64,000 nt of DNA, taken from contig CAZHUI010000008.1 of NCBI GenBank assembly GCA_964535605.1, positions 312 to 64,311 on the forward strand. Direction: 5' to 3'. This document shows positions 1-64,000 of the stretch, piece by piece. How positions within the stretch are numbered: the stretch's first letter is position 1; every line of letters begins with the position of its first letter. Source of the stretch: an uncultured Caulobacterales bacterium (GTDB lineage: Bacteria; Pseudomonadota; Alphaproteobacteria; Caulobacterales; Parvularculaceae). The position numbers were made by a program, and so were the translations under genes. The notes below the pieces were generated by a model. It was given only the letters and a program-made list of their open reading frames with translations, did not search any database and had not been told where the DNA came from.

Positions 1-1
1 C

Positions 2-1660
<1,659 letters not shown>

Positions 1661-1749
1661 CACAACCCCCGGTTGGTAGCCTGACAGCGTGCCTCTCCTA
1701 AAGTCCCGCAACCTTGGGTCGCGAACAGCGGCGGGGTTGCGGGGAGCCG

Positions 1750-2523
1750 GTGGGGGAGCGCTGTCTATTCGCCGCGATGGCGGCTGCGGTCTGGTGCGCC
1801 GCTGAACCGGCGGCCGCGAGCCCCTGGAATCGCGCTGACGGCGCTGTCTTCGTCGCCAACCGCATCGACTATTTCAGATCATCGACGCCGGTCAGCGAGT
1901 ACGCGCGGATCGATTCCGACGGCTATGTCGAATGGGGGGTCACTGACCGCTGGATGGCGGGCGGCAAGGCCGTCTTCGGCACGGCGTTCGTCACCGACGC
2001 AAACGGTTCGCGCACTGTCAACGGCTTCGGCGAGTCCGACATGTTCGTTCAGCGGCAGTTCCAGCGCGGGGAGCATTCGGCGACGTCGGTGAGACTCGCT
2101 GGCGTCTGGTCGGGCGATGTGACCGATGGCGCGCGACCGGGCGAACAGGCCGGCGGCTTCGATATCGACATTCGCGCGCTGCATGGCCGAGATGTTCTGT
2201 TGAAGCCTTTCAAGATCTTCTTCGCGGCCGAGGCCGGTTATCGCCGCCGCCTTTCCGGCGCGAGCGACCAGGCGCGCGCCGAATTCCTCGTGGGGCTCGA
2301 ACCCTCGCGCCGAATTCTCATTCTGTTCGAAGCGCAAACGATCGTCTCGTTACGGAATAATGATCCCGGCCTTGACGATTTCGACCTCGTCAAGGCGCAG
2401 GGCGCGCTTGTCTGGCGCGCCGCGAAGAAGTGGTCTGTCGTCGGCGGGTATCGCACGGAGTTCGCCGCGCGCAACATCGCGCCCGGAGACGCGTTCACCC
2501 TCGGCTTCTGGACGGAATTCTGA
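1750..2523 (+). CDS. Exported hypothetical protein, probable outer-membrane beta-barrel
   Basis: Signal-peptide-like N-terminus (AMAAAVWCAAEPAAA-SPW), amphipathic beta-like segments, C-terminal aromatic end (LGFWTEF). GTG 1750 follows GGAG; ATG 1777 is an alternative start. The stop overlaps the next ATG (TGATG). Confidence 0.65.
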   Translation: MGERCLFAAMAAAVWCAAEPAAASPWNRADGAVFVANRIDYFRSSTPVSEYARIDSDGYVEWGVTDRWMAGGKAVFGTAFVTDANGSRTVNGFGESDMFVQRQFQRGEHSATSVRLAGVWSGDVTDGARPGEQAGGFDIDIRALHGRDVLLKPFKIFFAAEAGYRRRLSGASDQARAEFLVGLEPSRRILILFEAQTIVSLRNNDPGLDDFDLVKAQGALVWRAAKKWSVVGGYRTEFAARNIAPGDAFTLGFWTEF

Positions 2524-4145
2524 TGCTGCAAGCGGAGAGCGACACGGAGCCGCCTCCAACGCGCTTTGACCATATTCGACGCTATGTCCGGCAAGGCCGC
2601 GCGCCATGGCGGCGGGACGGCGACAGGATGGTCTTCCTGTCTACGACTGAATGCGGGCCGGCGTCCGACATTTGCATGGCGCCGCCGCAGTTCGCCGAGA
2701 TGCTGCGACAGCGATTTAAGGACGCAATCACCGAAGAGGCGGTGTTCGGCCTTGCGACACATGCGCCGCGCGAGAGCGCCCGCCGCGTCGCCACAAATCG
2801 CCAGATGGCGATCGCCTTAATGGGCGTAGTGCTCGGGACCGTCATTCTTTTCGTTGCGCCACAATTCCTTGCGGCTGCGCTCGTCACGCTCCTCGCTATC
2901 TTGTTCGCAGTCATGGTCGGCGTTCGGCTCGCGCTTGCGGCGGCGGCCGGCCCATTCGCTGGCGCTCATTCGCGCGCAACGCTCGACGACCAAGCGCTGC
3001 CGGTTGTGACGGTGCTGGTTCCCCTGTTCAAAGAGGCTGAAGCGCTGCCGGGGCTCGTGGCGGGGTTATCGCGGCTTGATTATCCGCGAGACAAACTCGA
3101 CATCAAATTGCTGCTCGAAGAACGCGACACGGCGACGTCGGCGGAGGCGCAGCGTCTCAATCGCGATGGTCGCTTTGACCTTGTAACCGTTCCCGCCTCC
3201 CTGCCCCAGACAAAGCCCAAAGCGTGCAACTACGCGCTGTCGACGGCGCGCGGGGACCTGCTTGTCATTTACGACGCCGAAGACGAACCCGAACCGGGAC
3301 AGCTGCGGATCGCCGCTGAAACCTTCGCCGGCGCCGGTTCAGACCTCGCCTGTGTTCAGGCGCGGCTCAATTTCTGGAACGCTGAAGAGAACTGGCTGAC
3401 CCGGCTCTTCACGCTCGAATATTGTCTTTGGTTCGATCATCTTCTCCCCGCGCTCGACCGCCTCGGCGCGCCGGTGCCGCTGGGCGGCACCTCGAACATC
3501 TTTCGCACGGATGCTTTGATCGACGCTGGCGGCTGGGATCCCTACAATGTCACCGAAGACGCCGATCTCGGCCTGCGGCTCGCGCGGCATGGCTGGAAGA
3601 CCGCCGTCATCGACACGACAACCTATGAGGAGGCGAATTGCCGGCTGCCGAACTGGCTCCGGCAGCGCTCGCGCTGGATGAAGGGGTTCATGCAGACCTG
3701 GCTCGTTCACCGGCGCGGCGGACCCTCCGCGGCGCGCGGCTGGCGCTCGATCCTCTCGATCGATCTTCTCATCGGCGGGACCGTGATCGCGGCGCTCGTC
3801 AATCCGGCGCTGTGGGCGGCGAGCGTTGCGGAATGGTTGACGGGCGCCGCTTCAACGGGAATTTTTCCCGGGCCATTCGGCGAGGCGGCCGTTCTGGCGC
3901 TCGCCTTCGGCAATCTCGCGCTCGTGCTTCTCGCAGCATTGGCGCCCCTGCGGCGCGGCCTGTCGCGCCTCAGCCCGGCGGCGATGCTGATGCCAATCTA
4001 TTGGCTGATGATGTCCGCCGCCGCTTATGTCGCCCTCTGGCAGATCGTCACCCGGCCGCATTTCTGGGAGAAGACGCGCCACGGCCTGAGCGCGGGGGCC
4101 GGCGCGCGGCGGCGGGATGCGTTGAAGTCGCTCGGCTTCGATTGA
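2523..4145 (+). CDS. Processive family-2 glycosyltransferase (cellulose synthase/NfrB-like, membrane-bound)
   Basis: QTKPKACNYAL, IYDAED, TEDADLG and QRSRW motifs, TM helices either side of the catalytic domain. ATG 2523 overlaps the upstream TGA. Confidence 0.9.
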   Translation: MLQAESDTEPPPTRFDHIRRYVRQGRAPWRRDGDRMVFLSTTECGPASDICMAPPQFAEMLRQRFKDAITEEAVFGLATHAPRESARRVATNRQMAIALMGVVLGTVILFVAPQFLAAALVTLLAILFAVMVGVRLALAAAAGPFAGAHSRATLDDQALPVVTVLVPLFKEAEALPGLVAGLSRLDYPRDKLDIKLLLEERDTATSAEAQRLNRDGRFDLVTVPASLPQTKPKACNYALSTARGDLLVIYDAEDEPEPGQLRIAAETFAGAGSDLACVQARLNFWNAEENWLTRLFTLEYCLWFDHLLPALDRLGAPVPLGGTSNIFRTDALIDAGGWDPYNVTEDADLGLRLARHGWKTAVIDTTTYEEANCRLPNWLRQRSRWMKGFMQTWLVHRRGGPSAARGWRSILSIDLLIGGTVIAALVNPALWAASVAEWLTGAASTGIFPGPFGEAAVLALAFGNLALVLLAALAPLRRGLSRLSPAAMLMPIYWLMMSAAAYVALWQIVTRPHFWEKTRHGLSAGAGARRRDALKSLGFD

Positions 4146-4155
4146 ATTTGGCCGG

Positions 4156-5016
4156 GTGCGCGCCGATATTGCCGCCATGAGTCTTTCCGGTCTTCCCTTC
4201 CGCAAGATGAACGGCCTTGGCAATGATTTTGTCATTGTCGATTTGCGCGGGGGACGCGCGCGCATGACCGAAGACGCCGCCCGCGCGATCGCCGACCGAA
4301 AGACCGGCGTCGGCTGCGATCAGGTCATCACCATCGAAGATCAGGACGGGCCCTATATGGGCGTCTGGAACGCCGACGGGTCGGAGGCGGGCGCCTGCGG
4401 CAACGCGGCGCGCTGCGTCGGCGCGATCCTGATGGGGGAAACAGGCGACGATGGCGTCGGCTTCGAGACGCGTTCAGGCTTCATCGCCGCCGAGCGCGTC
4501 GGCGCCAACCGCGTCGCCGTCGATATGGGCGCGCCGAAATTCCACTGGAAACAAATTCCGCTCGCGGAGGAAATTCAGGACACGCGCTTCGTCGACATCA
4601 AGCTCGGCCCCATCGACAAGCCCGTTTTGTGGGGCCCTTCGGCCGTCAATATGGGAAATCCCCACTGCATTTTCTTCGTCGATGACGTGACGGCGCACAA
4701 GCTCGAGATTTTCGGGCCGATGATTGAAAACCATCCGATGTTTCCCGACCGCGCCAATGTCTCGCTGGCGGAAGTCAAAGGACGCCAGCTCATTCGCCTG
4801 CGCGTCTGGGAGCGCGGCGCGGGGATCACGAAGGCCTGCGGCACCGCCGCTTGCGCCGCCGTCGTCGCCGCGAACCGGCGCCGGCTTACCGACCGCAAGG
4901 TCAGCGTCGAACTTGACGGCGGGCTGCTCGCCATTGAATGGCGCGATGACGACCATGTCATCATGACGGGCCCCTACGAATTCGAGTTCGACGGCGTCCT
5001 TCCGGAGGGCCTCTGA
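4156..5016 (+). CDS. dapF: Diaminopimelate epimerase
   Basis: KMNGLGNDF, CGNAARC, NMGNPH, ERGAGITKACGT motifs. Start GTG 4156 or ATG 4177. Confidence 0.97.
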   Translation: MRADIAAMSLSGLPFRKMNGLGNDFVIVDLRGGRARMTEDAARAIADRKTGVGCDQVITIEDQDGPYMGVWNADGSEAGACGNAARCVGAILMGETGDDGVGFETRSGFIAAERVGANRVAVDMGAPKFHWKQIPLAEEIQDTRFVDIKLGPIDKPVLWGPSAVNMGNPHCIFFVDDVTAHKLEIFGPMIENHPMFPDRANVSLAEVKGRQLIRLRVWERGAGITKACGTAACAAVVAANRRRLTDRKVSVELDGGLLAIEWRDDDHVIMTGPYEFEFDGVLPEGL

Positions 5017-5019
5017 GCC

Positions 5020-5604
5020 TTGGCGAAGCTCTACTTCAACTACGCCGCCATGAACGCCGGCAAATCGACGGCGCTCTTGCAGGCGGCGTTCAACTACCGC
5101 GAACGCGGCATGAAGACGCTGATCTTTACGGCCGCGATCGACCGGCGCGCCGGCGAAGGAATCGTCGCCTCGCGCATCGGTTTGCAGGCGCCCGCGCACG
5201 TCTTTGACGCCGCAACCGATCTTTTCGAGGAAATCGACGCGGCAATCCGCACCGACAGCGTATCCTGCATCTTCGTCGACGAGGCGCAGTTTCTCTCGCG
5301 CGAGCAGGCGATGCAGCTTGCCCGCGCCGTCGATCAACTCAATCTGCCTATCCTGTGCTTTGGTCTGCGGACTGATTTTCGCGGCGAACTGTTTCCGGGA
5401 AGCGAGCGGCTTCTCGCTGTCGCCGACGAAATCCGCGAACTGAAAACCATCTGTCATTGCGGACGCAAGGCGACGATGAATTTGCGCGTTGACGCCTCCG
5501 GCGGCGCGGTCGGCAGCGGCGCGACCATCGAAATCGGCGGCAATGAGCGGTATGTGCCGCTCTGCCGCAAGCATTTTTACGAACGGCTCGGCGCGGTGCG
5601 CTAG
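5020..5604 (+). CDS. tdk: Thymidine kinase
   Basis: AMNAGKST P-loop, VDEAQF, GLRTDF, CHCG zinc site, [14 protein letters not shown]. Confidence 0.97.
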
Positions 5605-8365
5605 CCGAACGCGTCGTAAAAGTGAGAAATGCCGACCGCAATTTCCTTGATGCGGCCATCGAGCGCGCGCAGCGGCTCGACGATTTCGCGCTGGATCTGC
5701 GGATAGCCGCCGGCCCCCTCGCCGCGCGGCGCGGCTTCGGCGAGGTCCGAGAGCGCCGCGGAAACCGGCGCAGTTTCCGGAAATATTTCCGAGATGACGC
5801 CCGCGACCTCCTCAAAGCGCAGATCGAGCGCCATATCGACAAGGTCTTCGTGCGTCATTTCATGGCGCGACGAGAACGCCGGGGTCGCAGCAGCCAGCGC
5901 AAAACCGTCGCTCACGAGCGCCAGCCGTATCGCGTGAAGGACGTAGAGCGGTTCGCTGAAGGCGGGCGGCGCGCTTTTTCCGATCAACGCGATCGCCGCG
6001 TCAAATTTCTGGCGGTCAATGGACAGGAGGTTGGCGAGGCGCCCCAGCGCGACGTCGAGCGCGCGCGCGTCGAGCCTGCCGGCGACGCGGTGCAAGGCGA
6101 GCGCCGCCCCGCGGTCGTCAAGCCGCGCCGCGGTCACGGTCCAGAACGCCGGATCATAAAGACTGGCGTACGTCCTGAGGATCGACAGCGACGTCAGCCG
6201 TCGCGCCGTCTCGGCCGCGCCCAGCACAAGGCGCATGCGCGCCGAGCCTTCGATAAGGTCGCGGAACCGCTCCGGCTCGCGCTCGGCCGCGGTCCCGACG
6301 CCGCCCATGACATTGGCGAGCGCGGCCAGCTGCTGCAGCACGGCGTTGTGCGGAATGGCGCGCAGCGCCCGCGCCTCCTCCTTCGCCCCCGGCTTGCCGC
6401 GGCGCAGACGCCGCGACCCCGACGAAGGCAGAAGATTTCTTGAGAAAGCGGCGAGCGCCGCCTGATAGTTTTCATCCGCCCACAAATCTTCCTGCCAGCC
6501 CTTGATCGCGCGATAGACATCCCAGGAAAAATTGATGTCCTTGTAATAGCGGTCGTTGAAATCGGCCTGCGGCGTTTCCTGCGACCACGCGAAGACCGAC
6601 TGGATCGTCGCTTCGGCGAGCGCGGGCGTCTGGAAATGCAGGAAACCGTCGCCGCCCTGAAAGCTCGTCTCCGCGTTGACGGCGATGCCGTCGCGCGCAA
6701 AGCGGCTGCGCGCCCAGGGCGTCATCAGATAGTCGAGCCGATCGCCGAAGCCGCCGGGATGAGCGCCCCGCCCCATCGATTCGCCGTGCGTATTGAAAAC
6801 GACGACCTCGACATCGGTGACGCGCCGGGCGCTCAAGGCCCGGCTGACGAGGATATGCAGGCGTTCGATCGCCAGGTCCGCCGCGATCTGGCCCATGAAG
6901 CGGCCGCTGTCGGAAAAGCCGCACTGGATCGACACGCGCCCGCGCCGGCGGACATAATCGACATACTCCTCTTCTTCGAGGAGACGCTCGATGAGGCGCC
7001 CGCCCCGCTCGATCGCGTCCGGCGTTTCGAACAGCGGCGAAATGTCGAGCCGGTGATCGACGCCGTAAAGGCGCGCCAGATAGATCGCGCCCATCACCGT
7101 CGCCGGCGCCTCGACTTCCGCGATCAGAAACCGGATCGGCGCGTCTTCGTCGATATGTTTCAGGATCTGCGCGCACAGCATGAACTGGCGGCGCGCCGTC
7201 ATCTGCTCTTCAAAGACGCTCGCGAAATTGATCGTGCGTTGCTCGGCCGATGCGGTCTTCGCCGCTGCGGCGTCGAGCGCGGTCCGGTCAAGAAAGGCGC
7301 GGTCGCCGCCAAGGCCGAGATCGGCGCGCAAGGCGGAGCGCACCTGCGCGGCGTTGACGCGCAAGTGAATACGCGCGACGCCGAGACCATAAAGGTCCAT
7401 TTCGGCGCGGATGACGGCGAGCGCGAAGGCGACGTCGTCATCGGCGCCGGCGATCAGCTGCGTCAGCGCCGCGCGCGCCTCGCGGAGCGAGGTCAAGCGC
7501 GCCGGTCCGTCCGCCGTCAGACGGTTGGCGGCGGCGACGACGGCGGCGGGATCGGTGAGGTCGGCGGCAAAGCCCTCCGCCTGCTCGGCCGCTTCCGCGC
7601 CGGCGTCGGCGAGCGCGGCGGCGAGACCGCGCGCCGGCTCGATCTTCTGCAGCGCCTTGGCGTACCGGAAAAGCTGCAGCGCTTTTTCCTCGAGGCGCAA
7701 CCGCACCGTCGTCGCCCAGTGAATATCGGTGCGCCCGTCCAGATCATAGCCGACCCAGGTCGCAAGACTTACCGGCGCCGGCGAGGCTTCGCGCCAGCGA
7801 TCCGGATGGCGTTCCTTCATCCAGCGCAACACCGAGATCGTCAGGGTACGGATCGCGTCCTGCGCGCGCCCGATCGCCCCTTGCACGTCTTCATGTTCGT
7901 CGAGCAGCGAGATCGGCCGGTCCGGCGTCTGTCGCGGCAGATCGACGGCGCCGAGCGCGCTGGAAGCAAGGTCGCCGATCAACCGGCGCGCCTCGCGCGA
8001 CAGCGCGAAGGTCGGGTGCGCGGTGAAGACAACGCCCGCCTTTGTCTGTTCGATCGACTGTTTGGCGATCTCGAACGGCTCTTCGTCAAGGCGGTCCCAG
8101 GCCCCGGCGATGAGATCGCTCCAGGCGCGAGGTGGCGCCTTCGCCGCGAGGCGGCGCGCCCGCTGCACGAGCGCTTCGTCGGCGATGAGTTTAGCGAGCG
8201 CCGAGAGTTTCTCGTGATCGATCTCGCCGGCCCTGAGCTTCTCGCGGAGATCGACCATCAACAGGCGCACGCCCGACGCCATCGGATCGCGTGTCGTCGA
8301 GGCTTCGTGCGCGCGAAGCCGTTCAAGGCACCAGTCGCGCAGCGCCGATATGTCCGCACCCGCCT

Positions 8366-8369
<4 letters not shown>
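5601..8369 (-). CDS. ppc: Phosphoenolpyruvate carboxylase-family protein (divergent subfamily)
   Basis: 922 aa; VFTAHPT, PLFET, GFSDSG, MGRG and LRAIP motifs recognisable, but several canonical catalytic residues are changed (see findings). Confidence 0.8.
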
Positions 8370-9844
<1,475 letters not shown>

Positions 9845-9937
9845 CAGGGAAACTCGCGCATCTCAGGCTGAAAGCAGCATTGATAGGCGCGAGCGGCGGC
9901 GCGGCGCAATCCGCCGTGTGGCCGGCAAGGTGGCAAG

Positions 9938-10080
9938 GAAGGGTGCATTGAGCGAAGCGAAATGCACCGAACATAGGTCGTGGCAAGGGAGCAATCGCAA
10001 CGGGCGATACTCGCTATACAGACGGCAGCGCGATACGAAGCCATCGAATGGTGCATTTCGCTTCGCTCAATGCACCCTAC
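9938..10080. repeat. REP-doublet (REPIN-like) element, copy 1
   Basis: Left arm GAAG-GGTGCATTGAGCGAAGCGAAATGCACC (9938-9968) and inverted right arm (10050-10080, reads GTAG-GGTGCAT...ATGCACC on the minus strand) around an 81-bp spacer. GTAG tetranucleotide plus short palindrome is the REP signature. Confidence 0.9.
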
Positions 10081-10423
10081 GCTTGCTGCTTGGTTAGCGA
10101 AAATCGGAGCGACCAAAAATTCAAGCGTATGGAGACCGGAGGCACCAGACTTGGAAAGCGCGCTTTTCGCGGTTATCGTCGGACCTGCGAAGTTCACACG
10201 CGGCGGAAAACCTGTCGGAACGATCTTTGATGTTTCTGGCCCGGGCTTCACCGAACGAAAGAGTGGGTCAAGTGTGCTTGATTCGAGCTATCAGCTACGC
10301 CTTCAGACTTATCGGGCGGTGTCTACGCACGCTCCTTTTACAATAAGCACCACACGACCGGTGAATCCAAGTTTTCAGCAGTGGCTTGACAGTTGGGGCG
10401 TGGCCGTGACGAAGCCGAATTGA
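10081..10423 (+). pseudogene. 5'-truncated polymorphic-toxin C-terminal domain, probable PD-(D/E)xK nuclease fold (Tox-REase-7-like)
   Basis: The open frame starts right at the REPIN edge with no start codon of its own; IFD-x7-ERKSG...YQLRL..YRA pattern; followed by immunity-like genes. Confidence 0.5.
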
Positions 10424-10458
10424 TTTTCAACTTGGGGTTACTGCGGTTGGAGCAATCC

Positions 10459-10710
10459 ATGGACTTTAAACTTACGCGGCGGCAGGTCGCTCGGGGCGCG
10501 CAGCCTGACGCCGAGACATACGATAAGTTGCTCGTGCAAAAGAGTGCGCGCAGCCTAAGAGCGACATATCAAATAAGACTTTTGCTTTATCGGGCGTTAA
10601 GAGAAAATAAAAAGTTAGTATTAGCTGTAAAGAAAGACTGTATATTTCACGATGATTTACGTTATCTTTTGAAAAAATATGCGAAGGAAATTCAAGTCGT
10701 GAGGCACTAG
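10459..10710 (+). CDS. Small (83 aa) protein resembling the upstream toxin tip; candidate immunity protein
   Basis: GGAG RBS at 10449-10452, ATG 10459; AT-rich codon usage; the stop overlaps the next start (TAGTG); shares KS..S.L..(S/T)YQ(L/I)RL..YRA with the 10081-10423 product. Confidence 0.65.
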   Translation: MDFKLTRRQVARGAQPDAETYDKLLVQKSARSLRATYQIRLLLYRALRENKKLVLAVKKDCIFHDDLRYLLKKYAKEIQVVRH

Positions 10711-11120
10711 TGGGTCTTTATTTGACAGTATTCGATCGCGATACCGAGTTGGACGGTGTCGAGGTCGGGGCTTATTCGGACTTCGGCTTCTTTCGAGACG
10801 CTGTCGTGACAAATCTAGAGGGCGGGATTGCTGGTTCGCGATACCCGACGTTGATTTTGCACTCGGATTGCGATGGCGAATGGGCTCCCGAACAAGCTGC
10901 GGCGCTGGAATTGGAACTTGAAGCGGTGTCCAATCAATTTTCGGAACTGCCACCTGTGCGTTTGGAAGGGTGGAAGAGTAAAGTTGCGAAGTTGCTCGGG
11001 CTTCATCCTTCAAGCCTATATGACTGTTTCTTCGATGTGGATGGCGAACCTTTGTTAGAACGGTTGATAGGGCTTGCCCGATTGAGCCAGCAGAGGGGCC
11101 TGCCGATATTGTTCCAATAA
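10710..11120 (+). CDS. Polymorphic-toxin immunity protein, Imm70-like
   Basis: 136 aa, acidic; LEGG..GSRYPTL and FFDVDGEPLLERL..LA segments match my recollection of Imm70; GAGG RBS and translational coupling to the upstream gene. Confidence 0.6.
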   Translation: MGLYLTVFDRDTELDGVEVGAYSDFGFFRDAVVTNLEGGIAGSRYPTLILHSDCDGEWAPEQAAALELELEAVSNQFSELPPVRLEGWKSKVAKLLGLHPSSLYDCFFDVDGEPLLERLIGLARLSQQRGLPILFQ

Positions 11121-11229
11121 CTCGCATTCGTCTCCGAACAACGTTACAGGAACAGCAATAAGCTGACAGTTGGCGATATTTTTGATTTGCCTCTTATGCC
11201 GGCGCGCCGAGGCTGTGCACCAAACCTAG

Positions 11230-11832
11230 CTTGAGAACACGACCAACGTGGGCTCGCTGGTCAATTCGTCGGTCACCAACGCCTATCTCTGGCGCGACGG
11301 GGCGCTGATCCAGACGGGCACGCACGATTCCAACACAGGCAGCGGGTCGAACCCGATCTGGACCACGAATTACTCTTATAACCGCCGCAACGATCTTCTC
11401 CTCGCCGACATCAATGACGGACGGCCGCGCGACGTCACCTATGTGACCGACCTCAACGGCCAGATCATCCGCCGCGACGAGGCGGACACTGTCGGCGCGA
11501 ACGGCGATCCGCATGAGCGCACCTGCCGCTTCGCCGGCAAGCAGATCGAAGTCTATTGGTTATCGCGTTTTCCGCCGAAAACCGCGTGGCACTTTTCGGG
11601 GAAAACGCTTTGGGTCGGCAATAACGGCTCGTCCGCCGACTTTGGCTACGCCGCCTCGATCGCCGACCGGCAGGTCGCACAAGGGCCAGCTTTTCCAGAG
11701 TTGGCGCCTTCCGCAACGGCGCGACCGCCGGCGGGTCTCACGCCGATTTCGACCAGGGCGTCTCCGTCATCAGTTCCTACGGCCAGGGCTCGGGCGCCGG
11801 CGCCCTAACCGTGCGCGGCGGCGAGAGCCTTA
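11230..11832 (+). pseudogene. Internal fragment of a giant YD-repeat/LysM toxin-like protein
   Basis: DGRPRDVTYVTDLNGQIIRRDEAD...GDPHE..RFAGKQI...VGNNG, then after a frameshift GAFRNGAT...ADFDQ...SYGQGS....TVRGGESLS (start of a LysM). No start codon; cut by REPIN 2. Confidence 0.6.
11565..11608. repeat. Short palindromic element (alphaproteobacterial GCGTTTTCC...GAAAACGC type) inside the toxin pseudogene
   Basis: GCGTTTTCCGCCGAAAACCGCGTGGCACTTTTCGGGGAAAACGC forms a hairpin and interrupts the KQI-x-VGNNG motif. Confidence 0.6.
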
Positions 11833-11975
11833 GTAGGGTGCATAGAGCGAAGCGAAATGCACCGAGCAAAGGTGGGGACAAGGGAGCAATCGTAACGGGC
11901 GATACCCGCTATACGGACGGCAGCGCGATACGAAGCCATCGCACGGTGCATTTCGCTTCGCTCTATGCACCCTGC
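11833..11975. repeat. REP-doublet (REPIN-like) element, copy 2
   Basis: Same length (143 bp) and orientation as copy 1, about 14 mismatches by manual count and no gaps; begins GTAG-GGTGCATAGAGCGAAGCGAAATGCACC. Confidence 0.9.
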
Positions 11976-11978
11976 GCG

Positions 11979-13397
11979 CTACCGCGCCATGACCCTCCAG
12001 CCCCAGGGCTCGAGGGTCATCGGCGTTTCGGGATTGACCGTCACCTTGCCGCCGTTGAAATCGACATAGTCGCCTTGCGCCTGCGCCGTCGGAAACGTCA
12101 CGGTCTTCGCCTCGCCTGAAAGGTTCAGCACGACGAACACGCGGTCAGTGTCTTTCTCGCGCAAGAACGAAAAAATCTGCTGTGGCGAGGAATTGTCGAC
12201 AGCGACCATGCGCGCGCCCCACTTTCCGTTGTGAAGCGCCGGATGCGCCTTTTTATAGGCGATGAGGCGCTTGAGGAGGGCGCCGTTCGGATGCTGGCGC
12301 CAGGCGATGGGGTCCTTCTCGAAAAATTCGAGGCGCTTTTCGTTGCCCGCTTCGACGCCGTTATGGACGAGCGGGATTCCCTCGCCAATGAAGGACAACA
12401 CCATCGCGGCCGGCAAGGCGCCCTGAAATCGCTCGAACGACGTTCCCTCCCACGCGTTCTGGTCGTGGTTTTCGACATAGGTCATGCGCATCGCTTCCGG
12501 CGGGAACGCGCTCTCGTTCTCGGAAAAATAGCCGTATAGCGCGCCGGTATTCGCCTTGCCGACGGCGATGTCATGCATCGCATTGTTCCAGGCCCAGGCG
12601 TAGCTCGCGTCGAAGGCGGCGCGGTGAACGTCGCGGTGATTGAACTCGGCGAGCATGAAGACGGGCTTTACGGCGTCGAGCTCGGCGCGAAGATTTTCCC
12701 AGAAATCGAGCGGCACATAGCCGGCGACGTCGCAGCGAAAGCCGTCGACGCCGACGTCTTTCACCCAATAGACCATCGCCTTCGTCATATAATCGCGAAG
12801 GTCGCGGTTCGACCAGTCGAAGTCGATGATGTCGGACCAGTCCCACCACGGCGTCGGCTGGAAGTCGCCCTTCCAGTCCCGGATGTACCAGTCGGGATGC
12901 TCCGTAACGAGAGCATTGTCCCACGCGCTGTGATTGGCGACCCAGTCGAGAATGACCTTGAAGCCTTGCGCATGCGCGGCGTCGACGAAGGATTTCAGAT
13001 CGTCGAGCGTGCCGAATTCCGGATTGACGCCGAGATAGTCTTTCACGGCATAGGGGCTGCCGAGCGTGCCTTTTCGGTTTTTCTCGCCGATCGGGTGGAT
13101 CGGCATCAGCCAGAGAATGTCGACGCCGAGCGCCTTCAGCTTCGGCAATTCGCGTTCCGCCGCCGCAAAGGTTCCTTCCGGCGTGAACTGGCGTGTGTTG
13201 ATCTGATAGAGGACGGCGTCGCGCGTCCATTCGGGGTTCGTCAGCGTGACATAGGGCTTTGGCGCGTAGCGATCCGCTTCCGCAGGCGCGGCCGGCGCTG
13301 CTTTCGGCGCTTCCGGCGCGCCAACGGTCTGCGGCGTACAGCCGAGGATAGAAAGCATGGCGGCGCCGGCGAAGACGCAATTCAGCGAAGGTCGCAT
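11979..13397 (-). CDS. GH13 alpha-amylase-family glycosidase, probable lipoprotein
   Basis: Lipobox-like SILGC; DWVANH, GFRCDVAG, MLAE and ENHD catalytic regions. Confidence 0.92.
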   Translation of the reverse strand: MRPSLNCVFAGAAMLSILGCTPQTVGAPEAPKAAPAAPAEADRYAPKPYVTLTNPEWTRDAVLYQINTRQFTPEGTFAAAERELPKLKALGVDILWLMPIHPIGEKNRKGTLGSPYAVKDYLGVNPEFGTLDDLKSFVDAAHAQGFKVILDWVANHSAWDNALVTEHPDWYIRDWKGDFQPTPWWDWSDIIDFDWSNRDLRDYMTKAMVYWVKDVGVDGFRCDVAGYVPLDFWENLRAELDAVKPVFMLAEFNHRDVHRAAFDASYAWAWNNAMHDIAVGKANTGALYGYFSENESAFPPEAMRMTYVENHDQNAWEGTSFERFQGALPAAMVLSFIGEGIPLVHNGVEAGNEKRLEFFEKDPIAWRQHPNGALLKRLIAYKKAHPALHNGKWGARMVAVDNSSPQQIFSFLREKDTDRVFVVLNLSGEAKTVTFPTAQAQGDYVDFNGGKVTVNPETPMTLEPWGWRVMAR

Positions 13398-13406
13398 TCG
13401 AGGCTC

Positions 13407-13805
13407 CTAGGGCGCCGCCGCCGAACGGGAAGATCGCGTCCAGCCGACAATGAGAAAACAGAGGATGAGAAACGCGCTGTATTCCATGCCGTTGCGGCCG
13501 GCGCCGACGACGAACCAGCCGAACGGGGCATGAACCATGATAAGGCCCACCGCATAGATCGCGGCGAAAACCGTCGCGAGCGCGGGCCGCATCAGGCCAA
13601 GCGCCAGGACCGGCGCGGCAAGCAGCTCATAGGCTGTGACGCCAAGCGCGACCTGCGGGCCGAAGGGAACGCCCTTGGACAACAGCCATTCGCCGAAGGG
13701 CGCAACGCCGCCTTGCGTGGCGCGCCAGACGCCGTGGACGAAGACAAGCGCGCATAATGCGATGCGAAGGATGACGAGGCTGAATTCCGCCGTCAGAAAG
13801 CGCAT
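13407..13805 (-). CDS. DoxX-family membrane protein
   Basis: LRIAL..VFVHG, four hydrophobic segments, GWF...G.NGMEY. Start taken as ATG 13805. Confidence 0.8.
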   Translation of the reverse strand: MRFLTAEFSLVILRIALCALVFVHGVWRATQGGVAPFGEWLLSKGVPFGPQVALGVTAYELLAAPVLALGLMRPALATVFAAIYAVGLIMVHAPFGWFVVGAGRNGMEYSAFLILCFLIVGWTRSSRSAAAP

Positions 13806-13957
13806 GGATGGCCCCTTGTCCCGGACGCGCGACCGGATCACGATTGCCCGCCGCTGTCAAAAACTGCCCCGAAACGATCCGTCGAGCGCCGCGATTCCGC
13901 CGTGATCAAAGGCTTTATTGCGCGGCCAACCGCAGGAACGGACGCAAGCGCCCGCCA

Positions 13958-14806
13958 ATGATCGACCGCTTCGCTTTTCCGAAAGACGCGCGCTGGTTTC
14001 AGATCGGCGGACAGACGGCGATCCTTGCTACTGGTCTCCTCGCGCTCGACTTCCGGATCGAGCCGATTCAGATCGCCGCCGCCCTTGGCGCGGCGCTGAC
14101 GGCGCAGCTCCTTGGCGCAATGCTGGTCGCGAGCCGCTTTGACTGGAAGAGCGCCCTTATCACCGGTCTTTCGCTGTGCCTGCTCCTGCGCGCCAACGAA
14201 ATCTGGCCATTTGTTTTAGCCGCCCTCATCGGCGTCGGATCGAAATTCGCGCTTCGGCGCGGCGGGCGGCATGTTTTCAATCCCGCCAATATCGGCCTTG
14301 TGCTGATGATTGCGCTGTCGGGCGCGGCGTGGACTTCGACCGGCGAATGGGGCTCGAGCCCTTGGTTCGCCGCGCTGATCGCGGCGCTCGGCCTCCTCGT
14401 CTGCTGGCGCGCCTCCCGCCTTGACGCGGCGCTCGTGTACTTCGCTGTCTATGCGGCGCTCGTTCTTGGGCGCGCGCTCTATCTTGGCGATCCGATGTCG
14501 ATCCCGGTATTGCGGCTCAGCCACGGCGCGCTCATTCTCTTCGCCTTCTTCATGATCTCCGACCCAAAGACGACCCCGGAGGACCCGCGCGAGCGAGCAA
14601 TCTTCGTCGCGCTCGCCGCGCTCATCGCCTATGTGCTGCAATTCCACTTCTTCATCAGCGACGGCATCTTCTATGCGCCGTTCCTGCTGGCGCTCTTGCG
14701 CTATGCGGCGCTGAAGCCCGCGCAACGCGGCTATGAATGGGGCGCATCCCCTGCCCCATTCCGAATTTCGCTGAGACCAAGGCGCGCTGTTGCGCCGGCT
14801 GAATGA
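13958..14806 (+). CDS. RnfD/NqrB-like integral membrane protein (stand-alone)
   Basis: SKFALRRGGRHVFNPAN and FFMISDPKTTP motifs; very hydrophobic; start ATG 13958. Confidence 0.75.
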   Translation: MIDRFAFPKDARWFQIGGQTAILATGLLALDFRIEPIQIAAALGAALTAQLLGAMLVASRFDWKSALITGLSLCLLLRANEIWPFVLAALIGVGSKFALRRGGRHVFNPANIGLVLMIALSGAAWTSTGEWGSSPWFAALIAALGLLVCWRASRLDAALVYFAVYAALVLGRALYLGDPMSIPVLRLSHGALILFAFFMISDPKTTPEDPRERAIFVALAALIAYVLQFHFFISDGIFYAPFLLALLRYAALKPAQRGYEWGASPAPFRISLRPRRAVAPAE

Positions 14807-14826
14807 ATTCCAACCGGGAGAGACCC

Positions 14827-16224
14827 ATGAAACGAACCACCATCAAAAAGGCGCTTGTCGCCGCCGCATCCGCGATCGCCGCGACAGCCGCCGCCGGCGG
14901 CGCCGTCGCCTTTTGCGGCTTTTATGTCGCCAAGGCCGACACCAAGCTGTTCAACAAGGCGTCGAAAGTCGCGATCATGCGCGACGGCGAGCGCACCGTG
15001 ATGACGCTCGCCAATGACTTTCAAGGGGCGTTGACGGAATTCGCGATGGTCATCCCGGTGCCGGTGGTGCTGGAAGAAGGCCAGATCCATGTCACCGACA
15101 ACGCCATTCTCGATCATCTCGACGCCTATACCGCGCCGCGGCTCGTCGAGTATTTCGACGAGGACCCGTGCTACGATGATATTGTCGTGACCGCTTCGCG
15201 CCAGTTCGCCGAAGCGGCCGCGCCGCCCTCGGCGGACAAAAAGGCCGACGCGCTCGGCGTGACGGTCGAGGCCGAATATACGGTCGGCGAATATGACATC
15301 CAGATCCTGTCGGCGAAGGAATCGGGCGGCCTTGCCCAGTGGCTGAAACAGAACGGCTACAAACTGCCTGCCGGCGCGGAAGAGACGCTGCTGAGCTACA
15401 TCCGTCAGGGCACGAAATTCTTCGTCGCCAAGGTCAATCTTGAGGAGCAGGCGAAGACCGGCCTCAAATATCTTCGCCCCTTGCAGGTCGCGTTCGAGCA
15501 TCCGCGCTTCATGCTGCCGATCCGCCTCGGCACGGTGAACGCCGACGGAAAGCAGGAATTGTTCGTCTTCGCGCTGACGCGGACGGGGCGCGTCGAGACG
15601 ACGAACTATCGCACGGTCAAATTGCCGACCGGCATGGACGTCCCGGTCTATGTCAAGAACGAGTTCGGCGAATTCTATAAAGCGATGTTCGCCGAGCAGA
15701 CGAAGAAGGAAGCCGAACGCGCGGTGTTCCTCGAATATGCTTGGGACATGAACTGGTGCGACCCTTGCGCCGCCGATCCGTTGTCGAACGAGGAATTGTC
15801 GGAGCTGGGCGTTTACTGGCTCGACGGCGGCCGGGCCGAGCGATCGTCGCCGCCCCGCCGGATCGTTCCGCCGGGCGGCGGCGCCGCCGATGTCTTCGTG
15901 ACGCGCCTTCACGTCAGTTATGACGCGGCGCATTTCCCCGAAGATCTGATGTTCAAGGAAACCGGCGATCGCGAAAACTTTCAGGGACGCTACGTGATGC
16001 GCCATCCCTACAAGGGCGACGCCAAATGCGAGGCGGCCGAGGATTATCGCGCAAGCCTGCCGAAGCGTTTCGACGCCGAAGCGCAAACGCTCGCCAACCT
16101 TACGGGCTGGGATATCGATGACGTTCGCAAGAAGATGAAGGGCGCAGGCCAGGCCTATGAAGCGCCGGCCAAGGAAAAATGGTGGGAAAAAATCTGGGGC
16201 AAATCCGGCGAAAAGAAGGGATAA
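14827..16224 (+). CDS. DUF2330-family exported protein
   Basis: Signal peptide then FCGFYV; NDFQG..EFAMVIPVP, LDAYTAPRLVEY, PIRLG, FLEYAWD motifs; GGGAG RBS. Confidence 0.8.
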   Translation: MKRTTIKKALVAAASAIAATAAAGGAVAFCGFYVAKADTKLFNKASKVAIMRDGERTVMTLANDFQGALTEFAMVIPVPVVLEEGQIHVTDNAILDHLDAYTAPRLVEYFDEDPCYDDIVVTASRQFAEAAAPPSADKKADALGVTVEAEYTVGEYDIQILSAKESGGLAQWLKQNGYKLPAGAEETLLSYIRQGTKFFVAKVNLEEQAKTGLKYLRPLQVAFEHPRFMLPIRLGTVNADGKQELFVFALTRTGRVETTNYRTVKLPTGMDVPVYVKNEFGEFYKAMFAEQTKKEAERAVFLEYAWDMNWCDPCAADPLSNEELSELGVYWLDGGRAERSSPPRRIVPPGGGAADVFVTRLHVSYDAAHFPEDLMFKETGDRENFQGRYVMRHPYKGDAKCEAAEDYRASLPKRFDAEAQTLANLTGWDIDDVRKKMKGAGQAYEAPAKEKWWEKIWGKSGEKKG

Positions 16225-16253
16225 TTTTCTAATTTTCAGGGCTGTTTTACGCT

Positions 16254-16373
16254 GTCACTCCGGGGCGCGACGAAGTCGCGAACCCGGGGTCCATCTCCTG
16301 AACGATCAGCGCGAGAACTGGCGAATTGCGCGAGGTGGATCCCGGGTTCCGCCTTCGGCGGCCCCGGGATGAC
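16254..16373. repeat. Intergenic REP-like long inverted repeat (GTCA...TGAC family)
   Basis: GTCACTCCGGGGCGCGACGAAGTCGCGAACCCGGGGTCCA ... TGGATCCCGGGTTCCGCCTTCGGCGGCCCCGGGATGAC between convergent genes. Confidence 0.8.
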
Positions 16374-16378
16374 GATAA

Positions 16379-17230
16379 TCAACTGCTCAAAAGCGCCGCC
16401 TTGTGCCAGCGCAGATGGTCTTCGATGAAGGTCGCGATGAAGAAATAGGAGTGGTCGTAACCCTGCTGCATGCGGAGCGTCAGCGTCTGCCCGGCGAGGC
16501 GCGCCGCTTCCGCAAAGAGTTCGGGTCTTAGCTGCTCGGCGAGAAACTGGTCGCTCGTTCCCTGATCGATCAGCAGATGCGCCGCGCTGGGGCCGCGCGA
16601 GGCGAGAAGTCGCGTTGCGTCATAGTCCGCCCACCGATTTTCGCCGGCGCCGAGATAATGACCGAAGGCTTTTTGCCCCCAGGGAACCGATGACGGCGCG
16701 ACGATAGGGGCGAAGGCCGAGCACGATCTGAATTTATCGGGATGTTTCAGGTGAACGGTGAGCGCGCCGTGTCCGCCCATTGAATGCCCGAAGACGCCGA
16801 AGCGCGACGGATCGGCCGGAAAATGCGCGACGATGAGCGCCGGCAATTCTTCGGCGACGTAGGAATACATGCGATAGTTCGCCGACCACGGCGCCTCTGT
16901 CGCGTCGACGTAAAACCCGGCGCCCTTCCCGAAATCATAGGTCTTGGGGTCAAGGTCCGGCACGTGATCGCCGCGCGGGCTGGTGTCCGGCGCAACGATC
17001 ATCAGGCCAAGCTCGGCGCTCGTGCGCTGCGCCCCGGCCTTCACGGTGAAATTATCCTCGGTGCAGGTGAGGCCCGACAGCCAGAACAGCGTGGGCCATG
17101 GGCCCGGGCCATGGACTTCCGTCGGCGGCGTGAAGACGGAAAAGCGCATGTCGCAGCCAAGCGCCAGCGAAGCGTGCTTCCACACCGCCTGCTCGCCGCC
17201 GAAGGACTTCGAAGTCGAAACGCGCTCCAT
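16379..17230 (-). CDS. fghA: S-formylglutathione hydrolase
   Basis: WLSGLTCT, GHSMGGHG, GYDHSY motifs; directly downstream of the class III ADH. Confidence 0.97.
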   Translation of the reverse strand: MERVSTSKSFGGEQAVWKHASLALGCDMRFSVFTPPTEVHGPGPWPTLFWLSGLTCTEDNFTVKAGAQRTSAELGLMIVAPDTSPRGDHVPDLDPKTYDFGKGAGFYVDATEAPWSANYRMYSYVAEELPALIVAHFPADPSRFGVFGHSMGGHGALTVHLKHPDKFRSCSAFAPIVAPSSVPWGQKAFGHYLGAGENRWADYDATRLLASRGPSAAHLLIDQGTSDQFLAEQLRPELFAEAARLAGQTLTLRMQQGYDHSYFFIATFIEDHLRWHKAALLSS

Positions 17231-17235
17231 TGCCC

Positions 17236-18345
<1,110 letters not shown>

Positions 18346-18403
18346 GAAGGGTGCTCCCGGTAAAATTTGGGGGGACCCTAGACCATCGACGCGGGATTCG
18401 AAA

Positions 18404-19060
18404 TCAGGCGCGAAGCGGCCTTGTCAGAAACAGCGCGCGCTCCGCCTCGCGCCGGCGTTCCAGCGCCGCAAGAACCGTGCGTTCGCCGTTGATGTCCGCC
18501 GCGACGAGATGGCGGAACGCGTCCGCCGCCCCGGCGCGATCGCCGGCGTTCAGGCGCTTGAGCACTTGCGTATTCTGGAAAGCGCCGACGCCCATATTGT
18601 AGGCGAGCGAAACCAGCGCTGAAAATTCGTTTTCATTGAGCGGAACCTTGACGAGACGGCGCACGCCTTCTTCCGCGCGGCGAACGTCGGAATAGAGAAG
18701 GAGGTCCGCATGGTCCGCGGTGATCGTCATCTCTCTTTTCGCCGTGGCGGCGTGGCCGTAGCCGACCAGCCATTGTCCGGCGAGATAATAGGAGGAGAGC
18801 CGCAAACCCTCGCTCTCCCGGATGACATCGAGCCCGCACTCATTGATGACGAGCCAGGCGTTTTCCGGGATCAGGCTATCCGGCGCGGGCGGCAGCGGGG
18901 CGGCCAGCCGCTCGCGGCCGATCGACAAGAGGCCGGCGAACATAGGAGGGCGCTCGCCGTGTTCAACGCGCGGCGGATCAATCGCCGCGACGGCGGCGAT
19001 CAGGCCGGCGCCCGCTGCGGAAGCGAAAAGGATCAGGCGCGCTTTTGAGGGCCGGAACAT
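18404..19060 (-). CDS. GH24 (phage-type) lysozyme-family protein with N-terminal signal/anchor
   Basis: [45 protein letters not shown]; hydrophobic N-terminus. Confidence 0.85.
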
Positions 19061-19162
19061 AGCCTTGCGTTAGCGTCTTGGTTCGCTCTGGAAAACACTA
19101 GTAAGCTCGATGATTGCGGGAAATTGATAACATTTTACTCCAATCGGCGACCGGAGCGGCGG

Positions 19163-20491
19163 CTATTCGCGCAGGAAAACCTGGCCGCCGGTTGGGCCGA
19201 GCCCATCGGGCACCGGCACGTCCGTCGCCGAATAATTCGCATTGAGCGTCAGTTGCGGCGACCCGCTCATCCGCAGGTACCGCGCGACAATCGCAGTATA
19301 AGCCGATGCGTCTGCGATCGGCATCAGCGAATTGACGTGCAGGCGCCCGTTCGGAAGGTAGATCGTGCCGAGCAGCGTGCGGGCGTTCGACGACAGGATT
19401 GAATAGGTCTCCGTGTCGCTCCGGCCGCGATCTTCCATGACGAGCATGCCGGCCATCACGCCGTCCTCCGGCGCCGTCAGATGCACGATCGATTCAGGCT
19501 TGAAATTGAAGACCGCGTCATCGCCGGTGAAATAAAGGCCCACCGACTTGCCGAACAGCCGCCCGCCGAGTTCGATCTCAAGCGGGCCGTCCTTGATCAC
19601 GTAGATGCCGGGTTCGAGATGCACGTCCGCGTCAGCGCGGATGCGCAGGCCGCCGCAATAGACGCCGGGCGCCAGATCGAAGCGGTCATAGCCGATCAGC
19701 GTTTCTTCAGTGGAGCCGTCGATCAGCGAAACGACGGTCGTCACGGTGTGGCCGACGAGACCGGTCAGCTGCCCCGCCGAGCCCAGAATGAGATTGTTGT
19801 GATCGCAAGCGCCAACTTCGGGCTCGACACGGTCCTTCAGCGGATCTTCGAACACCGGGCAGTCGGTCAGCGCCTGCGGCTCAAAATTGTAGGAGCCGCC
19901 ATGAGCGCCGCCCGCAGAACAAATCAGAGAGGCCCTCAATTTCGAGAAACTTGTCGCTTCGACGCCTCGGGATGAAGTCGAATTTGAGAGAATCGAACAT
20001 TTCGGCGCGATGAGCTTCGCGCTCGCTTCGGCCTTGACGGCGCCTTCGCCTTCATCTTCGAGGGCGATGACGCAGACATTCGAAGTGCCGCGCGCGACCG
20101 CCGTCGCGCTGACGGCTATCGGCGCCTGAAAAGCCGCCAGATTGTGAAGAAAGACGCCCTTGCGTGGCGCTTGCGTCATCGCGGCGGTCACAGATTTGTC
20201 TTCGGCGTCGGCATCGGCCGCCAGCGTGAAGGCGCCGAGACGTTCCTGGTACTGAGCGTCCGAAGTCGCGCGCACCAGCGCCTCGACCTGGTTCTCCGTG
20301 GCGTTCTCAAGCAGGAATTCGCGCGCGCCGCGCGTCGCCAGCGCGTCCGCCGCTTCCTGAAGGTCCGCGCGCTGGAGGCGCAAATTCTGGTAATCGATCG
20401 CGCCGCCCGCGAAGCCGAGCAACAGGGGCGCCGACAGCGCGAAGAACAGCGCGACATTTCCCTGATCGTCGAACTTCGCCACCGGCCGCAA
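19163..20491 (-). CDS. TadG/TadE-like pilus-associated protein
   Basis: QGNVALFFAL...GGAIDY Tad N-terminus; Cys-rich C-terminal domain (CVIAL, DCP...DPL, PGVYCGG, GTIYLPNG). Confidence 0.8.
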   Translation of the reverse strand: MRPVAKFDDQGNVALFFALSAPLLLGFAGGAIDYQNLRLQRADLQEAADALATRGAREFLLENATENQVEALVRATSDAQYQERLGAFTLAADADAEDKSVTAAMTQAPRKGVFLHNLAAFQAPIAVSATAVARGTSNVCVIALEDEGEGAVKAEASAKLIAPKCSILSNSTSSRGVEATSFSKLRASLICSAGGAHGGSYNFEPQALTDCPVFEDPLKDRVEPEVGACDHNNLILGSAGQLTGLVGHTVTTVVSLIDGSTEETLIGYDRFDLAPGVYCGGLRIRADADVHLEPGIYVIKDGPLEIELGGRLFGKSVGLYFTGDDAVFNFKPESIVHLTAPEDGVMAGMLVMEDRGRSDTETYSILSSNARTLLGTIYLPNGRLHVNSLMPIADASAYTAIVARYLRMSGSPQLTLNANYSATDVPVPDGLGPTGGQVFLRE

Positions 20492-20590
20492 TTCCCTTGC
20501 CCATCGACGACCAGATGACCTTAGCGTTTCAATCCGGTTTACGCTCTGGCCGGAAAGGTTAACGGACGCGTCACAAACGGTTGTCGCGGA

Positions 20591-21832
20591 TCACTCCCGC
20601 AGCACGACTTCGCCGCCGACCTGACCGAGGCCCGACGGAACCGGCACGGTCGTCAGTTCGTAATCCGCGTTCAGAACAAGATTGACATCGCCGCCCAGTT
20701 CGACCCGGCGCGCGACAATGAGCGTATATTCGGATTCTTCGGCGACAGCGCCGTCGGCGTCGGCCAGAAACCGGCCGTTTGGAAGATAGATCGTCCCGAC
20801 AAGGCGCCGCGCATTGGGGCTCTTAATTCTGAAAACGCGCGCGCCGCCGGTTTCACGATCCTCGAAGAAGAGCATTCCGGCGAGCGGCCCGTCCGTCGGG
20901 GCCGTGAGATCGACGCTCGCCTCGTCGTCAATCGTCATTTTGGCGCTGCCGCCCGTGAAATAAAATCCGACGCCCTCGCCCTCGATGCGGGCGTCACCTG
21001 AAATGCGCAGCTCGCCTTCGTCGATGATATAAACGCCCGACGAAAGGCGGACGCTGCTTCCCGCGCCGACCTTAAGTCCGCCGCAATAAACCCCCGGATG
21101 TAGCGTCGTCTCCGCCGGGGCAATGAAATCCTGATGATCGCAAGAGCCGACCTGCGGTCCTTCGCGCTCGGACAGCGGATCTTCCCGCGGCGGGCAATCC
21201 TCCAGCGGCCTCATCGAAAAATTCAGCTCCCCGCCTTCATAACCGCCTGACGTGCATATCAGCGCGGCTTCGATTTTCGAGGAGTCTACAGCTGCAAGAC
21301 CCCTGGTGCTGCCGGCATTCGAAAATACTCCGCACTCGGCGCCGGTGAGGCGCGCATTCTCTTGCAGATTAACCGTTCTTGATGCGTGGGTGTCAGTGCC
21401 GATGACGCAGACATTCATGCCGCCCTTCGCCTGCGCCATTGACGTGACGTTGATCGGGATCGGATTTTCGATCAGGCTCAGTACGAAAGTCGGCCGGTAG
21501 TCGAAGGAAATCTGCGCGACCACAGAGGCCTGTTCCGGGTCCGCCTCCGCCTCTATGCGGGCCTCGCCGAGCAGGTTCCGGTCAGCGAGCTTGCTTTGGA
21601 GCGTCGCCTTGGCGACCGAGACCGGCGTCGATTGATCGTTCGCCGCCAGAAGGAACTGACGCGCGCCGACAAGCGCGGCGGAGTCGGCGATTTCCTGCAA
21701 CTCGGCGCGGAACGCCGACATCCTCGCGAAATCAACGCCTACACCAACCCCCGCCAGGAGCGCTGGCGCAAGCAGCGAAAACGCTACGGCGACGTTCCCG
21801 CCCCTCGCACCGATCAGCCCGCGCCGAATCAT
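20591..21832 (-). CDS. TadG/TadE-like pilus-associated protein (paralog)
   Basis: GGNVAVAFSL...GVGVDF N-terminus and the same Cys-rich motifs as 19163..20491. Confidence 0.8.
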   Translation of the reverse strand: MIRRGLIGARGGNVAVAFSLLAPALLAGVGVGVDFARMSAFRAELQEIADSAALVGARQFLLAANDQSTPVSVAKATLQSKLADRNLLGEARIEAEADPEQASVVAQISFDYRPTFVLSLIENPIPINVTSMAQAKGGMNVCVIGTDTHASRTVNLQENARLTGAECGVFSNAGSTRGLAAVDSSKIEAALICTSGGYEGGELNFSMRPLEDCPPREDPLSEREGPQVGSCDHQDFIAPAETTLHPGVYCGGLKVGAGSSVRLSSGVYIIDEGELRISGDARIEGEGVGFYFTGGSAKMTIDDEASVDLTAPTDGPLAGMLFFEDRETGGARVFRIKSPNARRLVGTIYLPNGRFLADADGAVAEESEYTLIVARRVELGGDVNLVLNADYELTTVPVPSGLGQVGGEVVLRE

Positions 21833-22027
21833 TGGTGAACCACAGTTCCAACGCCGCCAGTTTTCCCGTGCATCTATTAAAAATTTAGGTGTATTAACGC
21901 TGGGTGGCGCTGCGGCTGGCTTGCAACCCGCTCGCGTATGAGCAATGTATGCGCTTTTTCGCGGCGGTTGAAATCGGACGGCGCCGCTGCGACATAGAAG
22001 CGGTCCAACAGGTTAGCCCCGCACCCA

Positions 22028-22876
22028 ATGCAATACACCTCCGCCCTCGCTGACGACGCGGTCAAGACCGGGGATATCCGGCTGCACGGGCCCGAGGGCT
22101 TCGACGGCATGCGCATGGCTGGCCGGCTCGCCGCCGAATGCCTCGACATGATCGCGGACCACGTCCGCCCCGGCGTTACGACCGGCCAACTCGACACCCT
22201 CATCCGGGCGTTCGTATTCGACCATGGCGCGATCTCGGCGACCATCGGCTATCGCGGATACCGCCATGCGAGCTGCATTTCGCTGAACCATGTCATCTGT
22301 CACGGCATTCCGTCCGACAGGCGGATCGCGGACGGCGACATCATGAATATCGACGTCACCGTCATCGTCGACGGATGGCACGGCGACACCAGCCGCATGT
22401 ATTACGCGGGCGAACCCAAAGTGAAAGCGCGCCGGCTCGTCGATACGACCTATGAAGCGCTGATGGCGGGTCTTTCGGAGATCAGGCCCGGCAAGTCCCT
22501 GCGCGACGTCGGGCGCGCCATCCAGACGCATGCGGAGAAACAAGGCTTTTCGGTGGTGCGCGATTTTTGCGGCCACGGGCTTGGGCGCGTGTTTCACGAC
22601 GCCCCGAATGTCGTTCATTACGCGGAATATCGCGACCGCTTCGGCGTTCACCACGCGCCCGACATCGAGCTGCGGCCAGGCATGTTCTTCACCGTCGAGC
22701 CGATGATCAACGAAGGAAAGCCCGACGTGAAGCTGCTGAAGGACGGTTGGACCGCCGTGACCCGCGACAAGTCGCTCTCCGCGCAATTCGAACATTCCGT
22801 CGGCGTCACCGATACCGGCGTTGAGATTTTCACGAAGTCGCCGGCGGGACGCGACCGGCCGCCTTATAGCGGCTGA
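22028..22876 (+). CDS. map: Methionine aminopeptidase type I
   Basis: ICHGIP, NIDVT, DTSRM, CGHG.G..FH, FTVEPM, AQFEHS motifs. Confidence 0.97.
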   Translation: MQYTSALADDAVKTGDIRLHGPEGFDGMRMAGRLAAECLDMIADHVRPGVTTGQLDTLIRAFVFDHGAISATIGYRGYRHASCISLNHVICHGIPSDRRIADGDIMNIDVTVIVDGWHGDTSRMYYAGEPKVKARRLVDTTYEALMAGLSEIRPGKSLRDVGRAIQTHAEKQGFSVVRDFCGHGLGRVFHDAPNVVHYAEYRDRFGVHHAPDIELRPGMFFTVEPMINEGKPDVKLLKDGWTAVTRDKSLSAQFEHSVGVTDTGVEIFTKSPAGRDRPPYSG

Positions 22877-22879
22877 TCG

Positions 22880-23581
22880 ATGCCGGATGACGCCGGGAAA
22901 CCGGAGGAAAAACCGCACTGGCACGGTCACCGCGACCGGCTGCGTCAGCGCTTCCTGCGCGCGGGCGCGGAAGGCGTCGAAGATTATGAACTGCTTGAGC
23001 TGATCCTATTTCGCGCAAAGTCGCGCGGCGATGTGAAGCCGATCGCCAAATCCCTTTTGAAGACGTTCGGCGGCTTTGCGCCGGCGCTTGCCGCGCCGGT
23101 CGAGCGGCTTCTGGAGGTCGACGGCGTCGGTGAGGCGACCGCCGTCGAGTTGAAGATCATTCACGCCGCCGCGGTCAAACTTGCGCAGGCGCGCGTCCTC
23201 GGCCGCCCGGTCATTTCCTCCTGGGACGACCTTCTCGCCTATTGCCGGTCCTCGATGGCGGATGAGAAGATCGAACAGTTCCGCATTCTCTTCCTCGACA
23301 AGAAAAATATTCTCATCGCGGACGAAGTGCAGCAGCGGGGCACCGTCGATCACACCCCCGTCTATCCCCGCGAAGTCATCAAGAGGGCGCTGGAACTGTC
23401 GGCGTCGGCGATCATTCTCGTGCACAATCACCCGTCCGGCGACCCGACGCCGAGCCGCGCCGACATCGACATGACGAATCAGATCGTCAAAGCGGCCTTA
23501 CCGCTTGGGGTCAGGGTTCACGACCATCTCGTCATCGGCCACCGCACGGAGGCGAGCTTCAAAGGGCTCGGACTGCTCTAG
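22880..23581 (+). CDS. radC: RadC-family JAB-domain protein
   Basis: [11 protein letters not shown]-terminus, HhH region, [14 protein letters not shown] and HDHLVI motifs. Confidence 0.95.
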
Positions 23582-23659
23582 CTTTCTTCCGGTGCGACGC
23601 ATCGTGGACTTGGCGGACAGCCGGCGTCATTCTTGCGCGCCGCTAAGAACGCAATCGCC

Positions 23660-25822
23660 ATGAAAACGCCCTCTCTCTTCGCTGTCATAGCCGCCGCGCT
23701 CTTCCTCGCCGCCTGCGGCGCGGCCACGGCGCCCGAGCCTGACGCTGGCGTTCTTGCCGCCATCGGCGCCGGCCGCGACGGCGTCGACGCAGCGGCGATC
23801 ATCGGGGCCGATGAAAATCCCGGCGAGTGGCTGAGCCACGGGCGCACCTATTCCGAGCAGCGCTTTTCGCCGCTGGACGCAATCACCCCGGCGACCGTCA
23901 AAGACCTTGGCCTTGCCTGGTCGTTCGACCTCGGCGTCAGCCGCGGCATCGAAGCGACGCCGATCGTCCGTGACGGGATCATGTATGTCACCGCGAGCTG
24001 GAACCTTGTCCACGCGCTCGACGCCAGGACCGGCGCGCCGCTGTGGTCGTTCGATCCCGAAGTCGATCGTTCGCGCGCATCCGTCATGTGCTGCGACATC
24101 GTCAATCGCGGCGTCGCGATCTGGGGCGACAAGGTCTACACCGGCACGATCGATGGGCGGCTGATCGCGCTCGATGCGAAATCGGGACGCAAAGTTTTTG
24201 ACGTCCAGACCGTCGATCTTTCGAAGCCCTACTCCATCACGGGCGCGCCGCGCGTCGTCAAAGGAAATGTCATCATTGGAAATGGCGGCGCTGAGCTTGG
24301 CGTGCGCGGTTATGTTTCCGCCTATGATGCGGAGACCGGCGCGCTCAACTGGCGTTTCCATACTGTGCCGGGAAATCCGGCGGACGGATTTGAGGACGCA
24401 GCGATGGAACGGGCGGCCTCGACCTGGACCGGCGAATGGTGGCGCCTCGGCGGCGGCGGCACGGTGTGGGATTCGATCGCCTATGATCCCGATCTGGATC
24501 TGCTCTACATCGGCGTCGGCAACGGCTCGCCCTGGAACCAGAAGATCCGGAGCCCTGAGGGCGGCGATAATCTTTTCCTGTCCTCGATCGTCGCGCTGAA
24601 GCCCGACACCGGAGACTATGTCTGGCACTATCAGACGACCCCCGGCGACACATGGGATTACACGGCGACGCAGCACATGATCCTCGCCGACCTTGAGATT
24701 GGCGGCGCCGTGCGCAAGGTGATCATGCAGGCGCCGAAAAACGGGTTTTTCTACGTCATCGACCGCGCAACCGGCGCGCTGATCTCGGCTAAAAATTTCG
24801 TGCCGGTGAACTGGGCGTCAGGCGTCGACGCCGCGACGGGTCGCCCGATCGAGAATCCCGAGGCGCGCTGGCCCGGCAAATCGCCGTTCTTCCAGCTGCC
24901 CGGTCCCATGGGCGCCCACAACTGGCACCCGATGTCGTTCAGCGCGACGACCGGTCTCGTCTACATTCCGGCTCAGGAAGTCCCGTTCCTCTATGCCGAG
25001 GACGCTCAGTACAAGGAGCGTGCCGGCGCCTGGAACACCGGAGCCGAGTTCGTGCTCGCCGCCATGCCGTCGGACGAGGCGACGTTCAAGGCTCTGCGAG
25101 CGCTCCTGAAGGGCCGCCTGATCGCATGGGATCCGGTTGCGCAGGCGCCGCGCTGGACTGTCGAACATTCGGGGCCCTGGAACGGGGGCGTCCTGTCGAC
25201 CGCCGGCGGCCTCGTCTTTCAAGGCGCATCCGACGCGCATTTCGCCGCCTATGACGCGGCGACCGGGGAGCGGCTCTGGCGGTTTTTTACGCAGACAGGC
25301 GTTGTCGCCGCGCCCATCTCCTATGAAATCGACGGCGAGCAATATGTGACCGTCGCCGCCGGCTGGGGCGGCGTTTACGCATTGGTCGCTGGCGGCATTG
25401 CGCCGACGGGCAGCGAAGCGAAGGTCGGCCGTGTGCTGACATTCAAAACCGGAGCGGCCGGCGCCTTGCCGGATGCCCCGTCTTTGGAAGAACCAGGCGC
25501 CGCCCCGCCCCAATCCGTCGCAACCGCTGAAACGATTCGGGCGGGCGCGCGCGCTTACGCGCAGTTCTGCTCGGTCTGCCATGGCGAACAGGCGATGTCG
25601 TCGGGTCTGATTCCGAACCTGCGCCACTCGCCGCTGCTCGCCGACGCCGACGCCTGGAATGAGGTCGTCCGCAACGGCGCGCGCGCGCCGCTCGGCATGG
25701 CCGGGTTCGGGGCAATCCTTGATGATGCCGCATCCGAGGCGGTCCGGGCCTTTGTCATCGCCGAAGCCAATAGCGGGCGCGACGCGGACTGGTATCGCAA
25801 GAATACGCCGGCCGGCCAGTAA
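23660..25822 (+). CDS. Type II quinohemoprotein (PQQ + heme c) alcohol dehydrogenase
   Basis: Lipoprotein-like signal (FLAAC), vicinal CC (MCCDIVNRG), GNGGAE, WDYTATQ, APKNGF, C-terminal CSVCH. Confidence 0.93.
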   Translation: MKTPSLFAVIAAALFLAACGAATAPEPDAGVLAAIGAGRDGVDAAAIIGADENPGEWLSHGRTYSEQRFSPLDAITPATVKDLGLAWSFDLGVSRGIEATPIVRDGIMYVTASWNLVHALDARTGAPLWSFDPEVDRSRASVMCCDIVNRGVAIWGDKVYTGTIDGRLIALDAKSGRKVFDVQTVDLSKPYSITGAPRVVKGNVIIGNGGAELGVRGYVSAYDAETGALNWRFHTVPGNPADGFEDAAMERAASTWTGEWWRLGGGGTVWDSIAYDPDLDLLYIGVGNGSPWNQKIRSPEGGDNLFLSSIVALKPDTGDYVWHYQTTPGDTWDYTATQHMILADLEIGGAVRKVIMQAPKNGFFYVIDRATGALISAKNFVPVNWASGVDAATGRPIENPEARWPGKSPFFQLPGPMGAHNWHPMSFSATTGLVYIPAQEVPFLYAEDAQYKERAGAWNTGAEFVLAAMPSDEATFKALRALLKGRLIAWDPVAQAPRWTVEHSGPWNGGVLSTAGGLVFQGASDAHFAAYDAATGERLWRFFTQTGVVAAPISYEIDGEQYVTVAAGWGGVYALVAGGIAPTGSEAKVGRVLTFKTGAAGALPDAPSLEEPGAAPPQSVATAETIRAGARAYAQFCSVCHGEQAMSSGLIPNLRHSPLLADADAWNEVVRNGARAPLGMAGFGAILDDAASEAVRAFVIAEANSGRDADWYRKNTPAGQ

Positions 25823-25832
25823 GCTGGCGACC

Positions 25833-27215
25833 TTAGTGCAGCTTCAGTTTCGGGCGCACGACCTGGTTGACATGGCCGATCGTAATCATGAAGAGCCCGC
25901 GCAGCCAGCCGTGAATGGCGATGAGGTGCATGCGGTAAAGAGAGACATACATGAACCGCGCCGCGCGGCCTTCGACCGCCATCCGGCCGCCGACAAGATT
26001 TCCCATCAGGCTGCCGACGGTTGAAAATTTCGAGAGCGACACCAGCGAGCCGTAGTCGTTATAGACGAATGTCTTCAACGGCTTTCCGTCGATCAGCGCC
26101 CTGATGTTTCTGTAGACGGTCTCAGCCATCTGGTGCGCGGACTGGGCCCTGGGCGGGATCGGACGCTCCGCGCCGTCGGGCTTATAGTGGGCGCAATCGC
26201 CGATCGCGAAAATGCGGTCGTCGCGCGTCGTCTGTAATGTCGGGCGAACGACCAGCTGGTTGCCGCGCGTCGATTCAAGACCGGCGATGTCTTTCAGGAA
26301 GTCCGGCGCTTTGACGCCGGCCGCCCAGATCCTGAGATCGCCCGCAACCATGTCGCCGCCCTTGACCTTCATGCCGTAGGGCGTCGCCTCCTCGACCTGC
26401 GCATTGACCCGAACATCGACACCGAGCGCGCGCAATTCCTCCGTCGCCGCTTCGGCGAGGTCCTCGGGAAGGGCGGGCAGGATGCGCGGCCCCGCTTCGA
26501 GGAGGGTCACCTTGAGACGGCTCTCGTCGAAAACCTCAAGGCCGTAATGGCGCAATTCCGCCGCCGCATTGTAAAGCTCGGCAGCAAGCTCGACCCCGGT
26601 CGCGCCGCCGCCGACGATCGCGACGCGGACATATTCGTCCGCATGCGGATAGCGCGCCATCGTGCGTGAAACGCGCAGGCACTGGTTGAGAAGCTTCTGG
26701 CGAAACCGGTCCGCTTCCTGCCGGCTCTCAAGGAAGAGGCAGTTCTGCTTGACGCCCTTGACGCCGAAATCGTTGGCGACGGAGCCGACCGCGATGACGA
26801 GATAGTCATAGCGGATACGATGCTCCCCCATGATCTCGGAGCCGTTCTCGTCCTGCAGCGGCGCGACGATCACTTCGCGGCGCTCGCGGTCGACGCCCTG
26901 CATGGCGCCGAGGAAAAAGCGATAGCCGCAGAGATACCCGTGTCCGCGATAGCCGACCTCGTCGAGATTGGCGTCGAGCGAGCCGGCCGCGACCTCATGC
27001 AGCAACGGCTTCCAGATATGCGTCGGGTTCTTCTCAAGGAGGATGACGTCAAACCGCTCGCGGCCTAGTTTCTTGCCGAGGCGCGCCGCCAGCTCAAGAC
27101 CGCCCGCGCCGCCGCCGACGACGACGATCTGGGTCTTCTTCGACTTCAGGTCCGCCGGCGCCGCGCGCTCAACGGGGGCTGCGCCGCGATCGGCGTTCAA
27201 AAGCTGTTCGTTCAT
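25833..27215 (-). CDS. ndh: Type II NADH dehydrogenase
   Basis: Two GGGxxG dinucleotide motifs (VGGGAGG, VGGGATGVELAAE), FAIGDCA, AQSAHQ. Start uncertain (27215, 27254 or 27269). Confidence 0.9.
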   Translation of the reverse strand: MNEQLLNADRGAAPVERAAPADLKSKKTQIVVVGGGAGGLELAARLGKKLGRERFDVILLEKNPTHIWKPLLHEVAAGSLDANLDEVGYRGHGYLCGYRFFLGAMQGVDRERREVIVAPLQDENGSEIMGEHRIRYDYLVIAVGSVANDFGVKGVKQNCLFLESRQEADRFRQKLLNQCLRVSRTMARYPHADEYVRVAIVGGGATGVELAAELYNAAAELRHYGLEVFDESRLKVTLLEAGPRILPALPEDLAEAATEELRALGVDVRVNAQVEEATPYGMKVKGGDMVAGDLRIWAAGVKAPDFLKDIAGLESTRGNQLVVRPTLQTTRDDRIFAIGDCAHYKPDGAERPIPPRAQSAHQMAETVYRNIRALIDGKPLKTFVYNDYGSLVSLSKFSTVGSLMGNLVGGRMAVEGRAARFMYVSLYRMHLIAIHGWLRGLFMITIGHVNQVVRPKLKLH

Positions 27216-27384
27216 ATCCGCCTTGTCCCCGCCGCCTTTGCCGGCATCTCCCATCAACGCCGCCGTCAATCAATTCATCGTGTCTATGCGGAAAAATAAT
27301 GATCAATCCGACAACGGGAAAGACGGCGATTCGACGACGCGGTGCCATCAGGCCGTAGCAGCGGCTTTTGGGGGCCAAATCCCT

Positions 27385-28569
27385 TCAACGATAGCGCAGC
27401 ATATCGCGCGTGAGCGCCCCAATCGCCGTGACCCCCATCAGCTTCATGTCGCGCTCGATCTCGGTCTTCAGATTGCCAAGCGCGCGTTCGACGCCCGGCT
27501 GGCCCGCCGCCGCGAGCGCATAGAGATAAAGGCGCCCCCCCGAACAGGCCTTGGCGCCAGCCGCTATCGCCTTCAGTACATGGGTGCCCCGGCGTACCCC
27601 GCCGTCGAGAATGACATCAAGGCGGTCGCCGACCGCGTCGGCGATCTCCGCGATCTGGTCGAAGGGCGAGCGCGAGCCGTCAAGCTGGCGCCCCCCATGG
27701 TTCGACACCATGATCGCGCTGGCGCCGATTTCCGCGGCGCGGCGCGCATCGGCGACGCTCATGACGCCTTTGAGGCAAAACGGCTTTCCCCATTTGGCGC
27801 AGAGCGCCTCGGCGTCCGACCAGTTCATCGACTGGTCGAGCATCGTCGAAAAATAGTCGCCGACCGACACCGCGATGTTCGACCCTTCGCGCACATGGCT
27901 TTTGAGTTCGACAAGCTCGAACGGATCATGCGTGAAATAGTTGAACGCCCAGGCCGGATGCGCGGCGAAACTCAACAGGCTTTGCAGGGTGAGCTGCGGG
28001 GGCGACGTGAATCCCGTATGCTTGTCGCGCTCGCGATTGCCGCCGGTGATCGTGTCGACGGTCAGCGCCAGCACGTCGAAATTCGCCGCCTTCGCGCGAT
28101 CAACCATGGCGTCGTTGAGGCCGCGATCCTTGTGGAAGTAGAATTGAAACATCTTCGGCGTCGAAATCATCGCCCCGATCTCGGCAAGGCTCACCGTGCC
28201 AAGTGAAGACACGCCGAACATCGTCCCGAATTTCTGCGCGGCGCGCGCCACCGCGCGCTCGCCGTCATGATGAAAGAGTCTCTGCAGGGCGGTCGGCGAA
28301 CAGAAAACCGGCATGGCCAGCTTCTGGCCCATCACCGTCACCGACATGTCGACATTCGTCACGCCGGCGAGCACGTTCGGCACGAGGTCGCAGCGATCGA
28401 ACGCTTCCGTGTTCCGGCGATAGGTGACTTCGTCGTCGGCGGCGCCGTCGATGTAGTGAAAGATCGGGCCGGGCAAACGGCGCCGCGCCAGCGCGCGCAG
28501 ATCGTCGACATTGTGGCAGTCATCAAGACTGCGGACGGCGTGTATCGGGGCGAGAAGCTTGCGTGTCAT
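27385..28569 (-). CDS. FMN-dependent alpha-hydroxy acid oxidase/dehydrogenase (LldD-like)
   Basis: YIDGAADDE, LTVD...GNRERD, LKG, VSNHGGRQLD, DGGVRRG motifs. Confidence 0.93.
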   Translation of the reverse strand: MTRKLLAPIHAVRSLDDCHNVDDLRALARRRLPGPIFHYIDGAADDEVTYRRNTEAFDRCDLVPNVLAGVTNVDMSVTVMGQKLAMPVFCSPTALQRLFHHDGERAVARAAQKFGTMFGVSSLGTVSLAEIGAMISTPKMFQFYFHKDRGLNDAMVDRAKAANFDVLALTVDTITGGNRERDKHTGFTSPPQLTLQSLLSFAAHPAWAFNYFTHDPFELVELKSHVREGSNIAVSVGDYFSTMLDQSMNWSDAEALCAKWGKPFCLKGVMSVADARRAAEIGASAIMVSNHGGRQLDGSRSPFDQIAEIADAVGDRLDVILDGGVRRGTHVLKAIAAGAKACSGGRLYLYALAAAGQPGVERALGNLKTEIERDMKLMGVTAIGALTRDMLRYR

Positions 28570-28733
28570 GGCGGGGGTCTGCGAGCGGGAAAAAGGGAAA
28601 TTCAGTTTGACGCGAACCAGTCAGGCAATTCCGACGCGCCTTCAAGGCCCTCAATGACCGCGTCAGGCTGTAGCCATGGGCAACGAAGGCGCGGCGTCTC
28701 GCCCGCTTCCTCGAATGCGCGTGAAAGCCGGAG

Positions 28734-28761
28734 CGGGCGTCGGGCGTCGGGCGTCGGGCGT
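28734..28761. repeat. Tandem heptamer (CGGGCGT)x4
   Basis: Four perfect copies read directly at 28734-28761. Confidence 0.9.
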
Positions 28762-28784
28762 AGAACCTTCAGGGCATTATTCCC

Positions 28785-28815
28785 AAAAGAAAAGGCGGCG
28801 CTGTCGCGCCGCCTT
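28785..28815 (-). terminator. Rho-independent terminator after the TonB-dependent receptor
   Basis: Minus strand AAGGCGGCGC-GACA-GCGCCGCCTT followed by TTCTTTT. Confidence 0.75.
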
Positions 28816-28835
28816 CCCTCCCCCCGTTCGCGCAA

Positions 28836-31800
28836 TCAGAACCGCAAGGAGAACCCGGCATAGGCGAAGCGGCCAACCGGGCTCACCGGCGTTCCGATCG
28901 ATCCGATATCGGGTTCCTGGTCGAGGAAATTATTAATTCCGGCGAATATCTCAGCGCGGTCGCGAATTTCATATCGGAACTGAATGTCATGCGTCGATAG
29001 CGCGCTTGAGCGGCCCGGCTCGAACAGGATCACGCCCTGCGCGGCGGCGGCGTCGAACTCGTCAATCTCGTCGCGGAAGATGCGATCCCGATAGCGCCAG
29101 CGGTAATTCACCGAAAGCCGTTCATAAAACCATGTGAGATCAAGCGCGCCGACATGGACAGGAGCGTCATCGCCCAGCAGCGTCCCGGCTTCGTCCCGCT
29201 CCTCATCCGCTTCCTGCCCGGGCAGGCTGACGACGTCGAGCCTTTCAAGATAGCTGCCGACATAGCGAAGATTGAATCGGCCTATGCTCGGCATGCCGAT
29301 CACTGCAGGATCGAACGCGTAATTCATTTCGTAATCGACGCCGGACGTTTCAAAGAAGGCGACATTCACCGGAACAACTTCGAGGAACGACAGGCCGCCG
29401 TCCGCGCGCCGGTCGATAAGGCTGCAGAAGCTGTTGGCGATCGAGGGCAGATCGACGCATTGGTCGACAATATCCTGGCTCGCCGGCGCGATGATGCCAT
29501 CCGTAATGCCGATCTTGAAATAGTCCGCCGCGAAGGAGAAGCCTTCGAGCCATCCCGGCTGATAGACGAATCCGGCGGTCCAGGTTTTCGCCTTCTCCTC
29601 CTTGAGCGCCGGATTGCCGCCGATCAAGCCTGGAAACGTGGCGTTAAGAATATCGTCGCCCTGGAAAGTCGCCGGATCGACTCCAAGCGGCGCCAGGATT
29701 GCGGCGCAGTTGGCCGCCCGCAAAGCGGGGTCGGACGCGAGCGGCAGATTGTCGATGTCGCACGGATCATCCGGAAGAAAGAAGGACTGATTCTGCGGGC
29801 TGAAGAGCTCGCCGATGTTCGGCGCGCGCACGGCGATGGAGTAAGTCCCCCGAAATCGGAGATCATCGACCGGGGAATATACGCCTCCCGCGTGCCAGGC
29901 GAGCGTCGAGCCGACAGTCGAGTAATCGGAAACCCGAACGGCGCCGTCGACGCGTAAGAGTTTTGCGAAGGGCTTGTCCGCGAGGAGCGGCGCCGAGACC
30001 TCGGCATAACCTTCGAAAACGCGATAGCCGCCTTCGGTCGGGAAAATCCTGTTCCCGAAAGTCAGTCCCGCCGTATTGATAAGCGGGGGCGTGTCGGAAC
30101 TGTCCTCATCCCGATATTCGACGCCGGCGGCAAAGCCTATAGGACCGGCGGGCAAGTCGATGACGCCGCCGGTGTCGCCATGCAGCGTCCCCGACAAGAC
30201 AAGCTGTTCGATGCGCGCCTCACGAAGACTGTCATCGTTCACAAAGTCGACCGCCGCCTGCGACGCGTTGCCGAGCCCGAAGAGGTTCAGCGGCTGACAG
30301 CCGCTTGCAGGGCCGGGCGTGAAGAAGGGCGTCGTTCCGAAATTGTCAGGTGTGACTGCCGTGTTGAAGGCGTCGAAAAAACCGAGGAAGCCAAAGCCGC
30401 CCGGGAAAGGGATTTGCGGGGGCAAGGCTGACGGATCAATATTGGTCCGGCAGGTCGGCTGGCCGGTCGAGGGATCGATGACGGCGTCGAGCGCGGCGTA
30501 GAACCTGTCGAGCACGAGATTGTTCGTCGCGGTGAACTGCTCGCTCGTGCGCCCATAGACGACCGAAAAGTCGAGACCGAGATTGTCGAACGTTCCCGGC
30601 AGGATTTTAGTTTCGACCCCTCCGGCGACGCGATAGGTGCGCCGGCGCACGTCCTCCCCCCGGCGGCCGAGGTCAAAAAGATCGTGCGACAAGAAAATCG
30701 TATCGACGTCGGCCATCGCCGAGGCGTCGATGATCGCTTGCGGCACGAACGGATTTTCGTTCACGAGGACGGGAACTAGATCGCTGAAGGCGGGACTGCC
30801 GGCAGCGAAGGAGTCGACCTCGGCGAATTTCAGTTCCAGAAATCCGCGGACATTGGGATTGAAGTCGTAGCGCGCATTGATGTTGCCGACATAGCGCTCG
30901 ATGTCAGACGTCAGGCTGCCGGTGAGGTCGCTGATGCGCGTCGCGCTGCCGCCGAGCGTATTCCGGAAATTAACCGGCTCGCCAAGATCGTAGGGGTCGC
31001 CGTCGCCTTCGAAATCAAAAAGGAGGTCAAAGCCGTTAAAGAAATCGAGCGCGACAGCGCCGCCCGGGCTCGCAAAGGCGATGGTGGCGTCCTGGAGGAA
31101 TATTTGCTGGCGTCTGTCGGGACCATTGGGATCAAAATTCGGATTGTCGAGCAGCGCGAAAGATTCGCCGCCCGCAAAGTCCCGATCCGATGTGTCTATG
31201 CCCCTTTCATTGGAATATTCGAACGCGGCGACGATATTGCCGCGTCCGTCGGCGAAGTTTGTCCCGGCGGCGATGCTTGCAAAATAGTTCGCCGCATCGC
31301 CGTGATCGGGCGTCAGGCCGCCCTGCGCGCGCACCGACACTCCTTCGAAATCGTCTTTCATGATGAAGTTCACGACGCCCGTGACGGCGTCGGCGCCGTA
31401 GACTGAGGATGTGCCGCTGGTCAGCACGTCGACGCGCTCAATCAGATCGACGGGAATGGTGTTGATATCGACGGCGGTGCTCGACCCCGAACCGCCGACA
31501 TGACGGCGCCCGTTCACCAGCACCAGCGTCCTGTTGCCGCCAAGGTTTCTGAGGTTGAGGATGTTCAGCCCGGTCGCGCCGATGCCCGCGTTCGTCGAAT
31601 CGTCATTGTCGATCGAGCCCACCAATGAAGGAACCTCGTTCAACAACTCGACGAGGTTCGTTTCTCCCGATCGCTGGATGTTCATCGAATCGATCGACGT
31701 GACGGGCGCAGGCGATTGCAGCGCCGGCCGCGCGATTCGCGATCCGGTCACAACTACTTCGTCCTGAGGCGTTGCATCCGCAGGTGACGCATCGGGGATT

Positions 31801-31925
31801 TGCTCGATTTCGTCGGCCTGCGCAAACGCCGCCGATCCGACTAGAAGCGCCGCCCAGCATGCGCTTGCCGTCAACCCCCGCCGCAGCCCCCGTCTCGCCG
31901 CGCCCCTTGAACAATCCTGCGCCAT
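28836..31925 (-). CDS. TonB-dependent receptor
   Basis: Signal peptide, EVVVTGSRI TonB box, plug (LRNLGGNRTLVLVNGRR, IERVDVL...YGADAVTGVVNF), C-terminal GRFAYAGFSLRF. Confidence 0.95.
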   Translation of the reverse strand: MAQDCSRGAARRGLRRGLTASACWAALLVGSAAFAQADEIEQIPDASPADATPQDEVVVTGSRIARPALQSPAPVTSIDSMNIQRSGETNLVELLNEVPSLVGSIDNDDSTNAGIGATGLNILNLRNLGGNRTLVLVNGRRHVGGSGSSTAVDINTIPVDLIERVDVLTSGTSSVYGADAVTGVVNFIMKDDFEGVSVRAQGGLTPDHGDAANYFASIAAGTNFADGRGNIVAAFEYSNERGIDTSDRDFAGGESFALLDNPNFDPNGPDRRQQIFLQDATIAFASPGGAVALDFFNGFDLLFDFEGDGDPYDLGEPVNFRNTLGGSATRISDLTGSLTSDIERYVGNINARYDFNPNVRGFLELKFAEVDSFAAGSPAFSDLVPVLVNENPFVPQAIIDASAMADVDTIFLSHDLFDLGRRGEDVRRRTYRVAGGVETKILPGTFDNLGLDFSVVYGRTSEQFTATNNLVLDRFYAALDAVIDPSTGQPTCRTNIDPSALPPQIPFPGGFGFLGFFDAFNTAVTPDNFGTTPFFTPGPASGCQPLNLFGLGNASQAAVDFVNDDSLREARIEQLVLSGTLHGDTGGVIDLPAGPIGFAAGVEYRDEDSSDTPPLINTAGLTFGNRIFPTEGGYRVFEGYAEVSAPLLADKPFAKLLRVDGAVRVSDYSTVGSTLAWHAGGVYSPVDDLRFRGTYSIAVRAPNIGELFSPQNQSFFLPDDPCDIDNLPLASDPALRAANCAAILAPLGVDPATFQGDDILNATFPGLIGGNPALKEEKAKTWTAGFVYQPGWLEGFSFAADYFKIGITDGIIAPASQDIVDQCVDLPSIANSFCSLIDRRADGGLSFLEVVPVNVAFFETSGVDYEMNYAFDPAVIGMPSIGRFNLRYVGSYLERLDVVSLPGQEADEERDEAGTLLGDDAPVHVGALDLTWFYERLSVNYRWRYRDRIFRDEIDEFDAAAAQGVILFEPGRSSALSTHDIQFRYEIRDRAEIFAGINNFLDQEPDIGSIGTPVSPVGRFAYAGFSLRF

Positions 31926-32123
31926 ACCGATTTTCTCGCCCTCGCCTCTTCAACGCGGCGCCTCCTTCGCGGTCGTATGAAGAGGGGGCCGGGACCGTTC
32001 CTGATCAAAGCGGCCCATGACCAAGACACCGGCCCTCAGCCCGCGCTCAGCCGGGAGCGGCGCTAGACAGTTCGGTGTGACGCTCGCGCCACAGACTCTT
32101 AGCTGAGGGCTGCGCGGCGCGCT

Positions 32124-35100
32124 CTAAAAATTCACCCGGAAAGACGCGAAATACCGCCGGCCGATCGGATCATAAAACTCCGCGGCGAAATTCCCGCTAT
32201 CGTTGAAGGCGGTGATCGCAGGTTCGGCGTCTGTCAGGTTTTGGACGCCCGCCTGAACGTAAGTCTGATCCGAAAGCCGCAAACGCGCGGTCAGGTCCAG
32301 ATAGAAGGCGCTCGGGATCCGCGCTTCCGGCCGGTCGCTCCGAACGGTCAGCGCTTTTCCTCTCCGGTTTGCAGAGGCGACGACCGTCCACTGATCAATT
32401 TCAACGCCCGCCGACAGCAGCGTCCGGTGGCGCGGAAAGTCAATCAGCCCCTCAAGCCGGCTCGCCTCGCCCGTTCCCGGGTCGCTCGACACCCTGTCCG
32501 TATAGGTGTGCAGCGCGCTGACCCAGATGAGATCGGCGAATGGGATAAACGCAGGCTCGCCCGCGTATCGGAATTCAAGATCGAGCCCCCGCCAGTTGAA
32601 CGACCCGTTATTGCGCAGCACGAGATCAAAAGCCTCGATCTGCCGCGTGACCGGATCGCGAACGATCGAGGGCTGACCGGTGCGCGGATTGAGGCCGCAG
32701 TCAGGCGACGAAAAATTTGGGCTCGCAAAACAACTGCTGACAGGATTTTCAGCCGCTGACACCGCATTGCTGATTTTAAACTCATACCAGGCGGCGGTCA
32801 GCTCCATGCGGCCGGGAAATGACGCAATCCAGTCGCTGGGCGATAGCGAAAGTCCGTAGACGCTGCTTCTGACCCGCTCCGGCTGCAATTCCGGGTTTCC
32901 ATAAATCGTGACTGTCGCGAGCGTATTCGCCTGAATGAATGAGGCGCCGACGCCAAGAGGACCGGCGCTCTTGCAGTTGGCGCGAACGAACTCGGACTGC
33001 AATGCCGGATCGAGACCACAGGGATCGAGGAACGCCTGTTCGAAGCTCGGGCCTAGGGACCGCAGCTCGATAATGTCCGGCGCTCGCTCCCCAAAATGGC
33101 GCCGCGCGAAAAGCGACACGCCGGGCGCCGGGCGCCAGTCCAGCCCCGCTTCAAAATTGATAAGTCCCGCATGCTGGGAGGAGTCGGTGAAGCGCAAGGC
33201 CATGGAACCGTCGAGCGCCCCCGGAATGCCGCCCATCCTGATAAGGTCGGCGTCGATCTGCGCGAAGGCGTCGAAGGTTTCGATCCCGGCTTCAGTATTT
33301 GCGCCGCGGAAATAGGCGATGGGCTCCACCGAGGCGGGGGCAAGATCGCGGTCGGAAAAACTTGAACGCCGAAATTCTGCGCCCGCCGCAACGCGTCCTT
33401 CCTTGTCGCCGCCAAAATCGAGAACCGCCGTTCCGACTGCGGCGACTTCATGCTCGCTGATCGTCAGGGTGCGTTTTAGTTGAGGGGTCGAAATGAAATC
33501 CAGCGCGTCGGAAGAGATTTCAGGCGTCGTAAAAAAATCGACCGGCGCACAGCCGGGCGTAGCAGCGCATTGCGTCGTGTCGAGCGCCGTGCGCAGTCTT
33601 GCCGCGTCAACGCGCGCGCTTTCCTGGGAGACCGCCCTGTTGCGGCCATAACGGTAAATCAACGAGAAGGTTCGATCGTCGCCGCCGGCTTCAATTCCGG
33701 TTGCGATGTCAAACGAGCGCCGGTCGATGTCGCTCAACCGGGGCCCAAGCTCAGCGTAACGGTGCTCGAACACGATGGCGGTCGCGGACGCGCCAAAGCT
33801 GGATTGCACGACGTCACGAACGGACTGAGGGAGGAAGAGATTGTCGAGGGAGATAGCGGCTGCATCGCCCGTCACCGGATTTATGCCGCGCGCGCGCACG
33901 GCCGGCAACGGCAGCAAGGAGACATGATGCGCGCTGACGCCGCCATGGGCCTCGATGAAAAAGCGCCATCCGTCGGCGGGCTCCGCCTGAAAGGACGCCA
34001 TGCCGAACAGCCGGTCATTGGGCAGCACGGTGCTTTGCGTGTTTTGCAGATCGCTGAGCTGGTCCAGCGCGCCGACAAATCGCGAGAGTCCGCCGTCCGG
34101 TTGCGGAATGTAGGACGCGCCGCCGGGAAATCGGGAGAACGATCCGTCGGGGAGGATGACGCCGGTGACCAGCCCTCTTTCGGTAAGCGTGCTTTGCCCG
34201 AACCCCGGGAGAAAGACGGCGTCCGGCGAGGTTGAGCGCCGGCCGTCAAGAGCGAAGCCGTAAATGATATCGGAAAACTCCCGGTCGGCGCCGGTCAATC
34301 CCTCGCTCCGCGCGGCGGCGAGGCCGACGGTGAGGTTTCCGACATTTTCAAACGTGTGACCGGCGATCGCGTGCAGCGAAGCCGCTTCACTGTCGCCTCG
34401 TTCCGAAACGCCAAAGCGCCCGCCGGCCTCCAGCCCGTCGAAATTCGATCTTGTGACGAAATTGATCGTCCCTGCGACGGCGCCGCCGCCGAAGCGCGCG
34501 CCGGCCGGCGTGTTCTGCACTTCGATCCGTTCAAGGAACGGTTCGGCGAAGACGGCGAGATCGACGCCGCCGATGTCCCCATTGCCGCCGCTCGTCAGCG
34601 TTCGACGCCGCCCGTTCATCAGCACCATCGTGCGCCGGGGGTTCAAGCCCCTCAGGTCCGCAAGGCTCATGCCCGCGGCCGAGCCGAACAGCGCCGTGTT
34701 TGACGGGGTGAAAGACGCTAGCGATTGCGGCAGGTCGTAGATTGCTTCGGCGGGACTTGTAGCGCCGAGATAGGCGAGTTCGTCGGCGTCGATGACGAAC
34801 AGCCGCTTCGCTCCGGATGTCGTCGGCAATGACGCGGTCGAACCTACAACGAGAATTGTGTCAACCGGCGGCGGCGCTACGGGCGTTTCCGGGAAACTTT
34901 GCACGCCAACGACTTCAAGCGTCCGCTCATCGCCCGTGATCGCGTAAGCGTTCGCGGAGACCTTGTGGAGCCGCAGCTGAACGCCTTCAAGAATCTTGGA
35001 CAGCTCCGCTTCGCTGGTAGTCGAAGGCTCAACGACGGAGACATTCTTGCCGAAGAGGAGGCGGCTGTCGAAGACGAACGAATATCCCTTCGACTGGCGG

Positions 35101-35273
35101 AGCGCATCAAGCACAAGCTCGACCGGAATTAGCGCAATGCCGTCGCTTCGCTCGCGGCTCAGTCGCAACTCGGCGGCGATCTTCGTTTCTTCCCCTTCCA
35201 AAGCGTGCGCATGCGTCGCCGCCGCGAGCGTCAGGAGCGCAAGAATCGACGATTGTCGCCTTCGCGCGATCAT
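32124..35273 (-). CDS. TonB-dependent receptor/transducer with N-terminal STN signalling extension
   Basis: STN-like region (LDALRQSKGYSFVFD...LSKILEG), DTILVVG TonB box, LRGLNPRRTMVLMNGRR plug, C-terminal GRRYFASFRVNF; overlaps the fecR stop. Confidence 0.88.
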   Translation of the reverse strand: MIARRRQSSILALLTLAAATHAHALEGEETKIAAELRLSRERSDGIALIPVELVLDALRQSKGYSFVFDSRLLFGKNVSVVEPSTTSEAELSKILEGVQLRLHKVSANAYAITGDERTLEVVGVQSFPETPVAPPPVDTILVVGSTASLPTTSGAKRLFVIDADELAYLGATSPAEAIYDLPQSLASFTPSNTALFGSAAGMSLADLRGLNPRRTMVLMNGRRRTLTSGGNGDIGGVDLAVFAEPFLERIEVQNTPAGARFGGGAVAGTINFVTRSNFDGLEAGGRFGVSERGDSEAASLHAIAGHTFENVGNLTVGLAAARSEGLTGADREFSDIIYGFALDGRRSTSPDAVFLPGFGQSTLTERGLVTGVILPDGSFSRFPGGASYIPQPDGGLSRFVGALDQLSDLQNTQSTVLPNDRLFGMASFQAEPADGWRFFIEAHGGVSAHHVSLLPLPAVRARGINPVTGDAAAISLDNLFLPQSVRDVVQSSFGASATAIVFEHRYAELGPRLSDIDRRSFDIATGIEAGGDDRTFSLIYRYGRNRAVSQESARVDAARLRTALDTTQCAATPGCAPVDFFTTPEISSDALDFISTPQLKRTLTISEHEVAAVGTAVLDFGGDKEGRVAAGAEFRRSSFSDRDLAPASVEPIAYFRGANTEAGIETFDAFAQIDADLIRMGGIPGALDGSMALRFTDSSQHAGLINFEAGLDWRPAPGVSLFARRHFGERAPDIIELRSLGPSFEQAFLDPCGLDPALQSEFVRANCKSAGPLGVGASFIQANTLATVTIYGNPELQPERVRSSVYGLSLSPSDWIASFPGRMELTAAWYEFKISNAVSAAENPVSSCFASPNFSSPDCGLNPRTGQPSIVRDPVTRQIEAFDLVLRNNGSFNWRGLDLEFRYAGEPAFIPFADLIWVSALHTYTDRVSSDPGTGEASRLEGLIDFPRHRTLLSAGVEIDQWTVVASANRRGKALTVRSDRPEARIPSAFYLDLTARLRLSDQTYVQAGVQNLTDAEPAITAFNDSGNFAAEFYDPIGRRYFASFRVNF

Positions 35274-36280
35274 TCTTGCTCCGGCGCCTTCAGGATTGTT
35301 CGCGCAGGTTCGTCAGTCGCCTCAAGGCCGAAGATCAACGCCAGCGCTTTCACCGCCGTGTTGCGGTCGCGCACGTCAAATTCGCCCGTCACCGGAAGCT
35401 CGGCGAGAGTCCCGTCGGCGAGCACGATCGGCGAGGCGAAATAGCGATTGAGCGAGGCGACGACATCGCCGAGAGGCTCGTCCCGGAAGCGCGCTTTCCC
35501 GCCGCGCCAGGCGAGAACAAGGCTTGGATCAAAGCGCATGACCGCGGACGCTTTTCCTGCACTGTCGATTTCAATCATGTCGCCGGCGAGCAGCGTTGAC
35601 GTCGGGCCGAAGCGCGGCGTCACGTCCACGACGCCGGTCACCACATGCACCGAAGACCCACGATTGTCGGCGAAGACGTCGAAAGAGGTTCCGGTGACCA
35701 TGATCGATGCATTCGTTGTCTCAACGACGAATGGCCGGGCAAGATCCTTGTCGACATCGAAAAACGCTTCGCCGGCGATCAAGTCGACGCGGCGTTCATC
35801 CGCTGTGTAGCGGACGGCGATTTTCGAAGCGGTGTTCAGTTGCGCCTGACTGCCGTCAGCCAGCAGCACCGTCTCCGACTCACCGACGCCGGTGTCATAG
35901 GCGATGACTTCCGGCGGCGCCGGCGATCCGGCGATCTTGATCGCCGTGAACGCCGCCGCCGACAGCAGAGCAACCGCCGCCAGCGAGGCGGCGATGCGAT
36001 TGAACGGCGCCCGCGACACATTGGCGACCGGTTGCGCCGCGCCGTTCAACTGCCTCTCAAACTCCTCAGCGAGCAGCGTTTCTCCGTGCCCGTCCAATTC
36101 GTCGAGGGCCTCTTCGAGCGCCGCCAATGCGCGGCGATTTTCTTCCGAGGCGGCGCGCCAGGTCTCAAAGTCGCGCTCTTCGCTGGAAGTCATGGCGCCG
36201 GACTGGCGCCGCATCACCCAATAGGCGGCGGCGTCATCCGGGGCCGGAGGAAGTGGGGAAATTGAAGGTCTGTTATTCAT
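35270..36280 (-). CDS. fecR: FecR-family anti-sigma factor
   Basis: AAAYWVMR...FETWRAAS N-terminus, TM helix, LADGS..QLNTAS, GEAFFDV..D.ARPFVV, VTGTSFDV, LAWRGG. Confidence 0.93.
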   Translation of the reverse strand: MNNRPSISPLPPAPDDAAAYWVMRRQSGAMTSSEERDFETWRAASEENRRALAALEEALDELDGHGETLLAEEFERQLNGAAQPVANVSRAPFNRIAASLAAVALLSAAAFTAIKIAGSPAPPEVIAYDTGVGESETVLLADGSQAQLNTASKIAVRYTADERRVDLIAGEAFFDVDKDLARPFVVETTNASIMVTGTSFDVFADNRGSSVHVVTGVVDVTPRFGPTSTLLAGDMIEIDSAGKASAVMRFDPSLVLAWRGGKARFRDEPLGDVVASLNRYFASPIVLADGTLAELPVTGEFDVRDRNTAVKALALIFGLEATDEPARTILKAPEQE

Positions 36281-36307
36281 CTTTTGCCTTGGTTCGCTGT
36301 TCGCGCA

Positions 36308-36934
36308 TTATTGTTCGCCTCTGCCCCGCCGCTGGACGCGGCGTTCGGTGAAAGGAATGATTTCGCCGCCGGCCGCGGTGTCCGCAGTCGCCGCGCGCAC
36401 GGCTTTCAGCGCGGCGATGATATATTTCTCGATGCTGCTTTCAGAGACCCCCAGCATGACGGCGATCTCGCGATAGGTTTTGCCTTCGAAGCGGCTCAAC
36501 ACAAACGCGGTGCGGACCTGATCGGGCAACGCGCGGATTGCGCCGAGCGTCACCGACATCTTTTCTTTCGACAGCGCCGTTTCCTCGGGCGAGGGATCGC
36601 CGCAGGCGACAAGGCTGGCGGCGTCTTCGCCGTCTCTGGCGGACGGCTCCGCTGAAAATTGCCGCCGCCGCTTTCTCGATCGAAACTCGTTTGCGGCGAG
36701 ATTGGCGGCTGTTTTGAAGATGAGCGCCTGCGCGTTCTCGATCTTCTGCGTTCGCGCGTAACGGAGCACGCGAAGATAGGCGCCCTGCGCAATATCGCGC
36801 GCGGTTTCGACGTCGCCAAGTTTCTGGGCGAGCCACCGGATCAACATTTCATTGTGTTTGCGGAACGCCTCATCGACGTCCCCGGCGCTAGCGCCCGGCA
36901 TACCGGCCAGTTCGTTGTCGCCAACGCGATCCAT
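36308..36934 (-). CDS. ECF sigma factor (FecI-like)
   Basis: ARDIAQ.AYLR region 2, LPDQVRTAFVLSRFEGKTYREIA..LGVSESSIEKY region 4; directly upstream of fecR. Start uncertain. Confidence 0.92.
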   Translation of the reverse strand: MDRVGDNELAGMPGASAGDVDEAFRKHNEMLIRWLAQKLGDVETARDIAQGAYLRVLRYARTQKIENAQALIFKTAANLAANEFRSRKRRRQFSAEPSARDGEDAASLVACGDPSPEETALSKEKMSVTLGAIRALPDQVRTAFVLSRFEGKTYREIAVMLGVSESSIEKYIIAALKAVRAATADTAAGGEIIPFTERRVQRRGRGEQ

Positions 36935-37352
36935 GAGCCCTGTCCCACGCGCTGCCTCGCGCCAATCTGCGCAAAGCCGAATCAATCCCTCCCAAAAGCC
37001 CCCGCCCTTTTTCCCCCTGATTTTCTTGAGGGGACATCATCGGCCGGTGTCTCTTGGTCGGGATATCTGTGGTGAGCCCTTGGATATCCTTCCAGAGAAG
37101 TTGGTCGGGGCGCTTCGCCGGCGCCCCGACCTTTTCATGATCATAGTGCTGACTTTCGGACGGAGGCAACAGGCTCGCAGCCGCTGGAATGTTGCCGCCG
37201 CGCCACGTCCACGACGCGACGGCGTTCCGGGCCTGAGGGGCCGCCCCCGGCAAATGTCTTCCCCTTGAGCGCATGGCCGCAACGAACCGGGTCGCCCCGG
37301 TCCCGTGGCGGTTTGCGCGCAATCAAAAACCTCAAACGAGACAGGGGAAGTC

Positions 37353-40241
37353 ATGAATACGAAAAGCCGGACGAAGAGGGTTTGCGGCCTCATGCTGCAA
37401 GCGTCGTGCTTGGCCTTACTGTCGCAAGCCGCATCGCCGGCCCTGGCGCAGGAACCGGATCCTGACGCCGATATCGTCATTGTGACGGGCACGCGGGTCA
37501 AAAATCCCAATCTCGAACAGGCGAGCCAAATTCAGGTCGTCGGCGAAGACGAGATCGCGCTTCAGAACGCCGACGCCGCCGAAGAATTGATCCGCCAGCT
37601 TCCCGGCGTCGCCCCGGGCAACGGCCCGAACGTCAACAATGGACAGAACGGCGCCGCGACGCTCAACCTGCGCAATCTCGGAACCAACCGAAACGTCGTT
37701 CTTCTCGATTCGCAGCGGATCGTGCCGTTCGGGCTGGCCGGCGAGACTGACACCAATCTTATTCCGGTCTCGCTGATCGAACGGATCGAACTCGTCACCG
37801 GCGGCGCTTCGTCGGTTTATGGCGCAGACGCCATCGCCGGCGTCACGAACTTCATCACCCGGCGCGACTTTTCGGGGATCGAGCTCAATTCCAGCTACCG
37901 GATCACTGAAGAGAGCGACGGCCAGGTGTTCCGGACCGAACTGACGTTCGGCGGCGATTTCGCCGACGGCCGCGGCAATGCCGCCTTTTCGCTGGGCTAT
38001 CGCGACCAGAACCCGGTGCTGCAAGGCGACCGTGAAATCGGCGAAATCTCGTTGAGCTCCAACACCGGGCTGCAGCAAGGGTCGGCGACCGCTGCGCCGG
38101 GATCGCTGTTTGCGCCCGGCGTCATCGCCGGCGGTATCGATCCGGCGACCGGCGCCATCAATGTCGGCGTCAACAATGACTTCAACTTCAGCCCGCTCAA
38201 CCTCTTCCAGACCCCGCAAGAGCGGCACAATATCTACGCGCAAGCGAACTACGACATCACCGACAACATTGAAGCCTATGGCAGCGGCTTCTTCGTCCGG
38301 TCCTTCGTCGAGGCCAATCTGGCGCCCAGCGGCAGTTTCACGAACAACTGGCAACTGCCGCTGTCGAACCCGTTCCTGCCGACAGCTTTCCGCAATCAGC
38401 TTTGCGGCGCGCTGTCGATCGCGCAACCGACATGCGACGCCGCGGCAGCGGCGACTTCGCTGACGGACCCGAACTATCAGGAGGTCACGATCCAGTTCGG
38501 CCGCCGGTTTGTGGAAGCCGGCCCGCGCGTGCAGGCGTTTACGACGGACTCGTTCCAGTTCACGACCGGCCTGCGCGGAGATCTGTCTGAAACCTGGTCA
38601 TGGGACCTCTCCGGAACTTACGGGGAATCGACTCAGGTGCAGGTCCGGACAGGCTGGGGCCTCGCCTCCCGACTTCAGCAGTCGCTCCGGTCCTTCAATA
38701 CGACGAGCTGCGCCGTGACGACTGCCGGCTGCGTGCCGATCAATCTGTTCGGCGCCGCCGGAACGCTCGGACAGGGCGCTGTCGACTTCGTGACGCAAGC
38801 GGCCACCTCGCAGACGCTCAACACCACCATCGCCAATGTAATCGGCTCGGTGAACGGCGATCTCGGCGCGTTCAAAAGTCCGTGGGCGGAAAACCCGATC
38901 GGCGTCGCCTTCGGCGCCGAATATCGCGAATACGGCGCCACCCGCACCGCGGATGTCGCGACGTCAACGCCGAACGAAGTGCTCGGCGCCGGCGCCCCGG
39001 CGCCGGACATCAACGGCCGCTATGACTCCTATGAGGCGTTCGGCGAAGTGATCGCGCCGGTTCTTGAAGATCTGCCCTTCATCAAATCGTTCCAGATCGA
39101 AGCCGGCATCCGCTATTCCGACTATTCGACGACTGGCGGCAGCATTACCTGGAAGGCGGGCGGCAACTGGATCATCAATGACGACTATCGCATTCGCGGC
39201 GTCTATCAGCGCGCAGTGCGCTCGCCGAATATCGGGGAGCTGTTTGCGCCGCAAGTCGTCGGCCTGAACAATCTGACGACCGATCCCTGCCAACAGGCCT
39301 TGCCTGTCGGCAATGCGGCCCTCACGGCGCTTTGCGTTGCGACAGGCGTACCCGCCGGATTGATCGGCACGGTCATTCCGCCGATCGCCGGGCAGGTCAA
39401 CCAGACGACCGGCGGCAATCCGCTGCTTGACGTCGAGACGGCGACAACCTTCACCGCCGGCATCGTCGGAACCCCCTCATTCCTGCCGGACCTCACCTTC
39501 TCGTTCGACTATTTCAACATCCACATCGCCGACGCGGTCAGCCAGCCGGCGGTCGGCGACGTCGTCAACGGCTGCTACGCGATCGCGCTTAATCCCTCGC
39601 TCACCTTCAACTCGTTCTGCGCGCTGATCGGGCGCAATCCCGGCACCGGCTCGCTCAACGGCCCGCAGTCCGATACGCCGGGCATCATTCGCGCGTCTTC
39701 GAACCTTGGGACCTTCAACACTTCCGGTTTCGACTGGAGCGTCGGATATGACCTCGATCTCGGCGCAATGGGTTCGCTCGCTTTCAACCATCAGGGAACC
39801 CACACGCTCGAGAACCGGTTCCAGGCGAACCCGACATCGATCGATCGCGACTGCGTCGGTTTCTACGGCGTCAATTGCGATCCGGGCCTGCCGAAATGGC
39901 AGTTCAACCAGCGCCTCACCTGGTCCTATGACCGGATCGACCTGTCGCTGCGCCACCGGTTCATCGGCGGCCTCGCCGTCGATCCGACACAGCCGGGCGT
40001 CGCGGCCCTCTTCCCGGCCTATACCTCCATTGGCAGCGCCAATTATTTCGACATGACCGCGCGCGTCGAAGTGCGGGAGGGCATCGACCTGACTGCGACG
40101 GTCGACAACCTCCTCGACAAAGACCCGCCGGTTGTCGGCAACACGATCGGATCGACGGCCTTCAACTCCGGCAATACGTTCCCGACAATCTACGACGCGC
40201 TCGGCCGCACTTATACGGTGTCGCTGCGGGCGAAATTCTGA
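37353..40241 (+). CDS. TonB-dependent receptor
   Basis: Signal peptide, IVIVTGTR, LRNLGTNRNVVLLD, IERIELVTGGASSVYGADAIAGVTNF, GRTYTVSLRAKF; AGGGG RBS. Confidence 0.95.
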   Translation: MNTKSRTKRVCGLMLQASCLALLSQAASPALAQEPDPDADIVIVTGTRVKNPNLEQASQIQVVGEDEIALQNADAAEELIRQLPGVAPGNGPNVNNGQNGAATLNLRNLGTNRNVVLLDSQRIVPFGLAGETDTNLIPVSLIERIELVTGGASSVYGADAIAGVTNFITRRDFSGIELNSSYRITEESDGQVFRTELTFGGDFADGRGNAAFSLGYRDQNPVLQGDREIGEISLSSNTGLQQGSATAAPGSLFAPGVIAGGIDPATGAINVGVNNDFNFSPLNLFQTPQERHNIYAQANYDITDNIEAYGSGFFVRSFVEANLAPSGSFTNNWQLPLSNPFLPTAFRNQLCGALSIAQPTCDAAAAATSLTDPNYQEVTIQFGRRFVEAGPRVQAFTTDSFQFTTGLRGDLSETWSWDLSGTYGESTQVQVRTGWGLASRLQQSLRSFNTTSCAVTTAGCVPINLFGAAGTLGQGAVDFVTQAATSQTLNTTIANVIGSVNGDLGAFKSPWAENPIGVAFGAEYREYGATRTADVATSTPNEVLGAGAPAPDINGRYDSYEAFGEVIAPVLEDLPFIKSFQIEAGIRYSDYSTTGGSITWKAGGNWIINDDYRIRGVYQRAVRSPNIGELFAPQVVGLNNLTTDPCQQALPVGNAALTALCVATGVPAGLIGTVIPPIAGQVNQTTGGNPLLDVETATTFTAGIVGTPSFLPDLTFSFDYFNIHIADAVSQPAVGDVVNGCYAIALNPSLTFNSFCALIGRNPGTGSLNGPQSDTPGIIRASSNLGTFNTSGFDWSVGYDLDLGAMGSLAFNHQGTHTLENRFQANPTSIDRDCVGFYGVNCDPGLPKWQFNQRLTWSYDRIDLSLRHRFIGGLAVDPTQPGVAALFPAYTSIGSANYFDMTARVEVREGIDLTATVDNLLDKDPPVVGNTIGSTAFNSGNTFPTIYDALGRTYTVSLRAKF

Positions 40242-40268
40242 GACCGATCGGTTTCATCTGAGTTGAAC

Positions 40269-40301
40269 AGAGAGGCGGCGCGAAAGCGTCGCCTCTCTTT
40301 T
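40269..40301 (+). terminator. Rho-independent terminator
   Basis: AGAGAGGCGGCG-CGAAAG-CGTCGCCTCTCT followed by TTT. Confidence 0.8.
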
Positions 40302-40394
40302 CATTGCGCCAATAGCGCAACAGGCGGCGACGGCTTTGGTCACAATCGGCGCTTGCGCGTAGCGCAAGCGTCGCCCTACCGGGTCAGGGCGTTC

Positions 40395-40853
40395 TCAGGC
40401 GATCTTGCGGCCGCCGCCGGCGACGACGCCGGCAAGAGCGATCGCATCGATCAGCAACAACGCTCCCATGATGTGCCACGAAGTCGGCGCGCCGGTCGCT
40501 GACGCCAGCGTCTCGGCGACATAGGCGGCGCCAAAGAGGGGAATTGCATAGGCGACAAAGAGCGCGACCGCGGCCGGCCGGTCGCCGCGCCGGACCGCCG
40601 TGAACGTCACGAAAGCCCCGAGCAGGGCCAAACCGATAACGGCGGCGCCAATCAATTTCATCAGCGCAAAATATAACGGCCGGACAGAGTCTCGCGCGGG
40701 TTCCGGCACCGCAGCAGCGTGGAAGAACAGGATGTCCTGCACCGACGCGTAAAAGAAGCCGAAAACGCCATAGAAAAGCGCGAGCGCGACGAACCCCGCA
40801 ATCCCGGCGATGAGCGAAACTCTATTCACATGGCCTCCTTGCGACCGCGTCAT
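40395..40853 (-). CDS. Small four-TM membrane protein of unknown function
   Basis: Four hydrophobic segments and typical codon usage; start uncertain (GTG about 24 nt downstream is possible). Confidence 0.65.
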   Translation of the reverse strand: MTRSQGGHVNRVSLIAGIAGFVALALFYGVFGFFYASVQDILFFHAAAVPEPARDSVRPLYFALMKLIGAAVIGLALLGAFVTFTAVRRGDRPAAVALFVAYAIPLFGAAYVAETLASATGAPTSWHIMGALLLIDAIALAGVVAGGGRKIA

Positions 40854-40914
40854 CCGGCCTAGTTTCTCCCTTCCACATTTGATCCACGCCCGCGGAGATT
40901 TGAACGCCCCGCAG

Positions 40915-40933
40915 TCGCATGAATGCGATGCAG
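40915..40933. promoter_or_regulatory. Dyad TCGCAT-GA-ATGCGA overlapping a TGCGATGCAG PhaR-like box upstream of bdhA
   Basis: The perfect 6-bp dyad is seen directly; the resemblance to the TGC-N3-GCA PhaR sites of Alphaproteobacteria is from recall. Confidence 0.4.
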
Positions 40934-41021
40934 TTTCGGCATTTCAGTCAAACGCGCGATTGGGTGAGAAGCCTCCCCGCGACAAGCATCCGACGCTTTC
41001 GCCCTAAGGGAGAGTCTTCAA

Positions 41022-41855
41022 ATGGCTACAATGGAAAATATGCGGCGCACTGGCGCGTCGGCTGAGAGGCGGCCGCTTGAAGGCCGCGTCGCTCTTGTCA
41101 CCGGATCGACCAGCGGTATCGGCCGCGGCATCGCCGAGCGGCTCGCGGCCGACGGCGCCGCGATCATGATCAACGGATTTGGCGACACGCTTGACATCGA
41201 AATGACCAGAGACCGGATCGCTTTCGACCATTCCGTGCCGGTCGCTTACTCCAATGCTGACCTTTCGGCGCCGGGCGCTGTCCGCGACATGATCGTCGCC
41301 GCGCGCGACACGCTCGGTGAGATCGACATTCTCGTCAATAACGCCGGCATCCAGCATGTCGCCCCGATCGAAGATTTTCCCCTCGAAAAATGGGACTCGA
41401 TTCTCGCCGTCAATCTGTCGGCGGCGTTTCACGCGATCAAGGAAAGTCTGCCCTCGATGAAGCGGCGGGGCTGGGGCCGCATCGTCAACATCGCGTCAGC
41501 GCACGGCCTCGTCGGATCGCCGTTCAAATCGGCCTATGTCGCCGCCAAGCATGGCGTCGTCGGCCTCTCCAAGGTCGTGGCGCTGGAGGCGGCGCAATCC
41601 GGCGTCACCTGCAACACGATTTGTCCGGGCTATGTGTGGACGCCGCTCGTCGAAAAGCAGATCGAGGACCAGGCGAGCACGCACCATATCCCGCGCGAGA
41701 AAGTCATCACCGACATCCTGCTGAAAGCGCAGCCCAATAAACGCTTCGCGGAAACGAGCGAGATCGCCGCCCTGACCGCATATCTCTGTTCGGAATTTGC
41801 GGCGTCAATCACCGGCGCAGCATTACCGGTCGACGGCGGGTGGACCGCGCAATGA
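41022..41855 (+). CDS. bdhA: D-3-hydroxybutyrate dehydrogenase (SDR)
   Basis: TGSTSGIG, NNAGIQH, SAHGL...KSAYVAAKHG, ICPGYVWTPLVEKQI, LLKAQP motifs. Confidence 0.93.
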   Translation: MATMENMRRTGASAERRPLEGRVALVTGSTSGIGRGIAERLAADGAAIMINGFGDTLDIEMTRDRIAFDHSVPVAYSNADLSAPGAVRDMIVAARDTLGEIDILVNNAGIQHVAPIEDFPLEKWDSILAVNLSAAFHAIKESLPSMKRRGWGRIVNIASAHGLVGSPFKSAYVAAKHGVVGLSKVVALEAAQSGVTCNTICPGYVWTPLVEKQIEDQASTHHIPREKVITDILLKAQPNKRFAETSEIAALTAYLCSEFAASITGAALPVDGGWTAQ

Positions 41856-42928
41856 GCCATAATCACGCGCACCACGACAAAACGCGGCCTGCGCCGAAGC
41901 GCGCCGGCGTTCGCCGCGAAGAGAAATCAATAAACCTTGCGCTCCAGGGCGGCGGCGCCCATGGCGCCTTCGGATGGGGCGTTCTCGACCGGCTGCTGGA
42001 GGAAGAGCAGCTCTCGATTGACGGCGTCAGCGCCACCAGCGCGGGCGCGATGAACGCAGCCGTGCTCGCTGACGGCCTCGCCGCCGGCGGGCGCGATGGC
42101 GCCAAAGCGTCGCTCGCGAAATTCTGGCGAAAAGTCGCCAATTCGGCGATATTCAGCCCCTTGCAGCCGACGCCCCTTGATCGGCTGTTTCACAACCATT
42201 CGATGGAAATGTCGCCTGTTTTCATGATGTTCGACATCATGACGCGGCTTTATTCTCCCTACGAACTCAATCCGCTTAACCACAATCCCTTGCGCAAGAC
42301 GCTGACGGACTCCGTCGATTTTGAAAGGCTCTCGCGCGAGAGTCCGGTCAAGCTGTTCCTGTCGGCGACGAACGTCAGAACCGGCAAGGTGCGTGTTTTC
42401 CAAAACGCCGAGATTACCGCCGATGCAGTGCTCGCGTCGGCCTGCCTGCCCTTCATGTTTCAATCCGTCGAAATCGACGGAGAGCCCTATTGGGACGGCG
42501 GCTATATGGGCAATCCGGCGCTCTTCCCGCTCATCTACGATTGCGACAGCCGGGACATCGTGATCGTCCATATCAATCCCATTCTGCGCGCGGAGACGCC
42601 GAAAACGGCGCGCGACATTCTCAATCGCATTAACGAGATCAGCTTCAATTCCTCGCTGATGCGCGAGATGCGGGCGATTAGCTTTGTAACGCGGCTCATT
42701 GATGACGGCGCAATCGCCGACAAACGGATGAAGCGCATGCTGATTCACTCGATTGAAGACGAGGATTTCATGCGAAAGCTTGGCGTTTCAAGCAAGCTCA
42801 ATCCCGACTGGGAGTTTCTCACCCATCTTCGCGATGTCGGACGTGCGAGCGCTGAAGAATGGCTGGACAGGCATTATGAGGATCTCGGCGACAAATCCAC
42901 CGTCGACATTGCGGACCGCTATCTCTGA
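41852..42928 (+). CDS. Patatin-like phospholipase/esterase
   Basis: LQGGGAHGAF, ATSAGA nucleophile elbow, WDGGY; ATGA overlap with bdhA. Confidence 0.9.
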   Translation: MSHNHAHHDKTRPAPKRAGVRREEKSINLALQGGGAHGAFGWGVLDRLLEEEQLSIDGVSATSAGAMNAAVLADGLAAGGRDGAKASLAKFWRKVANSAIFSPLQPTPLDRLFHNHSMEMSPVFMMFDIMTRLYSPYELNPLNHNPLRKTLTDSVDFERLSRESPVKLFLSATNVRTGKVRVFQNAEITADAVLASACLPFMFQSVEIDGEPYWDGGYMGNPALFPLIYDCDSRDIVIVHINPILRAETPKTARDILNRINEISFNSSLMREMRAISFVTRLIDDGAIADKRMKRMLIHSIEDEDFMRKLGVSSKLNPDWEFLTHLRDVGRASAEEWLDRHYEDLGDKSTVDIADRYL

Positions 42929-44255
42929 GGTCCTGCGCGCGCTGCGGGGACTGGTCGCGCGCGCAGAGCCCGCCCCGGCGCGTATTCGCGCCGCGGTTGA
43001 ACGCTATGAGGCGGGCAGCGACCGCATCGCGGCCTCGACTCAGCTTGGCGGCGTTTCGTTGTTCGCCGCGCTTTACGCCGCGACCTATTCAAGTTTTGAC
43101 GTTCATCACGCGATCGAGCCGGCGCCGGTCGCGCTCGCTCTTTACGGCGCGTACACGCTGCGGCGGCGATTTGCGCCGCGGTTGCAGTCGCCGGCCGCGC
43201 GGCGGCCTTACCTCTCGGCCACCATAGATGTCGCGACGCTTTATGCGTTGATCGCGTCCTTCCCCTTTCAATACGGATCGCCGGCTGCGCTCTATCTGAA
43301 GGGCCCCACTCTTTCCTACGTCTTCGTGCTGATCAGCTTGCGGACTTTATGGTTCGACCCTCGCCTGACGCTCTATACCGGCGCGATCGCCGCCGCCGGC
43401 TGGGGCGCGCTAACGCTTGCAGCCGCTCTCGACGGCGCGCCGCTGACGGCGGATTACCGGGTCTACATGACGTCGCTGTCTGTCCTTCCCGGAGCCGAGC
43501 TAGAGCGAATTGCAGCGATCCTGTTGACGACGATGGTGCTCGCCGTCGCGGTCTATAGGGCCCGGGCGCTGCTCTACCGGACAGCGACCGAGGAAACGGC
43601 GGCGGCGGACTTGTCGAAGTTCGTTGGAAGAGACGCGGCGGCGCGGATCCGGGCGTCCCGCGACGGCCTGCGGGCCGGCGACGGCGAATTGCGGCACGCC
43701 GCGATCATGATGATCGACCTGCGCGGATTCACGCCGGCCACACGAGGATTGCCGCCGACCGAAGTCATCGCCATGCTCAATGACTATCAGTCGCGCATGC
43801 TGCCGGTGATCGAGCGCTGCGGCGGCAGCGTCGACAAGTTTCTCGGAGACGGCATTCTGGTCAGCTTTGGCGCCGCGCGTGAAACCGGCGTCGAATGCGC
43901 GGAGGCCGTTGGCGCCGCGCTCGCGATCGCCGACGAGGCCGATCGCTGGAAAGGCGAACGGGTGCGCGCGGGACTATTGGCGCTCGACATCGGCGTGTCG
44001 ATCGCTTTCGGTGCGATCACCTTTGGCGCCGTCGGATTTGGCGACCGCCTCGAATTCACGGTCATCGGCGACGCGGTCAATCTCGCGGCCAAACTCGAAA
44101 AACACGCCAAGGCGGAGCGCTGCCGAATTATCGCCACCGCCGAAGTCCTCGACCGCGCGGCGGCTCAAGGTTTTCCTCAACGCGCAAAGCGGTTGGCGCC
44201 AGGAGCGGTTGTCGAAGGCGCGCCGGAGCCGGTCGATCTCGTCATCATCGACTAG
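42909..44255 (+). CDS. Membrane-bound class III adenylate/guanylate cyclase
   Basis: Multiple TM helices then IDLRGFT, DKFLGDG, FTVIGDAVNLAAKLE. Start uncertain (TTG 42909 chosen). Confidence 0.85.
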   Translation: MRTAISEVLRALRGLVARAEPAPARIRAAVERYEAGSDRIAASTQLGGVSLFAALYAATYSSFDVHHAIEPAPVALALYGAYTLRRRFAPRLQSPAARRPYLSATIDVATLYALIASFPFQYGSPAALYLKGPTLSYVFVLISLRTLWFDPRLTLYTGAIAAAGWGALTLAAALDGAPLTADYRVYMTSLSVLPGAELERIAAILLTTMVLAVAVYRARALLYRTATEETAAADLSKFVGRDAAARIRASRDGLRAGDGELRHAAIMMIDLRGFTPATRGLPPTEVIAMLNDYQSRMLPVIERCGGSVDKFLGDGILVSFGAARETGVECAEAVGAALAIADEADRWKGERVRAGLLALDIGVSIAFGAITFGAVGFGDRLEFTVIGDAVNLAAKLEKHAKAERCRIIATAEVLDRAAAQGFPQRAKRLAPGAVVEGAPEPVDLVIID

Positions 44256-44341
44256 ATCCGCTCATGACAATCATGCGGAAAGCGCATTTTCGCAGACGCG
44301 TGCTCTCCGATATGTCTCCGCCGCACGCTGTGGAGTCGCCG

Positions 44342-44860
44342 ATGATGAATCGTTCCGTAACGCCGAAAGCGCCGTCTTCCCGGTCGGCCGATTGGGCGGC
44401 GCATGCTCTCACGCTCTTTATCGCCGCCGTCTTCCTTGACTCGCTTCGCTTCAAATTCACGAATGCGCCGAAGACCCAGATCATCTTTGGCGACCTCGAC
44501 CGCTGGGCGAGCGGCCTCGGCGCGCCAGGTTTGTTCGCCCAGGGCGGTCTCTTTAGCCAATATGTCATCGGCGCCGCCGAGCTGGCCGCTGCCGCCATTC
44601 TCGTCGGCACAATGCTCGCGAAGTCGCACCGGTTTTTGCAGCCTGCCGGCGCCTTGCTTTCCGTGGCGATCATGTCGGGCGCGATCAGCTTTCATCTTTT
44701 TACGCCGCTCGGCGTCAATGTCGACAATGACGGCGGCGCGCTTTTTTACACGGCCTGTGCGGTCTGGGCGGCCGCAATCATTCTTCTTTTTATCCGGCGT
44801 CGGGAGTCTGTCGTTCTTCTGAAGCGGCTTCACGCGCTGTTTGCGCCGTCGACAGGTTGA
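44342..44860 (+). CDS. DoxX-like small membrane protein
   Basis: GGAG RBS then ATG 44342; LRFKFTNAP..Q.IF, IG.AEL, GAISFHLFTPLG motifs. Confidence 0.7.
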   Translation: MMNRSVTPKAPSSRSADWAAHALTLFIAAVFLDSLRFKFTNAPKTQIIFGDLDRWASGLGAPGLFAQGGLFSQYVIGAAELAAAAILVGTMLAKSHRFLQPAGALLSVAIMSGAISFHLFTPLGVNVDNDGGALFYTACAVWAAAIILLFIRRRESVVLLKRLHALFAPSTG

Positions 44861-44869
44861 GCAATCAGT

Positions 44870-46060
44870 TCAAGGCTCGGCCGTCGTAGCCTTGAGCAGA
44901 AAAGCAAGAGCCGCGGCAGCGACGAGCGACAAACCAATGACGCCGACCGCCGCGGGCCAGCCCGCTCTCTCAAAGACGAGCCCGACCACAGCCGCGCCCG
45001 CAAGTCCTCCAAGATAGTAGGAGGAAAGATATAGCCCGCTCGCTGCGGCCCGGTCGCGACTGGCCGCGCGCGCCACAAACCCTGTCGCCGTCGCCTGTGC
45101 GAAGAAAGTTCCCGCGCCTACGATGGACAGGCCGATGAGCACCGCCGGCAAGGACGGGACGAGGAGCAGCGGAAGCGCGAGAACAGATAGGCCGAGTGAT
45201 AGGAGAAAGCTGCGGCGCGCGCCGATCCGGGTGGCGACGGCGCCGGCGAGCGGCGTCGTCAGCATGGCCGGCGCAAAGACGAAATAGACAAGCCCGAGCG
45301 CCATCGACGACAATTCGATCGGAGGCGCTGCGAGGATGAAGTTCACATAGGTGAAGACGCCGATAAACGCGAACAGGATCAAAAAGCCGATCAGGAAACT
45401 GGTGCGCAGGCAAGCGTTGGAAAGGTGACTGCGAATGGTCTTGAGCGGCGGCCATTTCGCCTCGGCGGCCGATCCGATCGGGCGCTCCGCTCGCAAGACG
45501 CCATAAGCGAGCACTGCGCCCGCCAGGTTGAGCGCTGAAAACAGAATGAACGCCGCCGGCACGCCGAATTCGCCGGTCACCGATCCGGCGACAAGGCGCC
45601 CGACAAGATTGCTGGCGACCACGCCGGTGACATAGGCCGCCAGCACGACTGACGACTGCGCCGCGGTGCAACGTTCCGCAAGGTAGGACATGGTGAGCGA
45701 AAACGCCGCCGCCATGAAAACGCCCTGCAGAACTCGAAGCGCCATAAACGTAGGCAGTTCAGCCACCGCTGAAAGCGCATAGGTCGGCAAGGCGAGCAGC
45801 ACCAGGCTTGCGACAACGCCTGTTCGACGGTCGATTCCGCCGCCGAAGAGCGCGACGAGAAGGGCCGCAAGCGACATGCCGATTGTGCTGGCGTTGACTG
45901 CAAAGCCTATTTCGGCCGGTGCGGCGTCAAATCTCTCAGCAAGCGAGGGCAAAATCGCCTGCGCAGCGAAAAGGTCGATGAGCGTCAGAAAGCCGATCAC
46001 GCCGATCGCGACCGTCGCGCCCGCAGGTGTTCGACGCGCAGCGGCGGCGGAATTTGACAT
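44870..46060 (-). CDS. MFS transporter (YnfM-like)
   Basis: About 12 TM segments, RVLQG, YLAE, GRL and SGLYLSSYYLGG motifs; GGAGAACAGG RBS. Confidence 0.9.
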   Translation of the reverse strand: MSNSAAAARRTPAGATVAIGVIGFLTLIDLFAAQAILPSLAERFDAAPAEIGFAVNASTIGMSLAALLVALFGGGIDRRTGVVASLVLLALPTYALSAVAELPTFMALRVLQGVFMAAAFSLTMSYLAERCTAAQSSVVLAAYVTGVVASNLVGRLVAGSVTGEFGVPAAFILFSALNLAGAVLAYGVLRAERPIGSAAEAKWPPLKTIRSHLSNACLRTSFLIGFLILFAFIGVFTYVNFILAAPPIELSSMALGLVYFVFAPAMLTTPLAGAVATRIGARRSFLLSLGLSVLALPLLLVPSLPAVLIGLSIVGAGTFFAQATATGFVARAASRDRAAASGLYLSSYYLGGLAGAAVVGLVFERAGWPAAVGVIGLSLVAAAALAFLLKATTAEP

Positions 46061-46184
46061 CCTGTTCTCCACGCTATGGCGATGGACGCAAACGCCGGCC
46101 TTGGAGAGTGGGCCGGCGCCGGCGTCCATCTGGCGGCCCGAGGGGTCTCAGGCCGTTTGGGGTTTGACAGACCGGGCTCGCCGC

Positions 46185-46649
46185 TTAGTCGCCGTGCTTT
46201 ACATCCGCGGCATAGAGAACGGCAGGCTCCGTCCCTTCGTTCTTCCACCAGTGCATGACGCCTTTTACCTCTTTCGAGATGTCGCCCGCGACATGAGTGA
46301 CGCCGACGGAGCAGTCGCTGCGGAACTCGGTGATCTGGCCGGCGGCTGTGAGGATCAGCGCAGGCCGATCGGTGTGATCGTGCCAGGGAACAACGCCGCC
46401 GGGCTGCACGACGAGTTTACGGAAACGGAGCCGGCGATCCTCCACGCCCATGATTTCCTTGCTGAGGTCGATCGACGACAGCTCCTCGTCGGTCACGTCC
46501 CTCGGCGACATCTCGCCGGTCTTGCGAACCCCGACCTCATACTTCCCGGCGGGGCATTCGCCGGCCAGCGCCGCCGACGCGGCCAGCATCGCGCCAAGGC
46601 CTACCGTTGCCCCGACCGTAATCCTCGCCAAAGCGTTTAACGTCTTCAT
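46185..46649 (-). CDS. Exported cupin-domain protein
   Basis: Signal peptide; PGGVVPWHDH...E...HWW cupin motif. Confidence 0.85.
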   Translation of the reverse strand: MKTLNALARITVGATVGLGAMLAASAALAGECPAGKYEVGVRKTGEMSPRDVTDEELSSIDLSKEIMGVEDRRLRFRKLVVQPGGVVPWHDHTDRPALILTAAGQITEFRSDCSVGVTHVAGDISKEVKGVMHWWKNEGTEPAVLYAADVKHGD

Positions 46650-46681
46650 CTGTCTCTCCGTTCTTTACCGCCGCGACAAAG

Positions 46682-46696
46682 ATGCCGCCGACGCAT
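46682..46696. promoter_or_regulatory. Candidate LysR-type operator (ATGC-N7-GCAT)
   Basis: T-N11-A dyad between the divergent cupin and peroxiredoxin-like genes, with a LysR gene in the same cluster. Confidence 0.4.
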
Positions 46697-46866
46697 TGAT
46701 GGCGCCTCCTTATCGCCGCCTTATCGCGAACTGAATTTGAGAAAAGTCATCGCTTTAATGCCGCCCGCGCATTGGCGAGAGCGTAGCTTCTCTCGCATGG
46801 TGGAGAAGGCTCGCCCAGCGAGCGACGTAATGGTAGCATTGTCGGGCGCGGCGGCTGGAATAGACG

Positions 46867-47577
46867 ATGTCACAGGCTTCGGAATTGTCGGAGGCGCTCA
46901 GGCAAGCGACAGAGCGCGCGATCGCGCTGAAGGCGCCATTGCGCGACAGGCTCAGGCTCATCGCGGACGAAGTGCGGCGTTTGAGCGGGGACTTCGCCGG
47001 CGCTGTCGACCAATTTGTCGGGCGACTTCAACAAGCCGAAGCCGGCGCCGGCGCGCCGAACATCGGCGATCTCTTCCCCAATTTCCTGTTGCCGGATCAG
47101 GACGGAAAGTTGATCTATCTCGACCAGCTGCGCGACAACGGCCCCGCCGTGATCGCGTTTATGCGGGGCCATTGGTGCCCTTATTGCAAAACGACCGCCG
47201 CAGCGCTTGGCGAAATTGCCGAGGCCGCCGCCGCCAAGAATGCGAGAATTGCCGCCATCACGCCGGAGAGCCGCAAATTCTCGAGCGAGCTCGCAGCGGA
47301 CTCCGGCCGCCGCTTCCCTATATTGACTGATGTCGACAATGGGCTCGCGCTCACGCTCAATCTCGCGATCTGGATTGACGACGACATGGCGCGCCTGATC
47401 GCCGGCGCCGGCTGGGATGTTCCCTCCTATCAGACAGGAAAAAGCTGGGTTCTGCCGATACCGGCGACTTTTGTTCTCGACCAAGGCGGCCGCGTGGCGG
47501 CGCGTTATGTCAACCCCGACTACCGGACGCGCATGGATGTCGAAGACATTTTGAAGGCGCTGGACGCGCTTGGCTAG
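46867..47577 (+). CDS. Peroxiredoxin-like (AhpC/TSA) protein
   Basis: PNFLLPDQDG, RGHWCPYC, ILTD.DN, PATFVLD motifs. Confidence 0.88.
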   Translation: MSQASELSEALRQATERAIALKAPLRDRLRLIADEVRRLSGDFAGAVDQFVGRLQQAEAGAGAPNIGDLFPNFLLPDQDGKLIYLDQLRDNGPAVIAFMRGHWCPYCKTTAAALGEIAEAAAAKNARIAAITPESRKFSSELAADSGRRFPILTDVDNGLALTLNLAIWIDDDMARLIAGAGWDVPSYQTGKSWVLPIPATFVLDQGGRVAARYVNPDYRTRMDVEDILKALDALG

Positions 47578-47675
47578 GGCGCGCGGCCAAAGCGTGGGGT
47601 CCCGCTTTTATTGAGAAGCGGCCTGCTGGCAATCGATGGGACCGAACGGGGTTCCGCGCTGTTTGGCCGATCGGT

Positions 47676-48560
47676 TCAAGCGGCGACGGAGAAGTCATTG
47701 GCGCGGAGCAGATTCAACAGCGCAGCGGCCGGCGCGCTGCGCTGACGCCCCGCGACAGCATAAGCGTGGACCGTTCGGGTCAGGGTAAGGCCTACAAGCT
47801 TCGCCCGCTTCAAGGAAGGCGGATGAGGCGCGCTTTCAGGGACGATGGCGACGCCGGAACTCGCATGCAGAAGACCGGCAAGGTCATGGTGACTGTCGAA
47901 CTCATGCGTCGCCGATAACGCCGCCCCCCGTTCATCGAACCACTGCGCGACCGCCGGCCTGTCCTCGCACCCAGTCTGTTTGAAAAGCGCCTGTCCGTTA
48001 AGGTCGGAAATTTCGACGGCGTTCATGCGCGCAAGCGGATGCTCGCCGTGCATTTCAATTTCAAATCCTTCGCTGAAAAGCGGCCAGCGGTCGAGACGGT
48101 CCCAACCGTCCTCGACGGCGCTTGCGATGGCGAGATCGCCCCTGCCCTCCTTCAAGGCGCGCAAAATGTCGGCGCCGGCGCCGTGGAAGAGACGGAGCTG
48201 GAGCCCGGGAAAACTCCGAAAAATCTCCGAAATCGGCGCCATGAACTTTTCGAGGTTCACCGAATGCGACATGGCGATCGAAATCGGCGCGACTTCGTTC
48301 TTCGTGACCGCCCGCGCAAGATCGCGCGCCGACATCGCGCTTTCATAGCAGCGCCGCATCAACGGAAGCATGCGCTCGCCAAGTTCGGTCAGGTGTGAAA
48401 GGCGCCCCTCGCGGCGGATGAGATCGCCGCCGAGTTCCCCCTCCAGGGACTGGATCGCGCGCGTCAGCGCGGGCTGCGAGACGTTGCACTCTTCCGCGGC
48501 CCGCGTGAAATTCAGCGTCTGCGCCAGCGCAATAAAATATCTGATCTGCTGCATTTCCAT
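47676..48560 (-). CDS. LysR-family transcriptional regulator
   Basis: LNFTRAAEECNVSQPALTRAIQSLEGELGG HTH; substrate-binding domain. Confidence 0.96.
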   Translation of the reverse strand: MEMQQIRYFIALAQTLNFTRAAEECNVSQPALTRAIQSLEGELGGDLIRREGRLSHLTELGERMLPLMRRCYESAMSARDLARAVTKNEVAPISIAMSHSVNLEKFMAPISEIFRSFPGLQLRLFHGAGADILRALKEGRGDLAIASAVEDGWDRLDRWPLFSEGFEIEMHGEHPLARMNAVEISDLNGQALFKQTGCEDRPAVAQWFDERGAALSATHEFDSHHDLAGLLHASSGVAIVPESAPHPPSLKRAKLVGLTLTRTVHAYAVAGRQRSAPAAALLNLLRANDFSVAA

Positions 48561-48871
48561 GGCGGGCGCCCCGATTTACCTTTAGCCAAGGCAATCCCGG
48601 ACCTTAGCGCGGTTTGCTTCAACACGACAGGCCGGCTGCCGCCTTGCGATGCAATCTGAGGCCGAAAAGGCGTAGGCGACTTAAGAAGCCGAAAGTGCAT
48701 CGCAAGGATTGCTGCCAGGCGTTTTGGAGAAGGGAACCGGCCGGCCCTATGCTCGCCGTTTCGCGTCCATTTTTCGCCCCGGCGCCCGTGACGATCATTA
48801 CACCCGGAAGCCGCCGCCGTATTTCAAAAGACGTCCTCGCCAACGCTGGACTAGGTCTGAATCGGCGGCTC

Positions 48872-48886
48872 TTAACATTTTGTTAG
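48872..48886. promoter_or_regulatory. Near-consensus CtrA box (TTAA-N7-TTAG)
   Basis: TTAA CATTTTG TTAG, one mismatch to TTAA-N7-TTAA, 54 bp upstream of the kinase ATG. Confidence 0.45.
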
Positions 48887-48939
48887 CCAATTCGGACATC
48901 TCTTTCATGGTGTTCTCAATCACTTCCCGCTTTCCAGCC

Positions 48940-51093
48940 ATGGACGGCTTCCGAAACGACGCTGAGACGAAGGCGACGCTTGAGCACGAAGAAATTCTGC
49001 GCGCGCGCGTCCTTGACGTCGGCGCTGCGGCGGCGGTGATCCTCACCCTCGCCCACGCCTTGTTGACTCAAATCGAAGTGTCAGGCTGGACCGACTCCCG
49101 GCTCGCCGGCGTTGCGGCCGCGCTTTTCTTTGCGCTCTGCCCGGTTATGCGTCGACTGACCGGCGGCGTGGCGTTGGCGGGATCTGTCTTTTTAACGACG
49201 CTGTTGGCGGCGTCGGCTTTTGCAGCGTTACGCAACGGAGGACTAACCGCGCCAACGACGGCGTTCATTATTCTTGCGCCGGCTATGGCCGGGCTGATGC
49301 TCGGCGGAAGAGCCGCGATCGTCACCGGATTGGCGAGCCTCGGCGTCCTCGCCCTTTTAGTGAACGCAAAGGAGATCGGCCTCGCGCGCTCGTCGCCGCA
49401 CACCTTAGCAGAACTTGAAGTGCTTCGGCTTTCGGCCATCGCGATCTCGGTCATAACCGCGACCGTCGTCGTAACTGCTTTTCAACTCGTTCTGCGCCGA
49501 ACCATCCTCGCCCTGAGCGTCGTAAACGCAGAGCTTACCGCATCAGAGAGCGGCATAAAGCGCAAAGCCGAAGAACTCGATCTGATCTTTAACAACGTGC
49601 CGGTGCACTTGTATTTCAAAGACGACCAGAACCGGATTCTCCGTGCGAACAAGACGGCTGCGTCCGGCGCGGGATGCCCGGTCGAAGCCCTCGTCGGCGC
49701 GCCGACTGAGGCTATATTTCCAGAATTGGCGGCGAAATATTTCGCGGATGATCTCGCCGTGATTGAGAGCGGCGCGCCGCGGCTCGGCATAATCGAGGAG
49801 CTTGCGCCGGCGAGCGGTCGGCGCGGCTGGGTGAGAACCGACAAGGTCCCTTATGTCGATCCTTCGACCGGCAAGCGATACGTGTTCGTGGCCGCGATCG
49901 ACATCACGGAGCAGCGGTTGGCGGAGCTCGCCCTCGCCGAAAGCGAGCAACGCTTCGCGCTCGCAGCGCAAGGGTCAGGTGCGGGCATCTGGGACTGGGT
50001 CGATGTCGCGGGCGACCGACATTTCTGGGCGGGGCGTTTCTTCGCGCTGCTCGGATACGCGCCCGACGAGATTGCGCCCTCGGCGACCGCGCTCCGCGCG
50101 CTTCTGCATCCGGCGGACAAAGCCGATTTCGATGCGGCGATGCAGGCGCATCTTTCAGGCGCGGAGCCGTTTCAGCGCGACCTGCGCCTGCGCCACAAAA
50201 CGCTTGGCTTTCGCTGGTATCGGATGACGGGACAAGCGATCTGGAACGACAAGGGCGAAGCAAGGCGCATGATCGGATCGATCATCGAGATCAATGCGGA
50301 AAAATGCGCCGAGGAGGCGTTAGTTGCGCGACAGCGCGCGCTTGAGCGTTCAATTCAAGATCTCAAAGCGTTTTCGCAAGCGGTGTCGCATGATTTGCGC
50401 TCTCCTTTGCGGGCCTTTGACCACCTCGCCGGCTGGGTCGAAGAGGAGCTTGCCGCAGGTCGCTTCGACGGCGCGAAGTCGCATCTCGTCATGATGCGCG
50501 TGCGTGTGAAACAGATGACTGAGCTGCTTGACGGCCTTCGTCTCTACGCGCTGGCGGGCGCGCGCGCGGAAATCGCCGAAACTGTGGCGAGCCGGCGTCT
50601 TGTCGAGCATTCGTTCGAGGTCTTGGCGCCTGCGTTTTTTTCGCTGAAGGTCGAGTCGGATCTGCCTGAATTCGAAACCGCCGCCGCGCCGCTTTCCCAG
50701 GTGTTTCGGAATCTGTTCGACAATGCGATCAAGCACCATGATCGTGAGGCTGGCGTCATCGCCGTGCGCCATTTCGAATCCGGGGACTTCTGGGCGTTCG
50801 AGGTCAGCGATGACGGGCCCGGCGTTCCGGCGGCGCATCACGAGCGCATCTTCGACATGTTCGAGGTCTTGCATCGACGCAATGAACATATGGGCGCCGG
50901 CGCGGGCCTTGCGATCGTAAAAAAATGCGTCGAAGCGGCGGGCGGGACCGTTGCTGTTTGGTCAGGAGCTCCGCTGGAGCGCGGGTCAACCTTTCGCTTC
51001 CTTTGGCCGAAGCGATGGCCGGAAACTGGCGGCGCTCGCGACGAGGCTGAAAACGCCGCGCTTCATCGCGCCGACGGTTCGCGCGCCGCTTGA
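48940..51093 (+). CDS. Membrane PAS-PAS sensor histidine kinase
   Basis: About five N-terminal TM helices, two PAS/PAC domains, VSHDLRSPL H-box, NLFDNAIKH, DDGPG, GAGAGL. Start uncertain (48907 or 48940). Confidence 0.92.
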   Translation: MDGFRNDAETKATLEHEEILRARVLDVGAAAAVILTLAHALLTQIEVSGWTDSRLAGVAAALFFALCPVMRRLTGGVALAGSVFLTTLLAASAFAALRNGGLTAPTTAFIILAPAMAGLMLGGRAAIVTGLASLGVLALLVNAKEIGLARSSPHTLAELEVLRLSAIAISVITATVVVTAFQLVLRRTILALSVVNAELTASESGIKRKAEELDLIFNNVPVHLYFKDDQNRILRANKTAASGAGCPVEALVGAPTEAIFPELAAKYFADDLAVIESGAPRLGIIEELAPASGRRGWVRTDKVPYVDPSTGKRYVFVAAIDITEQRLAELALAESEQRFALAAQGSGAGIWDWVDVAGDRHFWAGRFFALLGYAPDEIAPSATALRALLHPADKADFDAAMQAHLSGAEPFQRDLRLRHKTLGFRWYRMTGQAIWNDKGEARRMIGSIIEINAEKCAEEALVARQRALERSIQDLKAFSQAVSHDLRSPLRAFDHLAGWVEEELAAGRFDGAKSHLVMMRVRVKQMTELLDGLRLYALAGARAEIAETVASRRLVEHSFEVLAPAFFSLKVESDLPEFETAAAPLSQVFRNLFDNAIKHHDREAGVIAVRHFESGDFWAFEVSDDGPGVPAAHHERIFDMFEVLHRRNEHMGAGAGLAIVKKCVEAAGGTVAVWSGAPLERGSTFRFLWPKRWPETGGARDEAENAALHRADGSRAA

Positions 51094-51298
51094 TGCCCAA
51101 GCGAGAACGCGCGGCCGCGAGCTGACGGCCCCTATTCGGCTCAATGCCTTATCGTTGGTCGCGCTTTTCCTCGCAGGCGGGCGACGGTCGATCGCGCCAC
51201 CAGAGCGTGTCGGGCGCTGTCGCATCTCACGCGGGTTGACGACGGCGTCAGGCGCGGTTCGAGGTGAAGGTCGCGTCTGGCGGCGCGACAATCTATCG

Positions 51299-51460
51299 CT
51301 ATGCGCCCACGAGAACGGCGCAGCAATTTCGCCAGACGTCATCGGCAACGCCCAGCATCGCCAAGGCCGCAACGACATGGATGGCGCAGACGAGTACTGG
51401 ATAACCAGGAGGCGTACGGCGCGCACCGTGAATAAGTTCGCGCGTGAGCATGCCGATCAT
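51299..51460 (-). CDS. Possible small hydrophobic peptide (53 aa, MIGMLT...)
   Basis: ATG 2 nt after the stop of the 51463..51657 ORF; one hydrophobic stretch; no recognisable family. Confidence 0.3.
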   Translation of the reverse strand: MIGMLTRELIHGARRTPPGYPVLVCAIHVVAALAMLGVADDVWRNCCAVLVGA

Positions 51461-51462
51461 GA

Positions 51463-51657
51463 CTAGATCGCCGACGTCGTTGTCAGGGCGACCCCATCCC
51501 AGCAAACGCGGCTATCGTCGACTAGAAGCCTGTCGAGATCGGCGCGTTCCGGACGGTCGATCGTCACCGCCGCGCAGCGGCGCTGCGCAAACGAATTTTC
51601 CGAATTGGACGTTATAATGTTTCCCATGCCGATAATGGCGGCGAACAGCGTCAGCAT
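51463..51657 (-). CDS. Small (64 aa) possibly exported peptide divergent from luxR
   Basis: Strong RBS GGGAGGG 7 nt before ATG; hydrophobic N-terminus; two Cys. Confidence 0.5.
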   Translation of the reverse strand: MLTLFAAIIGMGNIITSNSENSFAQRRCAAVTIDRPERADLDRLLVDDSRVCWDGVALTTTSAI

Positions 51658-51868
51658 TGTCGAGCCCTCCCAGCAACGTACCTTTCATAGTAGAGCCCCG
51701 CGCACGCGCGCCCATCCCCAAATGAGGAGGCGCCGCAAGGCCGAAGTGCGTCAGCGCGCCTCTTTACGTCGAGGCGCAAGCGGCGTCATGATTGCGGTCG
51801 CGATCTGTCGGGGGAGTAAAAGTCGACGTAACCTCTGTTAAGCAGCTTGCAAATAGGACCCTCTCATT

Positions 51869-52612
51869 ATGAGCCATGCCCCCGATCGGCTGGAGAGCTC
51901 CGGCGTTCTCGAGGCAATCGCGGCGATCGACGCCGGCGCGTCGTCGCAGGCCGTGTTCGACCGTTTCGCTGACTTTGTCGGCGTTTTCGGCTTCACGACG
52001 GTAGCGCTCGGTCATCTCGCCAATCCCGCGATGAAATCCGACCGGGCGAAAGACTGGTTCACGATAGGCAATTGGCCAGCCGACTGGCGGCGCGAATGGC
52101 TCGACCAAAGGTTAATCTTCCACGACCCGATCGCGCGCATGGCGCTGCGGACCCGCAAGACCTTCACCTGGAGCGCCGCCTATGAACAGGCGTCGCGTTT
52201 CGAGCGCGCCGTCCTCGATCTGAGCGCGGATTTCGGTTTCCGCGACGGCCTCGCCATTCCGTTATATACGGAGGACGGACCGCCCGGTTGCGTCTCCATT
52301 GGCGCTGCGTCTGTCGATGTCTCGCCGCGGGAAAGAGCTGCGATCGAACTCGTCGCCATTCACGCATATGCGTGTCTGGAGAAACTCCACGGCCCGTTCG
52401 CCTATCGTCCTGTGAAGAAACTTACCCCGCGCGAAGTCGATGTTCTGCATTTCGCAGCCGCCGGCAAGACAAACTGGGAAATCGGAACGATTCTGTCGAT
52501 CAGCGAGTTCTCCGTGCGCGATCATTTGTCATCCGCGCAGAGAAAGCTCAATTGCGTCAATCGCGCGCATGTCATCGCGACAGCGATGCAGCGCTGCCTG
52601 ATTTTTCCGTAG
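51869..52612 (+). CDS. luxR: LuxR-family quorum-sensing regulator
   Basis: Autoinducer-binding domain (NWP.DW...W........DP, FTW, DG) plus LTPRE.....AAGKTNWEI..IL.IS HTH. Confidence 0.93.
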   Translation: MSHAPDRLESSGVLEAIAAIDAGASSQAVFDRFADFVGVFGFTTVALGHLANPAMKSDRAKDWFTIGNWPADWRREWLDQRLIFHDPIARMALRTRKTFTWSAAYEQASRFERAVLDLSADFGFRDGLAIPLYTEDGPPGCVSIGAASVDVSPRERAAIELVAIHAYACLEKLHGPFAYRPVKKLTPREVDVLHFAAAGKTNWEIGTILSISEFSVRDHLSSAQRKLNCVNRAHVIATAMQRCLIFP

Positions 52613-53623
52613 TCAAGCCGCCGCCAAGTCGTCATAGAGGCGGGAGAGCGCGGCGCCCGGGAACGGTCGAGGCCAGACGCGCGGATAATCGCGCGAGTAG
52701 AGCGGGGCTCCGTCGGCGGGCGGCGTTTCGACCCAGGGCTGCGCGATCGCGCCGGCCTTATCGCAATACCGGATATCGTCGCCGCAATATCGGAATGAAA
52801 CGGCGCGGCGCATCCTGCGCGCGGATTTGTTTCCCGAACTTCCGTGCACGGCGAAGACGTCATGGATGACGACGTCGCCGGGCGCCGCATCGACGCGAAC
52901 TATGTCATAGCGGCTGCGGTCGCCTTCGATGTCCGGCAAGCGAGCGGCTTGACTTGCAGCCGTCGGCGTCTGGCTGATCAGCAGGTTTGGCGCAAACTCC
53001 TGATTCCAGAGATGCGATCCGCGCACATATTCCAGCGCGCCGTTCTCCTCATCGACGGGATCAAGCGGGATCCAGACGATGCAGCATTTGCGGCCGCTGA
53101 TCTGGAAATAGGTGTAGTCCTGATGGAAGGCCGTTCGTTGAGTTGCGCCCGGCGTCTTCACAAAGGTCGTGTCTTCCCAGAAATTGACATAGTCGCTGGC
53201 AAGAAGCGACGCGGCGATCTCAGGGAGGCCTGAGTCCAGCGCAACGCGGCGGATTTCCGGAAATCGTCGCCAGCCGGCCGCGTCGTAAAAAAACCGGCCC
53301 TCGGGCGCGCCGGTTTGCGGCTCGTCCAGCAGCGGACGCGCGGCGGGATCGGCGTCGATAGCCGATTTGAGCCGGCTCATGTCAAAGCGAGAGGCGCCGC
53401 GGGCGTCGAGACTGCGGTCGCCGCCCCAGACCTGACGCGCAAGGTCCTGAAAGTCATAAGCCGACGTCGAGCGCCCGAAGGCGCCGAGTTGGCGATCGAC
53501 GGCGGCGCGCAGAAGATCGACCTCATCCGGCGAGAGGGCGCCGGAGATCTTGACGAAGCCGTCGCGCGCGTAAGCGTCAGCGAGCGCAGGATCGAGATCG
53601 GCGGCGGCAAAGACACTGGTCAC
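52613..53623 (-). CDS. Fe(II)/2-oxoglutarate dioxygenase, PhyH family
   Basis: RDGFV start, HQD...H facial triad (FHQDY, VHGS), WIPLD.V...NGAL..V.GSH, RRAVSFRY; GTG start overlaps the luxI TGA. Confidence 0.9.
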   Translation of the reverse strand: MTSVFAAADLDPALADAYARDGFVKISGALSPDEVDLLRAAVDRQLGAFGRSTSAYDFQDLARQVWGGDRSLDARGASRFDMSRLKSAIDADPAARPLLDEPQTGAPEGRFFYDAAGWRRFPEIRRVALDSGLPEIAASLLASDYVNFWEDTTFVKTPGATQRTAFHQDYTYFQISGRKCCIVWIPLDPVDEENGALEYVRGSHLWNQEFAPNLLISQTPTAASQAARLPDIEGDRSRYDIVRVDAAPGDVVIHDVFAVHGSSGNKSARRMRRAVSFRYCGDDIRYCDKAGAIAQPWVETPPADGAPLYSRDYPRVWPRPFPGAALSRLYDDLAAA

Positions 53624-54297
53624 GCCGCTCTCCGCGGCTCGGCGTCAAGCCAGCGCGGGTCGATCGCATCCCAGCGTTCGCGAATGACAAGGGCCGGCTC
53701 GCCGGGCGCCAGCGAAAAAGACGTTCGCAAGCGCGCAAGCCCTTCGGCCGTCATCTGTGAGATTGCGGCGACATAAGTCTGGTCGTCGTCCGGAAATTCC
53801 TGCGGCAAACCGAGAGGCGCAGTGTCCCACACTTGCACTGCGCGCTGATACATGGAGCGGTAGGAGAACCACGACAGGGCCCGGACGCCGGTGCGCAGAC
53901 AAAACTCATTAATGCCCGCCGAGAGGCGCCCGCGAATGCGGAACTGATCATCCTTGGACAGCGCCGCGTGATCGATCACATACCGCGAAAACTCGTAAAT
54001 TGAGGGATCGCGCGGCGGCGGCTGCAAATCGCAGAACTCGTGGAATACATCGGTCAGCATATGCGGGCCGGTCGTTGGATTAAGGCGCGCGGCGCCGACG
54101 AGGCGCTCGCCGGCGCCGGCGTAAGCAAGCACATAGATAGTGTGATCGGTATCGAAGGCGTCCTTGTCGTATCCGGGGACGACGCCGGGAATTTTCCATC
54201 CCCACTGCTCGACGGCGACGCGGTACCGCAGACGATACATGTCGTCGAGCGTGGCTCGACGCGCAGCGTGGTCGCCAGGGGTGATGATTTCGATCAT
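53620..54297 (-). CDS. luxI: LuxI-family acyl-homoserine-lactone synthase-like protein (atypical)
   Basis: YRLRYRV....WGW, D.FD, Y.L, GAARL.PT..P.ML..VF, YEFSRY motifs. Confidence 0.85.
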   Translation of the reverse strand: MIEIITPGDHAARRATLDDMYRLRYRVAVEQWGWKIPGVVPGYDKDAFDTDHTIYVLAYAGAGERLVGAARLNPTTGPHMLTDVFHEFCDLQPPPRDPSIYEFSRYVIDHAALSKDDQFRIRGRLSAGINEFCLRTGVRALSWFSYRSMYQRAVQVWDTAPLGLPQEFPDDDQTYVAAISQMTAEGLARLRTSFSLAPGEPALVIRERWDAIDPRWLDAEPRRAA

Positions 54298-54351
54298 GGC
54301 TATCTCCCGTAACTGCGGTGGAGTGTTCAGCGAAGGGCGCCTTAGACGCCA

Positions 54352-54369
54352 CCCCTACAGTCGTAGGGG
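54352..54369. promoter_or_regulatory. Perfect 18-bp palindrome, candidate lux-type box
   Basis: CCCCTAC-AGTC-GTAGGGG centred about 63 bp upstream of the luxI ATG. Confidence 0.6.
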
Positions 54370-54462
54370 GGCAAGCTTCGGGCGAACCAATTATGGACGG
54401 GCTTTGGTATTGAACTCGCGTTTTGCACGCCTTCGCTCGTCAACCAAAGAGGCCACGCCAGC

Positions 54463-54915
54463 ATGGAGATGACGCCGATCCTGTTTCTCATCGACGACGA
54501 CGCGGTCGATCAGGAAGTGTTCCGCCGCGCGCTCGCCGCCGAAGGCGTCGCTGTAGAGATCGCGGTGATCGGCGAAGGAAACGGCGCGGCGGCGAAGGTG
54601 AAGGAGCGGCTGGCGTCGACGAGCGCCGGCAGGCAGGCGCTGGTTGTTCTCGACCTCAACATGCCGGGCGTGAACGGCTTTGAAGTTCTGGCGGCGCTGA
54701 GGGCGGAGCCGGCGACACGGCTGACGCCGGTCGTCGTATTTTCGACGTCCACTGATCGGGAGGATGTCAGACGCGCCTACGGTCTCGGAGCGAATTCATA
54801 TGTCGCCAAGCCCAGCGAATTTCCTGCTTTCAAACGCGCAGTGCGCGTTATTACTGACTATTGGTTCGCTGTCGCGACCGGTGCGGCGCCGCAATGGCCG
54901 CGCCGGGCGAGCTAA
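54463..54915 (+). CDS. Single-domain response regulator (Rcp1-like)
   Basis: IDDD, LDLNMPG.NG, FSTS, NSYVAKP. Confidence 0.92.
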   Translation: MEMTPILFLIDDDAVDQEVFRRALAAEGVAVEIAVIGEGNGAAAKVKERLASTSAGRQALVVLDLNMPGVNGFEVLAALRAEPATRLTPVVVFSTSTDREDVRRAYGLGANSYVAKPSEFPAFKRAVRVITDYWFAVATGAAPQWPRRAS

Positions 54916-55018
54916 ACTCTCACCTCCTCATTTGGGGATAGCGGCCGGCGCGGGCTGTCTTATGATCGGCATGCTCACAATCGCACAATTCCCCGCGTGG
55001 ACGAGCATGCACCCAAGA

Positions 55019-55052
55019 GGCCGCGTCTTCCCCGGACGCGGCCTATTTTTTT
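55019..55052 (+). terminator. Rho-independent terminator
   Basis: GGCCGCGTC-TTCCCCG-GACGCGGCC followed by TATTTTTTT. Confidence 0.8.
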
Positions 55053-55164
55053 CCCGCGTGATCGGCGCGCGCCCTCCCCATCTGCGGATATCGGCGCCCA
55101 GTTCTTAGGCTAGGATTGTTTGGTTGCGATGCGCCGATGCGATCGTCGGCAACAGGAGGGGCGG

Positions 55165-55725
55165 ATGGACGGGGACGGCAATAAACGGAACTTCCGTCGG
55201 CGTCAGATCGACGTCGGCGTCAGGTTCATCACGAGCGCGGACATGGAAGCGTCGGGCCGCCTCGAGGATATTTCCGAAGGCGGCTTTCGTATGCGAACGG
55301 CCGCCGCGGCGGAAGTCGGCGATGAAATCATCGCTTATCCGGAAGGTCTCGGGCGCCTCACTGGCACCATCATACGCAAGGACGAAGGCGGCGTTGCCGT
55401 AGCCCTCGCCCTCTCCGACGCGCAACGCGATTATCTCGCCAAGCGCATCGAGTCGGCGCTGACGGGCGTTCCTTATCTCAAACTTTTCGAGAAGCGCACG
55501 CATCAACGCCTCGATCTCAATCTCGACTCTTCGGTCGCCGACGCGACGACTGGCGAAACTTTTGAATGCCGTATCGTAAACCTCTCCGCGACCGGGGCTC
55601 AAATTCAGTCGGATTATCGGCCGCCGCTTGGCGCCGAAGTCTGCATCGGGGAGATGCGCGGGCAAGTGGTGCGGGTCGGCAGCGACGGTTTCGGCCTGTC
55701 GTTTATTCGCTCAGCCGCCGCCTGA
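55165..55725 (+). CDS. Tandem PilZ-domain protein
   Basis: RxxxR-like/DxSxxG pairs twice (FRRRQ...DISEGG; KRTHQR...NLSATG); AGGAGG RBS. Confidence 0.85.
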   Translation: MDGDGNKRNFRRRQIDVGVRFITSADMEASGRLEDISEGGFRMRTAAAAEVGDEIIAYPEGLGRLTGTIIRKDEGGVAVALALSDAQRDYLAKRIESALTGVPYLKLFEKRTHQRLDLNLDSSVADATTGETFECRIVNLSATGAQIQSDYRPPLGAEVCIGEMRGQVVRVGSDGFGLSFIRSAAA

Positions 55726-56068
55726 CGCCTTGCGGCGAGGATTTGCGGCACAGCTTCACGCGCACCGCCCGTCGGCCAGGCCGCGGCGGCTCTACTGACG
55801 CCGGTCGCGCGCTTCTGACGTCGACTTTTTTGAGAGAGCGAGCGCGCGATGGCGCTCCTTTTTACCGCGTGATCGGCGCGGACCTTCCAGCGCTAATGCC
55901 TAGGCCCTCCATTCGCTTGCAACGCGGCTGACCTTTTGGCGTTCCCAGCGCGAAAGGCGGCGGCGCTGCCCCGGCGTGGCGCAGCTTTTGAGGCCACGCC
56001 GCGCCTTCGACACTAATCTGTCTACGGACGGGAATAGGGCGCGGTTCCGGCCTGGGGCGCCCGATTGA

Positions 56069-56353
56069 TCAGGCTGCCTGACCCTTGGGCGGCGCGAGCC
56101 GCGCGGGGTGAAGCGGCGTCAAGCGCGGCGCAGGCCTCGCCAGCTCCTGTTCGAGTTTCTCGACGAGGCGGCAGGCCATGGCGAGTCTCGATTGCGCGGC
56201 GACCAATTCGGCGGCGAGGCGATGATCGAAAGACCGCCGGCGCGGCCGGCGGCGTAAGGTCGCGGCGCGCGCTTCAGTCACTGCCCAGCCGATAAAGAGA
56301 CCGATGGCGAACATTCCGCTGAACTGGAATGTCGCATAATCCCACCAATACAT
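56069..56353 (-). CDS. Small single-TM protein with coiled-coil-like tail
   Basis: GGGAGGGG RBS; FSGMFAIGLFIGWAV TM segment, Arg-rich juxtamembrane stretch, heptad-like C-terminus. Confidence 0.55.
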   Translation of the reverse strand: MYWWDYATFQFSGMFAIGLFIGWAVTEARAATLRRRPRRRSFDHRLAAELVAAQSRLAMACRLVEKLEQELARPAPRLTPLHPARLAPPKGQAA

Positions 56354-56435
56354 TGCGCCCCTCCCTGGACTCTGCCGGATCTGGGTACCGCAGAGTTGTC
56401 GGGGCCGATACCCTCAAATGAAGGGCCTGTCGCGC

Positions 56436-58751
56436 TCAGGCGGCGGTCTGCGGCGCAGCGTTATCGGTCGATCGGGCGACCAGTAACGCGCGCGCTCCGC
56501 TCCAGGATCGCACCATGTCGTCGAGCGCTGCGTCCGCCGCCGTCCTGTCGCCGGGCCCGCGCTCGAGCCGCGCGGCGGCGTCGCGAAGTCTCGCAGCGCC
56601 CCAATCAGCGGCGAGGCTCTTGACTGCATGCGCTGCCGCTTTGGCTTCGGCGACGTCGCCGACTGTTAGCGCGGCGCGGGCGGCGGCAAGGAGACGGTCG
56701 ATGTCGATCATCGCGGCGCGCAAGCAGGTTTGCGTTTCAGCGGCGCCGATCAATGCGGCGATCGCGCGGAACGGGCCTTCCTCGAGGAACAACGCCGGCA
56801 TCCCCGGCGATACCGACTGCGCGCAGTCGGCGGTTGGCGGCAACGGGATTGTCGCGCCGACCGCGGCGCCAAGCGCGGCGTAAAGCGCCGCCGGCTTAAC
56901 CGGCTTCTCAACAAAAAATGCGATGCCCGCGTCCGAACAACGCTGGCGATCCGCCGCGGAAACAGCGGCCGTGTAGGCGATCATCGGCGTCGCCGCCGCA
57001 GAACCGGCGAGCGCGCGGATCTGCCTTGCAGCGCCGACGCCGTCGATTCCAGGCATTTGCAGATCAAGCAGGATCGCGTCAAAGCGGCGCGCACGAAGCC
57101 GTTCGAGCGCCGCTTCAGCGCTGCTGACGGTGTCGGCGATGATTCCGGCGCGGGCGAGCAATCGCTCGGCGAGATAGCGGTTGGCCTCCTGGTCGTCGAC
57201 AATAAGCACTTCGAGCACCGAGCCCAGGTCGCCCGGCGCGGCGATGATGGCAGGAACAGTAGCGGGCGCGGTGTCGGCGTAAAACCGGAATACGAATCGG
57301 CTACCGGCGCCGAGGACGCTGCTGGCGGTCAAAGCTCCGCCAAGCGTCGTCGCCAGTTTCGCGGAAATGGCGAGGCCAAGACCGGCGCCGCCGAACCGTG
57401 CTGGCGTTGCGACATCGGTCTGGGAGAATCGGCGAAACAGCTGCGCCAAGACATCAGAGGACATGCCGGCGCCGGTGTCTTCTACAGCGATGGTCACGTC
57501 CTGGGCGCCGCCCCCGGCCGCGCGCGCATCAAGCGCAACCGTGATCGTACCGCGCTCAGTAAATTTGATCGCGTTGCCGACGAGATTTAAGAGGATCTGG
57601 CGCACACGGGCGGCGTCGGTCGCAAGCGCGGCCGGAAAGCCGTCGGCGATAATGAGCCGCAGCGCAACCGGGCGCGCGAGCAACGACGGCCGCATTAAAT
57701 CGACGACCGACTGCGCAAGGCCTGCGAGGTCGCAAGAGCCGATCGACGGCTCGAGTTTCCCAGCGTCGAGTTTGGCCAGATCGACGAGGTCGTTGGCGAG
57801 CGTCAGCAACCCTTCGGCGGCGGTTTTAGCGATCACGATCTGGCGGCGCTGGTCGAGCGTCAGGCTTTGCGCGTCAAGAAGATCGAGCATGCCGAGAATA
57901 GCGGTGAGCGGCGTACGGATTTCGTGGCTGATGTCGGCGACGAATTCAGACTTGGCGGCGTCGGCGGCTTTCGCAGCGCGTTCGCTGTCGCGCAGGCGCG
58001 CAACAGCCTCATCGAGAGCGCGCACTTGGCGGTCACGATCGGCAAGCATTTTGTCCGTCGCGCAGGCGGCGGCGATTCCGGCGAGCAGGAGACAGGTGAC
58101 GACGAAGACGACGGATTGGAGCGAGGCGGAGGAAAGATCGGCGGCGAGTGGGCTGGCGGCCGGCGGGCTTTGCGCAAGGATAAGCAAGTTAAGCGCAGTC
58201 ACGAGACCGCCGGCAGCGGCGACGCCGGCGAACCGCCGCAAGGGCGGGAGATCTGGGCGGAAAGCAAGGACGGAGGCGACGAATATCGCAGCGAGAAGCG
58301 CGGCCCCGGGCCCAGCGGCCGCAAGATCGAAAAGGCGCCCCGGATCGAGATGAACGCTTCTGAGGCCGACATAATGCATCAAGAGGACATTGGCGCCCAG
58401 GACCGCGGCGCCGGCGAGCGTCGCGGCGCGATTCCGGCGGTACATGATTATCAGGAATGCAAAGGCGCAGGCCAGGTGGACGCATAAGGCGGCGATCACG
58501 GTGTCGGCCGCGCCGATCACGAGCGAGCGGTCGGCGTTGAGAGCCAGAGCGCTCAGATAGTAATTCGCCCAGAGGCCGTTGGCGGCGACGGCGGCGCCGG
58601 CGAGCGTCCACAGGGCGCGGCGCGGCCCGGTGTGCGAATCGGCGCGGGCGAGAATTGACGAAGACATGGCGCCCGACCAAACGCTGGTGGCGCCCGCAAG
58701 CAAGACAAGGCCCGCGCTGGCGTCGCCCTGCAGACCTATTTCCAGACCCAT
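56436..58751 (-). CDS. Hybrid sensor kinase: MHYT-like TM domain, HisKA, HATPase, REC, Hpt
   Basis: LMHYVG, ISHEIRTPL, NLVGNAIKF, DTGAG, GAGLGL, VDD...LDLQMP...KP, AHAVKS. Confidence 0.92.
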   Translation of the reverse strand: MGLEIGLQGDASAGLVLLAGATSVWSGAMSSSILARADSHTGPRRALWTLAGAAVAANGLWANYYLSALALNADRSLVIGAADTVIAALCVHLACAFAFLIIMYRRNRAATLAGAAVLGANVLLMHYVGLRSVHLDPGRLFDLAAAGPGAALLAAIFVASVLAFRPDLPPLRRFAGVAAAGGLVTALNLLILAQSPPAASPLAADLSSASLQSVVFVVTCLLLAGIAAACATDKMLADRDRQVRALDEAVARLRDSERAAKAADAAKSEFVADISHEIRTPLTAILGMLDLLDAQSLTLDQRRQIVIAKTAAEGLLTLANDLVDLAKLDAGKLEPSIGSCDLAGLAQSVVDLMRPSLLARPVALRLIIADGFPAALATDAARVRQILLNLVGNAIKFTERGTITVALDARAAGGGAQDVTIAVEDTGAGMSSDVLAQLFRRFSQTDVATPARFGGAGLGLAISAKLATTLGGALTASSVLGAGSRFVFRFYADTAPATVPAIIAAPGDLGSVLEVLIVDDQEANRYLAERLLARAGIIADTVSSAEAALERLRARRFDAILLDLQMPGIDGVGAARQIRALAGSAAATPMIAYTAAVSAADRQRCSDAGIAFFVEKPVKPAALYAALGAAVGATIPLPPTADCAQSVSPGMPALFLEEGPFRAIAALIGAAETQTCLRAAMIDIDRLLAAARAALTVGDVAEAKAAAHAVKSLAADWGAARLRDAAARLERGPGDRTAADAALDDMVRSWSGARALLVARSTDNAAPQTAA

Positions 58752-58958
58752 GTTCGCTGCCCCTCACCCGCCAGCGTTAGGGTTACCGCTGCTCGCCGAT
58801 GAAGGCTGCCCTCATATGAGGGGCCTCGCGTTTTCTCCTTCTGGCCGAGCGAGCGTTGCGCGCCGACGGCCTGTCGCAAACAAGGCGGGAGTTCGATGAA
58901 AATTAAGAATTAAATGTAGAGATTAAGCGCGGAGTTCGGCTGTCGGGGAGAACGGGCG

Positions 58959-61250
58959 ATGATTTTTGAATCCGGCGGCGTTTGGCCGGGGTCGCCGCTT
59001 TGGGCTGCCGGCGTCGAGGTCGCCTTGGCCGCGGGTCTGGCCGGAATTGCAGCGTCTCTCGCCGAGGCGGCGCGGCGTTCGTCACTTCGCGAGCGACGCA
59101 GAGGATTTGCCATCAGCGCGACGCTGTTCGGTGTGACAGCCGTCGCCACTATCGCGGCGGCCGGCGTCGACGCCGAAAGCGCAGCGGTACGCGCAACAGC
59201 GACCGGCGCGGCGTCGCTGCTCTTCTTGGCGGCGGCGGTTCAGTTGCGCGGGCTTTTGTTGACCCTCGCCGCTTCTCCGACAATCAGCGCGCTCGAATCG
59301 GCGTTGACGCAGCTTGAAGACGAACTCGCGAGGCGGAAGAAGTTTGAAAGCGATCTTGGCCGGAAGGGCGATGAACTCCGCGCCTCCAATGCGAGCCTCA
59401 AGGAAGCGGCAACGGCGCTTCGCGCAAGCGAAGACCGCTTGGCGATTGCGCTTGACGCCGGCAGTGTCGGCTTGTGGGACTGGAATTTGACGACGGGCGA
59501 AACCTGGTGCTCGGCGCGCTGGTTTGAGATTCTCGGCCAGTCGGCGATGCCCGCCGACCAAGGGCGCAAGGCCTGGCGGGCGGCTGTTTCCGCAGCGGAG
59601 GAGACGCGCCTGCGCGCGGCGCTTGAAGCGCATCTGCGCGAGGGCGCTGAATTTCATCTGGGGTTCTGCATCAAGACGCCCGCGGGCGAGGAACGTTGGG
59701 TCGAGGCGTCCGGCCGTGCGCTGCGAGACGGAAACGGCGCGCCGACGCGCATGGCGGGCGCCATGATAGACGTGACGGAAGCAAAGCGCGCGCAAGAGAC
59801 GCTCATACGAACGGAAGCCTTCGAGCGCGCGGTGCTGGAGACCGTCGGCGACGGCATCGTCGCATGTGACGAGAGCGGCCGATTGGTGCTGTTCAACCAT
59901 GTCGCGCGCGCATTCCACGGTCTTGACGCCGAGCCGATCGCGGCGCCCGACTGGGCGGCGCGTTACGATCTTTTCGAGCCCGACGGGCGAACCCCCTTAA
60001 CGCTGGAGCGCGTGCCGCTGGCGCGCGCGCTCGCGGGCGAAACCGTCGCGGGCCAGGAAATGGTGATAGCGCCGCGCGATCTGCCCCGCCGGCTGGTGGA
60101 GGTGCACGCCGCGCCGCTGGTTGATCGGTCAGGGCGCCGGATCGGCGCCGTCGCGGCGATGCGGGATGTCACGCGTGAGCGCGCCGCGATCGCCGAGCTG
60201 GCGCGCAAGACGAGCGAGCTTGAACTTGTCTTCAATCATGTGCCGGTAGAGCTTTGGCATCTGACCGCGGCGGGCGCAGTCAGGCGCGCCAACTCACACG
60301 CCGCGGCGGCGCTTGGTCTTGACGTCGCTTCGATTGAGGGCGCGCAACTCGCCGATTTACCGCCGCCAGCGGCCCGGCTTTTTGGCGCGCGCACAGCGGC
60401 GCCCAACGATGCGCAGGACTCGATCGAAGAGCATCGAGGCCCCGATGGCGCGGCGCGTTGGCTGAAGGTCCATCGTGTTCCCTATAGGGACGACGCGACC
60501 GGCGAGGAGCTGCTGTTCGCGGCGGCGACGGACATCACGCAGACGATGCTCGCGAAGATGGAGCTTTGCCGCTCGAATGAAGAGCTCGAACAGTTTGCGC
60601 GCGCCGCGGCGCATGATCTGCGCGAGCCGTTGCGCAAGATTCTCTGCTTCAGCGAATTTCTCGCCCGCGATCTCGGCGACGGCTTGCCCGCGACGGCGAG
60701 AGCCGATCTTGATATCATCGTCGCGGCGGCGCGCCGCATGGAGTCGCTGATACACGGAATTTTGTCGATGGCGCGGTTCGAGGCGGGCGCGCCAGACCTC
60801 GCCCCGACGGACCCGCGCGCCTGCATCGACGCGGCGCTGAGCCAGTTGCAGCTGCCGCCAGAACGCGCTGTTCGATTCGCCTTTGATCCGATGCCGCCGG
60901 TACTGGCGGACCGCGACCTCCTTGTTCAAGTGTTCCAGAACCTGATCGGCAACGCAGTTAAGTTCGCGCGGCCAGGCGGCGGCGTCGAAATCGCCTTCAC
61001 GTCGGCGTCGGAGGCGGAGGGCGACGCGATCATCGGCGTTGCGGACAATGGCATCGGCGTGCCGGAAGCAGATCGGCGGGCGATTTTTGAGCCGCTGACG
61101 CGCCTGCATCCGCGCGAGGCTTATGAGGGAACCGGCATCGGTCTCGCGCTTTGCAAAAAATCGATCGACCGGCTCGGCGGCGAGATCTGGATGGAGCCGA
61201 GCGCAAGCGGCGGAGCGCATTTCCGGGTGCGGCTTCGGCGCGCGGCGTGA
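58959..61250 (+). CDS. Multi-PAS sensor histidine kinase with N-terminal TM domain
   Basis: Three TM segments, three PAS domains, AAHDLREPL, NLIGNAVKF, DNGIG, GTGIGL. Confidence 0.92.
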   Translation: MIFESGGVWPGSPLWAAGVEVALAAGLAGIAASLAEAARRSSLRERRRGFAISATLFGVTAVATIAAAGVDAESAAVRATATGAASLLFLAAAVQLRGLLLTLAASPTISALESALTQLEDELARRKKFESDLGRKGDELRASNASLKEAATALRASEDRLAIALDAGSVGLWDWNLTTGETWCSARWFEILGQSAMPADQGRKAWRAAVSAAEETRLRAALEAHLREGAEFHLGFCIKTPAGEERWVEASGRALRDGNGAPTRMAGAMIDVTEAKRAQETLIRTEAFERAVLETVGDGIVACDESGRLVLFNHVARAFHGLDAEPIAAPDWAARYDLFEPDGRTPLTLERVPLARALAGETVAGQEMVIAPRDLPRRLVEVHAAPLVDRSGRRIGAVAAMRDVTRERAAIAELARKTSELELVFNHVPVELWHLTAAGAVRRANSHAAAALGLDVASIEGAQLADLPPPAARLFGARTAAPNDAQDSIEEHRGPDGAARWLKVHRVPYRDDATGEELLFAAATDITQTMLAKMELCRSNEELEQFARAAAHDLREPLRKILCFSEFLARDLGDGLPATARADLDIIVAAARRMESLIHGILSMARFEAGAPDLAPTDPRACIDAALSQLQLPPERAVRFAFDPMPPVLADRDLLVQVFQNLIGNAVKFARPGGGVEIAFTSASEAEGDAIIGVADNGIGVPEADRRAIFEPLTRLHPREAYEGTGIGLALCKKSIDRLGGEIWMEPSASGGAHFRVRLRRAA

Positions 61251-61255
61251 CGGCT

Positions 61256-62272
61256 TCAGGCGGCGGAGAACAGCGCAAGCCGCACAAGCTCAGCCTGCTT
61301 TGAGACGCCGGTCTTGTGATAGACATTTTTGAGATAGGTACGCGCCGTGCTGAGCGATACGCCGGCGCCGCGCGCTGCTTCCTCGACGCTGCCGCTTTCA
61401 ACAAGGCCGTGAACGATTCGCGCTTCGCTTGGCGTGAGGCCGAGCGCAACGCCAAGTTGACCAGGTTCTGCGACGGCCCGGCGCGCAGGGTCGGAAAGTA
61501 CGAGATGAACATGCCGTTCAGCGCCGGCGCTTGTCGCAGCGACGACGGTCAGCATGACCGGCGCAACGTCATTGCGAGAGTCAAGGCGCAGAACAGCGGG
61601 CGCCTCCGACGACAAGGATCGGTCCGCTGCGTCGCGCAGGAAGCCGAACAGGCTTGTCGCCGCTTTCGGATCGGCGGGCTTTAACAGCGCTGGGTTGCGG
61701 TGGTCGAATGCGCCGTGTTCGGCGAGGATGCGACGGGCGGGACTGTTGGCGTAAATGATGCGCCCTTCGGTATCGACGGTGAGGATCGCCGTGGTCATCT
61801 GATCGAACGCGCCGACCGCCGCGCCGGAAACGGAGCGTTGCCGGCGCTGCTCAATCTCGGCTCGTGCGGCGTCGAGCCCCGGACCCAGCGTCGCGGCGCG
61901 CGCCGGCTTCATCAAGAAGCGAAAGGCGTGCGCGTCGTTCATCGCCGCCAGCGCCGAGTCGAGATCGGCTTCGCCGGACAGGAGCATGTAAACCGTGTCT
62001 GGCGCGAACTCCTTCATGGCGCTGATCATCTTGAGGCCGGTGGTGGCGCCGAGCTTGAGGTCGGAGAGGACGATGTCAAACGGCGCCTCGCGATGGGCCT
62101 CGATTGCGCGCCGCGGCGAACCGAAATAGGCGCGCTCAAATGGCGGACACAACGTGTCTATGACCGCCTTGAGCTGGTCGAGCGCGAGGGGGTCATCATC
62201 GACGCAAAGCAGGCGGATGATCGGCCAGACCATGACAAAACTCCGGTCCGCGCGAAGCGCGGAAAATTTCAC
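61256..62272 (-). CDS. Response regulator with REC, PAS-like and LuxR-type HTH domains
   Basis: VDDD...SDLKLG...LSG...KP; LTPSEARIV...G.SVEEAA.....S..TARTYLK..Y.KTG...QAELV. Start may be ATG 62233. Confidence 0.88.
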   Translation of the reverse strand: MKFSALRADRSFVMVWPIIRLLCVDDDPLALDQLKAVIDTLCPPFERAYFGSPRRAIEAHREAPFDIVLSDLKLGATTGLKMISAMKEFAPDTVYMLLSGEADLDSALAAMNDAHAFRFLMKPARAATLGPGLDAARAEIEQRRQRSVSGAAVGAFDQMTTAILTVDTEGRIIYANSPARRILAEHGAFDHRNPALLKPADPKAATSLFGFLRDAADRSLSSEAPAVLRLDSRNDVAPVMLTVVAATSAGAERHVHLVLSDPARRAVAEPGQLGVALGLTPSEARIVHGLVESGSVEEAARGAGVSLSTARTYLKNVYHKTGVSKQAELVRLALFSAA

Positions 62273-62330
62273 TTAATCTTTAGATAGCCGGGCGACCGTA
62301 AAGACTTCGGAAAGGCGAGCATCGAAGCGC

Positions 62331-63458
62331 ATGACCGGCGAGCCCATCAATGTTCTGATGATCGATGATGATCCGACCGATTTCAGGATCATCGCTCGTC
62401 ATTTGGAGACGGTGCGCGCGCCGGGATACAAGGTCACGCCGGCCGCCGACTTCGAGGCGGCGCGCCGCGCCCTCGCCGAGCGCGAATTCGATGTTGCGCT
62501 GGTCGATTACCGGATGCCAGGCGGCGCGAGCGGTCTCGACTTCGTCAATAGTATGGGCGGCCGCGAAGCCGATCTCCCCTTTATCATTCTGACCGGCATG
62601 GCCGACGGCGATCTCGACCGTCAGGCTCTGCTCGCCGGCGCTTATGACTACATCGACAAAATGGCGTTGACGCGCGAACTCGTCGATCGTGCGATCCGCT
62701 TCGCGGTGTCGAGTTTCCGGTACGAACGCGACTTGCGCGCGGCGGTGACGACAGCGCAAGAGCAGGCTACGATCAACCGGCGGATCCTCTCTATTGTCAG
62801 TCATGAAATGAGGTCGCCCTTACGCTCGATCACCGGCTACGCCGAACACCTGATCGAGCATTCGGCCAATGCGCCGGCGCGAGACGCCGCCCGGAAAATG
62901 CGCGCGGCGAGTCTCGTTCTCGAAGACTTCCTGAACAATCTTTCCGAATTTGTCCGGCTTGATGAAGGGGCGGCGCGGCTTTCTCCGGAGGCCTTCGCGC
63001 TTGATCAAATGATTGAGGAAACGGTCGATCTGTTTTTGCCCTACGCGCACCACAAATCCATCGCGATCGATACGGCGATTGATGCGTCGGCGCGCACAAC
63101 CGTCACCGCCGACCGGTTGCGGCTGCGGCAGGTGCTCATCAATATCGTCAAGAACGCCGTCAACTACTCAGACGGAGGCGCTATTTCGGTGAAGGCGCGA
63201 ATCGAGGCCGGCGTCGCCGAAATCAGGGTTTCGGACTCAGGTCTCGGAATTGCGCCTGAAAAGCTCGCTGCGCTGATGTCGTCGGACGCCTGGGCGCCGC
63301 ATCCGAGCCGCAGCCTCGACGGCGGACTCGGCATAGGCTTGTCGATCTGCCGGCGCCTTCTGCGGCTGATGAGCGGCTCATTGAGGCTCGAAAGCGCCGA
63401 AGGTTTCGGCACGACGGTAACGATCACAATTCCGGTGGTTTCAGAATTGCCATCCTAG
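62331..63458 (+). CDS. REC-HisKA-HATPase hybrid kinase
   Basis: IDDD...VDYRMPG...LTG...DK, VSHEMRSPL, NIVKNAVNY, DSGLG, GLGIGL. Confidence 0.92.
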   Translation: MTGEPINVLMIDDDPTDFRIIARHLETVRAPGYKVTPAADFEAARRALAEREFDVALVDYRMPGGASGLDFVNSMGGREADLPFIILTGMADGDLDRQALLAGAYDYIDKMALTRELVDRAIRFAVSSFRYERDLRAAVTTAQEQATINRRILSIVSHEMRSPLRSITGYAEHLIEHSANAPARDAARKMRAASLVLEDFLNNLSEFVRLDEGAARLSPEAFALDQMIEETVDLFLPYAHHKSIAIDTAIDASARTTVTADRLRLRQVLINIVKNAVNYSDGGAISVKARIEAGVAEIRVSDSGLGIAPEKLAALMSSDAWAPHPSRSLDGGLGIGLSICRRLLRLMSGSLRLESAEGFGTTVTITIPVVSELPS

Positions 63459-64000
63459 CAACGACGCGAATTTCACGCCGCCGCGCGCCCTCCGCCTGAA
63501 TCGGACAATTTTATCGATTGATCCGGGTGCGGCTCGGCAAGCGCCAACCGGTACCAATTTTTCACAGGACTGGCGCACCGGTGAAGGTGAAAGCGGGAAC
63601 TGGGCGACGATTCGAGCGAGGGCAAGATTCCGGCGCGCTTGCCTTCCAGATGCGCCACGGCTTCCATCCGGCTGACGTCCCTAAATCCCCCTTCATCGAT
63701 CGCGGCGGGGCTTGACGGAAAAGGATCCTTAGATTTCATGCCACGGATTACGTCGGGTCGCGGGGATTCCCGTCACGCGAAATCGTGGCGGGAAAGGAAG
63801 TGGTTTTGAGAAACAACGTAGCCTCGCCTAACGCAAAATAGTCCGAGTTCTTGATCGTTCGATTGCGCCTGTGGGGCGCGCCGTATTTCGCAGGCGTGCG
63901 TGACCGTTGCGCCTCTCGTTACCCCCTATTGTCACCTTTTCTAATCATTTCGTACATTGGCCACAGCACCAGTAGAGTAAATACAGACCATATAATAACA

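Follow-up and report, generated by a model that had tools for sequence, protein, structure and literature searches.

Two inverted 17-nucleotide repeat pairs around a luxR-luxI gene set: probable members of a larger promoter family in a signalling island

The window, the whole stretch of 64,000 nucleotides analysed here, comes from an uncultured Caulobacterales bacterium. It contains a signalling island of about 14 kb with three histidine kinases, a REC-kinase, receivers, a PilZ protein, luxR and luxI, and a REC-PAS-GerE regulator. Within this island the gene set luxR-PhyH-luxI-receiver (51869-54915) is bracketed by two inverted sequence blocks. The genes and the luxI box are as follows.

51869-52612, plus strand: luxR (Pfam)
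52613-53623, minus strand: PhyH dioxygenase (Pfam)
53620-54297, minus strand: luxI (Pfam)
54352-54369, minus strand: 18-bp lux-type box CCCCTAC-N4-GTAGGGG upstream of luxI, outside the operator A family described below
54463-54915, plus strand: stand-alone receiver (Pfam)
55146 (ATG) to 55725, plus strand: pilZ, with a PilZ domain (Pfam)
56353-56069, minus strand: orf94, with the Shine-Dalgarno sequence GGGAGGGG
58751-56436, minus strand: hybrid kinase HK2
61256-62272, minus strand: REC-PAS-GerE response regulator (Pfam matches)

Each block contains two 17-mers. 17-mer A (CCTCCTCATTTGGGGAT) lies at 54923-54939 (plus) and 51714-51730 (minus) and 17-mer B (ATGATCGGCATGCTCAC) at 54962-54978 (plus) and 51444-51460 (minus); both pairs are exact (100% complementary), as the earlier note had recorded, and A and B are collinear, in the same relative order at both ends. 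The spacings it had given are likewise correct: on the right 22 nt separate A from B, with the junction running through T|ATGA, and on the left 228 nt extend from the ATGA at 51688-51685 to that at 51460-51457 (minus strand), a stretch that entirely encloses the 64-aa ORF (51657-51463, minus strand). In the genome-wide scan it had recommended, each 17-mer occurred exactly only at these two sites of the 3.39-Mb assembly, and the next-best matches to either had two mismatches. Single exact 17-mers are not rare in this GC-rich genome, as a 465-nt query also found three unrelated ones; the non-random feature is the presence of two collinear 17-mers within the same 56-nt target. Given the two A sites, the chance of B alone is about 1e-5 by our own estimate. 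Since the left and right blocks are poorly alike outside the 17-mers (spacer about 60% identical; inverted-repeat arm I1, 30 nt, 80%), they do not represent one recent continuous duplication.

17-mer A contains a 7-2-7 palindromic operator of 16-17 bp, (C)TCCyCA-WW-TGrGGA(T), and its identity in the two copies is explained by the operator plus the conserved CCTCC/GAT flanks. Within 7 kb, A-type units lie before five or more transcription units, namely orf64-orf53, an RNA of about 80 nt, pilZ, orf94 and the hybrid kinase.

51714-51730, minus strand: operator A, left copy CCTCCTCATTTGGGGAT, with the palindromic core CCTCATTTGGGG at 51716-51727
51687-51692, minus strand: predicted left -10, TACTAT, 21 nt after 17-mer A
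54923-54939, plus strand: operator A, right copy, with orthologous sites in L058 (CCTCCCCAAATGGGGAT) and L059
54961-54966, plus strand: predicted right -10, TATGAT, 21 nt after 17-mer A
55073-55116, plus strand: third A-type unit, before pilZ (operator CCTCCCCATCTGCGGAT at 55073-55089, 21 nt, -10 TAGGAT at 55111-55116)
56410-56426, minus strand: fourth A-type operator, before orf94, core CTTCATTTGAGG
58809-58822, minus strand: fifth A-type operator, the perfect palindrome CCCTCATATGAGGG, 59 nt upstream of HK2

With at most one mismatch, CCTCATTTGRGG was found at 19 sites genome-wide, compared with 4 for the reversed control. Four of the 19 fall within one 7.1-kb stretch, where about 0.04 would be expected; the remaining island copy, before pilZ, is more diverged than these four. 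Of 19 operator instances, drawn from six genomes or contigs, 14 have a TAnnnT hexamer 21-23 nt after the 17-mer, where about 1.5% per site would be expected by chance. At the expected place, the orf94 sites of both genomes and the HK2 site of the window show just TAnnn(A/G/C), and the GGDEF site of G029 has no TAnnnT within the searched gap range. The A-type promoters have no recognisable -35, a sigma-70 consensus scan of the region found no promoters, and the -10 pattern is the sole basis on which they are predicted. Because the -10 follows the operator by 21-23 nt, a start about 7 nt after the -10 would place the operator centre near -41.5, where a dimeric activator contacts RNA polymerase; from this geometry we infer the transcription start sites and activation rather than repression.

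It is proposed, with a probability of about 0.68, that the two blocks belong to a set of at least five activator-type promoters, each composed of operator A and a -10, in a single signalling island. The picture in the earlier note of a duplicated promoter that faces outwards, with a regulator site in common, is retained in substance: a conserved palindromic operator and a TAnnnT -10 are separated by a fixed 21-23 nt. The note's TATGA as a -10-like element fits the right unit (TATGAT) and fails on the left, where the -10 is TACTAT, and the pair loses its special status to the further promoters of this kind at pilZ, orf94 and the hybrid kinase.

The left copy would transcribe a conserved operon of two small genes.

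51463-51657, minus strand: orf64, a small exported two-Cys protein with a hydrophobic N-terminus and invariant C28 and C52-W53
51665-51671, minus strand: orf64 Shine-Dalgarno sequence GGGAGGG, conserved in relatives
51299-51460, minus strand: orf53, a 53-aa small membrane protein, LTRELIHGxRRTPPGYPVAVCA..AAL..LG..D.WR

A Pfam search with orf64 gave no match. The protein is 48% identical to its L058 counterpart (tblastn), and M1, A7, C28, A29, V31, L41, C52 and W53 are invariant in a five-sequence alignment. The orf53 homologues P0001 and P0002, also of 53 aa, are 67-72% identical and that of L058 68%; the hydrophobic peak of orf53 starts at residue 22, and in relatives the gene always lies immediately 3' of orf64. 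The peptide cassette expected on this side thus takes the form of two conserved small proteins.

The right copy would transcribe a conserved RNA of about 80 nt, directly followed by the third copy, which would drive pilZ.

54973-55053, plus strand: predicted small RNA of about 80 nt, consisting of a 5'-terminal hairpin with a AAUUCCCC loop, a spacer and a terminator; its 5' end is taken as -10 + 7
55018-55044, plus strand: intrinsic terminator hairpin, 11 bp, loop UUCCCC, then T7, canonical in the window

The unit accordingly has the predicted architecture of a terminated small RNA, in keeping with the RNA that had been postulated on this side. The loop of the 5' hairpin reads AUUCCCC, and the fold z-scores are -4.5 to -7. 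The two-hairpin design and the C-rich loop are common to the window, L058, L059 and L016 despite differing stem sequences, and the terminator hairpin is kept in L058 and L059, with two compensatory pairs. For an ORF through the small RNA, no in-frame conservation was found in the relatives. The only Rfam match was to suhB/MmgR (RF00519, alphaproteobacterial trans-acting small RNAs) and sub-threshold (19.6 bits, E = 1.3; gathering score 41), mostly over the terminator. Like those RNAs, the molecule is intergenic with its own (predicted) promoter, comprises about 80 nt with a 5' hairpin and an intrinsic terminator, and offers unpaired C-rich motifs (AAUUCCCC, UUCCCC) for possible pairing with G-rich Shine-Dalgarno sequences; unlike them, it is devoid of the CUCCC motif of the family.

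The promoter family recurs in relatives. L058, a metagenome relative whose LuxI is 83% identical, is fully syntenic and has the operator at every corresponding position. The left operator occupies the same position with near-identical sequence in L058, L183 and L184, with -10 counterparts at equal spacing (TAGTCT, TATTCT and TAAACT, respectively); those of the right unit are TATGGT in L058 and TAAGAT in L059. The pilZ operator is kept as CCCTCCCAATCTGCGGATAG and CCCTCCCTATCTGCGGATAG in L058 and L059. In L058 the orf94 operator (CTCCATTTGGGG, at 4012) is followed by an orf94 homologue of 47% identity, and the ortholog of the HK2 operator (CCTCAATTGGGG, at 1584) by the conserved GGTAACCCTAAC. 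Single A-type units were confirmed in L059, L183 and L184. In L016/G035, whose LuxI is 64% identical, four or more operator sites were found, located before orf64-orf53, the RNA and HK2, the last being similar to that of the window.

A GerE-type dimer would bind operator A, with LuxR and the REC-PAS-GerE regulator of the island as candidates. According to one scenario A is the quorum-sensing box of the adjacent LuxR with its acyl-HSL, such that the module controls its own flanks and the LuxR regulon comprises the small-protein operon, the RNA, pilZ, orf94 and the kinase. The classic position of the lux box, for LuxR and TraR, is near -41.5. As in the lux and tra boxes (Vibrio fischeri luxI, Agrobacterium TraR), the palindrome has its centre about 41-42 bp before the inferred start, overlaps the -35 region of a promoter without a good -35, is common to several promoters of the locus and has a GerE-type HTH protein encoded alongside. 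The luxR gene is divergent from the left operator at a distance of 139 nt, the left unit always abuts luxR in the window, L058, L183 and L184, and in L016 both units still flank RR-luxI-phyH. Moreover, the left half of A (CCnCnnCA) resembles the half-site of the luxI box: with the centres aligned, CCTCCyCAw and CCCCTACAa agree at 5-6 of 9 positions. Unlike the lux and tra boxes, A, itself a predicted site, measures 14-16 bp (7-2-7) rather than 18-20 bp. Arguing against this scenario, luxI has its own separate 18-bp palindrome, conserved in the window, L058, L059, L016 and L060, with half-sites 2 bp farther from the centre on each side. The luxI-phyH-luxR set of L060, from the same clade, showed no A site in 5.9 kb, nor did five LuxR/LuxI loci of 43-50% identity; in L016, luxR is 9 kb away from luxI; and A-type promoters occur in G029, a congener (98% complete) with neither LuxR nor LuxI. 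LuxR is for these reasons an unlikely, though not a negligible, candidate.

The REC-PAS-GerE regulator is the likelier binder of A, because the congener without LuxR and LuxI keeps tandem A-type promoters near such a protein: in G029 they precede an RNA-like unit with a terminator and then a PAS-GGDEF gene, and a REC-PAS-GerE homologue (40%) is encoded 8 kb away. On the L016 contig a homologue of 47% identity adjoins pilZ. Of 37 genomes from this genus, only G000, G035 and G029 have at least two strict copies of the operator, and all three carry a REC-PAS-GerE homologue. Strict copies are absent from four other congeners with homologues of 36-41% identity, so that the co-occurrence of regulator and operator comprises three genomes. 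Response regulators of the NarL/FixJ class (REC plus GerE HTH) bind 7-2-7 heptamer sites, which A resembles in its two inverted heptamers with 2 bp between them. Also as in that class, a REC-(PAS)-GerE regulator is encoded in the island; it accompanies the operator cluster in G000, G035 and G029, and its putative targets comprise kinases, a PilZ or GGDEF protein and small genes, all from within the island. The A heptamer mTCCyCA is, however, unrelated to that of NarL, and the island regulator differs from the class in its PAS domain and in a GerE match of 18.3 bits, under the Pfam curated cut-off of 23.5 bits.

17-mer B lacks a conserved role and corresponds to different elements in the two blocks.

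51444-51460, minus strand: left copy, codons 1-6 of orf53 (M I G M L T)
54962-54978, plus strand: right copy, the last 5 nt of the -10, the discriminator and about the first 6 nt of the RNA

The idea that B forms part of a shared leader or regulatory motif is not tenable: B is coding sequence in the left block but core-promoter DNA in the right one, and relatives do not keep it. The orf53 starts of L058, L183 and L184 read ATGCTGGCGTTTTTGAC, ATGCTTGGTTTCTTGAC and ATGATCGCGTTTCTCAC, and at the right B position L059 has no ATG (TAAGATCGGCGGCCTCATCAC). This lack of conservation at the nucleotide level suggests that B is probably a lineage-specific gene-conversion patch. Both copies in the window share derived states (GGCATG, and CTCAC without the ATC/GTC triplet of the right copies of L058 and L059), a signature of concerted evolution as read from the alignments. 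The identity would stem from a short patch of gene conversion or templated repair between loosely similar segments 3.5 kb apart. Mechanistically, gene conversion would be unusual over a patch of 17 nt whose flanks are about 60% identical.

Alternatively, the right block could be the left unit minus the 228 nt between the ATGA tetramers, a deletion by which the promoter came to abut the 5' end of orf53, whose stump later became the small RNA, with A and B as the surviving ends of an old duplication. The ATGA-to-ATGA distance of exactly 228 nt is consistent with such an origin, as is a weak similarity of the RNA 5' regions of L058, L059 and L016 to orf53 5' ends (e.g., CTCGTCACGCGAA and CTCACCCGCGAA; Smith-Waterman p about 0.02-0.06 in several pairs). 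This similarity is, however, marginal, and many pairs do not show it. The distance between A and TATGA is not the same in the two blocks, differing by 3 nt, and the left unit has TACTAT, not TATGA, as its predicted -10. The RNA gene is already present in L016, which would make any such event old, and perfect 17-mers amid flanks of about 60% identity cannot represent unaltered relics of it (0.6^17, about 2e-4, for B alone). We consider this origin doubtful.

Very improbable is a function of B within the RNA, in which the 3' arm of the first hairpin, antisense to the orf53 start, would control orf53 translation and the 5' arm would be a built-in mimic of the target. The arm CCGCGUGGACGAGCAUGCA of the window is predicted to pair with nt 8-24 of orf53 at -25.2 kcal/mol, in the lowest 2% relative to random 50-nt genome windows, but such pairing follows automatically because B is present in both places. 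A start 7 nt after the -10 leaves only about 6 nt of B in the RNA, equally good alternative pairing sites exist within the same mRNA, and the pairing test did not reach significance in L058 (P = 0.21) or in L016 (P = 0.75).

The remaining suggestion is that luxR-dioxygenase-luxI-RR sits on an invertible promoter segment, or on a mobile or composite element, whose inverted ends are the 17-mers. It finds no evidence in these sequences and is scarcely credible. A functional module of a few kb does lie between short inverted repeats, as in invertible switches (fimS, hin) and composite elements, but gene order and orientation are identical in the window and in three independent relatives (L058, L059, L184), and the two units are in direct orientation in a fourth (L016), which is incompatible with an inversion switch. 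The ORFs screened against Pfam from about 44.9 to 63.5 kb gave no match to a family of recombinases, integrases or transposases, and target-site duplications are absent. The arms measure 17 nt amid diverged surroundings, and the repeats are ordinary operator sites that also occur at three further promoters outside the bracket. With a pair of very small conserved protein genes predicted under one copy and a small RNA under the other, the arrangement is that of an ordinary regulon rather than of a flip-switch or mobile element. The units have swapped sides of the luxI core between L016 and the lineage of the window and L058, which points to rearrangements near them over evolutionary time.

The two 17-mers, A and B, occur once on either side of the luxR-phyH-luxI-receiver core of a signalling island, whose features are listed here with their strand.

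Features of the signalling island (domain assignments by Pfam)
48709-51093, +, PAS histidine kinase (HK1)
51299-51730, -, left block (A with orf64 and orf53)
51869-52612, +, luxR
52613-53623, -, PhyH dioxygenase
53620-54297, -, luxI
54463-54915, +, stand-alone receiver
54923-55053, +, right block (A with a predicted small RNA)
55146-55725, +, pilZ
56353-56069, -, orf94
58751-56436, -, hybrid kinase with Hpt (HK2)
58959-61250, +, PAS kinase (HK3)
62272-61256, -, REC-PAS-GerE regulator
62331-63458, +, REC-kinase

A, CCTCCTCATTTGGGGAT, is found at 54923-54939 (+) and 51714-51730 (-), and B, ATGATCGGCATGCTCAC, at 54962-54978 (+) and 51444-51460 (-). Direct reading of the sequence and a repeat scan confirmed both perfect inverted pairs described in the earlier note, together with their unequal spacing: 22 nt separate A from B in the right block, whereas in the left block 228 nt extend from the ATGA at 51688-51685 to the ATGA that opens B at 51460-51457, with an ORF of 64 amino acids (51657-51463) in between. 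The genome-wide scan for which the note had asked covered the 3.39-Mb assembly, including the contig of the window (C8), and placed each exact 17-mer only at its two window positions. In this GC-rich genome lone exact 17-mer matches to other regions do arise by chance, and the signal is therefore the collinear pair of A and B and not a single 17-mer. Outside the 17-mers, in the spacer as well as the flanks, similarity of the two blocks is no more than about 60-80% (repeat scan, pair I1), so that they do not represent one recent continuous duplication.

Two readings had been offered, a duplicated outward-facing promoter or the ends of an invertible or mobile segment. The first is essentially right: the element is an operator-promoter shared by units of a signalling-island regulon, and it comes with a probable small RNA and genes for two small proteins. 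It needs corrections, one being that B has no conserved role. The core of A is the dyad CCTCA-TT-TGGGG, which together with its flanks forms two inverted heptamers 2 bp apart (dyad length 14-16 bp). A whole-genome scan for CCTCATTTGRGG with at most one mismatch identified 19 sites, compared with 4 for the reversed control. Four of them, where about 0.04 would be expected, fall inside 7.1 kb of the window and precede orf64, the right-hand RNA, orf94 and HK2; a fifth and more diverged copy precedes pilZ.

Operator copies at orf94, HK2 and pilZ
56412-56423, -, before orf94 (genome scan)
58810-58821, before HK2, perfect palindrome CCCTCATATGAGGG (genome scan)
55073-55089, before pilZ, CCTCCCCATCTGCGGAT

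One operator sequence recurs upstream of several transcription units, with five sites in 7.4 kb of the window at positions conserved in the related contig L058. Exactly 21 nt past the 17-mer, three window sites carry a TAnnnT hexamer: TACTAT on the left, TATGAT on the right and TAGGAT at pilZ. When 19 operator instances were drawn from about six sources (the window, the relatives' contigs L058, L059, L183, L184 and L016, and the congener genome G029), 14 had TAnnnT at 21-23 nt after the 17-mer, a fixed distance from operator to -10, with a chance expectation of about 1.5% per site in DNA of ~17% A and ~17% T. The orf94 sites of both genomes and the HK2 site of the window have TAnnn(A/G/C) at 22 nt instead, and the site before a GGDEF gene in G029 has no TAnnnT-type hexamer within the gap range searched. 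No -35-like hexamer was found at the A-type promoters, and a sigma-70 consensus scan of the region returned no promoters. If transcription starts about 7 nt past the -10, the dyad centre would lie near -41.5, as in promoters dependent on a dimeric activator, and the A-type promoters are predicted to be class II-like. Sigma-54 and ECF-type promoters were ruled out by the spacing and by the absence of GG/GC or GGAAC/CGTT elements. Downstream of the HK2 operator, GGTAACCCTAAC is kept in the window (58764-58785) and in L058 (1610-1630), with a spacing that differs by 6 nt, and this stretch may hold an atypical -10 (TAACCC/TAACAT).

Used as DNA queries in 60 relatives, both units gave nothing usable, the locus being too diverged at the level of species representatives, and useful relatives were obtained only by protein-anchored searches. 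The metagenome contig FRDC01003633.1 (L058), with a LuxI 83% identical, is collinear with the window across HK3-HK2-orf94-pilZ-RR-luxI-phyH-luxR-orf64-orf53-HK1 (RR, the stand-alone receiver) and has the operator at every position corresponding to those of the window. The right and pilZ units were confirmed in L059 (LuxI 83%), and the left unit beside luxR in L183 and L184, two contigs identified by their orf53 homologues. In L016, from a metagenome-assembled genome of the window's genus (G035; LuxI 64%), operator sites number at least four and precede the orf64-orf53 homologues, an RNA-like unit and HK2; both main units are on one strand. Downstream of the L016 pilZ (3396-3471), operator-like CCCTCATTTGGAGGG and CCCTCATTTATGGAGGG are in opposing orientation at a distance of 59 nt, a long inverted repeat that may represent divergent promoters or a hairpin, and another contig of the same genome (G035:C190:6111-6126) holds a further perfect operator-like palindrome, CTCCGCAAATGAGGA / CTCCTCATTTGCGGA. 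A pattern scan of genome contigs with CCTCCNCAWWTGGGGAT gave at least 120 matches across phyla, mostly unrelated chance ones, with one in Aquisalinus (L122).

The island encodes two GerE-type proteins, LuxR and the REC-PAS-GerE response regulator, the GerE match of the latter being sub-threshold in Pfam. Our favoured reading, with a probability of about 0.5, is that A would be bound by the REC-PAS-GerE regulator; it rests on three genomes. Among 37 genomes of the genus, at least two strict copies of CTCCNCAWWTGNGGA occur only in that of the window (G000), G035 and G029, and a homologue of the regulator is present in these three. Binding of A by LuxR, likewise encoded in the island, is less likely. 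G029 is 98% complete and has neither LuxR (E<=1e-15) nor LuxI (E<=1e-20), yet it contains two A-type promoters, so that A, unlike a lux box, is not confined to genomes with a cognate LuxR. In addition, a different 18-bp dyad, CCCCTAC-N4-GTAGGGG, precedes luxI in 5/5 loci examined and is the obvious candidate for the LuxR box: LuxR-type lux boxes are dyads of 18-20 bp, a length that the luxI dyad fits and A does not. Finally, no A site was found in 5.9 kb of L060, which has a luxI-phyH-luxR set of the same clade. In G029 the A-type promoters lie in tandem (G029:C10, or L196, 1086-2328), 8 kb from the REC-PAS-GerE regulator and with two kinases in between. Behind the first lies an RNA-like unit of ~150 nt, closed by a strong terminator (1236-1275), and behind the second a PAS-GGDEF gene; the c-di-GMP link of the regulon is thus a synthase in the congener and a PilZ reader here.

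In the left unit, orf64 has a conserved Shine-Dalgarno sequence (GGGAGGG), a hydrophobic N-terminus and two Cys residues invariant across five sequences, the second of which is in a C-W pair. In every case orf53 starts within a few bases past orf64; it shares 67-72% identity with the relatives' homologues, and its hydrophobic segment starts near residue 22. Pfam assigned no family to either. The conserved Shine-Dalgarno sequence, cysteines, order and sequence argue that both are real small genes, encoding a predicted exported two-Cys protein and a predicted small membrane protein.

The right unit, from the inferred start at ~54973 to the T-run past an 11-bp hairpin (55018-55044), contains two folded elements, a 5'-terminal hairpin with AAUUCCCC in its loop and an intrinsic terminator with UUCCCC in its loop. 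The same design is found in L058, L059 and L016 with different stem sequences (GCUC/GAGC and CGC/GCG in the window, (U)CUC/GAG(A) and UCACG/CGUGA in L058 and L059, CGUUCCG/CGGAACG in L016), and the fold z-scores range from -4.5 to -7. Two coding interpretations were rejected: the frame of 'MIGMLT...' continues through the terminator and L059 has neither of its ATGs, and the window has a frame shift in the ORF with SD and ATG that is seen in L058 and L059. The right unit is therefore read as a small RNA, and it has the generic attributes of a trans-acting one, namely its own predicted promoter, a structure conserved in four sequences, an intrinsic terminator and no conserved ORF. A search of Rfam gave two sub-threshold matches only; membership in RF00519 (suhB/MmgR) was rejected at 19.6 bits against a gathering threshold of 41 (E = 1.3). 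As the pilZ promoter lies directly 3' of the RNA, two A-type promoters stand in tandem. Unusually G-rich Shine-Dalgarno sequences, GGGAGGG(G) and GGAGGGG, are common to the A-promoter genes orf64 (51665-51671), orf94 (~56361-56368) and pilZ (~55135-55141), and an anti-Shine-Dalgarno relation of the two exposed UUCCCC motifs of the RNA to these sequences is possible.

In the left block, B makes up the opening six codons of orf53 (M I G M L T). The right copy spans the final five -10 bases, the discriminator and roughly the first six RNA bases, and given the inferred RNA start most of this copy is untranscribed. Nucleotide conservation of B was not found in the relatives, in which orf53 starts with ATGCTGGCGTTTTTGAC, ATGCTTGGTTTCTTGAC or ATGATCGCGTTTCTCAC and the right block reads TATGGTGCAGGTTCTCGTCAC or TAAGATCGGCGGCCTCATCAC at this place. 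By comparison with their respective orthologues, the two copies of the window have derived states in common: GGCATG, which gives a Met in place of the Phe of the other three 53-aa homologues, and CTCAC, which lacks the ATC/GTC triplet seen in the other right copies. These states indicate concerted evolution, the paralogues appearing closer to each other than to their orthologues, and the older similarity between the 5' region of the RNA and the 5' end of orf53 is weaker and only marginal. B is therefore attributed to a short lineage-specific patch of conversion or templated repair without a conserved role. An internal orf53 promoter at the left copy was rejected, no operator lying at the required distance.

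It is very improbable that the RNA and orf53 form a homogenised target-and-mimic pair, in which the 5' arm of the hairpin would be a sense copy of the first orf53 codons, the opposite arm would be antisense to the start region of orf53, and for this opposite arm the mRNA would have a competitor in the 5' arm of the RNA. In windowed folding against a genome background, the duplex of the hairpin arm with the orf53 start region ranked in the best 2% for the window, but the relatives gave no significant result (L058, P = 0.21; L016, P = 0.75), and these tests did not support a conserved RNA-orf53 interaction. Folding of whole-length RNA-mRNA duplexes produced giant loops and was meaningless. If true, the pair would represent a bacterial small RNA that arose from the 5' end of its own target gene and evolves together with it, similar to plant microRNAs, for which an origin by inverted duplication has been proposed.

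The second reading, an invertible or mobile segment, was not sustained: the two 17-nt inverted repeats flank the segment as in an invertible switch, but order and orientation are identical in the window, L058, L059 and L184, the units are in direct orientation in L016, both orientations of the segment were not seen among these five loci, and the presumed ends are operator sites of the ordinary kind, present at three further promoters beyond the bracket. Nor did Pfam reveal a recombinase or transposase family among the 19 larger ORFs scanned at ~44.9-63.5 kb, which matched only signalling, LysR, MFS and AhpC families or had no match. The two units are on swapped sides of the luxI core in the L016 lineage versus the window/L058 lineage, so that rearrangements have happened over evolutionary time; nothing suggests a programmed inversion switch. 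In L184 (4818-8754) the HK1 side adjoins an integrase (rve), DUF5681, ParB-N6/N4 methylase, HTH and Peptidase_M78 gene, a prophage- or island-like neighbourhood that the window does not have.

Through the shared operator-promoter, what looked like a structural oddity yields a specific map of a regulon in an uncultured genus of Alphaproteobacteria, in which one 16-bp operator joins a phosphorelay, a c-di-GMP reader, two small proteins that lacked annotation and a small RNA not described before, the probable RNA and the small proteins being new annotations. The map has defined parts, namely the operator, predicted -10 elements, the predicted ends of the RNA and two candidates for the regulator. 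The operator-linked units surround the acyl-HSL synthase/receptor pair. The map suggests that the genes for quorum sensing form part of the transcriptional output of the island and do not control it. All elements are of well-known kinds (a shared operator, activator-type promoters, a terminated small RNA, small exported or membrane proteins and a short gene-conversion patch), and the value of the map lies in annotation and hypothesis and not in a new principle.

Within the core, luxI and the PhyH-family dioxygenase gene (together 52613-54297) are on the same strand and overlap by 4 bp (53620-53623). The pair is kept in L058, L016, L060, L051, L054, L062 and L017, which suggests that the acyl-HSL signal is enzymatically modified. 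Finally, a 30-nt direct repeat, TTTTTCCCGCGTGATCGGCGCG..., with 87% identity between its copies, is located past the RNA terminator (55048-55077) and past a hairpin downstream of pilZ (55859-55888). After the second copy comes a degenerate stretch that resembles the operator, CCTTCCAGCGCTAAT, and together they are possibly a decayed duplicate of the junction between the terminator and the pilZ promoter.

Follow-up and report, generated by a model that had tools for sequence, protein, structure and literature searches.

Organization of the luxI locus

The 64,000-nucleotide stretch of DNA analyzed here (hereafter, the window) derives from an uncultured Caulobacterales bacterium of the Parvularculaceae, and it carries luxI, a PhyH-family dioxygenase gene, and a convergent luxR (Table 1). 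Both gene junctions described in an earlier sequence-only reading of this locus were recovered. The plus strand reads TCAC where luxI meets the dioxygenase gene (i.e., GTGA on the minus strand), and the resulting overlap of the luxI stop and the dioxygenase start is 4 nt, with a GGAG ribosome-binding site of its own. At the other end, the luxR TAG occupies 52610-52612 and the dioxygenase TGA, read as its complement, takes up the next three positions, 52613-52615, so that the gap at the junction 52612/52613 is 0 nt. This layout supports the view that luxI and the dioxygenase gene form a translationally coupled pair.

Table 1. Genes and sequence signals of the luxI-dioxygenase locus
Feature	Positions	Strand	Basis
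luxR, LuxR-type receptor/regulator, 247 aa, convergent on operon	51869-52612	+	Autoind_bind + GerE
PhyH-family Fe(II)/2OG dioxygenase, 336 aa, LuxI-linked subfamily	52613-53623	-	PF05721
GTGA, luxI stop TGA/dioxygenase start GTG overlap	53620-53623	-	sequence reading
Dioxygenase ribosome-binding site GGAG, within luxI 3' end, 6 nt ahead of GTG	53630-53633	-	sequence reading
luxI, LuxI-type acyl-homoserine-lactone synthase, 225 aa, operon gene 1	53620-54297	-	PF00765
luxI ribosome-binding site GGGAGA, 5 nt ahead of ATG	54303-54308	-	sequence reading
lux-box-like palindrome CCCCTAC-N4-GTAGGGG	54352-54369	no strand	sequence reading
Response-regulator receiver gene, stand-alone, divergent from luxI	54463-54915	+	PF00072

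The lux-box-like palindrome occurs once in the window, centered ~63 nt 5' of the luxI ATG and inside the 165-nt gap to the divergent receiver gene. It is kept 5' of luxI in loci L029, L031, and L032 although the flanks diverge, and the receiver gene is syntenic in L029-L031. We infer that LuxR binds this palindrome, and the receiver gene may be a second target of it.

Features of the dioxygenase

The dioxygenase matches PF05721 with 107 bits (cut-off, 22). Its HxD...H/R catalytic set had been described as intact, and indeed H167-x-D169, H260, and R272, i.e., the iron and 2-oxoglutarate (2OG) residues, are all in place and do not vary among 48 homologues. In addition, the AF2 model (pLDDT, 94.4) matches MysH, SnoK, and PHYH and displays the double-stranded beta-helix fold along with the HxD...H motif and the 2OG-binding Arg. 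To judge from these residues, the enzyme is catalytically intact. MysH is its nearest solved relative (E 3e-30), followed by SnoK/SnoN, proline hydroxylase, EctD, and GriE, all of which act on free small molecules; human PHYH, the true phytanoyl-CoA hydroxylase, is a remote structural match (13% identity, rank 42). By structure too, MysH and SnoK/SnoN, which are small-molecule tailoring enzymes, rank best. A halogenase of the SyrB2/chlorinating-enzyme type was considered and rejected: such enzymes have HxA or HxG in place of the carboxylate ligand, but here the Asp, D169, is retained without exception, and the TIGR01762 score was only 21 bits (cut-off, 226).

Residues of the synthase and the receptor

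The luxI product scores 66.5 bits against PF00765 (cut-off, 24), with the match spanning profile positions 6 to 131 of 183, i.e., only the N-terminal two thirds. Its best solved relatives are 6wns, BjaI (5w8a), TofI, and RpaI (E 1e-16 to 1e-19). Eight of the 10 residues of the conserved N-terminal catalytic set of LuxI (R24, F28, W34, E44, D46, D49, R70, E101, S103, and R104) are identical, and luxI keeps R24, W34, D46, D49, R71, E102, S104, and R105. At position 28, luxI has Ala in place of the Phe or Tyr found in the references (BjaI, TofI, and 6wns alignments), and Asp replaces Glu at position 44, which is a conservative change. Of the synthase residues previously called atypical, F28A and E44D are thus seen, whereas SRY also stands in BjaI and so is nothing unusual. 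The fold and most of the catalytic residues are common to the window's luxI and the BjaI/RpaI/6wns-type and TofI-type synthases at ~30% identity; unlike these, members of the window's LuxI clade all carry Ala, Val, or Ile at the Phe28 site and have Asp at the Glu44 site. To our knowledge, none of BjaI, RpaI, 6wns, and TofI is encoded with a dioxygenase.

Both domains of luxR are present, and its ligand pocket was aligned with those of TraR, CviR, RhlR, and QscR (residue numbers are those of TraR). Relative to TraR, the receptor shows Y53W and Y61W and retains W57, D70, P71, and W85; the alignment therefore bears out the Y61W change noted earlier and adds Y53W to it. Receptors of the window's clade vary at pocket residues that are normally fixed, with positions 53/57/61 reading W/W/W in the window and W/L/R in the Hyphomonas clade (W57L, Y61R).

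The sequence-only reading had taken such atypical LuxI and LuxR residues as a sign of special chemistry, and we rejected this argument. F28A and Y61W are found clade-wide, and F28A and the W/W/W pocket also occur in close relatives whose genomes lack the dioxygenase altogether, so neither F28A nor Y61W is evidence for dioxygenase-dependent chemistry.

Conservation and loss of the luxI-dioxygenase linkage

We analyzed 80 dioxygenase-anchored loci, 7 of which had no luxI upstream; since 3 of those 7 are contig ends, 77 loci were informative. In 73 of these, luxI lies directly upstream on the same strand, which removes the possibility that no other genome keeps the linkage. Conversely, the dioxygenase gene is found downstream of 78 of the 97 distinct synthases in the window's LuxI clade. 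The pairing is far beyond chance. The 4-nt overlap also occurs in L029-L031 and in ~25 Hyphomonas-clade loci (as ATGA or GTGA), where it is kept at a LuxI identity of 43%. Moreover, the genes co-diverge (Mantel r = 0.86 for LuxI-PhyH and 0.96 for LuxI-LuxR), with the dioxygenase changing least of the three (mean identity of 50% versus 40% and 38% for the other two). Collectively, the linkage is near-obligate, long-lived, and co-diverging, and our data support the view that the pair has persisted as one unit in many families of Alphaproteobacteria. The dioxygenase subfamily is found mainly in Hyphomonadaceae, Robiginitomaculaceae, Parvularculaceae, and Micropepsaceae, and its cultured carriers include Hyphomonas jannaschiana VP2, H. 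oceanitis SCH89, H. chukchiensis, and Hirschia litorea.

Only luxR, luxI, and the dioxygenase gene are conserved in these neighborhoods, and a search there for further pathway genes shared among the loci (CoA ligase, ACP, exporter) found none. Thirty-one loci have an XRE-type HTH gene, which the window lacks. Gene-fusion (Rosetta-stone) support for the pairing was also sought and had to be discarded for the window's dioxygenase subfamily: no ORF in 163 loci matched both profiles, and no LuxI-dioxygenase fusion appeared among the best 120 matches to a concatenated LuxI+PhyH query.

The dioxygenase subfamily is almost confined to luxI neighborhoods, and its oxygenase therefore probably modifies or controls the signal; this confinement, together with catalytic intactness, fits a role in signal chemistry. 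There are exceptions in both directions. The dioxygenase has been lost at least five times with luxI and luxR intact each time, and nested subclades with both of these genes have no dioxygenase at the locus or genome-wide. In locus L140, luxR is followed by the dioxygenase gene and luxI is missing, and in three Rhizomicrobium loci the orthologue lies after a thiolase gene and before a GntR/FadR-like gene. The nearest paralogues without luxI linkage stand alone next to a LysR regulator, an uninformative context. Because luxI and luxR are kept through repeated loss, the dioxygenase is accessory to the signal-receptor pair rather than essential, and we read it as a tailoring step that tunes the identity or properties of the signal and that the circuit can do without.

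A proposed two-enzyme signal pathway and its alternatives

Acyl-homoserine lactone (acyl-HSL, AHL) diversity is now explained almost entirely by the choice of acyl donor made by LuxI. We tentatively favor, at somewhat short of an even chance, a LuxR-autoinduced two-enzyme operon whose oxygenase would oxidize the acyl-HSL or its precursor. In this proposal, a single bicistronic message of a LuxR/LuxI module would encode the synthase and a dedicated Fe(II)/2OG oxygenase and couple their translation, and ligand-bound LuxR would activate the operon at the palindrome, such that both enzymes increase together. LuxI would join SAM and acyl-ACP or acyl-CoA into an acyl-HSL, which the oxygenase, with O2 and 2OG, may then hydroxylate or desaturate in its acyl chain or lactone head group, oxidation of the acyl donor being the less likely variant. 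The cell would therefore release its signal in modified form, either alone or together with the unmodified form.

Reciprocal linkage, the overlap, co-divergence, the invariant residues, the confident model, the small-molecule relatives, the restriction of neighborhood conservation to three genes, receptor variation, and the palindrome all count for such tailoring. The dioxygenase-free subclades, some of which have the same receptor pocket as the window, count against it, as do L140, the Rhizomicrobium loci, the ordinary AHLs of sphingomonads (see below), and the lack of a fusion. The two-enzyme pathway put forward in the sequence-only reading survives in part: the coupled, conserved pair and the intact dioxygenase stand, but the atypical residues lend it no evidence, the dioxygenase is dispensable, and the synteny had already been published. 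A more specific version is doubtful, namely, that a dedicated tailoring enzyme would yield an oxidized HSL class not yet recognized (e.g., hydroxylated at a position other than C3 or modified in the head group) and read by receptors without the canonical Y53/W57/Y61 pocket. If tailoring is true, a dedicated oxygenase would add a post-synthetic, O2- and 2OG-dependent layer to signal identity; alternatively, the oxygenase may be a built-in step of signal removal.

In the latter case, which we consider unlikely, the oxygenase would inactivate the acyl-HSL and provide negative feedback in step with the synthase. MysH, the closest characterized relative, acts on an N-linked amino acid by hydroxylating its alpha-carbon, after which the group is lost (PMC10666671), and one possible route is a MysH-like alpha-hydroxylation beside the amide nitrogen whose product would then collapse. 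Repeated loss of the dioxygenase with luxI and luxR kept fits a dispensable modulator, and the occurrence of luxR and the dioxygenase gene without luxI in L140 is as expected for an enzyme acting on finished, possibly foreign, signals. However, a cell that couples translation of its synthase stoichiometrically to that of an enzyme destroying the product would seem to waste effort, and we know of no AHL-degrading enzyme encoded in a luxI operon. The analogy with MysH is also limited by an identity of only ~25 to 35%, which does not imply a common substrate, and by the extra ~65-residue insert of the LuxI-linked subfamily.

Ranked below signal turnover, and in our view improbable, is an oxygenase whose substrate is unrelated to the signal (a nutrient, lipid, or secondary metabolite) and which would be switched on at high cell density by way of the luxI operon. 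Membership in a quorum-sensing (QS)-regulated operon was the original suggestion for sphingomonad phyH (PMC3704786, PMC5012321), and both the dispensability of the dioxygenase and its few orthologues outside luxI contexts agree with a role as cargo. Nevertheless, one would not expect such cargo to stay ~95% reciprocally adjacent to luxI, to keep a 4-nt overlap, and to co-diverge with luxI in family after family, and no other partner gene is conserved. The presence of a second, unrelated PhyH subfamily beside luxI in sphingomonads likewise points to a link with LuxI chemistry.

The least probable alternative, in which the oxygenase would oxidize acyl-CoA or acyl-ACP first and feed LuxI a hydroxylated or desaturated donor, draws on the naming of PF05721 for an acyl-CoA 2-hydroxylase, on the CoA-dependent BjaI and RpaI among the best solved relatives of luxI, and on the thiolase and FadR-like regulator beside the Rhizomicrobium orthologues, but human PHYH is remote while the nearest relatives use free small molecules, the neighborhoods have no conserved CoA ligase or ACP gene, and the ACP-dependent TofI resembles luxI about as closely as BjaI and RpaI do, so that PDB similarity points to neither donor class.

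Comparison with known systems

MysH (PDB 9c9n), an Fe/2OG dioxygenase of mycosporine-like amino acid biosynthesis that tailors a small N-substituted amino-acid derivative (PMC10666671), ranks first among both the sequence and the structural matches (Foldseek E 5e-24 for the latter) to the window's dioxygenase, with which it shares the HxD...H...R set. The two differ in that MysH, at 262 to 270 aa, is without the insert that is conserved at approximately residues 45 to 110 of the window's subfamily. They also differ in context, which is mysABCD for MysH, whereas the neighbors of the window's dioxygenase gene are luxI, luxR, and signaling genes only.

The pairing of luxI with phyH has been known in sphingomonads since 2010 to 2013, yet it was never explained, and our literature search found no published function for LuxI-linked dioxygenases. 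In Sphingomonadaceae, a PF05721 gene lies directly 3' of luxI, on the same strand and beside luxR, and has been suspected, as a putative role, of being a member of a QS-regulated operon (PMC3704786, PMC4288048, PMC5012321); besides these descriptions of 2013, 2015, and 2016, a metagenomic clone reported by Hao et al. 2010 has the pairing as well. Sphingomonadaceae synthases expressed alone made ordinary AHLs (PMC5012321). The novI-linked locus of sphingomonads thus has the gene order of the window, but its LuxI is 31% identical to that of the window and its PhyH belongs to a different subfamily. For this reason, we rejected orthology with the published sphingomonad phyH: in the single sphingomonad example compared, from an S. 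naphthae plasmid, the protein has 263 aa versus 336 aa and aligns by BLASTP with E 1e-4 over 61 residues. In addition, no sphingomonad plasmid matched the window's dioxygenase at E <= 1e-20.

What is new, as judged from these comparisons, is that a second, unrelated PhyH subfamily independently became an almost obligate partner of luxI in marine and soil Alphaproteobacteria. Natural "knock-outs" of it, i.e., relatives with luxI and luxR and no dioxygenase, are a further new element, and together with the cultured carriers they make the question directly testable. The window's subfamily is MysH-like, bears an extra conserved insert, and appears translationally coupled to luxI, features that set it apart from the sphingomonad PhyH.

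Gene organization and regulation of the module

Our data firmly show that the window carries a LuxR/LuxI module in which the synthase gene is translationally coupled to an oxygenase gene. The junctions described in the sequence-only reading were borne out on inspection: the dioxygenase start and the luxI stop share the 4 nt GTGA, a GGAG ribosome-binding site lies 6 nt ahead of the dioxygenase GTG, and the luxR TAG lies with no gap against the complement of the dioxygenase TGA. No convincing terminator was found between these two convergent genes. The GTG is the furthest-upstream start possible for the dioxygenase, and the resulting N-terminus matches the alignment of homologues and the first helix of the solved enzyme MysH. 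The luxI ATG is preceded by GGGAGA 5 nt upstream. NCBIfam returned sub-threshold matches only, relating LuxI to a TraI-type synthase and the dioxygenase to a chlorinating enzyme and hydroxylases.

Features of the quorum-sensing module and its surroundings in the window
Feature	Position	Strand	Description
PAS histidine kinase gene	48709-51093		
PAS kinase-luxR gap	51094-51868		775 nt; small ORFs
Small ORF in this gap (example)	51463-51657	-	
Left inverted blocks	51444-51460, 51697-51730		236 nt apart
luxR	51869-52612	+	247 aa; Autoind_bind and GerE domains (Pfam)
luxR TAG	52610-52612	+	
PhyH dioxygenase gene	52613-53623	-	336 aa; Pfam PhyH, 107 bits (cut-off 22)
Dioxygenase TGA	52613-52615	-	
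GTGA overlap	53623-53620	-	
GGAG	53633-53630	-	
luxI	53620-54297	-	225 aa; Pfam Autoind_synth, 66.5 bits (cut-off 24), profile positions 6-131 only
Palindrome CCCCTAC-AGTC-GTAGGGG	54352-54369		18 nt
Stand-alone receiver gene	54463-54915		
Right inverted blocks	54962-54978, 54923-54954		7 nt apart
PilZ protein gene	55120-55725		
Hybrid kinase gene	56436-58751		with Hpt domain

The palindrome lies ~63 nt upstream of the luxI ATG, within the 165-nt gap common to luxI and the divergent receiver gene. It has a single match in the window at a 3-mismatch setting, close to the chance mean of 0.85, and therefore its uniqueness by itself is no proof. It is retained upstream of luxI in the related loci L029, L031, and L032 (64% LuxI identity), where the flanks have diverged. 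We infer that it is a putative LuxR box, which would imply autoinduction of the bicistron. The signalling genes that surround the module are syntenic in the close relatives L029-L031 (81-83%). In these relatives, the interval separating the PAS kinase gene from luxR carries two small gene calls (61 aa and 52-53 aa), neither with a Pfam hit, and the small ORFs of the window occupy the equivalent gap. In addition, two blocks recur in inverted orientation (17/17 nt and 29/34 nt) around the luxR-dioxygenase-luxI-receiver segment; these are possible regulatory sites or the remains of mobile-element ends.

Linkage of luxI to the dioxygenase gene across genomes

Metagenomic relatives with 81-83% LuxI identity have the entire neighbourhood in common, which is simple synteny. 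The co-occurrence survey suggested in the sequence-only reading found the linkage in other genomes from both directions. A LuxI-anchored scan, limited to a single genome for each species, gave 54 loci. The dioxygenase follows luxI directly and on the same strand in 39 of them, and LuxI identity in these loci falls from 64% to 30%. When the scan was anchored on the dioxygenase and the best 80 of 122 relatives were kept (36-69% identity), a LuxI-profile ORF was located immediately upstream on the same strand in 73; of the seven others, three stop at a contig end, which makes 73 of the 77 informative loci among these best 80 linked. It is firmly shown that this oxygenase subfamily is almost confined to the position beside luxI. 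The 4-nt overlap (ATGA or GTGA) occurs in the window clade and in ~25 Hyphomonas-clade loci, and clustering of all neighbouring ORFs left the dioxygenase, luxI, and luxR as the only conserved genes. The three proteins have strongly correlated pairwise distances (Mantel r: LuxI-PhyH, 0.86; LuxI-LuxR, 0.96; PhyH-LuxR, 0.89; p = 0.001 in every case), with the dioxygenase displaying the highest mean identity (50%, versus 40% and 38% for the other two). No LuxI-PhyH fusion was found for this subfamily, either among the ORFs of 163 loci or among the top 120 hits to a joined LuxI+PhyH query. An XRE-type (HTH_3) regulator of ~140 aa, absent from the window, was observed close to the module, at variable positions, in 31 dioxygenase-anchored loci (e.g., 6767-7198 in L093).

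Carriers include Hyphomonas, Hirschia, Henriciella, Hellea, Algimonas, Litorimonas, Robiginitomaculum, Marinicaulis, Hyphococcus, Parvularcula, Rhizomicrobium/Micropepsaceae, and a few others. The pair is rare overall: in an even sample of 400 genomes from the class, an orthologue at E <= 1e-50 was present in only 2, and it was found in none of the 18 other species searched in the window's own genus. One species of that genus, G011 (locus L034), encodes a LuxI 46% identical to that of the window and has no dioxygenase. On this distribution, the luxR-luxI-dioxygenase module is patchy, accessory DNA.

In a maximum-likelihood tree built from 97 distinct LuxI sequences, 78 dioxygenase-linked rows fill most of the clade and the unlinked synthases are either basal or in nested subclades (the L034/L038 pair, L035/L036 from Marinicaulis, the L039/L053/L057 group, L055, L072, and Phreatobacter). 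The starred branches require the 'unlinked' label to have changed six times or more, which suggests that the linkage is old and that the dioxygenase has been lost repeatedly. In seven unlinked genomes searched whole, no dioxygenase orthologue was found elsewhere (one has a 34% paralogue), and luxI and luxR are intact in all seven. The repeated losses show that the dioxygenase is accessory to the signal-receptor pair. The dioxygenase-anchored set also includes four loci without luxI: in L140 (3093-4990), luxR is followed directly by the dioxygenase, and in three Rhizomicrobium loci (L157, 2611-6585; L156; L159), the dioxygenase comes after a thiolase and is followed by an uncharacterised 347-aa ORF and then a GntR/FadR-like regulator.

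Synthase and receptor residues

Alignment revealed that LuxI retains R24, W34, D46, D49, R71, E102, S104, and R105, and that LuxR keeps W57, D70, P71, and W85 when aligned with TraR, CviR, RhlR, and QscR. The closest solved relatives of LuxI, namely 6wns (1e-19), BjaI (2e-18), TofI (1e-16), and RpaI (5e-16), are a mixture of CoA-dependent and ACP-dependent enzymes. Among the residues regarded as atypical in the sequence-only reading, Ala28 of LuxI (Phe/Tyr in BjaI, TofI, 6wns, and one sphingomonad LuxI), Asp in place of Glu at position 44, and Y61W of the receptor (TraR numbering) are present, and the Y53 position is also Trp; the 'SRY' of LuxI is not unusual, as BjaI has it too. The receptor pocket at Y53/W57/Y61 differs widely within the clade, being W/W/W in the window group, W/L/R (W57L and Y61R) in the Hyphomonas and Hirschia group, and W/W/Y or Y/F/Y in other groups. 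Since relatives without the dioxygenase also show the W/W/W pocket and Ala28, these are clade traits and not signatures of dioxygenase-dependent chemistry.

The Trp at the W57 position of LuxR normally contacts the lactone. We observed Leu at this position and Arg at Y61 (WPEELKAARR...DP) in L040, L043, L062, L067, L129, and ~30 other Hyphomonas/Hirschia loci, all with luxR upstream of luxI, so that these receptors have lost the lactone-contacting Trp and gained a charged pocket residue.

The dioxygenase and its possible role

Judged by its residues, the window dioxygenase is firmly shown to be a catalytically intact Fe/2OG oxygenase: H167-Q-D169, H260, R272, S276, and R278 are invariant in alignments of 13 and 48 homologues, in agreement with the HxD...H/R set noted earlier. 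A halogenase is excluded because the Asp ligand (D169) is present. The 48-sequence alignment yielded a confident AlphaFold2 model (pLDDT 94.4, pTM 0.92). MysH is the nearest solved structure both by sequence (phmmer, 3e-30) and by fold (Foldseek, 5e-24), followed by SnoK/SnoN and then proline hydroxylases, EctD, and GriE; the similarity to human phytanoyl-CoA hydroxylase is remote (13% identity). Unlike MysH and ~265-aa paralogues, the LuxI-linked dioxygenases have a conserved insert (~residues 45-110) and a C-terminal extension.

Because luxI and the dioxygenase are reciprocally linked, their coupling is conserved, the three genes co-diverge, and the nearest relatives tailor small molecules, we tentatively favour as the most likely mechanism that the oxygenase would oxidise the LuxI product, and that the cell would emit a tailored signal or a mixture. 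For MysH, the proposed reaction is alpha-hydroxylation of the N-linked glycine in mycosporine-like amino acids, with hydrolytic removal of the group afterwards (PMC10666671). The analogy with MysH and the dispensability of the dioxygenase gene leave some room for a built-in inactivation of the signal by the oxygenase, which we consider rather unlikely. A quorum-controlled function of the oxygenase unrelated to the signal is likewise improbable, and oxidation of the acyl donor is the most doubtful. The proposed two-enzyme pathway to a new autoinducer chemotype is supported in part: the conserved, coupled pair with an intact oxygenase stands, while the atypical residues no longer belong to the argument. 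The luxI-dioxygenase finding is a good lead and directly testable.

Comparison with sphingomonad luxI-phyH loci

Synteny of luxI and phyH has been published in Sphingomonadaceae, as novR-novI-phyH and 'topology T', in papers that cite a metagenomic clone of Hao et al. 2010, report ordinary AHLs from synthases expressed alone, and leave the function of phyH explicitly open (PMC3704786, PMC4288048, PMC5012321). Our literature search found no paper giving either luxI-linked PhyH subfamily a reaction. The Sphingomonas naphthae plasmid locus (L164) reads luxR-luxR-luxI-[IS3]-phyH-X-virB; in this 'topology T' locus (4636-5994), the luxI-phyH pair is split by an IS3 transposase together with a small ORF. 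Its PhyH belongs to PF05721, like the window dioxygenase, but the two match at only E 1e-4 over 61 residues and differ in length (263 aa versus 336 aa), and no match to the window dioxygenase was found on sphingomonad plasmids at E <= 1e-20. On this single comparison, the window dioxygenase belongs to a second PhyH subfamily that has likewise become a luxI partner. The locus is not a new kind of system and adds a variant to the already known, unexplained luxI-phyH pairing.
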